DNA from: Promethearchaeota archaeon
GTDB taxonomy: Archaea > Asgardarchaeota > Lokiarchaeia > Sigyniarchaeales > SOKP01
Reading direction: 5' to 3'
Assembly: GCA_048938855.1 (NCBI GenBank)
Contig: JBHLLT010000012.1
Coordinates: forward strand, 22,297 to 86,296
DNA length: 64,000 nucleotides
This document shows positions 1 through 64,000 of the stretch, in pieces. The translations under genes and the position numbers were made by a program. Within the stretch, counting starts at the first letter, position 1; the number at the start of each line of letters is the position of its first letter. The notes below the pieces were generated by a model. The model ran no database searches and had not been told where the DNA came from. It saw nothing but the letters and a program-made list of their open reading frames with translations.

Positions 1-65
1 GTTTGTATTAGCTGCTCCAAATGTTCTGAATTTATGAAACTAGGGCAAAATGTAGGTTGTGCCAT
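1..65 (-). CDS. Partial CDS (5' end) running off the window start, MAQPTFCPSFINSEHLEQLIQ...
   Basis: ATG at 65 preceded by GAGG on the minus strand; frame is open to position 1. Confidence 0.45.
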   Translation of the reverse strand, partial: MAQPTFCPSFINSEHLEQLIQ

Positions 66-157
66 AAGAGATCCTCAATATAAAGAAACAGAAACTTATT
101 TTAACATTTAGATTGAATTTAAAATATCAGAAAAGTAATAACTCTGTAGAATTCATT

Positions 158-2497
158 ATGAAAAGATTTAGGAATCGAAGTAAAACTCTAAAATATTTTT
201 TTTTAATCTTCCTATTCATTTTGATCTTTATCCCATTTTTGAAAATCGTCTTATCGAGCAGTATTGGTGGAATTGTTATATTTTTCACTTTTGGATTGTA
301 CTACTTATCAACTAATATCGTTTTTAATCAAATTATAATAATTTTATTCGTTATTTATATACTTTCCATAATTTATCGCCTAAGTTCGAAGAGTAATAAG
401 AACATTAAGAAATTTCCAAAATTATTGTTTTTATTTATTATTCTAATTTGTCCTCAATTTTTTATAACGAATTATAATTCTCTAGAACCAAAAATAAGTC
501 AAGAACAATGGGAATTCTCAATGAGAACTAATTTTAATCGTTCATTCGATTTATTTAATACCTTTAATGCAACTCCAGGCTATCGAAATCGACAAAATAT
601 ATATTTGAATGATAGTAAATATAGTGATCATGTATATGCTCAAGCTTCTCGAGTTTATTTAGGTTTAAATGTGTCTGAAGCTAGTATAGAAGCTTCTCTA
701 TATAAAATTTATAACTTAAAGGATACTTTGGATTTTACTCTAAATAATCTTCTACGCTTGATATATCTTGATATTAATAGAAATATACTAAGTCCCTATA
801 TAAGGAATAAGGTTATTGATGCTTTTGGTAAAACAAAATATTGGTATACTGAACCAACCAGAGATAGCATGATATATTATACAGAAAATCACCAAATTCT
901 ATATCACACCGCAGAATTATTAATTGGTCAACTTTTTCCTAATGATACATTTGTTATATCAAATATGACTGGCCTTGAACATGTTAATCACGCTATTCCC
1001 CTTGTAAAGAAATGGCTTGATTGGCGCGCACAATTTGGTTTTGCTGAATGGCATTCAAACACATACTTTACAGAAGATATAACGGCTCTTGTTAATCTTG
1101 TTGATTTTGCGGAAGACCAGGAAATTGTCTATAAAGCAGCGATGGTTTTAGATATAATGGCTTTTGATTTTGCAAATAATTATTATAAAGGGAGATATGC
1201 CACCACACACGGCCGTTGTTATGATCGAACAAAAGTAGGGACTAGTATTGTATCACCACCTTCTCGAGACAGCACATCTGAATCTGCTTGGATAATGCTG
1301 GGTATTGGATATCATAACCCAATTGATAGGAGCAATCTTGCTGCTATCGCGCTAGCTACCAGTGATTATTATGCTCCTCCCCCGATCTTAGAGGATATTG
1401 CTAATAATGCAACTTTATATAATGAACTAAAGGAGCGTAATAGTATCAATATGAATGATGGAGATTTATATAATATAAGTTATTTAGAAGATGATCTTAT
1501 GTTCTGGTTGGGAATGTCTGCTGTTCTACCTCCACAAACTATAAAGCAAGTCTTCAACTTAGTGAAAAAGTATAATATAGATTCAAATAATGTCTATGGC
1601 CCAGAATTGATTTCAGATTTCTTTAAAATTTCTGCTTTTTTACATGGAATCTCTCTTAGTCAATATTCTGAGAAAATGAAATTAATAACTGAAGGTATAA
1701 GTCTTGAAACTTCAAATACTTACACCTATAGAACACCATATTATCAATTGTCTGGTTCTCAAGATCATCAGAAAGGGATGAATAGTTATCAAGAACACAT
1801 TTGGCAAGCAAGTTTAGATGACAATGCTTTCATTTATACAAATTCACCGGGAGGGTTGACTAAAGATTTTGAGCAGGAATATGTTGGTGGTTGGAATCCA
1901 AGGGCTACTTTATATAAAAATGTTGGGATAATCCAATATGACCGCGAGACATTACCTATAGAAGGAGAACTTTTGCTTTACTTTCTTAATCTCTTTACAG
2001 GTAATAAATTTTATCAACATGCTTATTTTCCTCAGTGGGCTTTTGATGATGTAGAGGAGCAAGGTCATTGGATTTTTGGTGCAAGAGGAGGGGGATATGT
2101 TGCTCTTTATTCTTTCTATAACACTAGATGGGTTTCTGATTATGAATTACGTGTTGATGGATTTAAAAATCTATGGATCGTAGAATTAGGCAGTGTTAAT
2201 GAATATGGTTCATTTAATCAATTTGTTTCTGATATTCAACAATCTCAAATACAAGTTGTACCACAAGCATTAGGTTTTAATGTCCAATATTCATCTCCCT
2301 CTCAAGGTCTTGTAAGTGTGTCATGGGACGATCATATGGTCGTTGGTGGCAGTGAAATTGATTTAGGTCCATATGCTCGTTTTGATAATGATTATTGTTA
2401 TCAAAATTTTGGCACTAAATCGACTTTAATTCAATTTGGAAATCAGAGTTTAGAGTTGAATTTCATTAATGCTTCAAGAATTTATCAAATTACTTAA
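158..2497 (+). CDS. Membrane-anchored large conserved hypothetical protein, possibly polysaccharide lyase/heparinase II-III-like (helical toroid plus beta domain)
   Basis: N-terminal hydrophobic helices, then motifs YYTENHQILY and GFAEWHSNTY, and a beta-rich C-terminus; ATG at 158 preferred over TTG at 113. Confidence 0.55.
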   Translation: MKRFRNRSKTLKYFFLIFLFILIFIPFLKIVLSSSIGGIVIFFTFGLYYLSTNIVFNQIIIILFVIYILSIIYRLSSKSNKNIKKFPKLLFLFIILICPQFFITNYNSLEPKISQEQWEFSMRTNFNRSFDLFNTFNATPGYRNRQNIYLNDSKYSDHVYAQASRVYLGLNVSEASIEASLYKIYNLKDTLDFTLNNLLRLIYLDINRNILSPYIRNKVIDAFGKTKYWYTEPTRDSMIYYTENHQILYHTAELLIGQLFPNDTFVISNMTGLEHVNHAIPLVKKWLDWRAQFGFAEWHSNTYFTEDITALVNLVDFAEDQEIVYKAAMVLDIMAFDFANNYYKGRYATTHGRCYDRTKVGTSIVSPPSRDSTSESAWIMLGIGYHNPIDRSNLAAIALATSDYYAPPPILEDIANNATLYNELKERNSINMNDGDLYNISYLEDDLMFWLGMSAVLPPQTIKQVFNLVKKYNIDSNNVYGPELISDFFKISAFLHGISLSQYSEKMKLITEGISLETSNTYTYRTPYYQLSGSQDHQKGMNSYQEHIWQASLDDNAFIYTNSPGGLTKDFEQEYVGGWNPRATLYKNVGIIQYDRETLPIEGELLLYFLNLFTGNKFYQHAYFPQWAFDDVEEQGHWIFGARGGGYVALYSFYNTRWVSDYELRVDGFKNLWIVELGSVNEYGSFNQFVSDIQQSQIQVVPQALGFNVQYSSPSQGLVSVSWDDHMVVGGSEIDLGPYARFDNDYCYQNFGTKSTLIQFGNQSLELNFINASRIYQIT

Positions 2498-2517
2498 TCA
2501 AATATAATATAGATATA

Positions 2518-3381
2518 GTGAGAGTAAAAAAATATTTAAAAATCGGAAAACCTGCTGTAAAGGGTAGTATTTTAGTCATTTTTGGAATTTTAAATTCTCG
2601 AATAGGTATAGGAGTAGAGATTTTTACAAATAATCTTATTTATGGCCCTCTTGCTTATCTTTTCCTAGCCTTTTCAGGACTAATCATCATTTTCCTTCTT
2701 CATATACTCAATAATCCCTCTGAAAGAAGTAAATTAAATAAAAACAGTTTACTCCTTGCTTTCGGAATTTTAAGTATTATTAGTTTAACACTAATTGCTT
2801 TTAATATATTTGAGAATTTTATGATTTATTACCTCAATATCCCTATTATTCTTTTTACACTACTTATTCTTGTCTTTTGGATTAGTTTAGGCTATTTAGG
2901 TGCTAAAAATATTATTGAAAACATATCTGTGAGGATCCTGGTTTTAACTCTCTCATTCTCTATTGGTTTGTTCTATGGCGTCTTCTTAAATACCTCTATA
3001 GTTCCGACACAAATCTATTTTTTCTTTTTTTCATTATCTTTCTTACAAATATCAAGAGAATTAACTAAGGGTTTCAATGAAAAAGATAAAATTGAAGAGT
3101 ATTTGCTCATTCCTAATAGAATTGATGAGAGAAAGCAACTTAAGTTTTCATTATTCTTCCAATTTGCTGCAATAATTTGCCTTATTATACCAATATTCCT
3201 TGATATATATAATAATTTCCTACTTCTTATTCTTATAGTTTTTAATTTAACCGCAATAGGTATTGCTTCTTTTCTAACATTAGCAAGCCTATTGGAAAAT
3301 GATATATACAAAAGGATAAGTTCAATATTGAAAATTGGAATCCTATTGGAATTAATTATGTTTTTAGCTTTTGGAATATAG
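2518..3381 (+). CDS. UbiA-like polytopic membrane protein with degenerate Asp-rich motifs
   Basis: About 8-9 TM segments; NNPSER and SRELTKGFNEKD..IP resemble UbiA/DGGGPS loop motifs but lack the acidic residues. Confidence 0.5.
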   Translation: MRVKKYLKIGKPAVKGSILVIFGILNSRIGIGVEIFTNNLIYGPLAYLFLAFSGLIIIFLLHILNNPSERSKLNKNSLLLAFGILSIISLTLIAFNIFENFMIYYLNIPIILFTLLILVFWISLGYLGAKNIIENISVRILVLTLSFSIGLFYGVFLNTSIVPTQIYFFFFSLSFLQISRELTKGFNEKDKIEEYLLIPNRIDERKQLKFSLFFQFAAIICLIIPIFLDIYNNFLLLILIVFNLTAIGIASFLTLASLLENDIYKRISSILKIGILLELIMFLAFGI

Positions 3382-3409
3382 TTATTTCTTAATTAGAGTT
3401 GACATTCAT

Positions 3410-4306
3410 ATGAAATTATTACGCACCCCAGATAAAAGGTTTGAAAACCTCCCTGATTATCCATTCAAACCTAATTATATAAATGTTGATGGAATAAGAA
3501 TTCACTATATAGATGAAGGCCCTAAAGATGCTGAAATTGTACTTCTTATGCATGGAGAACCCTCATGGTCATATCTATATAGATATATGATTCCAATTTT
3601 AGTAGAAGCAGGATTTAGAACCTTAGCACCAGATTTAGTTGGATTTGGAAGATCTGATAAACCGACTGAGAAAAGTGACCACACATATGGCAAGCATGTA
3701 GATTGGATATCAAAATGGGTTAAATTACTTAATCTCAAAAATATAACATTATTTTGTCAAGATTGGGGATCATTAATAGGATTGAGAGTTGCCATTGAAA
3801 ACTCAGAACGATTTAGGAGGATTGTATTATCAAATGGAGGATTACCAACAGGAGAACAAAAGATGAGCAAAGCTTTCTTAGAATGGCAAGAATTCTCTAG
3901 AACTTCTCCCAAATTTTATATTGGAAAGATTATTCAAGGTGCAACAACAACTAAATTACCGAAAAATGTTCTCAAAGCCTATGAAGCACCGTTTCCAGAT
4001 GATTCATTTAAAGCAGGAGCCAGAATTATGCCCTCTTTAGTTCCAACCACAAAAGATGATCCCGAACATGAAACAAATAAAAAAGCATGGCTAAAGTTCT
4101 TCAAATGGGAGAAGCCATTTTTAACAGCGTTCTCAGATAGCGACCTTATTACGAGAGGCGGAGATAAATTTTGGCAAGAGAAAATTCCTGGTGCTCAAGG
4201 ACAGAATCATACTACAATTAAAGGTGCTGGACACTTTATTCAAGAAGATAAGGGTCCTGAACTGGCTAATTTAGTGATAGAATTTATTAGGAAGAATCCA
4301 ATATAG
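3410..4306 (+). CDS. Haloalkane dehalogenase (alpha/beta hydrolase)
   Basis: MKLLRTPD..RF start, HGEPSWSYLY, nucleophile QDWG, catalytic GHFIQED. Confidence 0.92.
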   Translation: MKLLRTPDKRFENLPDYPFKPNYINVDGIRIHYIDEGPKDAEIVLLMHGEPSWSYLYRYMIPILVEAGFRTLAPDLVGFGRSDKPTEKSDHTYGKHVDWISKWVKLLNLKNITLFCQDWGSLIGLRVAIENSERFRRIVLSNGGLPTGEQKMSKAFLEWQEFSRTSPKFYIGKIIQGATTTKLPKNVLKAYEAPFPDDSFKAGARIMPSLVPTTKDDPEHETNKKAWLKFFKWEKPFLTAFSDSDLITRGGDKFWQEKIPGAQGQNHTTIKGAGHFIQEDKGPELANLVIEFIRKNPI

Positions 4307-4445
4307 TTTGTAGTTCAGATTTAGAAATTTGGATTTTGGTTTGATATGAAAAAATTATAAATAAGTATGAAAATTGGACTATATAAGAATTATATAATAA
4401 GGTTTGAATTTACAATATAACAATCCTTTTGATTGGCATAAAACT

Positions 4446-4949
4446 ATGAATATAAACAGGCACAAAGGTCATGAAAGAGAAGCTCCAAATTCACACATAA
4501 TTCAAGGAGTATCACCAATCGTTTTTATCATAATTTGGTTTTTAGACTCGCAGGTATTTAGATTTTCTACATATTTGAATATTTTTGTTCTATTTCCGAT
4601 TAGACTTATCTTATTTATAATTGTGTTCGCAATTTCTATTACTTTTATAATGTTTTCTCATCGTACACTTTTTAAAAGTCATGAGCCATCCAATAAATTA
4701 ATTACTGGTGGGGTCCTTCGCTATGTAAGGAACCCGATGTATTTTGGAATTTTATTAATATATGTAGCCTTTTTAGTTTTATCCATTTCATTAATTGGAA
4801 TTGGTTTATTTATTATTATATTCTTAGTATATAATTGGATGGTTAATTATGAAGAAAAGATTCTCGAAGATATATTTGGTGATGAATATAGAGAATATAA
4901 AAGCAAAGTATCGAAATGGATTCCAAACCCATTCAGAAAATTAAAATAA
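4446..4949 (+). CDS. Isoprenylcysteine carboxyl methyltransferase / PEMT-family membrane methyltransferase
   Basis: LIT.G..RYVRNPMYFG and EE..L...FG.EY.EY...V.KWIP motifs, 4 TM. Confidence 0.85.
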   Translation: MNINRHKGHEREAPNSHIIQGVSPIVFIIIWFLDSQVFRFSTYLNIFVLFPIRLILFIIVFAISITFIMFSHRTLFKSHEPSNKLITGGVLRYVRNPMYFGILLIYVAFLVLSISLIGIGLFIIIFLVYNWMVNYEEKILEDIFGDEYREYKSKVSKWIPNPFRKLK

Positions 4950-4969
4950 TCAAAATCCAAGCGTTAATT

Positions 4970-5599
4970 TTAATCTGTTACTTTTTTTAATAGTTCTTGA
5001 TTTGATTCTGGATAATATTGAGCATAATCTAAGATTTTTGTTTTGGAAATTCCACCTAATAACTTAGAGATATCAATTAAGATTCTATTTTCATTAATAT
5101 GATTTGATTTCCATAAATAAAGTAAATCTAAAATGGTTTTCTCATGATCCGAATATTTAATTTTATTAATTACTATACCAAAATTGAATAAAGTATTTTT
5201 AAATCTCAAAAACCTAAACTTTTTCCCCACAATTGTTATAGGAGAATTGCTCATTATCATATCATTAATTATGTAAAAATATTCATCTGGTTGGCTAAAT
5301 TTAACTTTATTGAGATTTAATGCTGTATAAAGTCCAAAATACCAATTTTTAACATTTTTTAGTTTTAAACTCATTCCAACAAGCTCTAATAGTGAAAGGT
5401 TTATCCTTTTTTCCTTGAATTCTTCAAAAGATTTCACATAATATATATCTTCAAAAATATTTACTAAATATCCACGGGAGTTCAAGTAATCACGAGTGAG
5501 TCTGTAATTGCTATAAATTTCATCACAGTATTGCTTTAATTCATCAGAAGTGATAAATTTCCTATTATCTTTCCTAATATTTTTTAAAACTTGCCTCAT
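4970..5599 (-). CDS. AbiEi-like (type IV toxin-antitoxin antitoxin) transcriptional regulator
   Basis: N-terminal wHTH-like segment (YLNSRGYLVNIFEDIYYV), YFGLYTAL, SD.EKTILDLLY. Confidence 0.7.
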   Translation of the reverse strand: MRQVLKNIRKDNRKFITSDELKQYCDEIYSNYRLTRDYLNSRGYLVNIFEDIYYVKSFEEFKEKRINLSLLELVGMSLKLKNVKNWYFGLYTALNLNKVKFSQPDEYFYIINDMIMSNSPITIVGKKFRFLRFKNTLFNFGIVINKIKYSDHEKTILDLLYLWKSNHINENRILIDISKLLGGISKTKILDYAQYYPESNQELLKKVTD

Positions 5600-5750
5600 A
5601 AATCTACTTTTGAAATATGATGAAATTTAATAAATTTGGAAAAGAATTTCATCATTATTGTATTATAAGAATGCTTAATTTTTATGTTTTTTATATTAAA
5701 CTAAGCAAAAAAAATTCATCTGAATAAATCTTATTCAATAATTAGAGAGG

Positions 5751-5944
5751 CTACATATCTATACCATACATTATCACGATTAGTGATGCAATCAAAATAA
5801 TAGCAATAGTTAGCTGAACTGCCCTTCTATACTTTAATGCCCCGTTTTTTTTAAGAACTCATTTCTTAATTCTTCTAGATTGGATTCAAACATTTTAATC
5901 TGGTTTTCCAATTCGCCAATTGAAAGATCTTTTATTTTAGACAT
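5751..5944 (-). pseudogene. Small coiled-coil plus C-terminal TM (tail-anchored) protein split by a frameshift in an A8 run
   Basis: Frame 0 gives MSKIKDLSIGELENQIKMFESNLEELRNEFLKKTGH* (5944-5834); the -1 frame from the A8 run continues NGALKYRRAVQLTIAIILIASLIVIMYGIDM* to 5751. Confidence 0.5.
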
Positions 5945-6167
5945 TAAATTTCATTTCCGTTTTTGATTTCTTATAGAATTCAAAATTAACCATAGATTAT
6001 TATAAATTTTATCACTTTGAAGCGAATAATCCGCACTAGACTTATATTATTAAAACATATTTACTGATTTTCAAAAATATCTCTCCGAAAACATTTATAT
6101 ATTAACTCAAACTAAGTACTATAGAAAGTTGCGACATTATAGCTAAGAATGAGGTGGAAGAAATTTG

Positions 6168-6626
6168 ATGTATAACAATGCAGAGGAACCTATCTCGGAA
6201 TATGAAAAAACGATCAATAAGCTAACAGATCAGATTACAGAATTGTTTTCCAAAATTCATTTTTATCAAGCGCTTATTGCCGAAAAGGATCATAAAATAA
6301 ATCAATTAATTAATGAGAATAATCAACTCAAAGCTCAAATTCAAGATATATTAAATCCTTCTAATCTAGAATCATATACACCACTCCCTCCACCAGCTCC
6401 AGCTTTTAAACCAAAAACAAGCCCTACACCAACTTTAAATCAGCAAACAATCTCGAATTTTTCAGCTAGTACCGATCCTAGAGTTAACAAGAGGCAATGC
6501 CCGAATTGTGGAGCGACGGGATTTGCTATAAGAGAAATTGATGATAAATCAACTATAATTAGTTACGTACCAAGACGAATTTATGCTAAAAAGAAATCTT
6601 GTACAAAATGTAGATATGAATGGTAA
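6168..6626 (+). CDS. Coiled-coil, proline-rich linker and C-terminal Zn-ribbon protein
   Basis: Heptad N-terminus, TPLPPPAPAFKP, CPNCG...CTKC; GAGGTGG SD upstream. Confidence 0.75.
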   Translation: MYNNAEEPISEYEKTINKLTDQITELFSKIHFYQALIAEKDHKINQLINENNQLKAQIQDILNPSNLESYTPLPPPAPAFKPKTSPTPTLNQQTISNFSASTDPRVNKRQCPNCGATGFAIREIDDKSTIISYVPRRIYAKKKSCTKCRYEW

Positions 6627-6640
6627 AAAAAGGGATTAGC

Positions 6641-7579
6641 CTATTTTTCAAAAAATGGAGCCAAATTGCGAGGTAGAACTTCAAAATAATCAACTAAATC
6701 ATATTGTACTATTTTCTCTCGAGTTTCTTCTTGGAGTTGATCAAAATTCTTCCCTTCTAATATGAATTTTGTTTCTTTTTCGCTGAATTCAGGACCTCTT
6801 TCAGTCCAATTTTTAACCTTCTTATTTGCAGGACATATTTTCTGGCAATGAAGACATCCTACTAAACAATTATGCCATGATGAATCTATCCAATTTGGAA
6901 AAGAAACTTCTGGAGGTTGTTCATTATGGTATGTAAGACAACGTTCGGCTCGTAAGAGAAAACGATCAGTGGGAATAGCCCCTGTTGGGCATTTGTTTGT
7001 ACAAGCGGAACAGTCTTTACACAGATCCATCATCTGTAATTCTCGCCAATTATCCTCATTAGTAGGAAAATCTGAATATAATGTTGTTAGGCGATGAAAA
7101 CTTCCCATTCCATCTACATAACTAATATTATTTCTTCCATAGTCGGCCAATCCACAGCGAACTGCTAACGTTTTTTGAGGAAGACGAGCATACGCTGCTT
7201 TGTATCCACTAGGTTTTAAAATATTATTTACAAGTTCTGCCATTTCGTCAATAATTTTGCTACCATATAAGTATGTAGGTGGAATAAGCAAAGAGATTTC
7301 CTTGTTATCCCAGTGGAAAATAGCTTTGAATTGTGGAACAGGAACTGATATAATAAAAAGTGAATTAACCGGAAACTCATATTCTTGTTCAATTTCAAAA
7401 TAGGATTTATACTCTTCATAGAATTCTGTATGGAAAAGATTTTGTTCATAATATTTTTTAATATCATTTCTTAAGTCTGGAATGTGTTCTCCAGACACAA
7501 TTTTTCCCTTATACCCTTTCAAATTTAGGGTTTTATAAAAATTCTGTATAATATCATCATTATTATCCATAATTATCAC
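6641..7579 (-). CDS. Epoxyqueuosine reductase (QueG)-like 4Fe-4S dicluster protein
   Basis: LAVRCGLADYGRNN, CKDCSACTNKCPTGA, RCLTY, GCLHCQKICP. Confidence 0.8.
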   Translation of the reverse strand: MIIMDNNDDIIQNFYKTLNLKGYKGKIVSGEHIPDLRNDIKKYYEQNLFHTEFYEEYKSYFEIEQEYEFPVNSLFIISVPVPQFKAIFHWDNKEISLLIPPTYLYGSKIIDEMAELVNNILKPSGYKAAYARLPQKTLAVRCGLADYGRNNISYVDGMGSFHRLTTLYSDFPTNEDNWRELQMMDLCKDCSACTNKCPTGAIPTDRFLLRAERCLTYHNEQPPEVSFPNWIDSSWHNCLVGCLHCQKICPANKKVKNWTERGPEFSEKETKFILEGKNFDQLQEETREKIVQYDLVDYFEVLPRNLAPFFEK

Positions 7580-7664
7580 TCTCTTTAACTAATCCAAAAT
7601 TTCTTTTTAGATTATTCTAACCATGATTTATTAAACCTAATATCTTGACTTGACTTACTTTTTC

Positions 7665-8111
7665 CTATAGATTAAGTCGAGGATCCTCCTTTACGGTACA
7701 AAAGGCAATAAGGGATTCCATGTTTTTAATACCTGGCATTTTACTTATTTCCTTTGTAAGATCATGCAACGCTAGATTATCTTTGACTTTCACTTTTATA
7801 AGTATATCCCATTCGCCGGCAATTTCGTGAACTTCCATCGCATTTTCATTTTGTGCTACTTTTTCGGCAAATTCACAGCAATCTGTTTCAATAGTAAGAC
7901 TTATCTTAATCCAAGCTGTAGTAGGTTTACCCAATGCATCAGGATCAACTAGTGGCACTATATCTTTTATAACTTTATCCTTCTTCATTTGTTTAATTCT
8001 TGAAAAAACGGTTGAGGGAGATTCACCTACTTTCAGTGCCAATTTTCTATAGGTTATACTAGCATCTTTTTGATATTCTCTTAAGATGTTCTTATTTAGG
8101 TCATCAATCAT
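7665..8111 (-). CDS. Lrp/AsnC family transcriptional regulator
   Basis: N-terminal HTH and C-terminal RAM domain (EVHEIAGEWDILIKVKVKD). Confidence 0.92.
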   Translation of the reverse strand: MIDDLNKNILREYQKDASITYRKLALKVGESPSTVFSRIKQMKKDKVIKDIVPLVDPDALGKPTTAWIKISLTIETDCCEFAEKVAQNENAMEVHEIAGEWDILIKVKVKDNLALHDLTKEISKMPGIKNMESLIAFCTVKEDPRLNL

Positions 8112-8175
8112 ATTTTCATATAATTATTTTTTGTATTAATTTCTAGATATTATTCAATATATTTAAATCTTTCTG

Positions 8176-8219
8176 GACAATATGCAAAAGATTTATATAT
8201 TAATAGACAATATACAAAA
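8176..8219. promoter_or_regulatory. Direct repeat GACAATAT(G/A)CAAAA x2 flanking a TATA-like box; putative operator in a divergent promoter
   Basis: gacaatatgcaaaa at 8176-8189 and gacaatatacaaaa at 8206-8219, with tttatatatta between. Confidence 0.5.
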
Positions 8220-8307
8220 ATAGAACATAAAAAATAAACAAAGTTAAATTATCAATATAAAATAAATGTTAGAAAATTATTTTATAACAAGTTGGAGTAT
8301 TAATAGA

Positions 8308-8418
8308 ATGTCTGATGTGATAAAAGAAACAAGTTATAATTGTATAAAATGTGGAAATCAATTATTTCATGGGGCAAAGACATGTGAAAAATGTGGTAGT
8401 AATGTATATTTATATTAA
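8308..8418 (+). CDS. 36-aa zinc-ribbon microprotein (not in ORF track)
   Basis: MSDVIKETSYNCIKCGNQLFHGAKTCEKCGSNVYLY*, two CxxCG knuckles, GGAG upstream. Confidence 0.75.
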   Translation: MSDVIKETSYNCIKCGNQLFHGAKTCEKCGSNVYLY

Positions 8419-8534
8419 TTTATCATAACAGAATAATCACAGCTAGGCAATACTGTTAACCTTAAATAATTTTGAATTTTACTTATTGTTACCGGAAATC
8501 TAAATAATTAATTGAAATAGTTAAGTGGTTAAAT

Positions 8535-8861
8535 ATGGTTTTACTTGTAGCGACAGTTGTATTTCCTCATGCAAAATCAAGTAAAGTGGCAAAAAAAAAT
8601 ATAGAGATGATTAAAAAATATCCTACTGATGCTTCCATTGGAGAAGGAATAGCATTAGGAGTTAAAGCAACAACAGAAGGAATGCAAGTCTTGTTCGTAG
8701 GAGATGTTAAAAAAGGTAAAGTCGAGGAGTACATGTTTAGAATGGCAAAACAATATCAAGAATATGCTTTAGAGATAGATGGATTAACATATCAAATAGA
8801 AACCTATTTTGATGTTACAGAAGCATATAAAATCTTAGGTATGGAGCCTCCTCCAGATTAG
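8535..8861 (+). CDS. Small hypothetical protein
   Basis: Clean 108-aa ORF followed by an oligo-T tract. Confidence 0.75.
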   Translation: MVLLVATVVFPHAKSSKVAKKNIEMIKKYPTDASIGEGIALGVKATTEGMQVLFVGDVKKGKVEEYMFRMAKQYQEYALEIDGLTYQIETYFDVTEAYKILGMEPPPD

Positions 8862-8880
8862 TGAATAATACTAAATTCCC

Positions 8881-8896
8881 TTTTTTTTTTATTTTT
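8881..8896 (+). terminator. Oligo-T archaeal terminator
   Basis: T10 run about 20 nt after the stop at 8861. Confidence 0.5.
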
Positions 8897-9050
8897 AATT
8901 AAAGAAATTATTAATTGTGATTATTACATATTTCCTTCTAGATCAAATTGATTTCAAGCGTTCTCTAATGAATATAGTTCAAATTTCAAATGAAGAAATT
9001 ACTTAATTTTAATTCTATATGAATAGAAAAAAAGGAAAATATCTTTATTA

Positions 9051-10205
9051 TTATATTTTTGGAGCAATAGCAGAATCTGGGTTAACTACTTTTTGAAGCA
9101 TTTTAAATGCTTTTTGAGATGTTGAAAAAGTTTTAGCATTGTATTTTTTTATTATATCCTTGATTTCTTCATCAAAAATTCTTACGAACAACTCAATATG
9201 GGGATAACGTAGATTCAATTTATAAGTAAGATAAATTGCCTCGTCAAATTCTGATTCTCGTTTCCAACAAATAAAAACTTGAGTCACTTCCTCTAAGTTT
9301 ACATGGGCTCGTAAATCACTTAAAAAACGGGCAAACTCATTGTACAAGTGTAATTTTTCATTTTTTACAAATTCAATACCACTATTAACATCATCAAAAA
9401 GATAGACTTCTCGATCTAGTTCTTGAGAAATATGATGCGCTATTCGATGAGTCAAACTATCTCTCCCAATTACAATTGCTTTACCTGCTTTATTTTTTGT
9501 CCATTCGTGAATATTATCCATAGCCCATTTAGACGTTGAGAACGAATATGCTTTTAATGGGGGATTCTTAAGGTATTCTTGTACATGATCTTCAAACGCT
9601 CTAACATAAATAGCACAATCTGGATTAATTTTGCGAATTTTTTCAGTACATATTATTGCGGTTCTTACATCATTAATATTAATAAAAACTTCCTTAGCAT
9701 TTTTAGCATTTGCCCAATTGAGGTTCACTGTCTCAGTGGCATCTCCAATCACTATTGGACGCCCTGCATTAATTAAATCTTCTACTGCTTCTTCGTCATC
9801 CTCAATAAGGCAAAATTGCTTTTTATTTTCAATACAATATTCTAAAATTCTCTCAGATAGATGATGATATCCAATTATTACAGCATGATTTCTTTTATGC
9901 GAAGCGAGAATTCTGCAAGTTACAACAGGATTATACTTTTCTAATAATTCTCCAATGATAAAACCAAAAACAATTACCTCTAATAATATCGGCCAAAGTA
10001 AAGCATATAAATTTGCAAAATCACTTGCATCTGTGGGAGAACGTACAGTTAAAGAATATAAGAAAATGATCCCTATATTTTGACCAGATTCTGTAATAAA
10101 AAAGAATAGAAATCCACAAAACCAAAAAAGAAAGAGAAATATAAAAGCTAACTTGTATTGTTTGAGTTTGAGTCGGAATTCAATGAAAAAGTTTACTAAT
10201 TTCAT
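9051..10205 (-). CDS. Membrane protein with two TrkA-N/RCK domains (K+ channel-like, no GYG filter)
   Basis: N-terminal TM helices, then NHAVIIGY...IVIGDAT Rossmann fold and a second KAIVIGR...FVRIFD domain. Confidence 0.75.
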   Translation of the reverse strand: MKLVNFFIEFRLKLKQYKLAFIFLFLFWFCGFLFFFITESGQNIGIIFLYSLTVRSPTDASDFANLYALLWPILLEVIVFGFIIGELLEKYNPVVTCRILASHKRNHAVIIGYHHLSERILEYCIENKKQFCLIEDDEEAVEDLINAGRPIVIGDATETVNLNWANAKNAKEVFININDVRTAIICTEKIRKINPDCAIYVRAFEDHVQEYLKNPPLKAYSFSTSKWAMDNIHEWTKNKAGKAIVIGRDSLTHRIAHHISQELDREVYLFDDVNSGIEFVKNEKLHLYNEFARFLSDLRAHVNLEEVTQVFICWKRESEFDEAIYLTYKLNLRYPHIELFVRIFDEEIKDIIKKYNAKTFSTSQKAFKMLQKVVNPDSAIAPKI

Positions 10206-10257
10206 AACTTAAGATAAAACAATCTTGTATAAAAAAGATTTGATCTATTATTATAGT

Positions 10258-12102
10258 CTAACGAGAGTTATCAGTTTCTACAGTTACTTCTCCGTCAATT
10301 TCAAGTAATTTTGAGCCACATACCTCGCAATAAGCTGGTGTTCCCCCCATTATTTTTCTAACAAGTTCTACTGGCAAGTTTCCTTGACATTCAGGGCAAT
10401 TTTGCGGATTAATTGAATTTTCAAATTCAGACATAATAGAGGGAGTCATATCCTCATCCTCAGCAAAGATATCCACTTTTAAAACAGTTAATTGCTCATC
10501 TTTATTGCCAGTTAGAGTCAATAATAACCCTACAGAATGTTTACTAAAAGTCCCTTCGGCATAACCTTTGATGAATCCATGGAAGTTTCCCTCTGATACT
10601 TGTTTTTTAGTATCTATGATTGCAAAATTCTTCCTTTTTAAAAGTATAGATAACCTCTGATATAATTGATCAGCATTGTATGGAATTGTAAATTCTTGCC
10701 CAATTTTTTTGAATGTAAGAAGATCTTTGGTGAGATTTTCAAAATCTTCATTTGACACTTTTTTTGGCCTTAATAGCCCACATATCATTCTAATCTCGTG
10801 TGGTTCTACATTGATGGTATCGATCTGATCTTTTTCATTAATAAAATTAACTACAGCATGAACAGTTCCCTTTATACAATCTTTTTTTGGCTTAAATACA
10901 AAAGTGGGACTTACAAATCCTCCACCTTTTGAAATTTTATGAAATTTTGCACTGTCAGGGGAAAATTGTGGATGTCCATCTACACGTGATAAAATCAGAC
11001 TTTCCTCTGGATATGAAAGTATATTTATATTGATATTAGTGATATTAAATTTTCTGTTATTAATAACCTTGATTTTAAAGAAGTATTCACCTCCCTCAAT
11101 CTGCCCGCCCCTAAGAACACGAATATCTTGGGATTTCATTTCTGGTTTAATGTGAAGTATTTTTGAATCTGAACTAATCTCCACTTGAGTTTTATTTGAA
11201 GTTTCAATAATTCTTTCTGTTTTGAGAGTTTGGGGTTCTGGTTTTGGAGTTACTTTACTTGGCATTTCAATGATATCTCCTTTATCACCTTTAACTAATT
11301 TGAAAAGAGTGATTTTATTTTTAGAAGCGGCAACTAAAAACATATTGTTTTCTTGTTCTGTAGAGATAGTGTATGCATCAAGACATTGTGTTTTTATCCC
11401 AATTTTATGGTTACCAATAACTTCTTTATTTAAATTAATAGCATTTAGGAAACCGTTTTTATCTCCCACAATTAAAATTGGTTGGTTATAAATGTTACAA
11501 AAAGTTAAGCATGTAGGTTGATACTCTAATTCAAAAACTAATTCTGAATCTATATCGTTTATTACATTAAGAATTTTCCCTGATTTAAGTAATATAAAGA
11601 TTTTTTTTGTTATCTTATCAGAAAAATAGCCAATAGTGCAATCCATAATGGGTTCTGGGGCTTTAAATTCGAGAAATTTTTCTCCTTCATTATCCAGTCC
11701 AATTAATCGTTGATTTTCTAAACCAACTATTATTTCATCTCTAATATCATCTTTTAAATCCCCAGTTTCCATACAAATTACTGGAGAATTTAAGTTTGTC
11801 GACCAAATTGGATTTCCATTATTATCCATTACATAGATACTCCCATCTAATGAACCTGAGATTAATTCAATATTATTTTGTCTGCTAACAGATGCTATTT
11901 TAAAACTTGTTATGGTCGAGGAAAATTCCGTAATAAAAACTTCATTTCCTTCAAGATCAAAAGCTTTTATTTCTGCACTAAATGAACAACCAATTATTTC
12001 AGGTTCTTGATCGCCTAAAAGATTTGCAATTATACAGGAATAGACATTTTTTTGAAATTGACGAACCCAAAGTGGTTGTAGTTTAATATATTGCAGTGTC
12101 AT
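10258..12102 (-). CDS. Beta-propeller plus adaptin-ear (GAE)-like Ig domain, platform domain and Zn ribbon protein
   Basis: FG-GAP/WD-like blades (ANLLGDQEPEIIG, ELISGSLDGSIY, GDLKDDIRDEIIVG), linker, beta sandwich, LRPKKVSNEDF platform entry, CPEC...CEVCG. Confidence 0.6.
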   Translation of the reverse strand: MTLQYIKLQPLWVRQFQKNVYSCIIANLLGDQEPEIIGCSFSAEIKAFDLEGNEVFITEFSSTITSFKIASVSRQNNIELISGSLDGSIYVMDNNGNPIWSTNLNSPVICMETGDLKDDIRDEIIVGLENQRLIGLDNEGEKFLEFKAPEPIMDCTIGYFSDKITKKIFILLKSGKILNVINDIDSELVFELEYQPTCLTFCNIYNQPILIVGDKNGFLNAINLNKEVIGNHKIGIKTQCLDAYTISTEQENNMFLVAASKNKITLFKLVKGDKGDIIEMPSKVTPKPEPQTLKTERIIETSNKTQVEISSDSKILHIKPEMKSQDIRVLRGGQIEGGEYFFKIKVINNRKFNITNININILSYPEESLILSRVDGHPQFSPDSAKFHKISKGGGFVSPTFVFKPKKDCIKGTVHAVVNFINEKDQIDTINVEPHEIRMICGLLRPKKVSNEDFENLTKDLLTFKKIGQEFTIPYNADQLYQRLSILLKRKNFAIIDTKKQVSEGNFHGFIKGYAEGTFSKHSVGLLLTLTGNKDEQLTVLKVDIFAEDEDMTPSIMSEFENSINPQNCPECQGNLPVELVRKIMGGTPAYCEVCGSKLLEIDGEVTVETDNSR

Positions 12103-12253
12103 GTCAGATCTTAATTTGAAAAATTCGATTTAATTTCAATATTATATAAATTGATTTTATCATAAAAATAAATCTCATAGATTAAATTACTATCCTATTA
12201 CATCAATAATAAAAAAAAGAGAATTTAGAATAATTTTTTCAGTTTTCATATTA

Positions 12254-12715
12254 TTAAGGCTTTTCTTCGGCGTCTTCTTTGACTTTCTTTACTAATTTTT
12301 TAAAAGCTTGCGTTAAATTTCCTAATTCAGGGTCTTGTTCCTCCAATTCTTTATCAAAATCCGTATCTATCTCTTTAAAAGATACAGTTTTAAGATCATG
12401 GGTACATAATTTTAATGCTATGTTTGTTAATTTATGGATCGGATTTACTATTGAATCAGCAAGTTTCAAGCCCACAAAAAGACTTATTACAATAATTTGC
12501 CATAGTGAGATAAATATAATTGCTATTTCTATCTCAAGAGTTTCAGTGATTATTGTCTGATCCTCCGGTGTAGCGCCAACAATATTGGCACCAATAATCT
12601 CATTAAATATTGCAGCTGTAATTGCAATACTCCCTAATGCAATAAAACAAACTACAACGAAGCTCAGAAGAATTTCTTGCCTAATTCCGAATTTTCTTTT
12701 TTTTTGTTGAGCCAT
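12254..12715 (-). CDS. Stand-alone 2TM-HAMP protein
   Basis: Two TM helices, then IVNPIHKLTNIALKL...ELGNLTQAFKKL HAMP; no output domain. Confidence 0.8.
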   Translation of the reverse strand: MAQQKKRKFGIRQEILLSFVVVCFIALGSIAITAAIFNEIIGANIVGATPEDQTIITETLEIEIAIIFISLWQIIVISLFVGLKLADSIVNPIHKLTNIALKLCTHDLKTVSFKEIDTDFDKELEEQDPELGNLTQAFKKLVKKVKEDAEEKP

Positions 12716-12717
12716 CT

Positions 12718-14442
12718 TTATCCCTCCTCCGGTACAAAACCTTCAATTTCTGATGAAGCCATAATTTCCTTCACTTTTGTAAAAGCTTCTGCAATTCGTT
12801 TTGAAACATTTTTTATAGAATAGATAGTAATATATTTACCATGTGGAGTTGCAGCAACCATTTGTGTCATTGTTCGATGAACTTTTTTTAGTTCTGGTCC
12901 AACACCAATTAATATAAAATTGATGGGAGGTTCTATTTTTTCGATGTATTTTGCAACTTTGCGAGAATTATACTTTGTACTTTTATTATCTTCACCATCA
13001 GTAAGAGTTACAACCCATCTCTGACGTTCTTGAGATTCTTGCTCTGAGCGAGGTGATTTTTCCAATAAAATATCTATCGCATTGCCTATCGCATCATATA
13101 AACAAGTCTGATAAGGACTAGCCTCCATCGTTTTAAATATATTTGTAATTTGCGAAACATTGCCTTTTTTCTCTGTCAAATCAAGAAGTATATTTATCAT
13201 AGAATTAAAACCAAGGATTGCAATTCGATCTCCAATATTTATTGTTTCATTAAAAACTCCCAAAGCTCCTGTTCGAGCCGCTCCCATTTTATCAAATTGA
13301 GTCATGCTTCCAGATTGATCAATTACAAAAACTACATCTTTTTTACGTACTAGTATTTCGTCTACTTTGGAAAGTTCAAGCTCTGCTTTATGGTATAGAG
13401 TTGTATTATCTTGACTTTCATATAATTGTACCATTGCTTCAAGGATATTTTTCATTAAAGGATAATTTCCAAGGTTTTCTGCTAATTTCAAAGCATTTTT
13501 TAAATGATCTTCTGCAATCTCAGGATTATTTTTTAACAAAGTTAGTCTCCCTAATTGAAACTCATCTTCTGCTAAACCTGAATTATTTTCCCATTTACTA
13601 TCAAGTTTAAATGCCTCATCAAGTTGTTCTTGAGCAAGATTTAATTCATTTTTTAACATATATAATACTCCTATATTTCTATTTCTTGAAGCAATTCCCA
13701 CTTCATCTCCCAACTCATTATCTATTTCAAGAGCTTTGTTAAAATCCTCCATTGCTTCTTGCCATTGTTCTTCTGAAAGAAAAAGAAGAGCACGATTATT
13801 ATACCTAGAACTTAATGATCCAATATCTTCCTGTTCTTCACCAATTTTAATTGACTTATTATAACTTTCCTTTGCTTTATCATAATCTCCCCAATTGCGA
13901 TAAATGTTTCCAAGGTTATTTAAACACATTCCCTCCCCATGAAGATTTTTTGTTGTTTGAAATAACTCTAATGCAGCATTATAATTTCTGAATGCAAGGG
14001 TCATATTACCTTGATAATAACTTTTGTTTCCCAAACGCATTGTAACCAATAAACTCTGAAAAGATTGAGCAAGTACACCGATTTCATTTCTTCTCATTCT
14101 TCCACTCATAGGAATTTCTTGAGTGAGATCTCCTTGAGATATTTGTTCTATTGAATTTGTTAAATCAATAATAGGAGATGTAATTCTTCGAGAGATGCCA
14201 TTTACAGCAAAAAAAATCACAATAGTGGTAATTATAGCAACAATAATAATTGTAATGATCAACGGGCTTTTTAATGTTTCAAGTGAGGTATACCCTAATC
14301 CAATAAAATAGTCAATATTTGTTAATAATTGAAATGCTAAGAAAACTGTTAAAAGCATGAATGGAATTAAGATGCATGCAATCATAATTATAAAGAGCCT
14401 TTGTCGCAATGACCTTTTTTTTCTTATTTCTCTAACTTCCAT
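12718..14442 (-). CDS. 2TM-HAMP-TPR-vWA receptor-like protein
   Basis: HAMP (ITSPIIDLT..QGDL..NEIGVLAQSF), about 5-6 TPRs (CLNNLGNIY, YNNRAL, NRNIGVLY), vWA MIDAS DQSGS / T.LYDAI / TLTDGEDN. Confidence 0.88.
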   Translation of the reverse strand: MEVREIRKKRSLRQRLFIIMIACILIPFMLLTVFLAFQLLTNIDYFIGLGYTSLETLKSPLIITIIIVAIITTIVIFFAVNGISRRITSPIIDLTNSIEQISQGDLTQEIPMSGRMRRNEIGVLAQSFQSLLVTMRLGNKSYYQGNMTLAFRNYNAALELFQTTKNLHGEGMCLNNLGNIYRNWGDYDKAKESYNKSIKIGEEQEDIGSLSSRYNNRALLFLSEEQWQEAMEDFNKALEIDNELGDEVGIASRNRNIGVLYMLKNELNLAQEQLDEAFKLDSKWENNSGLAEDEFQLGRLTLLKNNPEIAEDHLKNALKLAENLGNYPLMKNILEAMVQLYESQDNTTLYHKAELELSKVDEILVRKKDVVFVIDQSGSMTQFDKMGAARTGALGVFNETINIGDRIAILGFNSMINILLDLTEKKGNVSQITNIFKTMEASPYQTCLYDAIGNAIDILLEKSPRSEQESQERQRWVVTLTDGEDNKSTKYNSRKVAKYIEKIEPPINFILIGVGPELKKVHRTMTQMVAATPHGKYITIYSIKNVSKRIAEAFTKVKEIMASSEIEGFVPEEG

Positions 14443-14475
14443 TTTCTTCTTTCCCTCTTATTTTTCTTATAAAAA

Positions 14476-15195
14476 TCAAATTCCTTTATCAATACCTTCA
14501 TATATCAGAAATATTGATGTAAAAATAGAAGCTTTAACTATAGCTAAACCAATCAGTGGGAGATTAGAAACACCTGCATCAATAATTCCGAAAAGAGAGA
14601 CAAACATTACTCCAATACCCATTGAATATCTCCTCCATTTCACACTTTTGTTCTCTAAAGTTATTCCTGAATGAAGAATAGCAGGTCCCAGAATTACCAT
14701 CATAATTACCAACACCACCCCTAATAATGCTAATGCTGCCCCTTTAATTCCTGTTGACGGCAAACCTCCGGGTGATGCTTCCCAAGAAGTAAAAGCTGAT
14801 GGATTGGAATAAATCAAAACAGCGAAAATTAAACTCAATATTGCTACTATACTCGTAATTGGGATTTTATAACGACCGCTTTTAAATAAATCTGAGGCAA
14901 TATATGCCCAAATTGTTCCACCCAAAGCAGGCCCCCAAGCATATCCTAAAACCGCTATATTCGGACCTAATGGGGGAAATCCGAATACCATAAGTAAAAA
15001 ACTTGCAGAGACCCCAAACCATGCATGAAAAACTGATAATAAACCAATTCCACTTAATATTAATCTTTTTTTAACTTTTATATCAGTTGCTTTTCTAGCA
15101 TATTTAAAAATTAGGATAAAAGCTAAAATATAACCAGCAACAGTAATTTCTAGACCTGTAAGTCCATTTATTATATCAATATTTGGAAGAGCCAT
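14476..15195 (-). CDS. 7TM membrane protein (HisKA_7TM-like sensor, no cytoplasmic output domain)
   Basis: Seven hydrophobic segments in 239 aa. Confidence 0.65.
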   Translation of the reverse strand: MALPNIDIINGLTGLEITVAGYILAFILIFKYARKATDIKVKKRLILSGIGLLSVFHAWFGVSASFLLMVFGFPPLGPNIAVLGYAWGPALGGTIWAYIASDLFKSGRYKIPITSIVAILSLIFAVLIYSNPSAFTSWEASPGGLPSTGIKGAALALLGVVLVIMMVILGPAILHSGITLENKSVKWRRYSMGIGVMFVSLFGIIDAGVSNLPLIGLAIVKASIFTSIFLIYEGIDKGI

Positions 15196-15305
15196 TTATG
15201 TTAACACCCCTTATTTACATGAACATCTATAATTAAAATTTTTTTATTAATAATTTTTTTAAACTGCAACCTATATTTTGAAGAATTATTATATAAATTT
15301 GGTAC

Positions 15306-15530
15306 ATAGGTATTAGTGGCAAAGCAGAATATTTTGGTGGCAAAGTTCCCACAATTATGGCTAATTCTCCATTTTGGATGCAGAAAGTACTTAGAGATTA
15401 TCATCATAAAAAAAAAAATTTTGATCTAAGTGACAGTTTACATATTATTAATGGAGGTGGTGGCTGGGATGGCACTTAAAGTCGTATTAAGTTGGGACAT
15501 CATGTAAATAAGTCAGATTTTGCTGAACAT
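15306..15530 (+). pseudogene. Decayed internal fragment of the luxE-like gene (copy of about 19186-19432)
   Basis: Clear nucleotide similarity (ttcccacaattatggctaattctcca, ttttgatctaagtga, ttaagttgggacatcatgtaaataag) with indels and stops. Confidence 0.85.
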
Positions 15531-15828
15531 TTGAGCCAAATCGTATTCTGGTTCAGTGATAAGAAAGAAAATGAAGCTAATAAACCAAAATAGAAAGAAA
15601 AAAGTAAACTGTAGCATATATTAATTGAGTTTAAGATAGATTCTGATAAATAAATTTAGGAGATTCATACATAAATAAAACACATCAATATAAAAAGATA
15701 TAATCAGATAAACTTTTCTAAAATAATTATTATGGAACTCTTTATTCATTAATTGTAATACATTTCCCATGCTCAAATCGAGATATAAAAATAAAGATTT
15801 GAATAAAACAAAAATATAAATTCATATA

Positions 15829-16773
15829 ATGGTATTTTTTGAAGAAAACAGATCGGCTGATATTTCTAAAGATGAAATAGTCGAATCATTGTATTGCTTT
15901 TTCCCTGATATACAAGAAACTGATATTAGATTTTTTTATCATGGAACTTATAATGTTTATGAGGTGAAGAATCAATATATCTTTCGTATTCCAGATAAAC
16001 ACTTCAGAAACATTAAAGGGATCAGACTTATTCAAAATGAGATTAAAATGCTAGATCATATCCAAAAATATGTATCCGTACCCATCCCGGAGCCAATATA
16101 TATCTCGTTAGACCCAGATTGCCCAATTATGGGATATGAGAAAATTGAAGGAGTTCCCTTATCAAGATGTTTTTATAAAGTATCTCAAAATCAAAAGTTA
16201 AGAATAGCAAGAGAAATAGGTGAATTCCTCTCTGAACTCCACTCGGATGACCTCTATCAATCAGCTGTAAAAAATCAAATAGTTGACGATATTTTTTCTT
16301 GTGACAAATATAAATCTGAATGGGAAGACTATTTTGAAAGAGCTCAAAAGAAAATTTTTCAAATGTTAACTCCAAATCAAAAAGATTGGATAAATAATCT
16401 TTTTAATACTTTTTTAAATAAGGATGTTAATTTTAATTTTAGATATTCAATAATTCATGGCGATTTTGATATAACAAATATTGTTGTGGATCCTCATAAT
16501 CTTAAAATTAATGGAATAGTTGACTTTGAAGAATCACGGATTTATGATCCTGCTGCTGATTTTCTGTTTTTTGATGAAGGAGATATATTCCTCAGTAATA
16601 TTTTTTTATCTTATAAGAGAAAAATTGATTCACAGTTCCAAGAACGTATGAAATTTCTGTATGGATGGTCTTGTTTAGCGTATATTGAATTTGGTATGGA
16701 AAATAACCTTCCTGATATGATAGAAGCAGGGATTAAATTGCTTAAAAATAAAATGAATAGATTTCCTTCTTAG
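15829..16773 (+). CDS. Aminoglycoside phosphotransferase (APH)/choline kinase family protein
   Basis: YIFRIP, Brenner motif IHGDFDITNI, IVDFEE, DPAADF. Confidence 0.85.
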   Translation: MVFFEENRSADISKDEIVESLYCFFPDIQETDIRFFYHGTYNVYEVKNQYIFRIPDKHFRNIKGIRLIQNEIKMLDHIQKYVSVPIPEPIYISLDPDCPIMGYEKIEGVPLSRCFYKVSQNQKLRIAREIGEFLSELHSDDLYQSAVKNQIVDDIFSCDKYKSEWEDYFERAQKKIFQMLTPNQKDWINNLFNTFLNKDVNFNFRYSIIHGDFDITNIVVDPHNLKINGIVDFEESRIYDPAADFLFFDEGDIFLSNIFLSYKRKIDSQFQERMKFLYGWSCLAYIEFGMENNLPDMIEAGIKLLKNKMNRFPS

Positions 16774-16787
16774 AATTCAATTTAATT

Positions 16788-17420
16788 TCAAGGTCTCTTT
16801 TTTCTAACAATATAATCAATGTAGCTATCTCTCATTACACGATCTTCCAGTTGTTTATGGAGGATTCTCTTTTCTTTAAATAATATTTCGATCTCTAAAT
16901 TATCAAAAAATCCGTCAGATTCTTCATCAGTAAAAAATGTATGAAGAATTTCCCCTTCCCCTTCAAGTTGTAAATATTCTCCAGAATTTTGTTCTTTACC
17001 TACGCCATAAAACTCTGAATGTATTGAGAGAAAATTAACAAAACAGAGACCTCCCGGTTTTAAAACTCTGATCATCTCGCCTAGAGCTTTCTTAATATCA
17101 ATTTTTTTCATATGAAATATTGTATTCCAAGAGTATACGTATCCAAAATAATTAGATTCAAATGGCATTGACCGCATATCACCTACCTGCATTGGTAAAT
17201 TTAATTTTTGCTTTTTAGCATAATCTTGTGCTTTTTCTAGTCTCTCTTCTGAAAATTCAATGCCAATAGAATCAAATCCCAATTGAACAAAAAGTGCCTG
17301 TTTAGGATTAGGACCACCTGAACCACAATCGAGCATTGGGCCATGTATGTCAGATTTTGAAATATATGAAAGAAAATTGTAAAATGGAGCAGGATATAAT
17401 AACTCTTTTGCTATTTTCAT
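16788..17420 (-). CDS. Class I SAM-dependent methyltransferase
   Basis: LDCGSGG, GDMRSMPF, RVLKPGG. Confidence 0.9.
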   Translation of the reverse strand: MKIAKELLYPAPFYNFLSYISKSDIHGPMLDCGSGGPNPKQALFVQLGFDSIGIEFSEERLEKAQDYAKKQKLNLPMQVGDMRSMPFESNYFGYVYSWNTIFHMKKIDIKKALGEMIRVLKPGGLCFVNFLSIHSEFYGVGKEQNSGEYLQLEGEGEILHTFFTDEESDGFFDNLEIEILFKEKRILHKQLEDRVMRDSYIDYIVRKKRP

Positions 17421-17468
17421 AACCCTATAAAACCCTAATCCTTAAAAAAGCCATCCATTTTTACCATT

Positions 17469-18464
17469 TTAATCAAGTTTTTCAAATACGATGAGATCTC
17501 CATTATAATCTGGAATAAACAATTCTTTATTATAATAATCCATACTGCAAATTTTGGGGAGATTTATTTTAAAAGGATCAGTCTCATCGACAGAATTTCT
17601 TAAAGAAGGAGTATATTCTGTATTACCTAGGATTGTAGATATAATTCTCTTTTTTTTCTTTTTTTCAACCATTCTGACAACATGATTATGAGTGTCACCA
17701 ATAAAAATAACTCCGTCTTCGTCTAGAGCCATCGCCCAAGGTCCATCAAACTGTTCATTTTTATCTGAGCCAAGAGTGGCTTTTTTAGCATCCTTACCAT
17801 CTCCTAGATAACCGGGCTCACCAGTACCAACAATAAGTTCAACGGTTTCCTCGCTAATATCAATCATTCTGACTGTATAATTACCACTGTCTAGAACATA
17901 TACATAATTATCTGGCCCAATTCGAAGGTCGTAAATCCAATTAAATTGGGCATCATTAAAACTTACTGTATCTAATTGAAATCCAGGTTTTCCATCACCT
18001 AAAACATTTTTTTTCTTCCCGTGTGAGTCAAATTGCCATATCTTACATCCTGTGACTTCATTAATCCATACATTACCTTCCTTATCGAATACACAGTTTC
18101 CAATATCATTTGCACCTACTTCTTCCATATCAATGAATAACTCAAATTTTTTCTCGTCTGGAAGTAATTTATATATCCTCTTATTACCTTTACTGGCAAT
18201 AATTAATGTATCATCTGTAGGGGATCTTGAAACAAAAGTAGGTTTTTTTAAATCAAAAAACATATGAGTATTACAAAGATTCGGATTCTTTGAACCTGCA
18301 GTCCAGAGAAATTCATTGTTTTTATTAAATTCTCCAAACCAATGTTGTTCATGTCTCAAGACGTAAAAATTTCCTTTATAATCATGAAATCCAAAATGGG
18401 CATACCCATTATGCCATGTAATATCTTCTGGAAAATTAAAAATATATTTTACTCTCCATTCCAT
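17469..18464 (-). CDS. NHL-repeat beta-propeller protein
   Basis: Repeats YVLDSGNYTVRMID, GTGEPGYLGDG, IFIGDTHNHVVR. Confidence 0.8.
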   Translation of the reverse strand: MEWRVKYIFNFPEDITWHNGYAHFGFHDYKGNFYVLRHEQHWFGEFNKNNEFLWTAGSKNPNLCNTHMFFDLKKPTFVSRSPTDDTLIIASKGNKRIYKLLPDEKKFELFIDMEEVGANDIGNCVFDKEGNVWINEVTGCKIWQFDSHGKKKNVLGDGKPGFQLDTVSFNDAQFNWIYDLRIGPDNYVYVLDSGNYTVRMIDISEETVELIVGTGEPGYLGDGKDAKKATLGSDKNEQFDGPWAMALDEDGVIFIGDTHNHVVRMVEKKKKKRIISTILGNTEYTPSLRNSVDETDPFKINLPKICSMDYYNKELFIPDYNGDLIVFEKLD

Positions 18465-18652
18465 TGAGAATCCTCTAGAAAAATATAATCCTATATTCAA
18501 TTCAATTAATCAAGTAATATAAATAAGTATCACATTTTTTCTCCTAGGACTTTCAAATTTGTCTATAAATGAGAAGAATAAAATATTAAATCCTTTAGTG
18601 TTTAATAATAACTTGAAATTAGAAATTTAACATTTATTGATTGCTCTTACTA

Positions 18653-19831
18653 ATGGTTCTAGACGATATTTCTCATATTATAAAAGAAACTGCAGAAGAT
18701 TGCCCAATTTATAAAAAGTTATGCGAAAAGGTTGAGTATGACTTTGATACAACATTAAAAGAATCTAATTTAGGTGAAATTCCATATATACCTTGGAATT
18801 TCTTTAAACTTTCAAATTATAAATTTAGAGACCTATTAAGAGGTAATTCTTTCGAAAATTTAAAATATTGGATGGAGTCTTCCTCTACATGTGGAGATCC
18901 TAGTATTGTTGGAAGACTTGAAGGTGATATTGAAGTTTTAAAGGCTAATTATAACATAGTTTTCAATTCTTTTTCATGTAAAGAAGAAGTTAATAATCTT
19001 ATTTTATTTGCCCCCGGAATGCGAATCATTAATAAAATAAGACACAATTTTTACAAAAAGGACGCATTTCTCCTATATAAAAGTATAGTTGATATATGGG
19101 AAGGGAAGCATATCAATTATCTATTACAATTTTTTTTGGGGAGAACAATTTGGAAAATGATGACAACCTTTAAAGCTCGAGCAGTGATTGGTATAAATGG
19201 TAAATTGTTAAAAGACGAATTAAATCGAGTTGAAAGAGACAAACTTCCCACAATTATGGCTAATTCTCCATTGTGGATGCACAAAATACTCAAAGATTAT
19301 CATATTAAAGAAAAAAGAACTTTTGATCTAAGTGATAGTCTATATATCATTACTGGAGGTGGTGGTTGGGATGGCATTAAAGGTCGTGTTAAGTTGGGAC
19401 ATCATGTAAATAAGCCAGATTTTGTTAAACAAATGTGTGATATGTTTAATATAACTCCAGATAAATTTTGTGATAATTTTGCAGCTACAGAAAGCCCAAT
19501 GGCATGCGGGGGTCATTGGTCAAAGTACTATAATGATTTCTTACTTCATGTTAATAAGGATCAAGGTCGGATTGTGGTCCGAGATATTCAAACATCAGAG
19601 CCTATTAAAAAAACAGGAGAACCTGGTCTCTTAGAATTGATTACGCCTTATGGAGTAGAAAGTTATGCTGGAGTATCGGTTCTGCTAGATGATATTGTTC
19701 AAGTAGAAAATTGGGAAAGATGCCCTGAATGTGGTCGTGAAGGGACGATTTTTAGGGTATTAGGTCGTTTAACTCCATCTATTGGAAAGGGGTGCAGTTC
19801 ATTATTTTCACTTGATGCATATAATTTGTAA
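18653..19831 (+). CDS. LuxE/PaaK-like acyl-protein synthetase
   Basis: ESSSTCGDPS, TGGGGWDG, FAATES, LLDDIV, FRVLGR...GKGCS C-terminal Cys. Confidence 0.75.
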   Translation: MVLDDISHIIKETAEDCPIYKKLCEKVEYDFDTTLKESNLGEIPYIPWNFFKLSNYKFRDLLRGNSFENLKYWMESSSTCGDPSIVGRLEGDIEVLKANYNIVFNSFSCKEEVNNLILFAPGMRIINKIRHNFYKKDAFLLYKSIVDIWEGKHINYLLQFFLGRTIWKMMTTFKARAVIGINGKLLKDELNRVERDKLPTIMANSPLWMHKILKDYHIKEKRTFDLSDSLYIITGGGGWDGIKGRVKLGHHVNKPDFVKQMCDMFNITPDKFCDNFAATESPMACGGHWSKYYNDFLLHVNKDQGRIVVRDIQTSEPIKKTGEPGLLELITPYGVESYAGVSVLLDDIVQVENWERCPECGREGTIFRVLGRLTPSIGKGCSSLFSLDAYNL

Positions 19832-20158
19832 AGCAAAAATCAAAATAGTATTAAGTACCAGTATTTATTTTAAAAAAATGTTCTTAGATTTATTATTTGA
19901 TTTATTAAACATTCTTTAATGAATTGAAAATCGATTATTCAAAATATTATCTTTTTTTTATTTACTATATATATCCAGTTTTAATTCCTATAAGACTAAA
20001 AATATTTTTCATTTTTTAGGTTAAATTTGTAAAAGAATGATCTATTTGAAGAAAATTATAGTTCATCTTTATACCATTTACCTATTAATAGCCAGTCTAT
20101 ACTCCGGTTACATAGGGAATATTATTCTACAATTTAATTATAAAGACGAGTTGATTTT

Positions 20159-21184
20159 ATGAGAAATAATAATATAAAAATGTTAGCTTTGGTTTTCCTA
20201 GGATTTTTGTTCTTTACTATAAGTTCGGGAACAGTAGCAGCGGTTACTGATGATGATTCAGATGGTATTGATGATGGATTCGAAGATAAACATGAACGAG
20301 ACATCACAACCGAAATAGATGAAAATACAATAACTATAGAGTCAATTTTGCGATCTGCAGATGGAAAAAACAAGATACAATTTGAAATTAGCAATGAATC
20401 GGATGGTCTTAGCATTAGAGTTGAATTTACACCTAATTACGTCTCAGATTCAAATACTTCACAGATTAAATTAGAATTTGGAGTGACTTTTAGAGAAATC
20501 GTCGAATATGTTGATTTTAACGCAGATGGGGTATTTACTGAATCAATTGATGAGAAAATTGATAGTTATTCTTTAGATGACTTTAAAGTGCCTATATATT
20601 CTATTCATGATATTTCATTAGACACTAAAATGCATCATATTGTTTTTACAACTTCTGATGAGGTATTTACTGCTCACATCTATTTTGTTGAGGAATTTGA
20701 AATAATCAATGATACACTAATTACTCCAAGTGAAACTAAAATCGATATTGAGATCAAGAATTACAATTATCTTAATGATACTTCCCAATTAGCATTATAC
20801 ACGAAATTAGATTCGGAAGTAAATTATGAGATGAAAGATAGCACTGAAGATGAGGAATTGGGATATGCTGAAGATGAAAGCAGTACTTATACTACAATGA
20901 ATTCATTTAAAGGGTTTTTTAGTTGGAAAGAAAATGCTACTGTTGATGGTTTGGTTAAAGATGTATTAGTTAGTCAAATCGAAGACGATGATTTTGAACC
21001 TAATGAACAAAAAATTTATCTAAATTATCCAAGAGGTACTCTAATTTATCATGATCCAAAAATTGGGATAGGTTTGCCTTTAGCATCTCAAATTCCTGGT
21101 TATTCAGTTTTAATCATTGGATTAGTAGGTGCCCTAGGAATTACCGGAATTATTTATGCCATAAAGAAGAAACAAAGAATTTGA
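20159..21184 (+). CDS. Secreted acidic surface protein with Ca-binding DxDxDG motifs and a Loki-CTERM-type anchor
   Basis: Signal peptide, DDDSDGIDD, DFNADG, YHDPKIG, then IPGY-TM-KKK tail. Confidence 0.75.
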   Translation: MRNNNIKMLALVFLGFLFFTISSGTVAAVTDDDSDGIDDGFEDKHERDITTEIDENTITIESILRSADGKNKIQFEISNESDGLSIRVEFTPNYVSDSNTSQIKLEFGVTFREIVEYVDFNADGVFTESIDEKIDSYSLDDFKVPIYSIHDISLDTKMHHIVFTTSDEVFTAHIYFVEEFEIINDTLITPSETKIDIEIKNYNYLNDTSQLALYTKLDSEVNYEMKDSTEDEELGYAEDESSTYTTMNSFKGFFSWKENATVDGLVKDVLVSQIEDDDFEPNEQKIYLNYPRGTLIYHDPKIGIGLPLASQIPGYSVLIIGLVGALGITGIIYAIKKKQRI

Positions 21185-21319
21185 TTAATAAATAATTTTT
21201 TTTTTATTTTTTAAGTATGATTTTTAACGTTTTCAACCGATATCGACAAATATCTATTTAAATATATCTTTTAATAAAATATAAAGAAAATTCTTAAAAA
21301 AAAACAAAAATGCTATAAT

Positions 21320-22612
21320 GTGAAGTTTAAAATGAAAAAGAGAAGACTTTTCTTTAGTATCTTTTTTCTAGGAATAATCTTATTCAATTTAAGTGTTGCT
21401 ACAGTTATAGCATCAGATGATGATTTTGATGGAATCGATGATAAATATGAAGCTGTGAATAAAAGAAATATAACAATAAATTTCTCAAGTGACGAATTCA
21501 AATTGGATTCACTTTTAAGAACTGGAAACCATAGAGATAAAATTAGCATTGGTGTCAATTATGATAATAATGGAATTGAAATAGAACTCCAGTATAATCC
21601 AAAAACTGAAGGAGGTAATAATGAATTAAATTTCTCTATCTCCTTTCAAAAATTGATAGAATTTGTTGATATGGATAGCGATGGTATTTATGATAATTCA
21701 ACGGACCAAACACTTAAAGAAGTTGATATCCAAGATTTTAACAAAATCAACTATTCTCAATTTGTATTATCGCCAAATACAATATTACATTATATCAAAC
21801 TAAGTACAAAGGATGGAATTTTTAAAACACATTTCTTCTTTTCTGAAGAATTCACAACCATTAATAACAGTCTAATTACACCCACTGAATCAAAAATAGG
21901 TATAGAGATTAATGACTTCAATTATACAAATGGATCATCCCAACTGGCACTCTATGTTAAGTTGGAATCTGAAGCAAAATATGAAGAGAAGGAGGAAACT
22001 GAAGATGAGAGTCTAGGTTTTGCCTTTAATGAGACTTCAGTTTTCACATCAAATGCAAGTAGAGTTGGATTTTTATCATGGAAAAAATCAGCTATAGTTG
22101 ATGGGAATGAGAGTCAGATATTAGTTTCACCCATTCAGGTTGATGACGACGATGAATCTGAACAAAAAATTTATGTTAATTATCCGAGAGGTCAAAATAT
22201 TTACCACGACCCAAAATTAGGAGTCCAAGGAATACTACAATCAATTCTTAATCCCCCCTTTCCTTTTGCTTTAACTATAATAATTGTTATTAGTCTTGCA
22301 TTAAGCATTGGTGTTAGTTACGCTGTATATCACTATACAAAAACAAATGTTGCTAGTGTATTTCTCTCAAATGAGAAAAAGAAACAACTTGAAAAAAATC
22401 GACGAAAGAATTTTGGATATCCTAAGGATAAAATTGAACAAATGTTATCTAATCCTCAATTAACATCTGTTTCGCCTGACTTCTTTAAACAAGTGGATCT
22501 TTTGGAATTAGACATTAAGGACAAAGATGAATTTATTAAAGAAATGTTAGCTCTTAATCCTTTTGAACGTAAATTGATAATGAGAGAAATGATTAAAAAA
22601 TCTAAGAAATAG
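21320..22612 (+). CDS. Paralog of the upstream surface protein, single-pass, with a C-terminal cytoplasmic helical domain
   Basis: Shares DDD.DGIDD, LITP.E.KI.IEI, SQLALY.KL.SE, EQKIY.NYPRG..IYHDPK.G; TM followed by about 90-aa tail. Confidence 0.78.
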   Translation: MKFKMKKRRLFFSIFFLGIILFNLSVATVIASDDDFDGIDDKYEAVNKRNITINFSSDEFKLDSLLRTGNHRDKISIGVNYDNNGIEIELQYNPKTEGGNNELNFSISFQKLIEFVDMDSDGIYDNSTDQTLKEVDIQDFNKINYSQFVLSPNTILHYIKLSTKDGIFKTHFFFSEEFTTINNSLITPTESKIGIEINDFNYTNGSSQLALYVKLESEAKYEEKEETEDESLGFAFNETSVFTSNASRVGFLSWKKSAIVDGNESQILVSPIQVDDDDESEQKIYVNYPRGQNIYHDPKLGVQGILQSILNPPFPFALTIIIVISLALSIGVSYAVYHYTKTNVASVFLSNEKKKQLEKNRRKNFGYPKDKIEQMLSNPQLTSVSPDFFKQVDLLELDIKDKDEFIKEMLALNPFERKLIMREMIKKSKK

Positions 22613-22638
22613 CAGATATAAACTTCGGTTAGGAAAAC

Positions 22639-23307
22639 ATGTCGGTTGATTTACTCCCACAAGAGAGAGTGGTTTTAGAGATTGTACAAAACTATTTAAG
22701 TAAAAACCGGCAGTTTGACATTGATGATATAATTCCTTATATTAGTTATTATCTTAGAAGAACTTCTAATAAACTTAATTATAAAGGAATTAAATCAGTC
22801 TTAAAGTCTTTAGTTAAAAAAAATTTCCTTGTTGAGGGTTCTAAATTAACTAATGATGATGTCTTAAAAAATGAAAAGCGTAAAAAAATATATCATCATA
22901 TTTTAACAAAACCTGGAATTTATTTTTCTAGACTTGTTAATGATTTAGGCTTTAGCACTCATGTGGTAGTATGGCATCTCAATATTTTAATTAAGTTTAA
23001 CTTTATAAAGAAGAGAATATTCAACAAACACGAAATATACTTTGATTCTAATGTTGATATAACAGATGCCAAATTTAGTTTTTACATCTCTCATGATAAA
23101 AGTCAAAATATTATTCAATATCTCCACCAAAATAATATCGGATTAACAAAAACTAAACTTTCAAAAGCTCTTAAAATGCATCCTAATACACTTTCAAAAT
23201 ATTTGCTAATTCTTGAAAGATTAGAAGTAATATTAAAAGAAAAAATAGATAATAAAATTTTATTTTTTGTAAATGAAAAATTGTTACCACAAATTATTCA
23301 TCATTAA
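22639..23307 (+). CDS. Multi-winged-helix transcriptional regulator
   Basis: RKKIYHHILTKPGIYFSRL..VWHLNIL and GLTKTKLSKALKMHPNTLSKYL wHTH units. Confidence 0.8.
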   Translation: MSVDLLPQERVVLEIVQNYLSKNRQFDIDDIIPYISYYLRRTSNKLNYKGIKSVLKSLVKKNFLVEGSKLTNDDVLKNEKRKKIYHHILTKPGIYFSRLVNDLGFSTHVVVWHLNILIKFNFIKKRIFNKHEIYFDSNVDITDAKFSFYISHDKSQNIIQYLHQNNIGLTKTKLSKALKMHPNTLSKYLLILERLEVILKEKIDNKILFFVNEKLLPQIIHH

Positions 23308-23493
23308 AGCCCTAAGAATTATTTTACATCATTAATTGTCTTTATAAGTATGGAATAAATCAACACCATACATTATTAGAGATCTTGTCAAAATATTACA
23401 TATTAAAAAATGGGCTCCATTTTTTTCTTAAACAATTTCAAATATTTTTTAGTATAGATATAATCTTATTACATTTTTCTATAAATGTCTTAA

Positions 23494-24573
23494 ATGGCTA
23501 GAACGAATAAATCTGCACTTAGAAAAGTAGGATTTCCTCTTTTAATTGTAGTTTTTGGAATAGCAGGAGTTTTCCCTGGAGCTCTACTAATACTGAGAAT
23601 AAACTCTAATGAATATTGGACGAATATAGCTCCGGAACTTGCACGAATGGATTCAAGCGTGTTAGATAATATGATCTATGATGTTGAAAATAATTATTAT
23701 GGAGTTTATAGTATTCTTGTAATAAGAAATGGTTTTATCGTAAAAGAATGGTATGATACATTCGCTAGTCGTGATTATCTATTTCGTTTATACTCCGTTT
23801 CAAAGAGTGTGACCTCAATTTTAGTAGGAATTGCACTCGATAAGGGGTATATTAGTAGTCTTGATGAGTTAGTTCTCGACTATTTTCCTGATAAAGACAT
23901 TGCGAATGTCGATGCTCGAAAGGAGGCGATAACAATTGAGCATTTATTAACTATGACTACAGGACTATATTGGCCTGAGTATTATCCTTATGAAGATCAT
24001 AGAAATCCATATAACACTTGGAAAGCAAGCGAAGATCATGTAGAATTTGTACTTAATAGAACAATGATTGCTGCTCCCGGTGAAACTTTTAATTACAATA
24101 CTGGTGCTACTCATTTACTATCAGCAATAATACAAAGAGCTACTAACATGTCTACATCTGATTTCGCAGATCAATATTTATTTGGACCATTAGGTATTGA
24201 GCATTCGAATTGGTTGCAAGATCCGCAAGGAGTATCATGTGGTGGTGATGGATTATTTCTAAGAACTCGAGATATGGCTAAATTGGGTTATCTTTTCCTT
24301 AAAGGAGGGATATGGGGAGATAGACAGATTGTTTCAGATAGTTGGGTTAGAAAGTCAACCAGTCCTTTAATATATTTAGATATAAATAGTGGATATGGCT
24401 ATCAATGGTGGGTCAATCCTTATAGTAACTGTTATCGGGCATTAGGTTATGGGGGCCAGCAAATTAATGTATATTATACCAGAGACTTGCTCATAATGTT
24501 CACTGGTATGAATCTAAGTTTTGATTTTAACTCGTATTTAATTTATAATTATATTTTACCAGCTTTGTTATAA
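23494..24573 (+). CDS. Serine hydrolase, beta-lactamase class C/NylB-like family, membrane-anchored
   Basis: SxxK (SVSKS), LLTMTTG, PGETFNYNT, GYGGQ. Confidence 0.9.
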   Translation: MARTNKSALRKVGFPLLIVVFGIAGVFPGALLILRINSNEYWTNIAPELARMDSSVLDNMIYDVENNYYGVYSILVIRNGFIVKEWYDTFASRDYLFRLYSVSKSVTSILVGIALDKGYISSLDELVLDYFPDKDIANVDARKEAITIEHLLTMTTGLYWPEYYPYEDHRNPYNTWKASEDHVEFVLNRTMIAAPGETFNYNTGATHLLSAIIQRATNMSTSDFADQYLFGPLGIEHSNWLQDPQGVSCGGDGLFLRTRDMAKLGYLFLKGGIWGDRQIVSDSWVRKSTSPLIYLDINSGYGYQWWVNPYSNCYRALGYGGQQINVYYTRDLLIMFTGMNLSFDFNSYLIYNYILPALL

Positions 24574-24591
24574 ATAAAGGGTGTTATAAAA

Positions 24592-24984
24592 ATGGTAGAA
24601 ATGACAAAAAACTTGAAAATATTGTTACTAATTAACGCCATTATAGGTTTAGGTTTTGCTTTCTTTTACTTGGCTATTCCATTTTGGTACCTCTCTCTGA
24701 TTCAATGGCCTTTTTTCGATCCATACTATTCATGGGCATTTGGGGGAGTATTTTTAATAATTTCTAGCTTTATCCTTTTCGTATTAAAAAAGGATGATTG
24801 GCACAGGGGGAAAACCGTATTTGAAATTACGATAGCTTGGGAAATACTAATTTTAGTCCTAAATGTTATATCTTTGATTTTTATCCCCGCACCACTAGAT
24901 TCTATAATTACTACTTGGATCTACAATATAGTATTTATCATATTAATTGTTATCAATCTTAAATTTTATAGTAAAAAACTGTAA
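24592..24984 (+). CDS. 4-TM hypothetical membrane protein
   Basis: Four hydrophobic segments. Confidence 0.75.
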   Translation: MVEMTKNLKILLLINAIIGLGFAFFYLAIPFWYLSLIQWPFFDPYYSWAFGGVFLIISSFILFVLKKDDWHRGKTVFEITIAWEILILVLNVISLIFIPAPLDSIITTWIYNIVFIILIVINLKFYSKKL

Positions 24985-25035
24985 AACTGTTATAACTTTT
25001 TTAGGATAACATATAGTATAGTACGCTAGTTTTTA

Positions 25036-25926
25036 GTGGGAAAAATGAGATGGAACACAAAAATAACAAGGATGACTGGAATTCAATATCCCATAATTAT
25101 GGGTGCTTTTATGGCAATAGGGAGAGCGGAATTTGCAGCATCATTTTCAAATGCAGGAGGATTGGGAATCCTCACAGCGATCAATTTTAAAACTGTTAAT
25201 GATTTTCAAGAAGAAATTGCAAAGATGAAAAAATTGACAAATAAGCCTTATGCTGTCAATTTTTCAATTATGCCTACTCAAATTATTGAAAAAACTGGAA
25301 GAGGAAGAACAGAAGAATCCTATCTTGATTATGTAGACATTGCTATTGATGCAAGCGTTAAAGTTTGTACTACTTCTGCCTATAAAGTTGCGAAAATTGG
25401 GAAAAAATTACATGATGCTGGTTGTTATTGGTTTCACAAGTGTGCCACAATTAAGCATGCGATATCCGCTGAAAAAGCAGGTGCAGATGCTATAACAATT
25501 GTAGGCCTTGAAGGAACCGGATTTAAAAATCCAACGCAAAATACTACTCTCGTTAATATAACTATGGCAAAAAAGATGTTGAAGATCCCTATTATAGCAG
25601 CGGGAGGAATAGGAGATGCTAGAGGCTTTCTAGCAGCTCTTGCTATGGGCGCTGATGCTGTATGTTTTGGAACTGCGATTATACCCACATTTGAAAGTCT
25701 CGCTTCAAATAATTGGAAGAAAGCTATAATTAAACAAGATATATTTGATGAAAAATTCTATAAAAAAATCTTTCATTTCCAATTAAAAGATTCTCCAATA
25801 GGATCTATGGCTGCGGGCCATTGTGATAAAATAATGTCTTTGAAAGAATTTATTGAACGTATCACATCAAACGCTGAAAAAATCCTTCAAAAATGGGGTT
25901 TTCAGGGAAATGAGTTTTCTACATAA
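25036..25926 (+). CDS. Nitronate monooxygenase / FabK-like FMN oxidoreductase
   Basis: YPIIMG, SNAGGLG, PIIAAGGIGDARG..AALAMGADAVCFGT. Confidence 0.88.
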   Translation: MGKMRWNTKITRMTGIQYPIIMGAFMAIGRAEFAASFSNAGGLGILTAINFKTVNDFQEEIAKMKKLTNKPYAVNFSIMPTQIIEKTGRGRTEESYLDYVDIAIDASVKVCTTSAYKVAKIGKKLHDAGCYWFHKCATIKHAISAEKAGADAITIVGLEGTGFKNPTQNTTLVNITMAKKMLKIPIIAAGGIGDARGFLAALAMGADAVCFGTAIIPTFESLASNNWKKAIIKQDIFDEKFYKKIFHFQLKDSPIGSMAAGHCDKIMSLKEFIERITSNAEKILQKWGFQGNEFST

Positions 25927-25981
25927 TAAAAATATGGATTCTTTTAAATTTAGAGTCTTTTTAATCTCTAATAAATTACCG

Positions 25982-26803
25982 TTAGATAAAAAAATCTTGA
26001 TAAAGTTCAGCTTTAGGATCAACCGAATATTTTTTTAAATCAGTAATTCCGTGTTCAATAAGAATATCTTCATCAATAAAGAAATTTCCTGTACATTCTG
26101 TGCTTTTCTTTGTAAGGATAAAGTAAGCAGCATCAGCTACAATCTCTGGTTTTCTTGAGTGTTTAATTGCTGAATGCCCTCCTAGTAAATTTTTAACTGC
26201 TGCCGTAGCTATTGGAGTACGAGGCCATAAAGCATTTACTGCAATCCTGTTTTTTTTGAATTCTTCTGCCATACCAAGTACGCACATACTCATTCCATAT
26301 TTAGCAATTGTGTAGCCCACATTATTTTTAAACCATTTTGAATCTAAGTTTAGGGGTGGGGAGAGATTTAAAATATGAGGATTGTTAGATTTCTTTAAAT
26401 AAGGGATACATAATTTTGAGCATAAAAAGGTTCCCCGTACATTAACATTAATCATTAGATCAAATCGTTTCAGTTCGAGTTCTAAAGTAGGGGACAAATT
26501 TATCGCACTAGCATTATTTATAAGGATATCAATACCCCCGAATTCTTTGATTGTCATATCAACAGCTCTTTTGACTTGTTTTTCAAATCTAATATCTGTA
26601 ATACAAGGGAGGGCATTACCTCCAGCAGAGATAATTTCTTCTACGGCAGTAAACACAGTTCCAGGTAATTTTGGATGTGGTTCTTTGGTTTTTGCGACCA
26701 CAGCTATATTAGCTCCATCTTGAGCAGCTTTTATGGCAATAGCTTTTCCAATCCCTCTACTAGCACCAGTTATGAAAAGAGTTTTGTTTTTTAATGATGT
26801 CAT
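25982..26803 (-). CDS. Short-chain dehydrogenase (HSDL2/AtuG-like)
   Basis: TGASRGIG, KT..PHPKLPGT, NNASAI, YTIAK catalytic motif. Confidence 0.92.
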   Translation of the reverse strand: MTSLKNKTLFITGASRGIGKAIAIKAAQDGANIAVVAKTKEPHPKLPGTVFTAVEEIISAGGNALPCITDIRFEKQVKRAVDMTIKEFGGIDILINNASAINLSPTLELELKRFDLMINVNVRGTFLCSKLCIPYLKKSNNPHILNLSPPLNLDSKWFKNNVGYTIAKYGMSMCVLGMAEEFKKNRIAVNALWPRTPIATAAVKNLLGGHSAIKHSRKPEIVADAAYFILTKKSTECTGNFFIDEDILIEHGITDLKKYSVDPKAELYQDFFI

Positions 26804-26933
26804 TTCATATCGTCTAATTTTATTTATAAAGTCTTGATTTATTACCTTGTATTTTTACCAATCTTTTATATTTTATAGTAATAAAACATAAGAAAAAGCT
26901 TTAAAGTCATTTCATAATCTTTGATTAATAAGA

Positions 26934-27398
26934 ATGGCAGATTTAAATCCCGAGAAATTGCATGTTGTTTATCAAGACTCGGTTGATGCTGATAAATTAG
27001 TTTTACCTCGGAAATATACGTTAACTCATTCAGATTCTACAGGAGATCTTTTCCTTACAATAGGTTCCGAATATGATCTCGAGCAAACTTCAAAACGTTA
27101 CACTAAGTTTATGAGAGATGAAGTATTAGCTGAGTGGCAAAAAAAGAATGATCATTATGAATTACATTTTTATCTGCATGTTAGTGGAGGTTTTTGTTTT
27201 GGTTGGGCGGGATTACGAGATAGAATTTTCCGATATCATCTGCCACTTGTTTTTCAAGCCATTAGATATGGAGATAAAGAATTAATTGACTCTTTGCCAG
27301 TAATTCAAAATTCACCAATTTTTGTTCACTTTCAGTCTAAGAATAAAAAGTATAATAAAATTGAAAATTTTGGAATAGTTAGAGACATTAATTATTAG
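26934..27398 (+). CDS. Staygreen (SGR, Mg-dechelatase-like) family protein
   Basis: LPRKYTLTHSDSTGDLFLTIG, RDEVLAEW, HVSGG, R..IF...LPL. Confidence 0.9.
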   Translation: MADLNPEKLHVVYQDSVDADKLVLPRKYTLTHSDSTGDLFLTIGSEYDLEQTSKRYTKFMRDEVLAEWQKKNDHYELHFYLHVSGGFCFGWAGLRDRIFRYHLPLVFQAIRYGDKELIDSLPVIQNSPIFVHFQSKNKKYNKIENFGIVRDINY

Positions 27399-27509
27399 AA
27401 ATTATAAATTCAAGCTGCTCTAAATTTAATTTTTATAACTACAAGCAATAAGCTTTTTGATAAAATATTAACAGAGCGTACATAAGCTTTAATTTTTATA
27501 ATAAGTTAT

Positions 27510-28118
27510 ATGGATGAAATAAGTAATTTGGTAGAGCAAGGATATAATAAAATCGCTGAAGATTATTATAACCACAGGGATTTAAATAAATTTAATAATG
27601 AGTTAGAAGAATTTGCTTCGCTACTCCCAAAAAATGCTCACGTATTGGATGTGGGATGTGGTGCGGGAATTCCAACTGCAAAATTCTTAATTAATAGAGG
27701 AATTAAAGTAACTGGGATTGATTTATCTGATAAAATGTTAAGTCTCGCACGAGTGAATGTCCCTAGTGCTGAATTTATCAAAATGGATATAAACCAATTA
27801 AAATTTGAAGAGAATACTTATGATGGGATAGTAAGTGTATATACTCTGTTTCATGTGCCCAGAAATAACCATATACAGATCTTTAAAAAGTTCTTTGAAA
27901 TATTGAAACCAGGAGGGATATTATTGATAAATACAGGTATTTCAGAATCAGAAGGAAAAAGCTACTTTTTTGGAGTACCTATGTTTTGGAGTAACTATAA
28001 TCCAAAAACAACTCTAGAACTTGTAAAAAAAGCTGGGTTCTCAATTATATTTGAAGGTGTTCTGGAAAGAGGTGGAGAATATCAATATTGGATTTTTGGT
28101 AAAAAGATAAAATCATAA
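27510..28118 (+). CDS. Class I SAM-dependent methyltransferase
   Basis: VLDVGCGAGIP, GIDLS, LKPGG. Confidence 0.9.
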   Translation: MDEISNLVEQGYNKIAEDYYNHRDLNKFNNELEEFASLLPKNAHVLDVGCGAGIPTAKFLINRGIKVTGIDLSDKMLSLARVNVPSAEFIKMDINQLKFEENTYDGIVSVYTLFHVPRNNHIQIFKKFFEILKPGGILLINTGISESEGKSYFFGVPMFWSNYNPKTTLELVKKAGFSIIFEGVLERGGEYQYWIFGKKIKS

Positions 28119-28331
28119 TTTTCCTTTAGCAATTAAAATGTTTTCAGATTTTTGTTGTACACATTGAAGAAATCCAATAATTGCTTTAAAAATTTCAAGT
28201 TTTCCTCTTATTAAAGTGAAAAATCTAGGAATGACTAATTATTAATTTAAAAATCTTAAACTAATAAAATATATAGAAAATAATTTAATGATAGTCTTTA
28301 TGAATAAAATCTAAAATAAAAACATAAAATA

Positions 28332-29138
28332 ATGATTATAATGGAAGATAGAATTGATTCTGAAATAACATTTCCTTATTTACGACGATTCAATTTAATT
28401 ATGGGCATCTTACACCTTATTCAAGCAAGTCTAATGTTGACCTTAGCATTAGTAATTCCTCAAATCAGAGATTTTGAGCTCCCAATTACCACTGCATTTT
28501 TGGAATATATTGATCCTCCTGGTATCTTAGCTCCAAATTATACTCAATTAACTACTATTCCTATAGGTCCAATTGTTTCCTCATTTCTGTTTATTTCGTC
28601 AATTGCTCATTTCCTAATCGTATTGCCACGCGTGAATGATTTTTATAACGAAAAACTGAAACAAGGAATCAATTATTTCCGGTGGTTTGAATACGCTTTA
28701 AGTTCATCTGTAATGATTGTATTAATTTCAATGTTTTTTGGTGTGTATGACTTAGGAAGTTTAATTGTAATTTTTGCTATCAATGCTACTATGAATTTAA
28801 TGGGATTAATGATGGAAATACACAATCAAACAACTGAAAAAACAAGATGGACTGCTTTTTACATTGGGGTTTTTGCAGGGATTATCCCTTGGGTGATAAT
28901 TTTAGTATATTTATTCGGTAATGGGAGTTTTGGTGAAATTCCGTGGTTTGTTTGGGCAATTTTTGGCTCTTATTTCTTTTTCTTTAATACATTTCCAATT
29001 AATATGATCTTGCAATATAAAAAGAAAGGGAAATGGCGAGATTATTTATATGGAGAAAGAGGATATATCCTTCTTAGCTTAATTTCAAAAACTCTGTTAG
29101 CATGGCTAGTATTTGCTGGAGTATTACAGCCAGCATAA
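28332..29138 (+). CDS. Heliorhodopsin
   Basis: LRRFN..G.LHL.Q, AHF, RWFEYALSSS.M (counterion Glu), YILLSLISK.LLAW (SxxxK retinal Lys). Confidence 0.96.
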   Translation: MIIMEDRIDSEITFPYLRRFNLIMGILHLIQASLMLTLALVIPQIRDFELPITTAFLEYIDPPGILAPNYTQLTTIPIGPIVSSFLFISSIAHFLIVLPRVNDFYNEKLKQGINYFRWFEYALSSSVMIVLISMFFGVYDLGSLIVIFAINATMNLMGLMMEIHNQTTEKTRWTAFYIGVFAGIIPWVIILVYLFGNGSFGEIPWFVWAIFGSYFFFFNTFPINMILQYKKKGKWRDYLYGERGYILLSLISKTLLAWLVFAGVLQPA

Positions 29139-29219
29139 TTTTGTTAATTTTCAATAATCTTTTTTTTTATATATTTCTACACAGCAAAGTTTTAATTTAA
29201 AGTACTAAATCAAAAAATC

Positions 29220-29828
29220 ATGATTATATTTCAGATTTTGGCAATTTGTGGTATGCTTAGTCCAATTATTTACACAGCAATGTGGATTATTATTGGTAGC
29301 TTTCAATCAGGTTATAACCATATTCGAGATGATATCAGTTCATTATTCGCAGTGGGCGCCCCTAATAGACGTTTAGCACAAGCATTCGTCATTACAGAAA
29401 GTGTTCTGTTGTTTATTTTTTTCATTGGATTACATTGGGGTATTACCGACGGAGGAGGTTCGATTCTTGGACCAATTTTCCTTTTAATAAGTTCTATATT
29501 AGGAATAGCAGTTGCTTTTTTCTTTCCTCTTGATGAAGGCGGTGAATTCACAACTTATAAAGGAAAAATGCATATTGCCCTTGTAGTTTTAATGGGGATA
29601 TTTGCAATTGCTGGGATGGTAACACTGTGGCTTCGCTTACAGAATATCCCTGCATGGAGTGGTTTTGCTATATTTTCACTTATCTCAGCGATTCTTTCAT
29701 TAATAGGTGTAATTATTTCAGCTAGATTTGCCTCAGGAAAGTATAGAGGTATAATTGAGCGTATAATGGTTACTCCCTTTCAGCTCTTTTACTTTATTCT
29801 TAGTCTAATGGTATTTCTGAATAATTAG
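29220..29828 (+). CDS. DUF998 family membrane protein
   Basis: GY.HIRD.IS.L...GAP, F..D, MH, G..ER motifs. Confidence 0.8.
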   Translation: MIIFQILAICGMLSPIIYTAMWIIIGSFQSGYNHIRDDISSLFAVGAPNRRLAQAFVITESVLLFIFFIGLHWGITDGGGSILGPIFLLISSILGIAVAFFFPLDEGGEFTTYKGKMHIALVVLMGIFAIAGMVTLWLRLQNIPAWSGFAIFSLISAILSLIGVIISARFASGKYRGIIERIMVTPFQLFYFILSLMVFLNN

Positions 29829-29883
29829 ACTTAAAAGATCTATTACAAATATATTTTTTATTATTAAAGGAATGTAAAACCTC

Positions 29884-30663
29884 ATGCCAGAACTTCCAGA
29901 AGTAGAAACATTTAAACGTTATTTTGACAAAACCTCATTAAATCAAATAATTAAATCAATAAAAGTAATAGATAATAGAGTCCTAGATATTGATGAGGAA
30001 AATCTGAAAAAATTAGTAAATAATAATCATTTCCAATCATCCATAAGACATGGGAAATATCTCCTAATTAATCTTGAAAAAGGAGTCTTAGTCATGCATT
30101 TTGGAATGACCGGAGATTTAGAATATTATGATTCAAAAGAAGAAGATCCTAGTTATAGTAAAGTAATCTTTCATTTTAGTAATGGCTTTAATTTAGCATA
30201 CATATCACTTAGAATGTTTGGAAGGTTGTATATTGCGAATTCTATAGAAGAATTTATTGAAAGAAAGAAACTTGGACCTGATGCTTTTAAAATGAGTCTT
30301 GAAGAATTTAAAGGTGCTTTAAAAAAAAGGACAGCAATCCTCAAAAATGCTTTACTAAATCAGAGTTTTGTTGCGGGTATAGGTAATATCTATTCAGATG
30401 AAATTATGTTTAGAACAAAATTAAATCCTAAATTTAAATTAAATACATTAGATGATAGTAAGGTTAAAGAGCTTTTTACTAATATTAAAGATATTCTCCA
30501 ATTCGGAATTGATAAAGAAGGCGATCTAAGTTCTTATCCAGATATTTTTCTAATTCCTCATCGTAAAAAGGAAGAAATATGCCCCATTTGTCAGAATGAG
30601 ATTAAAAGTATAGATTTATCAGGACGACGTGGTTATTATTGTCCAAATTGTCAGGCAGAATGA
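29884..30663 (+). CDS. mutM: Formamidopyrimidine-DNA glycosylase (Fpg/Nei)
   Basis: MPELPEVET, RHGKY, HFGMTG, AGIGNIYSDE H2TH, C-terminal CPIC..CPNCQ zinc finger. Confidence 0.95.
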   Translation: MPELPEVETFKRYFDKTSLNQIIKSIKVIDNRVLDIDEENLKKLVNNNHFQSSIRHGKYLLINLEKGVLVMHFGMTGDLEYYDSKEEDPSYSKVIFHFSNGFNLAYISLRMFGRLYIANSIEEFIERKKLGPDAFKMSLEEFKGALKKRTAILKNALLNQSFVAGIGNIYSDEIMFRTKLNPKFKLNTLDDSKVKELFTNIKDILQFGIDKEGDLSSYPDIFLIPHRKKEEICPICQNEIKSIDLSGRRGYYCPNCQAE

Positions 30664-30799
30664 TCAAAAGAAGGGGGCTATATTTAAAAAATTGCATTTC
30701 AATCTTTTATAAATTATTAAGATAATTTTTTTTTATGACAGTACTTAATAATTATTTCTAATATAACGCTTGTTATATAACAAAATATAAAATAAAAAA

Positions 30800-31333
30800 A
30801 TGATGTTAAAAATGGAAGTAAGAAAACTTTTAACTATACTTGGTGGGATTATAGCTCTTGTTGCAACATACATATTTTCTTGGTTTGTCGTTGATGATGC
30901 AGGTACTTTATATTATGGACATGGTTTGGGTGTGCTATTTAGCCTTCCTTATACTTTTGCAAATGCAGAAACAATTGCTGCTAGTTGGGGAGCAGGAGTA
31001 CCTTTCTTTGTTCTATATATTGTGGGTGGATGTTTAATATTATTCTTATTCTCAGGTGTGTTGATATTACTTGGAGTGAAAAGTCGTGTTGTTTCGATCA
31101 TCGGAGCACTTATGCCAATTGGAATTGCACTTGCAATTTTCTCAGGACCTTTCAGTGTTCCTCCAAATGTTATAGACTATATACAACCTTTTTCCAGTGA
31201 AGCCTTAGGAGCATTTCCTATACATCTTGCAGTTTGGCCATCAGGATTTGGGGCTTCTGTAGCATTAGGGAATTATTTACTACTTGTTGGAGGAATCTTA
31301 GGATTAGTGGGAGGAATACTACCAAGAAAATAA
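30800..31333 (+). CDS. 4-TM hypothetical membrane protein
   Basis: Hydrophobic Gly-rich ORF with oligo-T downstream. Confidence 0.75.
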   Translation: MMLKMEVRKLLTILGGIIALVATYIFSWFVVDDAGTLYYGHGLGVLFSLPYTFANAETIAASWGAGVPFFVLYIVGGCLILFLFSGVLILLGVKSRVVSIIGALMPIGIALAIFSGPFSVPPNVIDYIQPFSSEALGAFPIHLAVWPSGFGASVALGNYLLLVGGILGLVGGILPRK

Positions 31334-31492
31334 ATGGAAATTATAATTTTTTTTATATTATTTTATTCTTAATTATTAAAATTTAGGGGTGATATGAAGC
31401 ATACCTCCTAAGAAAAAATATTTTCTAACTAGAAAAAGAATTAAAAAGAAATTGTCTTTTATATTTTGGACTAACTTTTGAGCCTTTAAGAT

Positions 31493-32041
31493 TTAATCTC
31501 TCGATTCAAATAGATTCACCGATATATCAAGGAGATCTCTACTCGTTTTTCCTTCCTTTATCATTTTTTCAATTTTTTTATTAACTTTATCTTTATCTCC
31601 GTTGGCAAGTGTAATTAAATTCTTCACATTCCAATTTTGATATCTTTTAGAAAGCCCTTGGAAAAAAACCGGAGCGGGGGACATCATGGGTTTTTGAGGT
31701 TGTTCTGGAACTGCTTTACACATCCCAGCTTCTAAATCCAGAAATTCACATTCACTACAAGAATTAATGTTTTTTTGTTTAGCACATTGATTAATTGGAC
31801 AATCCATTCTTTCTTGACAACCTGGGCAGGTGGGATAGTCTTTTAAAAGATCTAAAGTGTTTAAAAATCCCGAGAAATTATCTTTATTAAATTCTGGGTT
31901 AAACATTAAAACTACTCCTTGGATCATAGGGTCTTCAAAAACTTTAAATAAATATTTTGCTGAATCTTGCATCTTGGTTGTATTACTATCACATAAATCA
32001 CAATTTAAACCGCATGTAGTTATTTCATAATCCTTTGTCAT
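31493..32041 (-). CDS. DUF3795 family Cys-rich (Fe-S/Zn) protein
   Basis: CGLNCDLC, CPGC, C.INQCA....CSECEF. Confidence 0.8.
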   Translation of the reverse strand: MTKDYEITTCGLNCDLCDSNTTKMQDSAKYLFKVFEDPMIQGVVLMFNPEFNKDNFSGFLNTLDLLKDYPTCPGCQERMDCPINQCAKQKNINSCSECEFLDLEAGMCKAVPEQPQKPMMSPAPVFFQGLSKRYQNWNVKNLITLANGDKDKVNKKIEKMIKEGKTSRDLLDISVNLFESRD

Positions 32042-32233
32042 TTTAACTCACAATTTACTCTATTTTTTAAATTTTTATTAACTTAATAAAACAAATTAAG
32101 ATTTCTTTATATTAGTATTTCTCATTAACTAATACAAAATATTGCTTATTAAAACAAATCAAAATTTCTCAATAGTGTCTCTCTAATTTTACATTTGGTT
32201 TTTTATTAAAATAAAAAGAAAATGATTTTGTTT

Positions 32234-32476
32234 TTATTTATATAATTTTTTATATAATTTATTAACTTGAGGACACCCAGTATTACTTCCGTTTTCAGCA
32301 TTTGCAAAACATCTTTTCTCGGGAGCACTTGTAAATTTCGTACAGCCCCAACACCACATTTTATTAAAAGAAATCGTTTTTTTCTTATTTATAGCACGGA
32401 CTTGCTCACATAATTCTAACGCTTCATCAACAGTTAATCTTATTGTATCTTTAATTCTTAACACCTCTTTTTCCAA
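32234..32476 (-). CDS. Small Cys-rich hypothetical protein
   Basis: C, CWGC, C and GCPQVN pattern; TTG start abuts the upstream stop. Confidence 0.7.
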   Translation of the reverse strand: MEKEVLRIKDTIRLTVDEALELCEQVRAINKKKTISFNKMWCWGCTKFTSAPEKRCFANAENGSNTGCPQVNKLYKKLYK

Positions 32477-33154
32477 TTATTTTGAATTAAATTTTTTATA
32501 TAAATTTTCATTATGGTTGGTTTTTCCAAGTAAATAATTAGCAAGATACCATCCTATCAAAGCCCCCATTACCCCTTGAATGATTGAATAAGGTATCATA
32601 AAGTAAGCGTATGTAAGAAAATCATCAATACCAGGTATCGATAATCCAGATTTATAGAATGTCCCCCCAGCTAAAATACTTAGTAAAATGAAGCTAATTG
32701 AAGAGATTAGTGAGGATATTAATACAGCCTTTCTTTCATTTTTGGCAGGTTTTAACACCCATAGTGAAAGATCTATTGACAAACCATAAGCTATATAGAT
32801 TAAAGCCCAGTATAACGCACCCCAAGGAGATTGCAAGGTATTCTCTATTTGCCATTCTATAACAAGCTCAATTGGGATTCCAATAAGCCCACATATTCCG
32901 AAAAAGAATACAGCTGTACCTTTAGTCTTCAAATATACAATGAAAAAATAAGTTGTCATCATTAGAAAAATCATTACAAAATAGAGATAAATATAACCAA
33001 TTTCTATCATTACAATGTCAAAAAACACAGTAAACACTGCATTTAATACCGCTATAATCATAAAGCCAATTAGATTTAAACCTAAAGCTCGTTTATTCCA
33101 CGGTTTATACCAATTTAAGGTATTAGATTGATTTAATATAATTATTTCTTTCAT
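32477..33154 (-). CDS. 6-TM membrane protein (possibly ECF S-component-like)
   Basis: Six hydrophobic helices; GGAGG SD. Confidence 0.65.
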   Translation of the reverse strand: MKEIIILNQSNTLNWYKPWNKRALGLNLIGFMIIAVLNAVFTVFFDIVMIEIGYIYLYFVMIFLMMTTYFFIVYLKTKGTAVFFFGICGLIGIPIELVIEWQIENTLQSPWGALYWALIYIAYGLSIDLSLWVLKPAKNERKAVLISSLISSISFILLSILAGGTFYKSGLSIPGIDDFLTYAYFMIPYSIIQGVMGALIGWYLANYLLGKTNHNENLYKKFNSK

Positions 33155-33280
33155 TTAATTGCCTCCATTTAATAATTTGTAATTTTTATAAGAATATTAT
33201 GATAAAACTACTCATATTTTCTTAATTATCATGAACCAATTGAAATATTTAAAGAATATGGTGATTTCAATCTCTATAAA

Positions 33281-33308
33281 TGGACATTTAATTTGGTGAA
33301 AATGTTCA
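33281..33308. promoter_or_regulatory. Imperfect inverted repeat TGGACATTT-N10-AAATGTTCA in a divergent promoter
   Basis: Lies between the membrane-protein operon and the divergent tandem Lrp/AsnC regulator. Confidence 0.35.
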
Positions 33309-33376
33309 GTTTCATAAAAATTCTTAAGCAAATTAGACATTATTTGGTATAATAAAAAAGTATATCTATCAATAAG

Positions 33377-34270
33377 ATGGATGATAAAGACTTAGAACTT
33401 CTAAAGTTATTGTTGTTTGATGGCCGAATGACTTATGAATTAATTGCAAAAAAGCTTAAACTAACTCCCTATCTAGTTAAGAAAAAAATCCAAAATTTAG
33501 TTGATATGGGAGTAATCATGAAATTTACAACTAATCTCAATTTCTTGATATTTCAAAAATCAGTTTGTTATACTCTTGCTGAGGTAAAACAAGGAACAGA
33601 TCAGCAAGAACTTATTGAACAATTAGGGAAGTTGGATGAGGTTACGGGCGGAGCGATTTCTCTTCAAAATAAGATGCAGATAATTCATATCTATTCTGAT
33701 GATTATGAGTTTAAAAAAAATCTTGAGAAATTCATGCAGCATGATGAAGTATTAAACACTGAAAATTTTATTCTCCTTATCCCTCCAAATTTAGGCTTTA
33801 AAAATACTAGGTTAATTAAAACTGATTGGAAAATTATCAATTCTATAAAAGATAATTGCAGAAAAACTGATATTGAAATTGCGAATGAGTTAGGAATTTC
33901 TTCTAAAACAGTCAAGCGAAGGTTAGATTATCTGAGAGAAAATAATATAATTATTTTTATGATAGACCTTGATACTAGTGCAGCGGATTTCTTATCGTAT
34001 CTTTTAATCGTTAATTTTCAAAAAATTGCATCAGAATCACTAAATAAAGTTGGGAAAATTGTAAAAAATTATTTCTACATGTGGAAAGTTGCAAATCAAG
34101 AAGCATTTATTTATACAGTATTCATAGAAAAATTAAGAGATATAGATGAACAAGTTAAGGAAATTGAAAAAGTTCCCTATGTGAAAGAAGTTATTAGTTA
34201 CGTTCCAACTAAAATGTTCTATTTTAAGAATTGGATTGATATACTAATTGAAAATAATGTTATTGATTAA
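33377..34270 (+). CDS. Tandem (duplicated) Lrp/AsnC-type regulator
   Basis: Two HTH-RAM units (MDDKDLELLKLL..DGR; TDWKIINSIKDNCRK...GISSKTVKRRL). Confidence 0.85.
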   Translation: MDDKDLELLKLLLFDGRMTYELIAKKLKLTPYLVKKKIQNLVDMGVIMKFTTNLNFLIFQKSVCYTLAEVKQGTDQQELIEQLGKLDEVTGGAISLQNKMQIIHIYSDDYEFKKNLEKFMQHDEVLNTENFILLIPPNLGFKNTRLIKTDWKIINSIKDNCRKTDIEIANELGISSKTVKRRLDYLRENNIIIFMIDLDTSAADFLSYLLIVNFQKIASESLNKVGKIVKNYFYMWKVANQEAFIYTVFIEKLRDIDEQVKEIEKVPYVKEVISYVPTKMFYFKNWIDILIENNVID

Positions 34271-34294
34271 ATCAATAATTAGATTATTTAAGTT

Positions 34295-37200
34295 TTAAGC
34301 TTCAGGTATTAAGATCACAAATGAATCTCCTTCAACCCATATCTTTCCATCATATATATTTAATACCCGCTCAACCAAAAGGAAACCTAGAATTATTTCC
34401 TTTATTTTGCTGTCCTTTTCCCATTCTTTCTTAAATATCAGTTTTTTCCCAATATTGGAAATCTCTTTTTGATAATCAATAAATTTTATTTTAATAAAGT
34501 TCAAGCCATCTTCTAGACTTCTAATTATAATAATTTTAATTTCTATTGTTGGATTTCTATTATATCTTATCGAACTGATTAAGATATTGACAAGAACATC
34601 GACCAAAAATTTATCCGCTTTAACATACAATTCTTCATGTGGTTGTTCAACGGATATATTTATTTTTTTATTAGAATAGCTATTTGTAATAAATTCTATG
34701 ACGTTTTGAATTACACTATTTAAATTTACTGATTCAATTATTACATTGGTTTCATTAATTTGTCTTAATTTTTGAATGATATATATTAATAATTTCGCAT
34801 TAATGCATTGATCTTTAACATATTCTAATAAATCGCTTTTAGATTTTAATAAAATTTGATTTTCTTGTTTATCAAATGCGTCTATATGAGATTGCATGCT
34901 TTTTATTATATTATTTATATCATTTACAAATAATTCCTTGTAAAAATATTCTCTATCAAAATCTTGGTGTATATTTTCTAGACTCAGACGTAAATTCTCT
35001 TCAGCTTGTCTACGTAAAATCACATTTTTTAGAATATCAGAAATAATGCTTAGCAATTCTAGATTATCATCTAACCAATGGTTCTCAGGTGTAATATTAT
35101 CAAACCAAATTAAAGCTTCTAATTCTCCATTAATCTTTATTGAAAAAGTTAAAAGATTTTTAATTTTATGAATTTCCAGAAATGTCTTTAACTTAATTGC
35201 AGATTTAGAAAGATTACGTATATTTTTAACATATAAATAATCGATATTTTTTAATTCTTCAATCAAATATGGAAAATTACTAATTTTAATCTCTTCAGGT
35301 AAACTAACTTGAGGGTACAACAGTTTACCGTACCACATATAGCCAGGTTTTGGGAAATTGAGATTATTGTTAAAGATATAAAGACAGGCTCGTGCAGCAT
35401 TAACAAATTCACCGATATCTCTAAGAGAATCTATCATTGCTTGATCAAAATCTGTTATTCCTACAAATCTAGATACAATTTTGGTAATGACTGCTTTTAA
35501 CCTAGATATTTTCATCAATTCCTGTTCAATTCTTTTTTCTTCCGTTATATTTTGATATATTATTTGATAAAATGTTTCATCTCCAATATCAACAACAGAG
35601 GTTTGCATATTTACCCAGATGAGATTACCGTTTTTTTGATAAAGTTGAATTTCAAATGGAGGATACATTTTACCTCTCTCTTCACTCTTAAATCTTTTAA
35701 GAACTTCTACTACATAATCTTCGTGGATAATTGAGAGATCAACAAATTTTCTTCCCAATAAGTCTTCTCTTGAGTAACCTAACATAGTTTCCAATGCTGG
35801 ATTTAAATCGACCAATGATCCTTTAGGATCAATTAAAAGTATGGAAAATGGCGATTCTTTAAAAAGATGCCGGAATTTTATTTCGGAATGCTTAAGTTTT
35901 ATTTCCGCTTCTATTCTCTTACTAATATTACGAATAATATATTGAATAAGAATTTGTCCTCCCATTTGAACTTCATTTACACTAATTTCTACCGGAATGA
36001 GGTTTCCTGAATTGTCAATAACTTCTAATCTAAATGGAAATGGAGAGTCAAGTTGCTCAAACACTTCCTCATTAAAATCTATATTAATAATGCCACTCAA
36101 AATTTGACTAGAATGCAATCCAATAAAGTCTTCAAAAGGGCGGTGAAACAATTTTTCAGCTTCTTCATTCACATCCATTATTATTCCTGAATTTTTATCA
36201 ATTATCAAAATTGCATCTCTAGCAGCTTTAAATAATGCCTCATACCGTAATTCAGCTATTTTAAGAGCTTCAATTGATGGTTGATATAAACTTAATTGAT
36301 GAATTAATGTGTTATGAACAGTTTCAAGGCAATCTAATACATGCTTTTTATCTAAATAATTTTTTTTAATATCATCAAAATAGTTGAGTATTATTGAGCT
36401 AAATTGGTTTATAATATTTTTAGGAAATTTTTCATTGTAATATACAATTAATGATAAAGGTAATAATCCTCCTCTAGTACTCTCATTTTCAATATAATCA
36501 AAATAGATTGCTGCGTTTGAATTTAAATGGGGAAATGGTAGGATTACTGATGCAGGCTTGAGTTCACCTCCTCCAAAAATAAACTGTGATACAGAGATGC
36601 TTTTTATTGATATTAATTCCGGATTTTCAAAAGCATTTTTAGGATGGACTGCTTCGACTTTAACCCCTAAATTTTCATCCCATCGACAGAAAATTATCCC
36701 AACTTCACTTTTTGGGATATATTTATCAACTCTCTCCGCAATTTTAAGTGAAAGCCAATTAAATGCTTCATCTATATTAATGTTTTTCACCGCACTAGTC
36801 AAAAAGGATTTTATTGGTCTTTTGCTAAGTTTCTTTATTCCCATTGCGTCTTCAAGTTCTTTTATATCTGGTTGTGTTAAATCAGCCTTATTGAAAAGGA
36901 TAAGAAGAGGTAATTCACTTAACTCTGGCTTACCCGCAATTTCATGTAATAATTCGCGTGCAAATGAGAACTTAATTTTATCAGTAATATCCAATACAAA
37001 AATTAATCCATCTTGATTTTTAAGATAAGGTTTCCATACTTCTTTAACTTTATATTTTCCTGGAATATCATATGTTAATAAAGATACATTATTAACGAGG
37101 ATTCTCGATATATCTACATTTAGTGTTGGAAATAACGTTTTTGACACAGATTTTCTTCGGGTTCGAATTATCGTTGTCTTACCTGCTAGCGAAAGTCCAA

Positions 37201-37678
37201 AAATTAATATCTTTGCTTCTTTTTGTTCAAAAATGACTTTCTCTTCTGGAAAAGATGCATGAAACGAATTTAAAAGCTGCATAATTTCCGTTAATTTCTT
37301 TGGATCTCCTTTATAAATTCTGGAATTTACATAAAAAGCTTTGAAACCTTCATCAATTTTTTTGAAATCTTCAATAAATCCCTCCAAAAACTTTTGAGCT
37401 AAATTTGTATTTATTCTGGATTTGCTATCAATAACGAGTGAAATTAAAAGATGCTCATGTCCTGTATTTGAATATTCGCTGGGAATATCGAAGATTAAAT
37501 TAGCAGTTTTGAAAGTTCCAAATGTATGCTTGAAAAAACCAGTATCATATAGATCAATCAATAATGGAACTTGTTTAATATCCTCTCTTTCAATTGTATC
37601 CGGTGTTTTTAAAAATATATATGGAGGAAAATATGGATTACGATGACTTAAAACTAGAAACCTCATTTTGATATTCAC
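34295..37678 (-). CDS. Longin/uDENN-like, Arf-like GTPase, longin/uDENN-like, PAS, PAS, GAF, degenerate HisKA/HATPase fusion protein
   Basis: G1 GLSLAGKT, G2 PT, G3 YDIPGK, G4 NKAD, G5 TSA; PAS ends RNISKR and QNITEE; GAF with W...LELL; kinase remnant without His or DxGxG. Confidence 0.85.
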   Translation of the reverse strand: MNIKMRFLVLSHRNPYFPPYIFLKTPDTIEREDIKQVPLLIDLYDTGFFKHTFGTFKTANLIFDIPSEYSNTGHEHLLISLVIDSKSRINTNLAQKFLEGFIEDFKKIDEGFKAFYVNSRIYKGDPKKLTEIMQLLNSFHASFPEEKVIFEQKEAKILIFGLSLAGKTTIIRTRRKSVSKTLFPTLNVDISRILVNNVSLLTYDIPGKYKVKEVWKPYLKNQDGLIFVLDITDKIKFSFARELLHEIAGKPELSELPLLILFNKADLTQPDIKELEDAMGIKKLSKRPIKSFLTSAVKNINIDEAFNWLSLKIAERVDKYIPKSEVGIIFCRWDENLGVKVEAVHPKNAFENPELISIKSISVSQFIFGGGELKPASVILPFPHLNSNAAIYFDYIENESTRGGLLPLSLIVYYNEKFPKNIINQFSSIILNYFDDIKKNYLDKKHVLDCLETVHNTLIHQLSLYQPSIEALKIAELRYEALFKAARDAILIIDKNSGIIMDVNEEAEKLFHRPFEDFIGLHSSQILSGIINIDFNEEVFEQLDSPFPFRLEVIDNSGNLIPVEISVNEVQMGGQILIQYIIRNISKRIEAEIKLKHSEIKFRHLFKESPFSILLIDPKGSLVDLNPALETMLGYSREDLLGRKFVDLSIIHEDYVVEVLKRFKSEERGKMYPPFEIQLYQKNGNLIWVNMQTSVVDIGDETFYQIIYQNITEEKRIEQELMKISRLKAVITKIVSRFVGITDFDQAMIDSLRDIGEFVNAARACLYIFNNNLNFPKPGYMWYGKLLYPQVSLPEEIKISNFPYLIEELKNIDYLYVKNIRNLSKSAIKLKTFLEIHKIKNLLTFSIKINGELEALIWFDNITPENHWLDDNLELLSIISDILKNVILRRQAEENLRLSLENIHQDFDREYFYKELFVNDINNIIKSMQSHIDAFDKQENQILLKSKSDLLEYVKDQCINAKLLIYIIQKLRQINETNVIIESVNLNSVIQNVIEFITNSYSNKKINISVEQPHEELYVKADKFLVDVLVNILISSIRYNRNPTIEIKIIIIRSLEDGLNFIKIKFIDYQKEISNIGKKLIFKKEWEKDSKIKEIILGFLLVERVLNIYDGKIWVEGDSFVILIPEA

Positions 37679-37952
37679 TTATTTTTTTTTAAAATATTCT
37701 TTCCTAATACTAACTTACTGAATTATTGTATTAAAATTTATATCATAAGATTATAATCTATGTTATATTGAAGAGAACAATAAAATCAGATCATATTATT
37801 AAATTTTTTTGTAAATGAAAAAAATGAACTCATAGTCAATATCAAAAGGATAGAGGAAAAAATCCTTATTACAAACAAAAGTTACTAAAAATTTTAAAGA
37901 TTATCTGGTGAAAAGATTCAAAATTTGATTCTAGGTCTCAAGATAGTGAGTA

Positions 37953-38177
37953 TTAATACCCTTCATTCAATTGATAATAAAATCCTTCATTTTTGAGAAT
38001 TTTCAAGATACCATTCTTTCTATATATATTGAAGAGCTTTTTGACCTCAGAAGGAGGTATACCATTATTTTCAGCTATAATTTCGATCATAAATTTAGGA
38101 AATTTCTTATAGCTTTTTTGCAGAGAGTGAAGTGCTTCTAAAAACCTTGCTGAATAGTCTATTTCTGATATAACCAT
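37953..38177 (-). CDS. Small stand-alone winged-helix protein
   Basis: IAENNGIPPSEVKKLFNIYRKNGILK...GFYYQL; AGGTGAGGAG SD before the ATG at 38177. Confidence 0.65.
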   Translation of the reverse strand: MVISEIDYSARFLEALHSLQKSYKKFPKFMIEIIAENNGIPPSEVKKLFNIYRKNGILKILKNEGFYYQLNEGY

Positions 38178-38365
38178 TCTCCTCACCTTAACTCGTTAGA
38201 AAATAATTTTATTTTAATACTTATAATACTCTTAATTCTATTAAGAGTATGATATATCGGATATATAAAGATTAGCATTAACAATAGTTAATGTAGTGAT
38301 AATTTGTCATATCACAATATAAATTCATCAATATAATATTTCAAAACAAAATTAATTCAACCAAA

Positions 38366-38821
38366 CTAATCATCAGCAAACCAATAACGCTTGCCTTTTT
38401 TCATCCAATTATCTAAACCCATCTCTTTAATACCTTCAAAGTTTTTTAAATAAGAATCTCCATATAGCTCTTGCTTATTTGTAATTCGAAGTGTTTCACA
38501 ATTCTCATATATCTCACATTCATAACAAGCAAAGTACCTTTTACTACGACAACATTTTCTAACCTTACAACTATGTTCAGTATCTTCCTTTTCTCTGCAT
38601 ATCTTTTCACATTTCAATTCTGTAATGAACTGGAGCATTTCATGAAATTTATCATATTCTTTTAGTTTTTCTGTAAATAAATTCTTCGCGGTTTTTTCAA
38701 ATTTGTACTGATTTAATTTGTTTTCTAATTTAATTGCGGCATCAGAAATTTCACCTAAATAACCAGCACAATCTCCACAATAGAGTCCACAATAGGCGAG
38801 TAATTTTTTACTATCTTTCAT
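38366..38821 (-). CDS. DUF3795 family Cys-rich protein
   Basis: YCGLYCGDC, C..C, CKVRKCC...ACYECE. Confidence 0.82.
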   Translation of the reverse strand: MKDSKKLLAYCGLYCGDCAGYLGEISDAAIKLENKLNQYKFEKTAKNLFTEKLKEYDKFHEMLQFITELKCEKICREKEDTEHSCKVRKCCRSKRYFACYECEIYENCETLRITNKQELYGDSYLKNFEGIKEMGLDNWMKKGKRYWFADD

Positions 38822-38870
38822 TATTTTTCGTTAATATAAATGAAATCTTAACTTAAAATTGTTTTACCAT

Positions 38871-39764
38871 CTATGTAAGATTTAGTTCATTTATAACATA
38901 ACTCACCCATAAACCTGGCTTTTTAGGTATGTCAAAATCTATCCATGAACTTTTCATATAAGAAGTATCAACTTGCCAATATCCGTCAGATCGTTGCTTT
39001 CTTTTTAATATTTCTTTAGCACCATTACAACGTTCATCGTCTAACAAGTGATTTGCTTTAAGTAGAGTTAAGATTTCAATAATATTTGATCTATATGGAT
39101 AAGGGTAAAAGTTTAGGATGATAGAATCCTCGATTGGTTTATCTGAAGAAAATTTTTTAAATATTCTATGTTGAAGAATATATTCTAAACCCTGATTCAA
39201 TTTATCATCAAGTTCCTCTGAAGTTTCAAATTGTTTCTTATACTCAGTAAGTGTGATCATGGATTTTACAACACCGTAATAGCATGGAACTTTTTTCATA
39301 CAACCACCAAACCTAGTATAGAGATCTTTTCCAGGCCATGCACATTCTTTACCTCTCTCCACTAATTGGTATTTTAATATCCAATCAATACCCGCATCAA
39401 TCTTTTTTTTATCCTCAAATCTCATCTTTAATAAAAGTGTAGTAATCATGGAATTGTGACAAGCAAGTAAATTATCCTTGGTTCCTTCTAAAGAATAGCC
39501 TTCTTTGATATATGATTTGTCAACCAGGATCTTAATCCAATTCTGGACTTTTTCTAATGTATTTGTAAAGGGAATCTCTGAAAGTTCTAACAGGCGCCAT
39601 TCAAGGGCTCGAATACCGACAAAAGTAGTTGGAGCGCGTTTAGGAAGTTCTAATAATTTTGTCATAAGTTTTGAATCTGTTAGCATTTCCTGAGCTTCTT
39701 CTATTGTTATATTCTCCCCTTTTTCATAAGCCTTCTTCAATCCTAATGCGGAATCTTCAATCAT
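38871..39764 (-). CDS. Conserved hypothetical helical protein (terpenoid cyclase/prenyltransferase toroid-like)
   Basis: IDAGIDWILKYQ, GLEYILQH, KQRSDGYW QW-like repeats. Confidence 0.55.
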   Translation of the reverse strand: MIEDSALGLKKAYEKGENITIEEAQEMLTDSKLMTKLLELPKRAPTTFVGIRALEWRLLELSEIPFTNTLEKVQNWIKILVDKSYIKEGYSLEGTKDNLLACHNSMITTLLLKMRFEDKKKIDAGIDWILKYQLVERGKECAWPGKDLYTRFGGCMKKVPCYYGVVKSMITLTEYKKQFETSEELDDKLNQGLEYILQHRIFKKFSSDKPIEDSIILNFYPYPYRSNIIEILTLLKANHLLDDERCNGAKEILKRKQRSDGYWQVDTSYMKSSWIDFDIPKKPGLWVSYVINELNLT

Positions 39765-39912
39765 ATTACTTAATATTTTGAAGTTATCTATTAAAGTTTT
39801 AATATTAATTTGGTAAAAATGGCAAGAGTCTATTTTTTTTTATTACCAATATAATTTATTATAATTGGAAATGTTAAAATACTAATGAAATTGTATTTTT
39901 ATCAATACTTAC

Positions 39913-40878
39913 TTAATTATAATCGATTTTTTTTAATATTTCTTTGATGGTTTTTGCTGAAAATTTAAAATTTTTTATCTCTTCCTCACTTAGCTCAATA
40001 TTAAGAGTTTCCTGTATACCATTCTTATTAATAATACTTGGTAAACTCAAAAATAAATCGTTTATACCATAGAAATCTTCAATTAATGTTGATACTGGTA
40101 AGATCGAATTTTCATCATTAATAATAGCTTGAGAGATTCTAGCTAATGTCAAACCAATACCGTAAGAAGTTTCTCCTTTTCTTTCTATTATTTTATATGC
40201 TGAATCTCTTACTTCTTCGAAAATTGTCTGAAAATTTTTATTAGCATCATTTGGATTAACAAAATTACTCATGTCACAATAATTCTTTATATAGGCTCCA
40301 CCAACCATGGCACTACTCCACACAGCAAATTCACTATCACCATGTTCTCCTAAAATGTAAGCATGAATATTACTAGCGTTGACTTTACAATATTTTGCGA
40401 GTAAATATCTAAATCTCGCAGTATCTAATGTTGTTCCCGAACCCATAACTTTATTTTTCGGTTTACCGGAGACTTTATAAGTAACATAAGATAGAATATC
40501 AACTGGATTTGAAACAATTAGATAAACTGCATCTGAATCATATTTTTGAATTTTTGGAATAATAGATTTAAACAGATCTACATTTTTATTTACTAAATCA
40601 AGTCTTGTTTCACCAGGTTCTTGATTCTTACCCGCTGTAATTACAACTATGTCAGACTCTATTATATCTTCATAATCTCCGGGAATTATATTCACTGGAC
40701 TTGTATATGGTGCAGTATGAGATAAATCCATAACTTCTCCTTCTAATCTCTTACGATCTATGTCTACCATTACAATTTCTCGGGCAATTCCTTTGATTAT
40801 CAGAGCATAGGCATATCTCACTCCAACATTTCCACATCCAATTATAGAAATTTTAGGATGTAATCTTTCTTTTTTCAT
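39913..40878 (-). CDS. ldh: L-lactate dehydrogenase
   Basis: IIGCGNVG, TAGKNQEPGETRLDL (LDH-type Gln), SNPVD, GTTLDTAR, GEHGDS. Confidence 0.92.
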   Translation of the reverse strand: MKKERLHPKISIIGCGNVGVRYAYALIIKGIAREIVMVDIDRKRLEGEVMDLSHTAPYTSPVNIIPGDYEDIIESDIVVITAGKNQEPGETRLDLVNKNVDLFKSIIPKIQKYDSDAVYLIVSNPVDILSYVTYKVSGKPKNKVMGSGTTLDTARFRYLLAKYCKVNASNIHAYILGEHGDSEFAVWSSAMVGGAYIKNYCDMSNFVNPNDANKNFQTIFEEVRDSAYKIIERKGETSYGIGLTLARISQAIINDENSILPVSTLIEDFYGINDLFLSLPSIINKNGIQETLNIELSEEEIKNFKFSAKTIKEILKKIDYN

Positions 40879-41023
40879 GGTTAAATTAACACCTAAAGAA
40901 GTAAACTAGTAATTTAATATAAAAGTCTTATGCTTAGGAAAAATAGGCTTTTCGTTTAAAGACTGAAAAAATTAGTTCTTATATTAGAAAAAAGTTCGAT
41001 GGAGGGAGTTTTATCTTAAATAA

Positions 41024-42262
41024 TTAATTATCTTCATCCTTGATTTTTGATGGTATTTCTTTAATCTGGATGGCTAATTCCTGTCCTAATTTTTCACCTT
41101 TATCAAGTTGATCTCCTGTAGGATGACCATTGAATGTTAAGGGTTCTTGGATATCCCAATGCATAGCTTCAGATAAATTATTAAAATCTTTTAAAGCTCC
41201 ACCACTCCAACCATAAGAACCAAAATATAATGCCTTCTTATACCATATATGCTTTTTCTTTAAAAGTTCCATTAGATATTTCATAGGGGGAAACATGCTA
41301 TATTCGTAGGTTGGGCATCCTATAACCAAACCAGCAGATTTGTATGCATCTGCAAGAATATAAGACGCATCTTCATTTGGGACTCGATGAACATTTATTG
41401 GTACACCTGTAGAAGCTATTCCTTTTAAAACTGCGTTTAACATAGCTTCTGTATTTCCATACATACTACCCCAAATCACGCAAATTTCAGGTTCAGCATA
41501 ATCTTTATTATAGTTAGCATATCGAAGATACTTGTTAATAACTACTTTTGGTTTTCTCCAGATAAGACCATGAGAGGGGGCAATCATCTTAATATCTAGT
41601 GAAGATAATGAATCAATAGCCTTTGAAACATTGGGAGAAAACATTGCAATAATATTTGCGTAATATCTTAACATTTCTTTTTCCCAATATGGTTTATTTA
41701 CATCTGAAGTCTCATCGTCAAAAATGCTACCCTGATGAACTCCAAATGCTCCAAATGCATCACCAGAAAATAAGATTTTTGAATCTGGTTCATAAGATAC
41801 CATAGTTTCTGGCCAATGAACATGTGGGATCTCAGTAAAAATAAGTTTCTTATTTTGTCCTAAATCAATTTCATCCCCTGTTTTAACCACTTTAATGTTA
41901 TCTTCTATCCCATAGAATGCATTAACTAATTTCGATCCTTTCTCAGTAGTTACTATTTGGGATTTTGGTGCAAGGGACCTTATAATATAAGTAAAACCTG
42001 TATGATCTGGTTCAAGGTGATTAAGCACGATATAATCGACATCTTTTAATGATAGTGAGAGTGATTTTAGATTTTCTAATAAACTCATTGCGGCACCACC
42101 CCACTCTCTAACAAGTTCAATTAGAGCAATTTTATCTCCTATGATCACATATGCATTAAGAGCAACACCATTAGGTATCGGCCAGATGCCTTCAAATAAA
42201 TCTTCTGTATGTACATTTGCTCCAATCCAATATATATTTTCAGCTAATTTTGTTGCTTGGAT
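41024..42262 (-). CDS. fprA: Flavodiiron protein (FprA-type O2/NO reductase); probable ATC start at 42262
   Basis: NHLEPDH, HWPETM, FSGDAFG, APSHG, flavodoxin SMYGNT and FGSYGWSG; conserved N-terminus IQATKLAENIYWIG..FEGIWPIPNG lies upstream of the track start. Confidence 0.9.
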   Translation of the reverse strand: MQATKLAENIYWIGANVHTEDLFEGIWPIPNGVALNAYVIIGDKIALIELVREWGGAAMSLLENLKSLSLSLKDVDYIVLNHLEPDHTGFTYIIRSLAPKSQIVTTEKGSKLVNAFYGIEDNIKVVKTGDEIDLGQNKKLIFTEIPHVHWPETMVSYEPDSKILFSGDAFGAFGVHQGSIFDDETSDVNKPYWEKEMLRYYANIIAMFSPNVSKAIDSLSSLDIKMIAPSHGLIWRKPKVVINKYLRYANYNKDYAEPEICVIWGSMYGNTEAMLNAVLKGIASTGVPINVHRVPNEDASYILADAYKSAGLVIGCPTYEYSMFPPMKYLMELLKKKHIWYKKALYFGSYGWSGGALKDFNNLSEAMHWDIQEPLTFNGHPTGDQLDKGEKLGQELAIQIKEIPSKIKDEDN

Positions 42263-42485
42263 GATTTTATCACTTTATTTTTCTTTATTATTTTAGAAAT
42301 AAATATATAACAATTTATGGACTCCTTTTTTTTTTATTATTTGGTTTATAAAAATTAAGTAAAAAAAAATTAAGAAGAACTCTTCCTTATTAAGTGATTG
42401 CATATTTCTTGAGTGAAGATATCCTCATCTAATTCAAAGTCTTTTAATATATTAATTAAAAATTTAAGGAAAAAAAAGATGTGAA

Positions 42486-42839
42486 TTAGTCGATTGTAAC
42501 ATCTACAGTGTGCAATTCGGCTTCTTCATATGGTACATTTATTTTAAGTAAACCTTCTTTATAAATCGATTTTGCTTTTTCAGGGTCAACTGGACAACAA
42601 AACTGATAGGTACCTGAATAGATAAGACTTTCTAATTCACCATTTATTTTAAAATAGTCTTTATTCATTTTCAATTCAATTTTTTCTTTATCTACTCCTG
42701 GTAAATAAACCTCTATGTCAAATCCTGTACCTTCTTTATTGGTGGATGCGCAAATTTCTGGAAATACTCTAGGTTTGGATGGTTTATCTTCTTTTTCCTC
42801 AATCTCAGTTTCTCTCTTAATTTCTTTTAGTTCACTCAA
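42486..42839 (-). CDS. Small heat shock protein (Hsp20/alpha-crystallin)
   Basis: EVYLPGVDKEKIEL, VDPEKAKSIYKEGLLKINVP; GGAGGTGA SD before TTG at 42839. Confidence 0.9.
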   Translation of the reverse strand: MSELKEIKRETEIEEKEDKPSKPRVFPEICASTNKEGTGFDIEVYLPGVDKEKIELKMNKDYFKINGELESLIYSGTYQFCCPVDPEKAKSIYKEGLLKINVPYEEAELHTVDVTID

Positions 42840-42875
42840 AAATTTCACCTCCAAAATTATTCATATTAAACAGAT

Positions 42876-42891
42876 TTGATTACAAAATCAA
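42876..42891. promoter_or_regulatory. Perfect inverted repeat TTGATT-ACAA-AATCAA upstream of hsp20
   Basis: Directly visible palindrome about 40 nt upstream of the start. Confidence 0.4.
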
Positions 42892-43076
42892 TTTTAATAT
42901 TTGTTTTCATGATTAAGTGTAAGAAAACCTGAATTATAACTAATAAAAAGAAAGTATTATGAACACTATTTTTTCAAAGTATAAAAGAAGTGATTCTTAA
43001 TATACCAAAATACTTTAGAGACTTGAAATAAAAAGAATTAAACAAAAAAATAAAAATATAATATTATTTAAGCTTA

Positions 43077-43472
43077 CTAAAATTTAACTTCAAATGTATT
43101 TTGCCATAATCCATGAATATTGCAAAATGAAAAAGCCATAATTGTTCCAGATTTTTCTGTTTTAAAAGTAAAATTGGTTATTGGATCCGAATATATAGTA
43201 CTTGAATTTGCTCCATTAATAGAAGCTCCATGAGCTGTAAATTCCGATTTACCAATTTGATAAGGAAATTTCTCACCTTCAGGTAAAAAATAAACATCAA
43301 TCCATCTTATATGATGTTCTGTAGTGTTAGGATGGGATATTTCTTTTCCAACCATAACCTTAATGGCAATAGGTTCACCCTTTTTAATTTCTCCGATTAC
43401 TTCTATAACAGGAACATGTTTTTCTGTTTTCCAATCAGCTTTTTGAAATAGTTCATTTATTTCAGTTAACAA
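43077..43472 (-). CDS. Superoxide reductase, neelaredoxin-type (class II SORL)
   Basis: EKHVP, HPNTTEHHIRWI, CNIHGLW. Confidence 0.93.
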   Translation of the reverse strand: MLTEINELFQKADWKTEKHVPVIEVIGEIKKGEPIAIKVMVGKEISHPNTTEHHIRWIDVYFLPEGEKFPYQIGKSEFTAHGASINGANSSTIYSDPITNFTFKTEKSGTIMAFSFCNIHGLWQNTFEVKF

Positions 43473-43698
43473 GATAAACACTCCTTTAAGATTTTGTATT
43501 TTTAATTTGATTTATAGATATAAGTATCATTATAAATTAAATCGAAGAGATTATAAACTTAATTACTATAATTTCTAGATTTTATAAACAATTTGCATAA
43601 ATGGATTAATATACTATCTAATAACATCTAAAATAAAAGATCTAATAATAATATTTTAAAAGTTAAACAATAGAATTATTCGAAATAGATAGTTAATT

Positions 43699-44640
43699 AT
43701 GAAAATATTTAATTTTAAAACTATTTCTGGATTAAAAATTAATGGAAAATATATTATATTTCCCCAAAATTCAAACAGATATACTAAAGCTGCTTTTGAT
43801 GTGATATTTTTACACGCTTTTCCTCTAGATTCTGATATGTATATAGATAACTTCAAGGATACCAAATTTATAAGAGCTTTAAATAAGATTGCCTTAAAAA
43901 AAGGGAGAATAAGATTATATTTACCTGATCTGCCCGGATTTGGAGAGAGTGACCTTTTAAATTCCAAACCAAAAGACCTTTCGTTCTATGTAGATGTTGT
44001 AAATGAAATAGTTGACCACTTCCAGATAAAACGATTTATCCTTGGAGGTTGTTCTATGGGAGGATATATTGCCCTAGAATATCTTAGAAATAATACTGAT
44101 TTTATAGAAGGGTTAGTTCTAATTGATACAAAACCTTCTGCAGATGATGAGGAAAAAATACAGAATAGATTAGACACAATAGAGATTATAGACAAATCAT
44201 TGGAAACATATTCTGAAGATGAAAATCTTAACATTAAAATGGAAAAGTTATATGAACAAGACGATAAAATAAAAATATTTTTAGATAGTCTTCATTCAAA
44301 TGTTACTTCTCTTTATTGTCGACGTAATAATCCAGAAATTGCAAAAGAAATTCTTACTTTAATGAAAAAGCAGAGAGCATTGGGTATAATTCATGCATTA
44401 AATGGAATAGCGGGTAGAAAAGATACTTCCAATGTGTTAAAAATTTTAAACATAAACACTTTGATATTAGTGGGAGAAAATGATACTATAACTCCACTAG
44501 AAACAGCAAAAGAAATGAAAGATATAATTTCAAACTCAATCCTCGAAATTATACCTTTAGCTGGACATTTATCAAATATGGAAAATTTAATTGAATTCAA
44601 TCAGAAATTATTAAATTGGCTTCAGATAACCTTTAACTAA
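43699..44640 (+). CDS. Alpha/beta hydrolase
   Basis: FLHAFPL, PDLPGFGES, GCSMGG nucleophile, GEND, AGHLS. Confidence 0.9.
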   Translation: MKIFNFKTISGLKINGKYIIFPQNSNRYTKAAFDVIFLHAFPLDSDMYIDNFKDTKFIRALNKIALKKGRIRLYLPDLPGFGESDLLNSKPKDLSFYVDVVNEIVDHFQIKRFILGGCSMGGYIALEYLRNNTDFIEGLVLIDTKPSADDEEKIQNRLDTIEIIDKSLETYSEDENLNIKMEKLYEQDDKIKIFLDSLHSNVTSLYCRRNNPEIAKEILTLMKKQRALGIIHALNGIAGRKDTSNVLKILNINTLILVGENDTITPLETAKEMKDIISNSILEIIPLAGHLSNMENLIEFNQKLLNWLQITFN

Positions 44641-44670
44641 CATAATAATGATAAATAATCAAATCATTTA

Positions 44671-45330
44671 TTAGATGTCAATTTTAATTCCGTAAGGAAT
44701 TAATTCTTTTAAAAATTGTTCTGTATATGAGAATAAAAGAGTTTGAAATCCGACAGAATCAGCAATCTCTATTACATAAGCACTATCGTCGATTAAGAGG
44801 GCTTCAAAAGATCTACAATTAAGCTGACTTAATAATTCATGATAAAATTCTTGATCAGATTTTGAATAATGATAATCATAACTGAATAAGCATATATGAA
44901 AAAGTTTTAAAAAATCATACCTTGCATCGAGAAAATTTATTCGTTCCTCAATATTTCCACTAAATGCAATTAAGTAATATTTTTCATGAAGCCGTTTTAG
45001 AATTTTAAGCATATAATAGTATGGAATGTAATTTGAAAACCAAATCATCCGTAGAATTTGTGGATTTTTTTCAGTGATTTTAAATTTTTTATAAAATTTT
45101 GTTTCGAATTCATCAATAGAAATTTGACCTAATCTAAGCAAACCACCTTCAGTATTAGGCTCACTTTTAAAAAATAATTCAAGAGATTTCCAATCTTCTA
45201 AATGATATCTTTCAACTAATTTAGCTAAAGTTAAATGAGTTCCTGATGTGAAAATAACACCCCCAAGATCAAAAACCATTGTCTTGATCTTATCCTTACT
45301 ATTAAAAAGATTTAATTTATCATTATTCAA
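44671..45330 (-). CDS. HAD-family phosphatase-like protein
   Basis: VFDLGGV, SGN, K, LIDDS. Confidence 0.85.
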   Translation of the reverse strand: MNNDKLNLFNSKDKIKTMVFDLGGVIFTSGTHLTLAKLVERYHLEDWKSLELFFKSEPNTEGGLLRLGQISIDEFETKFYKKFKITEKNPQILRMIWFSNYIPYYYMLKILKRLHEKYYLIAFSGNIEERINFLDARYDFLKLFHICLFSYDYHYSKSDQEFYHELLSQLNCRSFEALLIDDSAYVIEIADSVGFQTLLFSYTEQFLKELIPYGIKIDI

Positions 45331-45421
45331 GTTAATCTACTTGCGTTTTTTATCAGAAATAACATTTTTAGATTTTTAAAGGTTCCTAAATTAATTTAAT
45401 TAGATTAACATTGAAGTTAAT

Positions 45422-46246
45422 CTAATCCCATTTACTCGTGTCATATAAAATCTGATATTTTTCTTCCATATTATCAAGCTTAAATATATCTTCTTCATCT
45501 AACTCAAAATCAAAAACCATTGAATTTTGAATGATATGATCTCTTGTGCTTGATTTAGGGATCTCTATGAATTCATGTTGAAAGCCCCACCTAATGAGTA
45601 TTTGAGCAACAGATTTATTATACTTCTCTGCGATTTCTTTTAAATAATTATTATTCAATTTTTTTCCATGAGTGAGAGGACAATAGGCTTCTATTGAGAT
45701 ATCTTGTTCCTTACAATATTTAATCAATTCTTTTCTATATAAAAACGGATTCAGTTCAAATTGGTTTATCACCGGTTTAATATTAAATGAACCTATTATT
45801 TCTTCTAAATGATGGATCCAATAATTAGAAACTCCAATAGCACGCACTTTTCCTTCGCTATAAATTTTTTCCAAAGCTTTCCACGTTTCGATTCTTTGAT
45901 TTTTACGCGGCCAATGAATTAAATAAAGATCTATATAAGATGTACCTAATCTTTTTAAACTTCTATTAAAGGCTCTTATTGTCGATTCATATCCTTGATC
46001 GCTATCCCAAACTTTTGAAGTAATAAAAACATCTTCACGGAGTACTCCACTATCTTTAATTGCTTTTCCAATCTGTTCTTCGTTACCATATAATTTAGCT
46101 GTATCGATATGTCTATATTGCGCTTCTAAAGCCCATTTTACAGAATCATAAGCAGTTTTGCCAACTAATTTCCATGTCCCTAAACCCAAAATAGGAATTT
46201 TGACCCCATTATTTAAGTCAATTTTACTATCTATAGATAATTTCAT
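45422..46246 (-). CDS. Aldo/keto reductase
   Basis: GLGTW, YRHIDTAKLYGNE, DLYLIHWP, IGVSN, IPKS. Confidence 0.95.
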   Translation of the reverse strand: MKLSIDSKIDLNNGVKIPILGLGTWKLVGKTAYDSVKWALEAQYRHIDTAKLYGNEEQIGKAIKDSGVLREDVFITSKVWDSDQGYESTIRAFNRSLKRLGTSYIDLYLIHWPRKNQRIETWKALEKIYSEGKVRAIGVSNYWIHHLEEIIGSFNIKPVINQFELNPFLYRKELIKYCKEQDISIEAYCPLTHGKKLNNNYLKEIAEKYNKSVAQILIRWGFQHEFIEIPKSSTRDHIIQNSMVFDFELDEEDIFKLDNMEEKYQILYDTSKWD

Positions 46247-46255
46247 TATAATCTC

Positions 46256-46459
46256 TCAGTTGTTTGTTATGTTTTTTATAGATTTATTTTTAATATATTT
46301 CTCAAGTTTTTTTCTCATTAGATTTTTTCTAATTTCATTATAAAATTTATTCCTTTTTAGACACTCTTTTGAAGTATCACTACAGAAATCGAAAGACATC
46401 CCTGTATGTTTAATTACACTACTTTTATTGTGACTTTTATTAGTATTTGCTTCAGTCAA
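46256..46459 (-). CDS. Small hypothetical protein
   Basis: TTG start with GGGG upstream; ends 9 nt before the AKR start. Confidence 0.4.
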   Translation of the reverse strand: MTEANTNKSHNKSSVIKHTGMSFDFCSDTSKECLKRNKFYNEIRKNLMRKKLEKYIKNKSIKNITNN

Positions 46460-46741
46460 AATAATTCCCCCAACTTATCTATTTATAACGTAAAAATTCA
46501 GAATTTTTTATTTTTCTATTACATAAATTCAACTATTTTTCAAGAAAACCTATTAAAGATAAATCAAAACTAGGATTTTATTATGAAATCATTTAGTTTT
46601 AATTCATTAGTTTAAGGTGATTTAAAATTCATAAGAAATTATAGAACACGATTTATTATACTTATTTCTAATTTATTAAAAATGCATTTATAAATCAATA
46701 TTCTATTAATTTAATCAAATAATTACTATTGGTGAAATAGT

Positions 46742-47083
46742 ATTCCGGATTTATTAAATATTAAATGTGTACCTTGTGAAGGTGGTATACCTCCACTTAC
46801 GGAAGATAAGGAAAATATCTATCTCCATAACGTTGAAGGTTGGTCACTTATAAGAGAAAATATTCATCGAATTAAAAGAGAATTTGTTTTCAAAGATTTC
46901 GAGGAAGCAATGAGATTTGTCAATAAAGTTGCAGATACCGCAGAAGATGAAGGGCATCATCCAGACATTAATATATATTATAATAAAGTTATTTTAGAAC
47001 TTTACACGCATGCGATCAACGGTCTTCATCTTAATGATTTTGTAATGGCAGCGAAAATTAATGAGATATATAAAAATTGGTAA
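46742..47083 (+). CDS. phhB: Pterin-4-alpha-carbinolamine dehydratase (not in ORF track); probable ATT start
   Basis: IPDLLNIKCVPCEGGIPPL...F.FKDF..AM.FVNKVA..AE.EGHHPDI...YTHAINGL..NDFVMAAKI; GGTGA SD 6 nt before ATT. Confidence 0.9.
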   Translation: MPDLLNIKCVPCEGGIPPLTEDKENIYLHNVEGWSLIRENIHRIKREFVFKDFEEAMRFVNKVADTAEDEGHHPDINIYYNKVILELYTHAINGLHLNDFVMAAKINEIYKNW

Positions 47084-47150
47084 ATGAATATTAGATCTTA
47101 GAGTTATGAAACTCTATAAAAAGCTAATTCCTTTTCTAATTCCCAAATCT

Positions 47151-48089
47151 CTAAAGACTTTGGATTTCGTTATCTCCTTCCATTAATTTCTTAATTTCTT
47201 TTAATCTACTTCTTATTGTAACTTCTGTGACACTTGCTTTATCTGCTACTTCTGTCTGAGTCTTCTGTAACTTCGTTCTTTTAGCAACAAAATAGATTAA
47301 TGCTGCAGCTAATCCTTTTGGATCTTTACCAATATATACGGAAGTATTTCCAACAATTTTTTTAAGTATATTTAAAGCTTCAATTTGCAATTCAATAGGT
47401 ATTTCTAACCTATTCCCAAAAAGAAAAATAAGCTGTGCAGGCGAAATTGAATGATATTCTAAATGTAAAATAGGTAAGATCTCTTTGATAATCATTCCCA
47501 GAGATCGAAATAATGTGCGTTGAGGCACAAGAGACACACCTATGACATCTTCAAGTAATTTTGGAAATTCATGAATCCTAATAGCTGCATATATTGAAGC
47601 AGCTACAAATCCATCAATCGATCGTCCTAATGTTAACTTTTTTTTTGCGACCTCAGTATATATTCTCCAAGCCGTTTCGCGTATATATTCAGGAATATTA
47701 AGCTTTGTCGCATATAATTTTAATTTTGGTTTAGCTTCCCAATAATTTCTTTCTAAGGAGGTTACAAGAGATCTCTGGATCTTTGATAGTCGTGAAAACA
47801 TCGTTCGCTTCCTAGCATTAATAATTTTTCCTTTTGAATCGATTTTAACAGTAGGTAGAATAGTTCTCGGCCCAAATTCTCTCCAAGATGGTTCTGTTTG
47901 CCTTCTTTTGCTAACTTCTTCAATAGTATACGCTCTTCTCTCATTGCTTACAAATACTTGTCCTAGAATAGTTCCACAATTCGTACAGACTTCACTACCT
48001 GCTACGGTTTTAATACATGGGCTTTCACAACAGTGTTCTTGTTCTAAAGAAATCTCATTTGGAAGAACTCTTTTTTCAGAATTATAAAT
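47151..48089 (-). CDS. tfb: Transcription initiation factor IIB (TFB paralog); probable ATT start
   Basis: In-frame Zn ribbon HCCESPC...VCTNCG and ERRAY upstream of the track start; cyclin repeats GRSIDGFVAASIY, GKDPKGLAAA, VTEVTIRSR. Confidence 0.9.
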   Translation of the reverse strand: MYNSEKRVLPNEISLEQEHCCESPCIKTVAGSEVCTNCGTILGQVFVSNERRAYTIEEVSKRRQTEPSWREFGPRTILPTVKIDSKGKIINARKRTMFSRLSKIQRSLVTSLERNYWEAKPKLKLYATKLNIPEYIRETAWRIYTEVAKKKLTLGRSIDGFVAASIYAAIRIHEFPKLLEDVIGVSLVPQRTLFRSLGMIIKEILPILHLEYHSISPAQLIFLFGNRLEIPIELQIEALNILKKIVGNTSVYIGKDPKGLAAALIYFVAKRTKLQKTQTEVADKASVTEVTIRSRLKEIKKLMEGDNEIQSL

Positions 48090-48449
48090 TTTAATTAACC
48101 CTCTAATAGTTTATTATTTTTTTGAGATTCTTATGACTAAGAAAAGGATGAGTTATTGTCCTTTCCCAAACTTCCTTTAAAAATGTAAAAAGATAAATTT
48201 AAGCCTTATGTTTAATAAGTTATTGTTTAACTTTTTGATAGAAATATATAGTAAATAGATGTTTTTACTTAATTTTTACAATTTATTCAAAGATCGATTG
48301 TATTAATGGTTTTATTTAACAAAACCATTTTATTTGTTAATATTTTATAACCTATAGATAAATAAATAAGAGCATACACCTCTAACTTAGAGTAAACAGA
48401 TTCTTAATAATGAAAAGATCTAAACCTATTTCAATTATATTGGAGTTGA

Positions 48450-58050: not shown

Positions 58051-58977
58051 TTACTTAGGATTATATTCAGAGTAATTAATTGAAAGGTCTTTAAATAAAG
58101 GAACTAAAAATTCATGATAAAAATTGCTAATATGTAATAAATTTCCTAAGTACAAATGAAGAAATCTTAAAATTTCGTAATTAACTTTATTAATATCAAT
58201 AAAACTATACTCTTTTTCAATTTTAATCTTGTTCAGATTCAAAGGTGTCAATTGTTCTAGGATTAAATACTGTATGAATTGAATAAATGCATTCTCAACT
58301 AATTGTTCCTCCTCCTCGCTTAATTCATAAACTTCATGAGAGATTTTATTTCTCAATTCTCTTACTTTGTTTATCAAAACCTCGAGATTCTTCGATAGAT
58401 TCAATTCCTCGATTTTTTGTACCACTGTTTTGTTATCAGAATCGTCGACTTGAGAATCTAAATAACTTATTAGATTAGAAAAGAAATGGATCAAGAATTT
58501 AAATGAATCTATAGATTTGTTTTCTTTCCATTGATTATAGGATGTGCTCCACTGAGCTAGATTAACTTTATCTAAAGATTCTCTGATACTTTTTTTAATA
58601 TCATCTGTTTTTTCCAAAAAATAATCTGAAAAATCCATATAGGGTTTTTCGAGTGGTTCATACTGATATTTATAAATTTCCCCAAATTCCTTAATACTAC
58701 CTAATTTCTTTATGAGAGAAGGATCTTCAACTATTTCTTTCTTTCCAATTTCAGCAGCGAATTTTATAAAATATTTACATTCAGGACAGTAAGTAACGTA
58801 TGCTCCCTTGAATGAGGTGAATGCTTTCAATTCAAGCTGATGTTTACCATTTGGAAACTCTATGAGTTCTCCTTTAGTTTCTATCTGATCGAAGCCTGTT
58901 TTTTCATAATGGAAGGATTCTGGAATGAATTTTAATCCACACACTGGACATTTAACTTTCTCTCTTTTTTGAGTCAT
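58051..58977 (-). CDS. Zn-ribbon plus HEPN-like domain protein
   Basis: CPVCG...CPEC; helical C-terminal half with RNKISH (Rx4H). Confidence 0.6.
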   Translation of the reverse strand: MTQKREKVKCPVCGLKFIPESFHYEKTGFDQIETKGELIEFPNGKHQLELKAFTSFKGAYVTYCPECKYFIKFAAEIGKKEIVEDPSLIKKLGSIKEFGEIYKYQYEPLEKPYMDFSDYFLEKTDDIKKSIRESLDKVNLAQWSTSYNQWKENKSIDSFKFLIHFFSNLISYLDSQVDDSDNKTVVQKIEELNLSKNLEVLINKVRELRNKISHEVYELSEEEEQLVENAFIQFIQYLILEQLTPLNLNKIKIEKEYSFIDINKVNYEILRFLHLYLGNLLHISNFYHEFLVPLFKDLSINYSEYNPK

Positions 58978-59077
58978 CTTAGATCGTTATATATTATTTT
59001 ACTTTTAAAAAACTAAGTTACAAAATAATTACACTTTATATTTTAGGTTTATTAAAAAAAAAGTAACTTGTAAGGAA

Positions 59078-60118
59078 CTAATTGATATTTGCTCCTTCTC
59101 TCCTTAATAGGTCAAAAAGTTCCTCTCTTATGTTCAGAAAAGGTTCATTTTTCCAAGCTACCATTTTTGGATAAATCAAATTCTCGAAAAACTCGGGATC
59201 TAATTTAAAGGTCTCAACAACAATTTTTAAAATCTCTGAATTAGGAACACCCAGATATTCTTCACCCTTCCATATTGATTTCAAAATACCCCAAATCTGT
59301 CTTCTCGCAAATTTTTCTAATTTTTCAAAATCATAAATTTGTTTGATAACATTTATTGCTTCTTCCGGAGTTTTACGTAATAGATTAAAAATGGCAACGA
59401 TATCTGCTTCTCTTTTTGACTGATTAGTGGGTTTTATAGAAATAGTACATTTAAATTGATCCCTTCTTATGAAATATGCAACAAGGTGCAGAAAATTGCT
59501 CTTACCTAATCCCCAATGGTCTTTAATTGGAAATTGATATCCAAATAGCTGGGATGATTTAAACTCCTCTTTTCTCTCAGACCTTCTTGTTCCTCCAGTA
59601 AATACCCATAGGCTCGTAGCATAGAATAAAAAACCACTTCTTTTTTCACCACCTTTTACTTTAAGCAACCCATGCGCTATAATTCTATAATTTGTAAGAA
59701 AAACATGTCCAGAATTTACTGAAACTGAAAGTGGTGCGGTTTTCATTTTGTACGACCCTGATTCGCTCTGCTCTATCAATTCAGTTTGTTTTACATTCCC
59801 ACTACAATCATATAGTATTTCTTCATCCTCATATAAACTATAATTTTCAAGGATATATTTTTCCATTTCTGTCCGTTTTTCAACTCCAATCATTTTACGT
59901 ACATTACTCATAAAAGATTCATAAAGCTCTTTCATAAAATAGTCAGGATTTAATTTAAAAGCTCGTCCAATAAAATCAAAATACTCATGGCTACTAAGGT
60001 AGTCTTTCTCGAAATCAAATAATAGTTTCATAATTTTTTTAGTATTTGGTCTTGGACTATCAAGTTCAGCTTTGATCAGTTCCAATGCTTTATTAGAATC
60101 AACCATTAACTCATTCAT
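59078..60118 (-). CDS. PH/GRAM-like domain protein flanked by a repeated helical unit
   Basis: LYEDEEILY...GHVFLTNYRIIA; FKLNPDYF and FKLDPEFF repeats. Confidence 0.55.
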   Translation of the reverse strand: MNELMVDSNKALELIKAELDSPRPNTKKIMKLLFDFEKDYLSSHEYFDFIGRAFKLNPDYFMKELYESFMSNVRKMIGVEKRTEMEKYILENYSLYEDEEILYDCSGNVKQTELIEQSESGSYKMKTAPLSVSVNSGHVFLTNYRIIAHGLLKVKGGEKRSGFLFYATSLWVFTGGTRRSERKEEFKSSQLFGYQFPIKDHWGLGKSNFLHLVAYFIRRDQFKCTISIKPTNQSKREADIVAIFNLLRKTPEEAINVIKQIYDFEKLEKFARRQIWGILKSIWKGEEYLGVPNSEILKIVVETFKLDPEFFENLIYPKMVAWKNEPFLNIREELFDLLRREGANIN

Positions 60119-60359
60119 TATGTCTATCCTCCTAATTATTACTAATTATTATCTAATTAGATAATTTGGCATATAAAGGTTGTATTAGAAACTGTCTCCA
60201 ATTAATAAAATTTACTGGCAAAATTTGTTAAATTATAGTAAGAAAGCATAATGGGAAATTAAAACAAGAATAATTATTTTAAAAATTCGATGAAAATACG
60301 TCAAAGAATTGGCATTAGAATTAAATTAATGAATAAGTATTAAATAATAAACTCGTCTA

Positions 60360-60995
60360 GTGATACTTATTGTGCAGTCAATTACTAAATATTTAGAAGA
60401 TGGAGAGAAGATATTATTTCAACGCAGTCTAATAAATCCAGTAAATATAAAAAATACTCAAGGTATTATGATTATGGCTTTTATAAGTTTAGTTGTTCTT
60501 AGCTCTTCATTGATATCTCTGGTGATTTTTTGGCAATTTTTTGCAATTTTCATCATTTTAATAGGTCTTTTGTTCCCTATATTTGGGCTTGTTACTTTAG
60601 CTCTCTACTTACCCTACCATAGATATATGAAAATATTGAATTTAAAGTTTAAACAAATCAAACACTACGAAGATCTGCATATTCTTACTAATAAGCGCTG
60701 GATTCAAAAGAGTTTAGATGTTTTAAGTATCAACAAACCTACTTTTTTCTTACCAATTTCATTATATGATGATATAGTTATGATTGATTTTACTCGAATT
60801 CAAACTTTTTTTGCCCAACGAAGAGATTCATATAAAAATTATTACTTTGGTTTTGATTTAAAATTTCCATATGGACAAGGTCTTTTTGTACCTTATGAGA
60901 TATTTCCTGAATTTATTGAGATATTAAAACAGGTTATTCCAATTAAAAGAGAAGTTCATGATAAGCACGGATTGATATATTATTACCGAGAATAA
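60360..60995 (+). CDS. 2-TM protein with a bacterial PH-like domain
   Basis: YLEDGEKILF, two TM helices, HILTNKRWI. Confidence 0.55.
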   Translation: MILIVQSITKYLEDGEKILFQRSLINPVNIKNTQGIMIMAFISLVVLSSSLISLVIFWQFFAIFIILIGLLFPIFGLVTLALYLPYHRYMKILNLKFKQIKHYEDLHILTNKRWIQKSLDVLSINKPTFFLPISLYDDIVMIDFTRIQTFFAQRRDSYKNYYFGFDLKFPYGQGLFVPYEIFPEFIEILKQVIPIKREVHDKHGLIYYYRE

Positions 60996-61040
60996 TATGT
61001 GTGCCATGAATCTCTTTATTAAATCGTTTAGTTTATCGAA

Positions 61041-61709
61041 TTAATCAAGAGTAGGGAATTTAATAGATTTAGAACTGATAATTGTGATCCAACCCATCTC
61101 ATAATTTTCAAATGTTTGGATGTTGGAATATCCCGCTTTTTTCAAGAATTCTTTGTACTCCTCAGGTGTATGAATGGTAAAATGACCTAATTTTGCCCAA
61201 TTTTCGGCTTGTTTCCTTTTTTCTTCATTATCACCAATATATCCTTCATTAACCAATAATAAATATCCACTTGGTTTAAGAACTCTATAAATTTCTTTTA
61301 GATCTGCTATTAAATCTGGTCAGAAATAATATGCTTCAAAACCACTAACTAAGTTAAAAAAATTATCCTCAAAAGGTAAACAAGATACTGAGCCTTGAGA
61401 AATTTCTACAATCCCCTTTCTAATATTTTTCTTATTTTTTTTCCTACTGACATAAACTGATGTTTCTGAATAATCAATTCCAAATATTTTTCCATCTGTT
61501 ATAACCTTAGCGAAATTTTTTATATTAGCTCCACCACCACATCCGATATCAAGAATCTTAAAATCTGATTTTAAAGATAAATGTGATATACCCCATTTTG
61601 CTAATTTAGAATGTCCTCGATTCATTCCTTTCGCAATTATTTTTCCCAATATTCCATTTGGTTTTCTTACTTGATTTACCATGATTTGTTTGATATTCAT
61701 TTTTACCAT
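61041..61709 (-). pseudogene. Class I SAM methyltransferase interrupted by an in-frame TGA
   Basis: ILDIGCGGG...FEAYYF*PDLIADLKEIYRVLKPSG; both track ORFs are in the same frame. Confidence 0.85.
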
Positions 61710-61729
61710 CTAATAGTCAATTTTTTAAA

Positions 61730-62491
61730 TTATTTTATCCCATATAATAACCCCATAGTTTTCAATTCTGATTTCACTAATCTTGGCACGGATATCTCGT
61801 TTATTGTTTCAATAAAATTAACTTGTTGGATACCCCAGTCTTTTATTTGTTTTATTAACTTCTCAGTTATTCCATATCGTCTTTCATTCTTAAATGTATC
61901 TTGTAGTGAGAATGTGCCTCCTTTCTTCAATACTCGTAATGATTCACTTATAAGTTTTTTTTTATCCCTTGTATCTCTAACTTCATGATATACAAAATTA
62001 CTCACTATCGCATCGAATTCACCATTCTTAAAAGGTAAATTTGAAGCGCTCGCTCTCTGAAATATTACGTTTTCAGCCACTCCTTCATATTTGGCATTTT
62101 CTTCACATTGAAGTTTAGAATAATTCCATCCTTTACCCCAATAATCAATTCCGTATATTTCAGATTCTGGAAATTTTTTTGCTAATTTTATCGCTAATGC
62201 TCCGGCTCCAGTACCAACATCAAGTGCTTTTCCCTGTCCATTCCAAGGTAATTTTTGGATCACTAAATCCCAGATCTTATATTGTATTTCCTTATTATTT
62301 GATGAAAAATACCAATAAAGATACATCATATAACTGAACGGTATACACCATATTCCTGCTATTACCCATAAAACTAATTTAATGGTCAAAAATATTGGAA
62401 ATAATGTAGGGATTAATAGAGCTAAAAATACCCCAATAAAGAAGTATATCATATTTCGAGGTACCCAATTTCCATAATCGATCGATTCCAT
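61730..62491 (-). CDS. Membrane-anchored class I SAM methyltransferase
   Basis: 2 TM helices, ALDVGTGAG, FDAIVSNFVYHEV, RVLKKGG. Confidence 0.9.
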   Translation of the reverse strand: MESIDYGNWVPRNMIYFFIGVFLALLIPTLFPIFLTIKLVLWVIAGIWCIPFSYMMYLYWYFSSNNKEIQYKIWDLVIQKLPWNGQGKALDVGTGAGALAIKLAKKFPESEIYGIDYWGKGWNYSKLQCEENAKYEGVAENVIFQRASASNLPFKNGEFDAIVSNFVYHEVRDTRDKKKLISESLRVLKKGGTFSLQDTFKNERRYGITEKLIKQIKDWGIQQVNFIETINEISVPRLVKSELKTMGLLYGIK

Positions 62492-62687
62492 AATTATTAA
62501 TCGCTATCCTATATTGGTTTAATTTTTAATAATTGATTCTAATATTTATATTTAGTTGTACCTAAATTATATTATTAAAAAATTGAAATTTTTGGGAATT
62601 TAGGGAAATAAATAATCATTTAGAGAAATATTATAAATATTCAATCATTAAATTGTTCAGTTATAAAGGAAGTGATTAATAAGCGAC

Positions 62688-63644
62688 TTATTTAATTTTT
62701 CTGTAATTTTTTGCTATATTACTAATATGTCGATGATTAGTACCACAACACCCACCAAGAATCTGCATATCTGAGTCTAAGTATAAATCAAGCATTTTTT
62801 TGCTCCAGATCCTTGGGTTTTCAGAATCTAATTTATCAAGTAATTCTAATTCTTCAGGACTTTTCGAAGAACCATTCGCTTGTATACCTTTAAGTCGTGT
62901 TCTAACCAAATCTGTATTATTTGGATCAGTATGAATTGCTTGGTTACAACTAGTTGGATGAACGCAATTTACCATAAAAAAAGTAGGTTTTGGGGAAATT
63001 AAATTATCAATTGAAAATATCGCTTCATAAAGGGATTTTCCATCTAATAATGTTCCATCAGGGCGTATCACAAAACTTATAATATATTCACAACCTGATT
63101 CTGCCATTGCTTTAGCTATCCCTAATGCTTCTGAAGAAGCGGGCAAAGTGCTAGCCATTAGGAAATCCACACCTGATTTACTTAACTGTTGTACTTGAAC
63201 TTTATGGAATTCATATGCCTTTTCAGTCGATAATGCCATTTCAGGATTATATGCATCTCCTTTACATCCAACTAATCCTCCAATTAAGATTTTTATCACT
63301 TTATCCTTATAACGAGTTCTAATTTGGTTTAAAAATTTTACACAATCAATATTCACATTGCTTTCTTTATATCCTGCCAATTCAATATTTTCTGGATTTG
63401 CACGCCATGTAGGCGCTAAGTTAAGCATTGGGAGCTTATACTTTACCGCTACAAAAATATATTGACTATATATTTTATCAAGAATAATTCTACCATCAGT
63501 ATTATACACCATAGCAGCATTCTGAATGTATGGATTTAATGGATAATTAAATTCACGTTTAACTCTTTCAATAACAGCTCCTTCAGCTAACACTAATGGA
63601 TTTTCCGAAAGAAGCTCTTCTAAGACCATCTTTGATTTCATCAT
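62688..63644 (-). CDS. Homocysteine S-methyltransferase family protein
   Basis: LAEGA, MVNCVHP, ILGGCCGT Zn ligands. Confidence 0.9.
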   Translation of the reverse strand: MMKSKMVLEELLSENPLVLAEGAVIERVKREFNYPLNPYIQNAAMVYNTDGRIILDKIYSQYIFVAVKYKLPMLNLAPTWRANPENIELAGYKESNVNIDCVKFLNQIRTRYKDKVIKILIGGLVGCKGDAYNPEMALSTEKAYEFHKVQVQQLSKSGVDFLMASTLPASSEALGIAKAMAESGCEYIISFVIRPDGTLLDGKSLYEAIFSIDNLISPKPTFFMVNCVHPTSCNQAIHTDPNNTDLVRTRLKGIQANGSSKSPEELELLDKLDSENPRIWSKKMLDLYLDSDMQILGGCCGTNHRHISNIAKNYRKIK

Positions 63645-63902
63645 TCTAAAAATTTATAAATATAAGAATTTTATCGAACATTTGAAGTATGCCATATTTT
63701 TGATTTGTAATAGGATTTATTCGAATTTACTACTTTAGGATCCCAAATCCTAAATTTTAATAGGTTATAATTTTGATAAAAAAATTCCTTATTAAAAATT
63801 TGAAATTTGAATCTTATTGGTTTTTATAGATTTTTTATAAACAAAAATGTTATAAACTTTTATTTCATTTTAATTCTCGAAACATACAGAAGGTAGAAAA
63901 TT

Positions 63903-64000
63903 ATGTTTAAGAAATTAACAGACGCTTTAGGAATTACAAGTAATAAAATTAGTGAGTTAATTAAAGAAAGTAAACAGTACATTGATGCAATAGAAAATGT
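63903..64000 (+). CDS. Partial CDS (5' end), MFKKLTDALGITSNKISELIKESKQYIDAIEN...
   Basis: ATG preceded by GAAGGT; frame is open to the window end. Confidence 0.55.
   Translation, partial: MFKKLTDALGITSNKISELIKESKQYIDAIEN

Follow-up and report, generated by a model that had tools for sequence, protein, structure and literature searches.

The window analyzed here is a 64,000-nucleotide stretch of DNA from a Promethearchaeota archaeon (GCA_048938855.1 JBHLLT010000012.1:22297-86296). Within it, five consecutive ORFs lie on the minus strand, separated, in order, by gaps of 33, 2, 151 and 52 nt (Table 1). An earlier note on this DNA had listed the same genes and gaps and had proposed a single five-gene membrane signaling system devoid of kinase, cyclase, phosphodiesterase and MCP domains. 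We recovered the ORFs and gaps as claimed, and none of these four kinds of domains was found in the five proteins by Pfam and similarity searches. The proposal of one five-gene system, however, had to be narrowed: four of the genes make up the module considered below, while the fifth (RCK) is a mere neighbor.

Table 1. Features of the locus (positions are counted from the first nucleotide of the window)
Feature	Positions	Strand	Basis
TM7, 239-aa seven-helix membrane protein	14476..15195	-	AF2
HTV, 574-aa receptor: two TM helices, HAMP, TPR and cytoplasmic vWA with intact MIDAS	12718..14442	-	Pfam
HAMP of HTV, residues 83-132, directly after TM2	14047..14196	-	PF00672, E 3.4e-9
TPR region of HTV, ~residues 137-350	13393..14034	-	Pfam TPR_12, TPR_1, TPR_2
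vWA of HTV with MIDAS, residues 369-538	12829..13338	-	PF00092, PF13519
sHAMP, 153 aa, two TM helices and HAMP only	12254..12715	-	motif reading, similarity to HK HAMP regions
sHAMP-PROP spacer, 151 nt	12103..12253	-	direct reading
PROP, complete ORF	10258..12102	-	
PROP N-terminal seven-bladed beta-propeller, residues 1-276	11275..12102	-	AF2 model, weak Pfam
PROP beta-sandwich and alpha/beta platform, residues 327-547, appendage-like	10462..11124	-	AF2 secondary structure, Foldseek
PROP C-terminal CxxC...CxxC zinc ribbon, residues 566-600	10303..10407	-	invariant Cys
RCK (TrkA_N) protein, two TM helices, adjacent core gene	9051..10205	-	Pfam; judged outside module

The spacer between sHAMP and PROP contains a T8 run ~35 nt past the sHAMP stop codon and a TATA-like box (TTTATATAAT) ~40 nt ahead of the PROP ATG. 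It may represent a terminator followed by PROP's own promoter, in which case PROP would be transcribed separately here. Since T-runs and TATA-like motifs are common at 30% GC, their presence in a 151-nt spacer is suggestive only. In the RCK protein, TrkA_N maps to residues 109-213. We considered this protein as an MthK-type K+ channel and rejected the assignment, as its loop reads T-V-R-S-P at the filter position instead of a TVGYG-type filter.

The HAMP protein pair and its seven-helix neighbor

The second transmembrane helix of HTV (residues 62-82) continues directly into the HAMP domain. The TPR region opens with a family-wide motif, R-L-G-N-x-x-Y-Y-x-G, and R136, G138 and N139 are invariant among 16 diverse homologs. 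The MIDAS residues D375, S377, S379, T446 and D482 (DxSxS...T...D) are likewise invariant in 16 homologs, down to 27% identity, as well as in 46 more distant representatives of the HTV family. A weak match to BatC was also returned by the similarity searches.

The smaller protein, sHAMP, has no match in Pfam. It does match the TM2-HAMP regions of histidine kinases, and the segments following its TM2, NPIHKL and PELGNLTQAF, correspond to the canonical HAMP motifs (P...E-L-G-x-L-x-x-A-F), with the Pro typical of AS1 and the AS2 pattern E-x-G-x-L-x-x-x-F, and are joined by a long, acidic connector; the long homologs of sHAMP match PF00672. The external loops of HTV and sHAMP comprise only ~20-25 residues each, in agreement with the earlier description of both proteins as having almost no extracellular loop. 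An SD-like motif (GGAGGAGG) lies 6 nt ahead of the sHAMP ATG, within the 3' end of HTV, and together with the 2-nt gap it indicates that sHAMP is likely translationally coupled to HTV. HTV profiles detect short sHAMP proteins with E ~1e-8 to 1e-10 and long ones with E 1e-52 to 1e-80, whereas pairwise BLAST between the window's own sHAMP and HTV gave no significant match. Judging by these profiles and the long forms, sHAMP appears to be a paralog of the N-terminal part of HTV.

What the long forms have in addition is an extracellular dCache_1 domain, present in both paralogs; no mixed forms were found, and dCache_1 occurs in 41 of the 46 HTV family representatives. The ancestral form is an ordinary-looking dCache receptor pair with an extracellular dCache on both HAMP proteins. 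In the window's lineage both proteins have lost dCache, and a 7TM gene lies directly upstream. Of 80 loci drawn from GTDB species representatives, 75 have sHAMP right after HTV, and the remaining five are cut by contig ends; the two genes are always adjacent, with gaps of 2-15 nt. The earlier note had the two HAMP proteins form a hetero-dimeric transducer. Its pairing component holds up well, the two being an obligate pair in that they are paralogs, are always adjacent and have lost dCache jointly. As to the form of the pair, a parallel four-helix HAMP bundle made up of both proteins is proposed, as opposed to two homodimers; paralogy, the short gaps and the joint dCache loss support this indirectly.

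TM7 has no family match in either Pfam or NCBIfam. Its AF2 model (pLDDT 91) does consist of seven helices, as the earlier description as a 7TM protein implied, and the positive-inside rule gives an N-out/C-in topology. The fold is a generic GPCR/rhodopsin-like bundle (Z 11-13.5): the best structural match is the TM domain of a class C GPCR (Z 13.5), followed by designed bundles, rhodopsins and PAQR proteins (Z 11-13), and Foldseek matches reach E ~3e-4 with TM scores of 0.45-0.59. Strong TM7 orthologs are confined to 12 genomes with a short HTV, and in all 12 they are encoded directly upstream of it. Moreover, in two metagenomic proteins, P0073 and P0074, a TM7-like part (E 5e-54 and 7e-65) is naturally fused to HTV; both are sister to the split short forms in the HTV tree (SH-aLRT 100). 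The C-terminus of TM7 and the N-terminus of HTV are both predicted to be cytoplasmic, and therefore such a fusion is topologically sound. The fusions argue strongly for direct TM7-HTV coupling and, along with the strict co-location of TM7 with the dCache-less form, support the proposed link between the 7TM protein and the HAMP proteins; for physical contact within the membrane this support is indirect. We consider TM7 to be a partner specific to this lineage that presumably provides the input to the dCache-less receptor. As a protein lacking a recognizable ligand pocket or family, it could instead serve as an anchor or modulator.

A conserved three-gene cassette and its propeller protein

The conserved core consists of three genes: HTV, sHAMP and PROP. 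These are the only genes common to 12 loci from four families of the order, and within the order PROP lies just downstream of every HTV with enough contig. In the broader set of 80 loci, a propeller gene is adjacent in ~57 of the 65 with room for it, downstream of HTV in Loki, upstream in Thor and convergent in Hod genomes. The cassette is accordingly found with all three genes adjacent in Lokiarchaeia, Thorarchaeia and Hodarchaeales, and it is the propeller part of PROP that is conserved beside HTV in these three groups. No propeller gene was found near HTV in eight Heimdall-type loci with room. HTV homologs themselves occur in Loki, Thor, Hod and Heimdall MAGs, and the ancestral cassette is present in the cultured Ca. 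Lokiarchaeum ossiferum (CP104013.1, ~2.568-2.573 Mb; L062:4831-10201). At the same time, the cassette is patchy (26/154 genomes of the order) and therefore dispensable. In the HTV tree the sequences cluster according to class (Loki, Thor, Hod/Heimdall), a pattern consistent with the expectation for mainly vertical descent. Among protists, full-length HTV homologs are found in records of the jakobid Andalucia, the stramenopile Platysulcus and a ciliate resembling Fabrea. Neighborhood conservation across Asgard genomes, which the earlier note had put forward as a check, thus favors the core cassette and with it the membership of the propeller protein, whose gene is adjacent to HTV across three Asgard classes; the RCK gene is not conserved in this way. 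The ancestral dCache receptor pair, the Asgard-wide spread and the protist homologs had all been missed in that note. We found no paper describing the module.

In PROP, Pfam maps a propeller to residues 11-229, with weak matches to BBS2_Mid, BBS7 and Itfg2. The AF2 model is of moderate quality (pLDDT 72.5) and contains a seven-bladed propeller (Z ~24 to WD40 propellers), followed by a beta-sandwich (residues 327-440) and an alpha/beta unit (451-547). The nine best PDB matches in a Foldseek search are BBS9, BBS2, BBS7 and BBS1 (E 2e-17 to 5e-13); in this search with the full-length protein, 585-683 columns are covered by the alignments to BBS9, BBS2 and BBS7. A weak language-model lead (Atlas score 0.76) points to the alpha-adaptin appendage. 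The 'adaptin ear' of the earlier note is thereby confirmed in part: a beta-sandwich and alpha/beta platform are modeled, and a putative fold assignment comes from the full-length Foldseek search and the language-model lead. PROP proteins of other Loki families lack this appendage-like part; its homologs (E 1e-60 to 1e-89) form a large multi-copy group of proteins in another Asgard family. At the C-terminus, C569, C572, C592 and C595 are invariant. A zinc ribbon also follows the propeller in Thor and in short Loki forms of PROP, and in one locus (L036) sHAMP is fused to a look-alike of the PROP zinc ribbon, while PROP itself is missing.

The closest structural parallels are the BBSome subunits BBS2, BBS7 and BBS9 (and ITFG2), which share with the PROP model a propeller of seven blades and possibly also the beta-sandwich and alpha/beta platform behind it. 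In both cases a partner protein is TPR-rich (HTV as the putative partner here, BBS4 and BBS8 in the BBSome). However, there is no sequence-level match of PROP to the BBS GAE or platform domains, and PROP has a disordered linker and a terminal zinc ribbon in place of a coiled coil or C-terminal helical domain. In addition, the octamer partners (BBS1/4/5/8/18, Arl6) are not in the locus, and PROP of other lineages lacks the appendage-like part. BBS-type propellers are not new in Asgards, since an Asgard-eukaryote 'BBS7/ITFG2' structural cluster is listed in a 2026 preprint (10.64898/2026.10.28.762692). The archaeal adaptin-appendage proteins of ESCRT loci combine an IG-like beta-sandwich with a TBP-like platform, sometimes carry a zinc ribbon or an N-terminal WD40/PQQ propeller, and have been proposed to act as interaction hubs (Makarova et al. 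2024 preprint, 10.1101/2024.02.06.579148). By description they are similar to PROP, but the context here is a HAMP receptor pair, and no Vps4, ESCRT-III or other ESCRT genes were found in the flanks examined (the window and 12 related loci).

Proposed mechanism and comparison with known systems

Taken together, the locus may well be a four-protein membrane receptor module, derived from the Asgard three-gene cassette, with regulated protein recruitment as its output. The mechanism that we infer is that of a heteromeric receptor with metal-dependent recruitment. HTV and sHAMP would dimerize with each other through HAMP, giving a heterodimer that has just one TPR-vWA arm. TM7 would stand in for dCache as the input and signal laterally, through its transmembrane helices, to the two-TM helices of HTV and sHAMP; the resulting HAMP switch would alter how far the TPR-vWA arm is exposed. 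Through its intact MIDAS, the arm would then bind or release a partner in a metal-dependent manner. PROP is the most likely such partner, possibly through its zinc-ribbon end, and would offer the propeller, and here also the appendage-like domain, as a docking platform. Neither phosphorylation nor a second messenger would be involved; the output would be recruitment at the membrane. From the earlier note, this scheme would retain the 7TM protein as the sensor and TPR-vWA as the recruiting part.

Several known systems share parts of this design. In sensory rhodopsin II/HtrII of haloarchaea, as here, a seven-helix protein without soluble domains is accompanied by a two-TM partner continuing into HAMP, the signal must pass laterally between TM helices, and the output (a putative one in our case) is non-enzymatic recruitment. 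Unlike that system, TM7 has neither a conserved Schiff-base lysine nor a rhodopsin sequence signature, the transducer is a paralog pair, CheW and CheA are lacking, and HAMP is followed by TPR-vWA (HTV) or by nothing (sHAMP) instead of an MCP domain. The ancestral input wiring, TM1-dCache_1-TM2-HAMP, is that of the dCache-HAMP chemoreceptors and sensor kinases (Cache superfamily). Where these carry an MCP, kinase, cyclase or phosphatase domain, the receptor here has TPR plus a MIDAS vWA as its output part. It is invariably accompanied by a paralog devoid of an output part, and dCache is no longer present in the form found in the window. A MIDAS vWA that binds a partner protein is combined with TPR in the Bat/MoxR proteins (BatB/BatC) and with dCache in the alpha2delta subunit. 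However, the vWA of HTV is cytoplasmic and lies behind HAMP, while alpha2delta lacks HAMP and TPR and has both its vWA and its dCache outside the cell. No genes for a MoxR AAA+ ATPase or DUF58 were found among the ORFs of the flanks of the window and 12 related loci.

Alternative explanations and implications

It might be argued that, instead of transducing signals, the module serves as a structural or assembly scaffold anchored in the membrane, where it would tether the TPR-vWA arm and the propeller protein. It could then take part in the assembly of the envelope, of protrusions or of vesicle-related structures, or act on a client protein as its chaperone or holder. In this view, the HAMP-like segment would be a rigid linker and TM7 an extra anchor. 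The missing enzymatic output domain, the general interaction roles of vWA and TPR, the existence of sensor-less membrane vWA-TPR proteins such as Bat (to which the weak BatC match points), the lack of a recognizable ligand-binding domain in the window's form and the resemblance of PROP to coat or adaptor proteins would all fit. We nevertheless regard a scaffold as unlikely, because both paralogs ancestrally had dCache-TM-HAMP sensor wiring, canonical HAMP motifs directly follow TM2, and the lost dCache was replaced by a 7TM module and not by nothing.

A role as an accessory conflict or defense-type module, comparable to vWA-based immunity sensors and spreading horizontally, is very unlikely. 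The patchy occurrence within the order is compatible with it, as is the finding of the cassette in either orientation next to a core gene, which is reminiscent of a variable site; some bacterial conflict systems do use vWA and TPR. Yet PADLOC returned nothing beyond generic TPR, there is no NTPase, nuclease, protease or toxin-like gene in or beside the cassette, neither an integrase nor repeats were noted in the flanking DNA, and the HTV tree is grouped by class.

The full five-gene system, in which the HAMP/vWA receptor would recruit or gate the channel-like RCK protein, which has no K+ filter, as its output, is largely refuted and has become highly improbable. RCK is on the same strand at a distance of 52 nt, the arrangement recurs in two genomes (G021, G218), and RCK lies beside the cassette in several. 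However, RCK is a single-copy gene in 44 of 54 genomes in the genus. The majority of these have no cassette, which is present in 10/53. In addition, the cassette is inverted relative to RCK in two genomes (G016:C43, G014:C81), is on a different contig in two others (G013, G010), and has no RCK beside it in any other family or class. Since RCK is a genus core gene with the cassette beside it in either orientation, we do not consider it a component. Finally, scarcely any credence can be given to TM7 as a retinal photosensor with the HAMP proteins as its transducers, that is, to true homology with sensory rhodopsin-transducer pairs: the N-out/C-in seven-helix bundle coupled to 2TM-HAMP proteins, microbial rhodopsins among the structural matches (Z 11-12) and a helix-7 lysine (K221) would suit it, but K221 is an arginine in both fusions and in the ortholog P0284, neither Bac_rhodopsin nor any other Pfam family matches TM7, the rhodopsin matches are no better than those to GPCRs and designed bundles and fall within helical-bundle noise, and no MCP signaling domain follows HAMP, so that of the earlier rhodopsin-transducer analogy only the wiring stands.

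Returning to the receptor module, a bolder extension is that it represents an Asgard forerunner of eukaryotic receptor-to-coat-adaptor coupling, in which a dCache or 7TM receptor recruits a BBS2/7/9-like PROP through its TPR-vWA arm upon a signal, the receptor family having been vertically inherited by eukaryotes, in view of its jakobid, stramenopile and ciliate homologs. We deem this distinctly unlikely; if true, the receptor would be an unrecognized eukaryotic signature protein tied to the origins of the BBSome or protocoatomer.

The window's lineage presents what looks like a clean case of sensor exchange: dCache has given way to a 7TM module, which exists in split as well as fused forms. 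To our knowledge, the output part of known HAMP receptors is a kinase, cyclase, phosphatase or MCP domain; the large conserved HAMP family described here ends in TPR and a MIDAS vWA, a new type of output. Its members invariably occur with a paralog that lacks an output part, and in most cases with a coat-like propeller as well, a combination that would point to a recruitment-based signaling logic in the closest prokaryotic relatives of eukaryotes. Because of the protist HTV homologs and the BBSome-like PROP, the module may also bear on the origin of receptor-adaptor coupling at membranes.

Genes that make up the module

The window (~30% GC, from a Lokiarchaeia (Promethearchaeota) MAG) does contain five consecutive minus-strand reading frames with gaps of 33, 2, 151 and 52 nt, as first described. 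They code for a seven-helix protein (TM7), a HAMP-TPR-vWA protein (HTV), a small HAMP protein (sHAMP), a propeller protein (PROP) and an RCK protein. The claim that kinase, cyclase, phosphodiesterase and MCP domains are missing from this cluster was likewise confirmed. PADLOC returned no defence signature for the cluster, only a generic TPR match for HTV and nothing for TM7.

Features of the window and of related loci (L-handles denote loci excised from other genomes or metagenomes)
Feature	Sequence	Coordinates	Strand	Length	Content
TM7	window	14476-15195	-	239 aa	no Pfam or NCBIfam family
HTV	window	12718-14442	-	574 aa	HAMP, TPR repeats, VWA domain
sHAMP	window	12254-12715	-	153 aa	canonical HAMP motifs; matches confined to TM2-HAMP regions of histidine kinases
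PROP	window	10258-12102	-	614 aa	propeller, weak BBS2/BBS7/ITFG2 similarity
RCK protein	window	9051-10205	-	384 aa	TrkA_N domain
Small ORF	window	15201-15540		68 aa	immediately upstream of TM7; no convincing family
sHAMP with zinc ribbon	L036	10435-11010		191 aa	PROP-like zinc ribbon at the end
Distant TM7 paralog locus	L028	3626-6715			
Distant TM7 paralog locus	L030	2122-4021			
Distant TM7 paralog locus	L026	5995-9983			
Distant TM7 paralog locus	L025	5444-6619			
PROP C-terminal module family	L031	2925-5210			
PROP C-terminal module family	L035	3761-6037			
PROP C-terminal module family	L032	2995-3966			
PROP C-terminal module family	L033	2996-4921		641 aa	module behind seven TM helices
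PROP C-terminal module family	L034	856-8247			
Sigynarchaeum-type family locus	L017	2570-4384			GH2 glycoside hydrolase gene just past cassette
Sigynarchaeum-type family locus	L018	11163-12998			GH2 glycoside hydrolase gene just past cassette
HTV-like gene region	L040 (also L041)	5089-9895			marine metagenome contig

Related genomes were searched stepwise (41, then 154, then 400), and loci were excised for comparison. Across 12 loci that represent four families of the order, HTV, sHAMP and PROP (hereafter the cassette) are the sole recurring genes, apart from TM7, which recurs in only some of them; an all-against-all comparison of the flanks revealed no further conserved neighbours. The cassette is patchy within the order (26 of 154 genomes). 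The window's nearest relatives belong to one GTDB genus, though their NCBI labels disagree: loci L042-L057 are titled Thorarchaeota, Hermodarchaeota, Hodarchaeota, Lokiarchaeota or Promethearchaeota, and the taxon names of these MAGs are unreliable for phyletic counts.

The earlier note had counted the RCK protein as a member of the system. However, its gene belongs to the core of the genus, being present as a single copy in 44 of 54 genomes, while the cassette is present in 10 of the 53 other genomes and adjoins RCK in the closest species only. Moreover, two related genomes (G016 and G014) have the cassette in the opposite orientation to RCK, and in two more (G013 and G010) it lies on a separate contig. 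The core-gene distribution, both orientations and the unlinked cases thus rule out RCK as a component and identify it as a neighbour at a variable site. Beside RCK the cassette faces either way, depending on the species, which resembles a recombination or variable site. The RCK protein itself has T-V-R-S-P at the place of the TVGYG filter of K+ channels.

The 151-nt spacer ahead of PROP in the window (31-85 nt in other lineages) includes a T8 run as well as a TATA-like box, and PROP may thus be transcribed separately there.

Two forms of the receptor pair and the seven-helix protein

In other families of the order, HTV (870-960 aa) and sHAMP (475-527 aa) each carry dCache_1 between TM1 and TM2, and PROP consists of a 380-aa propeller and a zinc ribbon. 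Since dCache forms are found in these families and G016 carries the long (dCache-bearing) and short (dCache-less) cassettes together, the window's short version is a derived form. It has lost dCache from both paralogs, leaving external loops of ~20-25 residues; no mixed forms, with dCache in one paralog only, were seen. The two HAMP proteins are tightly coupled paralogs, although the window's sHAMP and HTV give no significant match in pairwise BLAST. The MIDAS site of the HTV vWA domain is invariant among the homologs compared.

The dCache domain has been exchanged for a 7TM partner. Strong TM7 orthologs occur in exactly the 12 genomes that have short HTV, directly upstream every time, and NCBI locus-tag numbering indicates that four further MAGs share this four-gene order. 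In addition, TM7 and HTV are naturally fused in two proteins from independent sources, P0073 (808 aa, GCA_040961345.1) and P0074 (806 aa, JGI metagenome). Within the fusions, identity is 43% for the TM7 part (E 5e-54 and 7e-65) and 52-53% for the HTV part; the tree places them as sister group to the split short forms (SH-aLRT 100). The cassette is retained with the fusion in locus L037, where sHAMP and then PROP follow. In another fusion locus, metagenome contig L036, PROP is missing and sHAMP ends in a zinc ribbon 33% identical to PROP residues 556-600. A GH9 gene on the opposite strand comes after this sHAMP.

The AF2 model of TM7 has seven helices (pLDDT 91), with the N-terminus outside and the C-terminus inside by the positive-inside rule. 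Fold searches returned generic GPCR/rhodopsin-type bundles only, with Z-scores (11-13.5) within the range expected for helical bundles. Arginine takes the place of the helix-7 lysine in the two fusions and one ortholog, which excludes a retinal Schiff base as a feature of the family; the rhodopsin reading of TM7 was rejected on this ground. HisKA_7TM, an Atlas lead (0.88, in 10% of members), was rejected, as hmmscan matched only 1 of 37 members (E 0.039).

More distant TM7 paralogs (~235-250 aa, seven TM helices, E 1e-9 to 1e-16 with the TM7 profile) are present in other genomes of the order. They adjoin genes for Ras-family small GTPases (349-350 aa), and in two of three syntenic loci are immediately upstream on the same strand. 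One has the gene of a longin-domain protein as its neighbour. The arrangement could reflect a 7TM-GTPase link.

Structure and relatives of PROP

The AF2 model of PROP (pLDDT 72.5) comprises a seven-bladed propeller (residues 1-276), a disordered linker, a beta-sandwich (327-440), an alpha/beta platform (451-547) and a CxxC...CxxC zinc ribbon. Foldseek against the PDB places the BBSome subunits BBS9, BBS2, BBS7 and BBS1 in the nine top ranks (E 2e-17 to 5e-13 over 540-683 aligned columns), compared with ~1e-10 for generic propellers in the same search. Rigid-body re-alignment covers the propeller only and puts WD40 proteins, not BBS, on top. Therefore, judging by the model, the BBS resemblance depends on the domains that follow the propeller or on their order. 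A profile search against PDB sequences gave weak propeller matches only (VPS15, ITFG2 and BBS1 at E 0.025). The 'adaptin ear' initially suggested for PROP may correspond to the beta-sandwich and platform of the model, but the match to an alpha-adaptin appendage cluster in a language-model search with residues 325-614 (0.76) is a lead only.

Homologs of the C-terminal module (E 1e-60 to 1e-89) constitute a large multi-copy family found in another Asgard family, where the module occurs alone (~320-430 aa) or within ~760-aa, 641-aa (seven TM helices) and 2463-aa proteins; Pfam matched none of five members. In the ~760-aa proteins the beta-sandwich, platform and zinc ribbon are at the end, and an Atlas cluster of such ~758-aa proteins is mostly from Thorarchaeota. 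The 7TM part of the 641-aa protein does not belong to the TM7 family.

Archaeal ESCRT loci are reported to encode adaptin-appendage domains, in some cases combined with a zinc ribbon or with a propeller at the N-terminus (10.1101/2024.02.06.579148), and a 2026 preprint catalogues an Asgard-eukaryote structural cluster 'BBS7/ITFG2' (10.64898/2026.10.28.762692). The fold types of PROP are therefore not new in Asgards.

Distribution and proposed mechanism

Scanning the HTV alignment against one genome per GTDB species gave 282 relatives, the best 80 of which are all archaeal. These include Lokiarchaeia (among them the complete Ca. Lokiarchaeum ossiferum genome and Ca. Sigynarchaeum), Ca. Hodarchaeum mangrovi, Heimdallarchaeota MAGs and many Thorarchaeota MAGs, and the HTV tree groups by class. 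According to profile scans, the sHAMP paralog directly follows HTV in 75 of these 80 loci, the remaining five being cut off by the end of the contig. Of the 65 loci with room for it, ~57 have an adjacent PROP-type propeller gene, which lies downstream in Loki, upstream on the same strand in Thor (36 of 36) and in convergent orientation in three Hod loci. The zinc ribbon is also found in the propeller proteins of Thor. Eight Heimdall-type loci have no propeller gene within 6 kb. The GH2 gene beside the cassette in both Sigynarchaeum-type loci may be merely local synteny.

A HMMER search of 1.84 billion representatives, with the linker and vWA region of HTV as query, found 85 proteins (E < 1e-10). 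Among 46 of the long ones, VWA is present in 46, TPR in 45, dCache_1 in 41 and HAMP, at the Pfam threshold, in 16. The architecture does extend to eukaryotic records, but no bacterial member was found among the relatives with assignable names; bacterial members are possible because most metagenome matches are without a taxon. ANDGO_00932 of Andalucia godoyi has dCache, HAMP, TPR and VWA domains in Pfam and is 25% identical to a Loki long form over 739 collinear residues (E 9e-57). A Platysulcus tardus protein is a further match (E 7e-61). A Fabrea salina transcript is also among the records; its 90% cluster takes in a metagenome contig on which the neighbours are genes for RING, FHA, polycystin-domain and SF-assemblin proteins. 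The protist records may be contamination; in the tree they and unassigned metagenome sequences split from all Asgard sequences (SH-aLRT 99). On L040 (30% GC; SWIB, E2 ubiquitin-conjugating and zinc-finger neighbours), an HTV-like gene and an sHAMP-like dCache paralog are divergently oriented, followed by a 642-aa gene without a Pfam match.

We propose that HTV and sHAMP form a HAMP heterodimer bearing one TPR-vWA arm. TM7 would signal laterally to the 2-TM helices of the pair, and the vWA domain would bind a partner depending on signal and metal. The best candidate for this partner is PROP, because it is the sole conserved neighbour and a zinc ribbon like its own is in one case fused to sHAMP. 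Sensory rhodopsin-transducer pairs and dCache-HAMP receptors have similar wiring. The rhodopsin analogy drawn earlier goes no further than this, since both defining features of that system, the retinal lysine and the MCP domain, are absent.

The module belongs with HAMP transmembrane receptors and has an Asgard-plus-protist distribution and a coat-like candidate partner. Its output is unusual, being non-enzymatic and of a type that HAMP receptors are not known to have. Literature searches on these domain and protein types in Asgard archaea yielded no description of the module. What is new is the link of PROP-type folds, already known in Asgards, to a HAMP receptor pair.

What the first reader, a model, noticed from the sequence alone, without database searches (positions are those of the whole stretch)
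34295..37678. Arf-like small GTPase with flanking longin/uDENN-like domains fused to a PAS-PAS-GAF pseudo-histidine kinase
Seen: all five G motifs of an Arf-type GTPase (about aa 156-315), with the switch-II Gln replaced (YDIPGK against WDxGGQ). It is bracketed by two longin/uDENN-like domains (the second starts GIIFCRWDENLGVKVEAVHP and contains RGG), then two PAS, one GAF and a kinase-like tail. Compared with the intact kinase at 56375, the tail has lost the phospho-His (FVNDINN against FTHDISN), the N-box Asn, DNGxG (IDYQKEI) and GxGLG (KEIILG). Established: longin/DENN domains regulate small GTPases in eukaryotes. Inference: a prokaryotic sensor scaffold rewired so that the output is a GTPase switch rather than phosphotransfer, bridging two-component and eukaryote-type signalling.
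Basis: partly seen in the sequence, partly recalled or inferred. Interest (0 to 1): 0.85.

Follow-up and report, generated by a model that had tools for sequence, protein, structure and literature searches.

The report
Longin-flanked Arf GTPase, dead sensor kinase
A Loki-type Asgard archaeon encodes one conserved protein in which an Arf-like GTP-binding domain sits between two longin domains of the kind that switch off Arf and Rag GTPases in eukaryotes, fused to PAS-PAS-GAF sensors and a catalytically dead histidine kinase; this copy has also lost the residues needed for fast GTP hydrolysis.

Summary
The ORF at 34295-37678 (-) is real; its likely start is the ATG at 37666, giving 1123 aa. Its order is longin, Arf-family G domain, longin, PAS, PAS, GAF, then a histidine-kinase tail lacking the phospho-His, N-box Asn, G1 and G2. 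More than 120 sequence clusters share this architecture. All matches in the genome sample lie in one Lokiarchaeial family (29 of 68 genomes, 0 of 233 elsewhere in the phylum), so it is not an assembly chimera.

Both flanking domains fold as FLCN/NPRL2/Lst4-type longins (Z 12.7 and 16.0). Relatives carry the longin-GAP signature: a GP motif and a beta4-beta5 arginine in the first longin, and WD-x3-G plus invariant RGG in the second.

Stand-alone cores, PAS-only forms and forms with an intact kinase also exist. The window's clade is the most degenerate: kinase dead, switch-II Gln to Lys, and first-longin GP and Arg lost. Every domain is still under purifying selection (dN/dS 0.09-0.28).

I read it as a sensor-coupled, slow or GTP-locked Arf module that signals through protein contacts. 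Fusions of this general kind are in print; this family is not.

This scan has already followed up orthologues in at least ten other genomes, with the same reading.

The parts
34295..37666 (-). Whole gene, 1123 aa from the likely ATG start. The open frame extends to a GTG at 37678. The stop codon is at 34295-34297.
   Evidence: Relatives start MRxLILSH and are 1123 aa. The Atlas record starts at residue 5.
37235..37666 (-). N-terminal longin domain (aa 5-148), NPRL2/FLCN-like. The GP motif has degenerated to PP (aa 18-19). The beta4-beta5 loop Arg is replaced by Asn71 (37466-37468).
   Evidence: AF2 pLDDT 90.9 with strand/helix order b-b-a-b-b-b-a-a. Foldseek top hits are GATOR1 NPRL2 chains, E 1.5e-5. 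VIA Z 12.7 to 8yqg_B and 12.2 to 6nzd_H. Motif states.
36734..37234 (-). Arf-family G domain (aa 149-315). G1-G5 are intact. The switch-II Gln is replaced by Lys208 (37055-37057).
   Evidence: Pfam Arf 120.3 bits. Arf1 E 1.9e-25. Alignment; codon.
36350..36712 (-). Second longin domain (aa 323-443). It has W333-D334-x3-G338 before strand 2 and an invariant R402-G-G in the beta4-beta5 loop (R402 at 36473-36475).
   Evidence: AF2 pLDDT 85.7. VIA Z 16.0, rmsd 2.2 A over 134 residues, to the Lokiarchaeal longin 8yqg_B; Lst4 13.0; FLCN chain 12.0. Foldseek. Invariance.
36233..36349 (-). Long connecting helix (aa 444-482) between the second longin and PAS1.
   Evidence: The AF2 model has a single helix over model residues 129-166.
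35894..36232 (-). PAS domain 1 (about aa 483-595).
   Evidence: Pfam PAS_9/PAS/PAS_8 with two stretches; TIGR00229.
35516..35890 (-). PAS domain 2 (aa 597-721).
   Evidence: TIGR00229 best stretch 597-721, 125.4 bits for the protein. PAS_9 at 611-713.
35030..35437 (-). GAF-like domain (aa 748-883).
   Evidence: Pfam GAF 21.9 bits against a cut-off of 22.4 here. Above cut-off in the relative P0076: GAF 25.7, GAF_3 30.4.
34679..34966 (-). DHp-like helical hairpin (aa 905-1000). Asn919 stands in place of the phospho-accepting His (34922-34924).
   Evidence: Alignment with relatives that keep FTHD and with the kinase at 56375. Codon.
34298..34678 (-). CA-like (HATPase_c-like) domain (aa 1001-1127). 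It lacks the N-box Asn (S1035) and the G1 and G2 boxes.
   Evidence: HATPase_c 20.7 bits, below the 26.4 cut-off. Motifs. dN/dS 0.10 among 23 orthologues.

Best explanation
This is a cytosolic signalling protein of one Lokiarchaeial family, built on an older self-contained module: longin, Arf-like G domain, longin.

Inferred mechanism in relatives: the two longins pair within the chain, as in C9orf72-SMCR8, FLCN-FNIP2 and NPRL2-NPRL3, and cup the Arf-like domain. The first longin (GP motif plus a beta4-beta5 Arg, like SMCR8/FLCN/NPRL2) supplies the arginine finger. The second longin (WD-x3-G, like C9orf72) holds the G domain. The PAS-PAS-GAF sensors connect to this module through the long helix after the second longin and modulate it.

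Shown for this clade: the histidine-kinase tail is a pseudokinase, and the hydrolysis set is dismantled (Gln208 to Lys, first-longin Gly to Pro, Arg71 to Asn). All nucleotide-binding motifs, the second longin's WD/G/RGG and every domain remain under purifying selection.

Inferred for this clade: the protein is a sensor-coupled, slowly hydrolysing or GTP-locked Arf module on a dimeric pseudokinase scaffold. Its output is by protein-protein contacts, not phosphotransfer.
For: Domain identities.

Longin-GAP signature:
- GP motif before strand 2 and an Arg finger: PMC12290439.
- Arg between beta4 and beta5 of the longin: bioRxiv 10.64898/2026.01.05.697756.
- C9orf72 W33-D34 and SMCR8 Arg147 cupping ARF1: PMC8213707.
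- In relatives the first longin has xGPx and (A/G)RG in the beta4-beta5 loop. The second longin has WDExxG(P/V/L) and RGG.

Coupling of residues: the first-longin Arg is kept in 65 of 65 sequences with switch-II Gln or His. It is lost in 45 of 55 with Lys or Tyr, which represent two separate Gln-loss clades. The second-longin Arg is kept in 118 of 120.

Polarity: stand-alone 473-487 aa cores carry all motifs. PAS-only forms have no kinase. Forms of about 830 aa have intact FTHD, NA..Y and DNGIG motifs and HATPase_c at 50-64 bits. The score falls to 20.7 bits here.

Maintained function: dN/dS is 0.089 (Arf), 0.10 (CA-like), 0.11 (second longin) and 0.16 (first longin) among 23 orthologues.

Not a chimera: the same architecture occurs in more than 100 independent assemblies.
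Against: - Longin pairing, cupping of the G domain and which Arg faces the nucleotide are all inferred.
- The two longins are not demonstrably homologous to each other or to eukaryotic GAP longins by sequence (hhalign E 0.047, probability 1%; no Pfam or PDB sequence hits).
- The residue coupling rests on only two independent Gln-loss events.
- In five other degenerate lineages the second longin's Arg decays with the G domain, while the first longin keeps GP and Arg. The assignment of the cis finger is therefore not uniform.
- No conserved neighbour or partner was found.
- There are no biochemical data for any member.
Confidence: 0.5

Rival explanations
1. Pure scaffold or 'reverse-signalling' pseudokinase, like DivL. 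The conserved DHp/CA-like tail binds a response regulator or an active kinase. The GTP-bound G module is only a structural element.
For: The CA-like domain is as constrained as the G domain (dN/dS 0.10) although all catalytic motifs are gone. The tail is closely related to intact Lokiarchaeal kinases such as the one at 56375, which sits beside a receiver protein. Many genomes hold a second paralogue of about 950 aa.
Against: The window's own genome (97% complete) has no second full-length paralogue. The G domain keeps every nucleotide-binding motif and is the most constrained domain, which is more than a filler needs. Kinase-less relatives show the N-terminal module works without any kinase tail.
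Confidence: 0.2
2. Sensor-regulated GAP acting in trans. The second longin, with its invariant WD/G/RGG, deactivates one of the many free Arf/Rag-like GTPases. The in-cis G domain acts as a pseudo-substrate or autoinhibitor.
For: The second-longin Arg is kept in 118 of 120 sequences even after the in-cis Gln is lost. The genome holds over 20 small-GTPase loci. The paralogue clade of about 950 aa has a Gtr1/RagA-type GTPase gene directly upstream in 7 loci.
Against: The window's clade has no conserved GTPase neighbour. In lineages where the in-cis G domain is dead, the second-longin Arg is lost too, which argues that it serves the in-cis domain.
Confidence: 0.15
3. Still an active kinase that uses a non-canonical acceptor or nucleotide site.
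For: The DHp/CA-like fold is retained and conserved. The G1 Asp is kept.
Against: The His, the N-box Asn and the G1 and G2 glycines are all absent. HATPase_c is below its cut-off and there is no HisKA hit.
Confidence: 0.04
4. Assembly chimera or a decaying pseudogene.
For: The source is a MAG. Several catalytic residues are lost.
Against: There are no stops. The same order of domains occurs in more than 100 independent assemblies and 29 of 68 genomes of the family. dN/dS is 0.09-0.28 in all domains.
Confidence: 0.01

Closest known systems
C9orf72-SMCR8(-WDR41) longin-pair ARF GAP (PMC8213707; PMC12290439)
   Same: Two longin domains act with an Arf-family GTPase. One longin has a WD motif followed five residues later by G(P), as in C9orf72 W33-D34/G38-P39. 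The other has GP plus an Arg finger. VIA Z is 9.8-10.8 to 7o2w_A and 6lt0_B.
   Different: Here the GTPase and both longins are one chain, with no DENN domains and no WDR41. This copy lacks the finger Arg and the GP glycine of the first longin and the substrate's Gln. Pairing and GAP activity are untested.
FLCN-FNIP2 / Lst7-Lst4 and GATOR1 NPRL2-NPRL3 (Rag GAPs)
   Same: These are the best structural matches of both domains: NPRL2 chains at Foldseek E 1.5e-5, FLCN chain Z 12.0-12.2, Lst4 longin Z 10.1-13.0. The Arg lies in a longin loop.
   Different: Their substrates are Rag heterodimers with roadblock domains. Here the G domain is Arf-like by sequence and is in cis. There is no sequence-level match.
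Asgard multidomain small GTPases and NPRL2-like longin fusions (PMC10933270; PMC11914678; bioRxiv 10.1101/2020.10.19.343400)
   Same: Published surveys note Asgard Arf/Rag-like GTPases fused to longin and/or roadblock domains. They also note NPRL2-like longins fused to two-component domains.
   Different: None of the texts I could search describes the architecture longin-Arf-longin + PAS/GAF + (pseudo)kinase, its GAP-type motifs or its stepwise decay. Here the second domain is a longin, not a roadblock.
DivL-type pseudo-histidine kinases (own knowledge: Caulobacter DivL, His replaced by Tyr)
   Same: A PAS-containing kinase chassis has lost phosphotransfer yet is conserved and signals by protein contacts.
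   Different: DivL keeps an ATP-binding CA domain and has no GTPase or longin parts. Here all ATP-binding boxes are gone.
Actinobacterial conservon CvnA-D and MglA/MglB (own knowledge; the conservon was a lead from scan notes)
   Same: These are prokaryotic systems that combine a kinase-like sensor, a roadblock/longin-superfamily regulator and a small Ras-like GTPase.
   Different: Their parts are separate proteins, the regulators are roadblock folds and the GTPases are MglA-like. Not compared here with tools.

Membership tests
Arf family small GTPase (Pfam PF00025) | Match to the family model above the curated cut-off | tested here: met
   120.3 bits against a cut-off of 22.3, aa 149-311. Arf1 E 1.9e-25.
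Arf family small GTPase (Pfam PF00025) | G1-G5 nucleotide-binding motifs | tested here: met
   GLSLAGKT, T185, DIPG, NKAD and TSA.
Arf family small GTPase (Pfam PF00025) | Catalytic switch-II Gln (Arf1 Q71, WDxGGQ) | tested here: not met
   Lys208 (AAA at 37055-37057). Gln is present in 61 relatives.
Arf family small GTPase (Pfam PF00025) | N-terminal amphipathic or myristoylated helix for membrane binding | tested here: not met
   The G domain is internal and is preceded by a 148-aa longin domain.
Arf family small GTPase (Pfam PF00025) | GTP binding and hydrolysis | not testable with these tools
   Needs purified protein.
Longin-domain GAP (FLCN / NPRL2 / SMCR8-C9orf72 type) | Longin fold (b-b-a-b-b-b-a-a) | tested here: met
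   Both domains. VIA Z 12.7 and 16.0 to a solved Lokiarchaeal longin, and 12.0-12.2 to the FLCN chain. Foldseek.
Longin-domain GAP (FLCN / NPRL2 / SMCR8-C9orf72 type) | GP motif at the start of strand 2 (PMC12290439) | tested here: not met
   In this copy the first longin has PP and the second has G338-V. GP is present in the first longin of 34 or more relatives and in the second longin of some.
Longin-domain GAP (FLCN / NPRL2 / SMCR8-C9orf72 type) | Arginine finger in the beta4-beta5 loop of a longin | tested here: inconclusive
   First longin: Asn71 here, Arg in 75 of 121 relatives. Second longin: R402 is invariant and lies between model strands 4 and 5. Whether it faces the nucleotide was not modelled.
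Longin-domain GAP (FLCN / NPRL2 / SMCR8-C9orf72 type) | Two longins pair and cup the GTPase | not tested
Longin-domain GAP (FLCN / NPRL2 / SMCR8-C9orf72 type) | DENN domain after the longin | tested here: not met
   The Arf domain follows the first longin; a helix and PAS follow the second.
Longin-domain GAP (FLCN / NPRL2 / SMCR8-C9orf72 type) | Sequence-level homology to the eukaryotic families | tested here: inconclusive
   No hit with profiles against PDB sequences. Pfam on every member gave one Folliculin hit at E 0.1. An Atlas neighbour cluster has NPR2 in 19% of members at score 0.83, which is a lead only.
Two-component histidine kinase (HisKA + HATPase_c) | Phospho-accepting His in the H-box | tested here: not met
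   N919 in FVNDINN, against FTHD in relatives and in the kinase at 56375.
Two-component histidine kinase (HisKA + HATPase_c) | N-box Asn, G1 DxGxG and G2 GxGxG of the ATP site | tested here: not met
   S1035, DYQKE and ILGFLL.
Two-component histidine kinase (HisKA + HATPase_c) | Pfam models above cut-off | tested here: not met
   HATPase_c 20.7 bits against 26.4, and no HisKA hit. Relatives P0103, P0106 and P0108 score 50.5-63.8.
PAS / GAF sensor domains | Family models above cut-off | tested here: met
   PAS: TIGR00229 125.4 bits and PAS_9 88.2 bits, two stretches. GAF: 21.9 against 22.4 here, and above cut-off in P0076.

The most novel reading that the evidence does not exclude
The longin-Arf-longin core is a single-chain, prokaryotic forerunner of the eukaryotic longin-pair GAP complexes (C9orf72-SMCR8, FLCN-FNIP, GATOR1), with the substrate GTPase built in. 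In this family its GTP state is set by ligand binding to the PAS/GAF domains. That would make it a ligand-gated small-GTPase switch that predates eukaryotic nutrient-sensing GAPs. The window's clade would then be a GTP-locked derivative that signals as a pseudo-GTPase/pseudokinase scaffold.
Probability: 0.25. Interest if true: 0.8.

Novelty: new variant of a known kind. Interest (0 to 1): 0.6.

Why it matters
Whether Asgard longins already worked as GAPs for Arf/Rag-type GTPases is an open question; PMC12290439 raises it only as a possibility. This family places a candidate GAP pair and its candidate substrate in one polypeptide. Natural variants range from fully equipped (GP, Arg, Gln, active kinase) to stepwise disabled.

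That gives a ready-made mutational series for biochemistry and structure work. It is also a concrete case of eukaryote-type GTPase regulation wired to prokaryotic PAS/GAF sensing.

The window's copy is the disabled end of the series. It is useful as a natural negative control and as an example of a conserved triple pseudoenzyme.

Tried and rejected
- Sequence detection of the flanking domains failed. Pfam and NCBIfam gave nothing on the protein. Pfam on all 60-61 members of each domain alignment gave nothing. Profile searches against PDB sequences gave nothing. Only the fold shows what the domains are.
- hhalign of the first against the second longin was not significant (E 0.047, probability 1%). 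It did line up the GP/G and Arg positions.
- A roadblock fold for the second domain, as in the published 'longin-GTPase-roadblock' architecture, was rejected. The strand/helix order is that of a longin, and longins outrank roadblocks (Z 16.0, 13.0, 12.0 against about 8-9).
- A PAS/LOV reading of the second domain was rejected (Foldseek TM about 0.3, rmsd 13-24 A).
- A conserved operon or partner was not found. Neighbours are shared only by a few close genomes. The recurrent ORF inside the gene (36558-37016, +) is an antisense artefact.
- An assembly chimera was rejected.
- The literature searches found no paper with Asgard + longin + histidine kinase, or Asgard + small GTPase + PAS + histidine kinase. 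No paper was found for the PDB entries 8yqg or 8zla. The supplements of the 2020 preprint are not held.
Full report
**What is there**

The window has about 29% G+C. It lies in a 3.95-Mb genome of 93 contigs that is 97% complete. All relatives of the gene carry Lokiarchaeia/Promethearchaeota labels.

The ORF at 34295-37678 (-) is uninterrupted. It opens with a GTG, but the fifth codon is an ATG (37664-37666). Relatives begin there (MRxLILSH, 1123 aa), and the Atlas record also starts at residue 5. I therefore take 34295-37666 as the gene.

About 280 nt of AT-rich spacer lie upstream. A convergent winged-helix gene lies downstream.

**Domains**

- **Arf G domain.** Pfam gives Arf at 120.3 bits over aa 149-311. 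The G domain aligns to Arf1 over its whole length (E 1.9e-25). All five nucleotide-binding motifs are present, but Lys208 stands where Arf1 has Gln71.
- **Sensors.** There are two PAS domains. GAF scores 21.9 bits against a cut-off of 22.4, and is above the cut-off in the relative P0076.
- **Kinase tail.** HATPase_c scores 20.7 bits against a cut-off of 26.4.
- **No sequence hits.** Residues 1-148 and 316-482 match nothing by sequence, even with profiles.

**The flanking domains are longins**

I cut both domains out of 59-60 relatives fetched from species-representative genomes and folded them with those alignments.

- **First domain.** pLDDT is 90.9 and the element order is b-b-a-b-b-b-a-a. 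Its best Foldseek matches are NPRL2 chains of GATOR1 (E 1.5e-5), yeast Npr2, a solved Lokiarchaeal longin (8yqg), FNIP2 and Lst4. By VIA-align, Z is 12.7 to 8yqg_B and 12.2 to the FLCN chain 6nzd_H. A long tail of other longins follows.
- **Second domain.** pLDDT is 85.7, with the same element order followed by one 38-residue helix. Z is 16.0 (rmsd 2.2 A over 134 residues) to 8yqg_B, 13.0 to the Lst4 longin and 12.0 to FLCN. Roadblock domains score only about 8-9.

No DENN core is present.

**GAP-type motifs**

PMC12290439 defines the eukaryotic longin GAPs by three features:

- a GP motif at the start of strand 2;
- an arginine finger;
- in C9orf72, a W33-D34 pair five residues before G38-P39.

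The Avl9 preprint (10.64898/2026.01.05.697756) places the finger between strands 4 and 5 of the longin. PMC8213707 shows the two longins cupping ARF1, with SMCR8 Arg147 at the nucleotide and C9orf72 W33/D34 required for activity.

In this family:

- The first longin of most relatives reads xGPx before strand 2 and (A/G)RG in the beta4-beta5 loop.
- The second longin reads WDExxG(P/V/L) before strand 2 and has an invariant RGG in its beta4-beta5 loop.
- In the window's protein the second longin keeps W333, D334, G338 and R402.
- The first longin reads PP in place of GP and Asn71 in place of Arg.

**The family and its history**

- **Full architecture.** More than 120 clusters at 90% identity share it.
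- **Taxonomic range.** In a sample of 301 genomes of the phylum, matches at E <= 1e-40 occur in 29 of 68 genomes of the window's own family. None occur in the 233 others searched.
- **Tri-domain core.** A profile search of 1.8 billion representatives found about 20 clusters (at 50% identity) with the whole core.
- **Other forms.**
  - Stand-alone proteins of 473-487 aa.
  - Forms ending in two to four PAS domains with no kinase.
  - Forms of about 830 aa with one PAS and an intact kinase.
  - Forms of about 950 aa.
  - The class of about 1123 aa.
  - Dozens of two-domain longin-Arf proteins of about 315 aa.
- **Stand-alone cores.** They carry GP, both arginines, DxPGQ and WD..G.
- **Kinase decay.** HATPase_c scores fall from 63.8, 59.4 and 50.5 bits in the forms of about 830 aa to about 20 bits in the window's clade. 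The His, N-box, G1 and G2 are lost in steps.
- **Tree.** On a FastTree of the core (midpoint root, for drawing only), the window sits in a crown clade that reads PP / K-or-N / K / N. These are the GP position, the first-longin Arg, the switch-II residue and the H-box residue.

**Coupled losses**

- Among 120 sequences, the first-longin Arg is present in all 61 with switch-II Gln and all 4 with His. His is the residue Sar1 uses (own knowledge).
- It is lost in 45 of 55 with Lys or Tyr.
- The Lys and Tyr states arose in two separate clades. Basal members of the Lys clade still have Arg.
- The second-longin Arg is kept in 118 of 120.

I read this as follows. The first longin (SMCR8/FLCN/NPRL2-like) gives the in-cis finger that works with the Gln. 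The second longin (C9orf72-like) holds the G domain.

This is inference from only two independent events. In five other degenerate lineages the pattern is the reverse: the G domain and the second-longin Arg decay while the first longin keeps GP and Arg.

**Still functional**

Among 23 orthologues that all have Lys208, dN/dS by the NG86 method is:

| Domain | dN/dS |
|---|---|
| Arf | 0.089 |
| CA-like | 0.10 |
| PAS1 | 0.10 |
| Second longin | 0.11 |
| First longin | 0.16 |
| PAS2 | 0.18 |
| DHp-like | 0.25 |
| Connecting helix | 0.26 |
| GAF | 0.28 |

dS is near 0.8-1.0, so they are rough. The dead kinase domain is as constrained as the G domain.

**Context**

No neighbour is conserved across the family. 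The window's genome has a single copy.

**Mechanism**

- **Shown:** the domain identities, the loss of kinase and hydrolysis residues, the retention of nucleotide-binding motifs, the conservation and the polarity of change.
- **Inferred:** intramolecular longin pairing, in-cis GAP action in relatives, a slow or GTP-locked state here, control by PAS/GAF through the connecting helix, dimerisation through the DHp-like hairpin, and output by protein contacts.

Lys at the catalytic Gln position is known from Ras Q61K to impair hydrolysis (own knowledge). The rivals are a DivL-like scaffold, a trans-acting GAP and a residual kinase; they are set out separately in this report.

**What is known already**

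- Asgard GTPases fused to longin and/or roadblock domains (PMC10933270; PMC11914678).
- NPRL2-like longins fused to two-component domains (10.1101/2020.10.19.343400).
- GAP-type motifs in free Asgard longins (PMC12290439).

I found no text describing this architecture, its motifs or its decay series. NCBI records call these proteins 'PAS domain S-box protein' or 'ADP-ribosylation factor-like protein'.

This scan's own notes show orthologues followed up in at least ten other genomes with the same reading. My analysis was done before I read those notes and it agrees with them.

**Verdict**

This is a new variant of a known kind, and the window's copy is the most degenerate member of the series.

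Noticed in passing
window 56375-58011 (+): There is an intact small histidine kinase (257 aa; FTHDISN, NAIIYNRN, DNGIGI, GMGLGLSL). A 258-aa protein with a C-terminal receiver domain follows it. The kinase's tail is closely similar to the tails of the active relatives of the finding.
   Followed up: partly
window 31493-32041 (-) and 38366-38821 (-): Two DUF3795 (PF12675) paralogues lie either side of the finding. Neither is conserved next to the family's gene in other genomes.
   Followed up: partly
window 37953-38186 (-): A small ORF of about 72-77 aa sits behind a GGTGAGG site, upstream of the finding. A homologue lies in the fetched flanks of only 3 of the 61 related loci compared; its function is unknown.
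   Followed up: partly
L066:259-1917 (-), own genome contig C43: A 552-aa protein has a first-longin-type domain (38% identical to aa 14-142 of the finding) fused to PAS and GAF, with no G domain. A GTPase-like ORF of 360 aa lies next to it (C43:96663-97229). This looks like a split relative of the same wiring.
   Followed up: partly
own genome contig C41:91054-94770 (L068): Two neighbouring 368-aa ORFs each hold an Arf/Rag-like G domain. One also matches the second longin upstream of its G domain, giving a longin-GTPase architecture.
   Followed up: no
L047:530-1474 (+), and likewise in L048, L049, L052, L053, L054 and L057: The paralogue clade of about 950 aa has a Gtr1/RagA-type GTPase gene (PF04670, 84.5 bits) directly upstream in 7 loci. 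The window's clade does not.
   Followed up: partly
P0170, P0181, P0212, P0164, P0166 (relatives): Independent lineages of the tri-domain family have a degenerate G domain (P-loop, DxxG or NKxD lost). They have also lost the second-longin Arg, yet the first longin keeps GP and Arg. This is the reverse of the pattern in the window's clade.
   Followed up: partly
window 36558-37016 (+): A 152-aa ORF antisense to the G domain recurs in 22-25 related loci. This follows from conservation of the sense gene; it is not a gene.
   Followed up: yes
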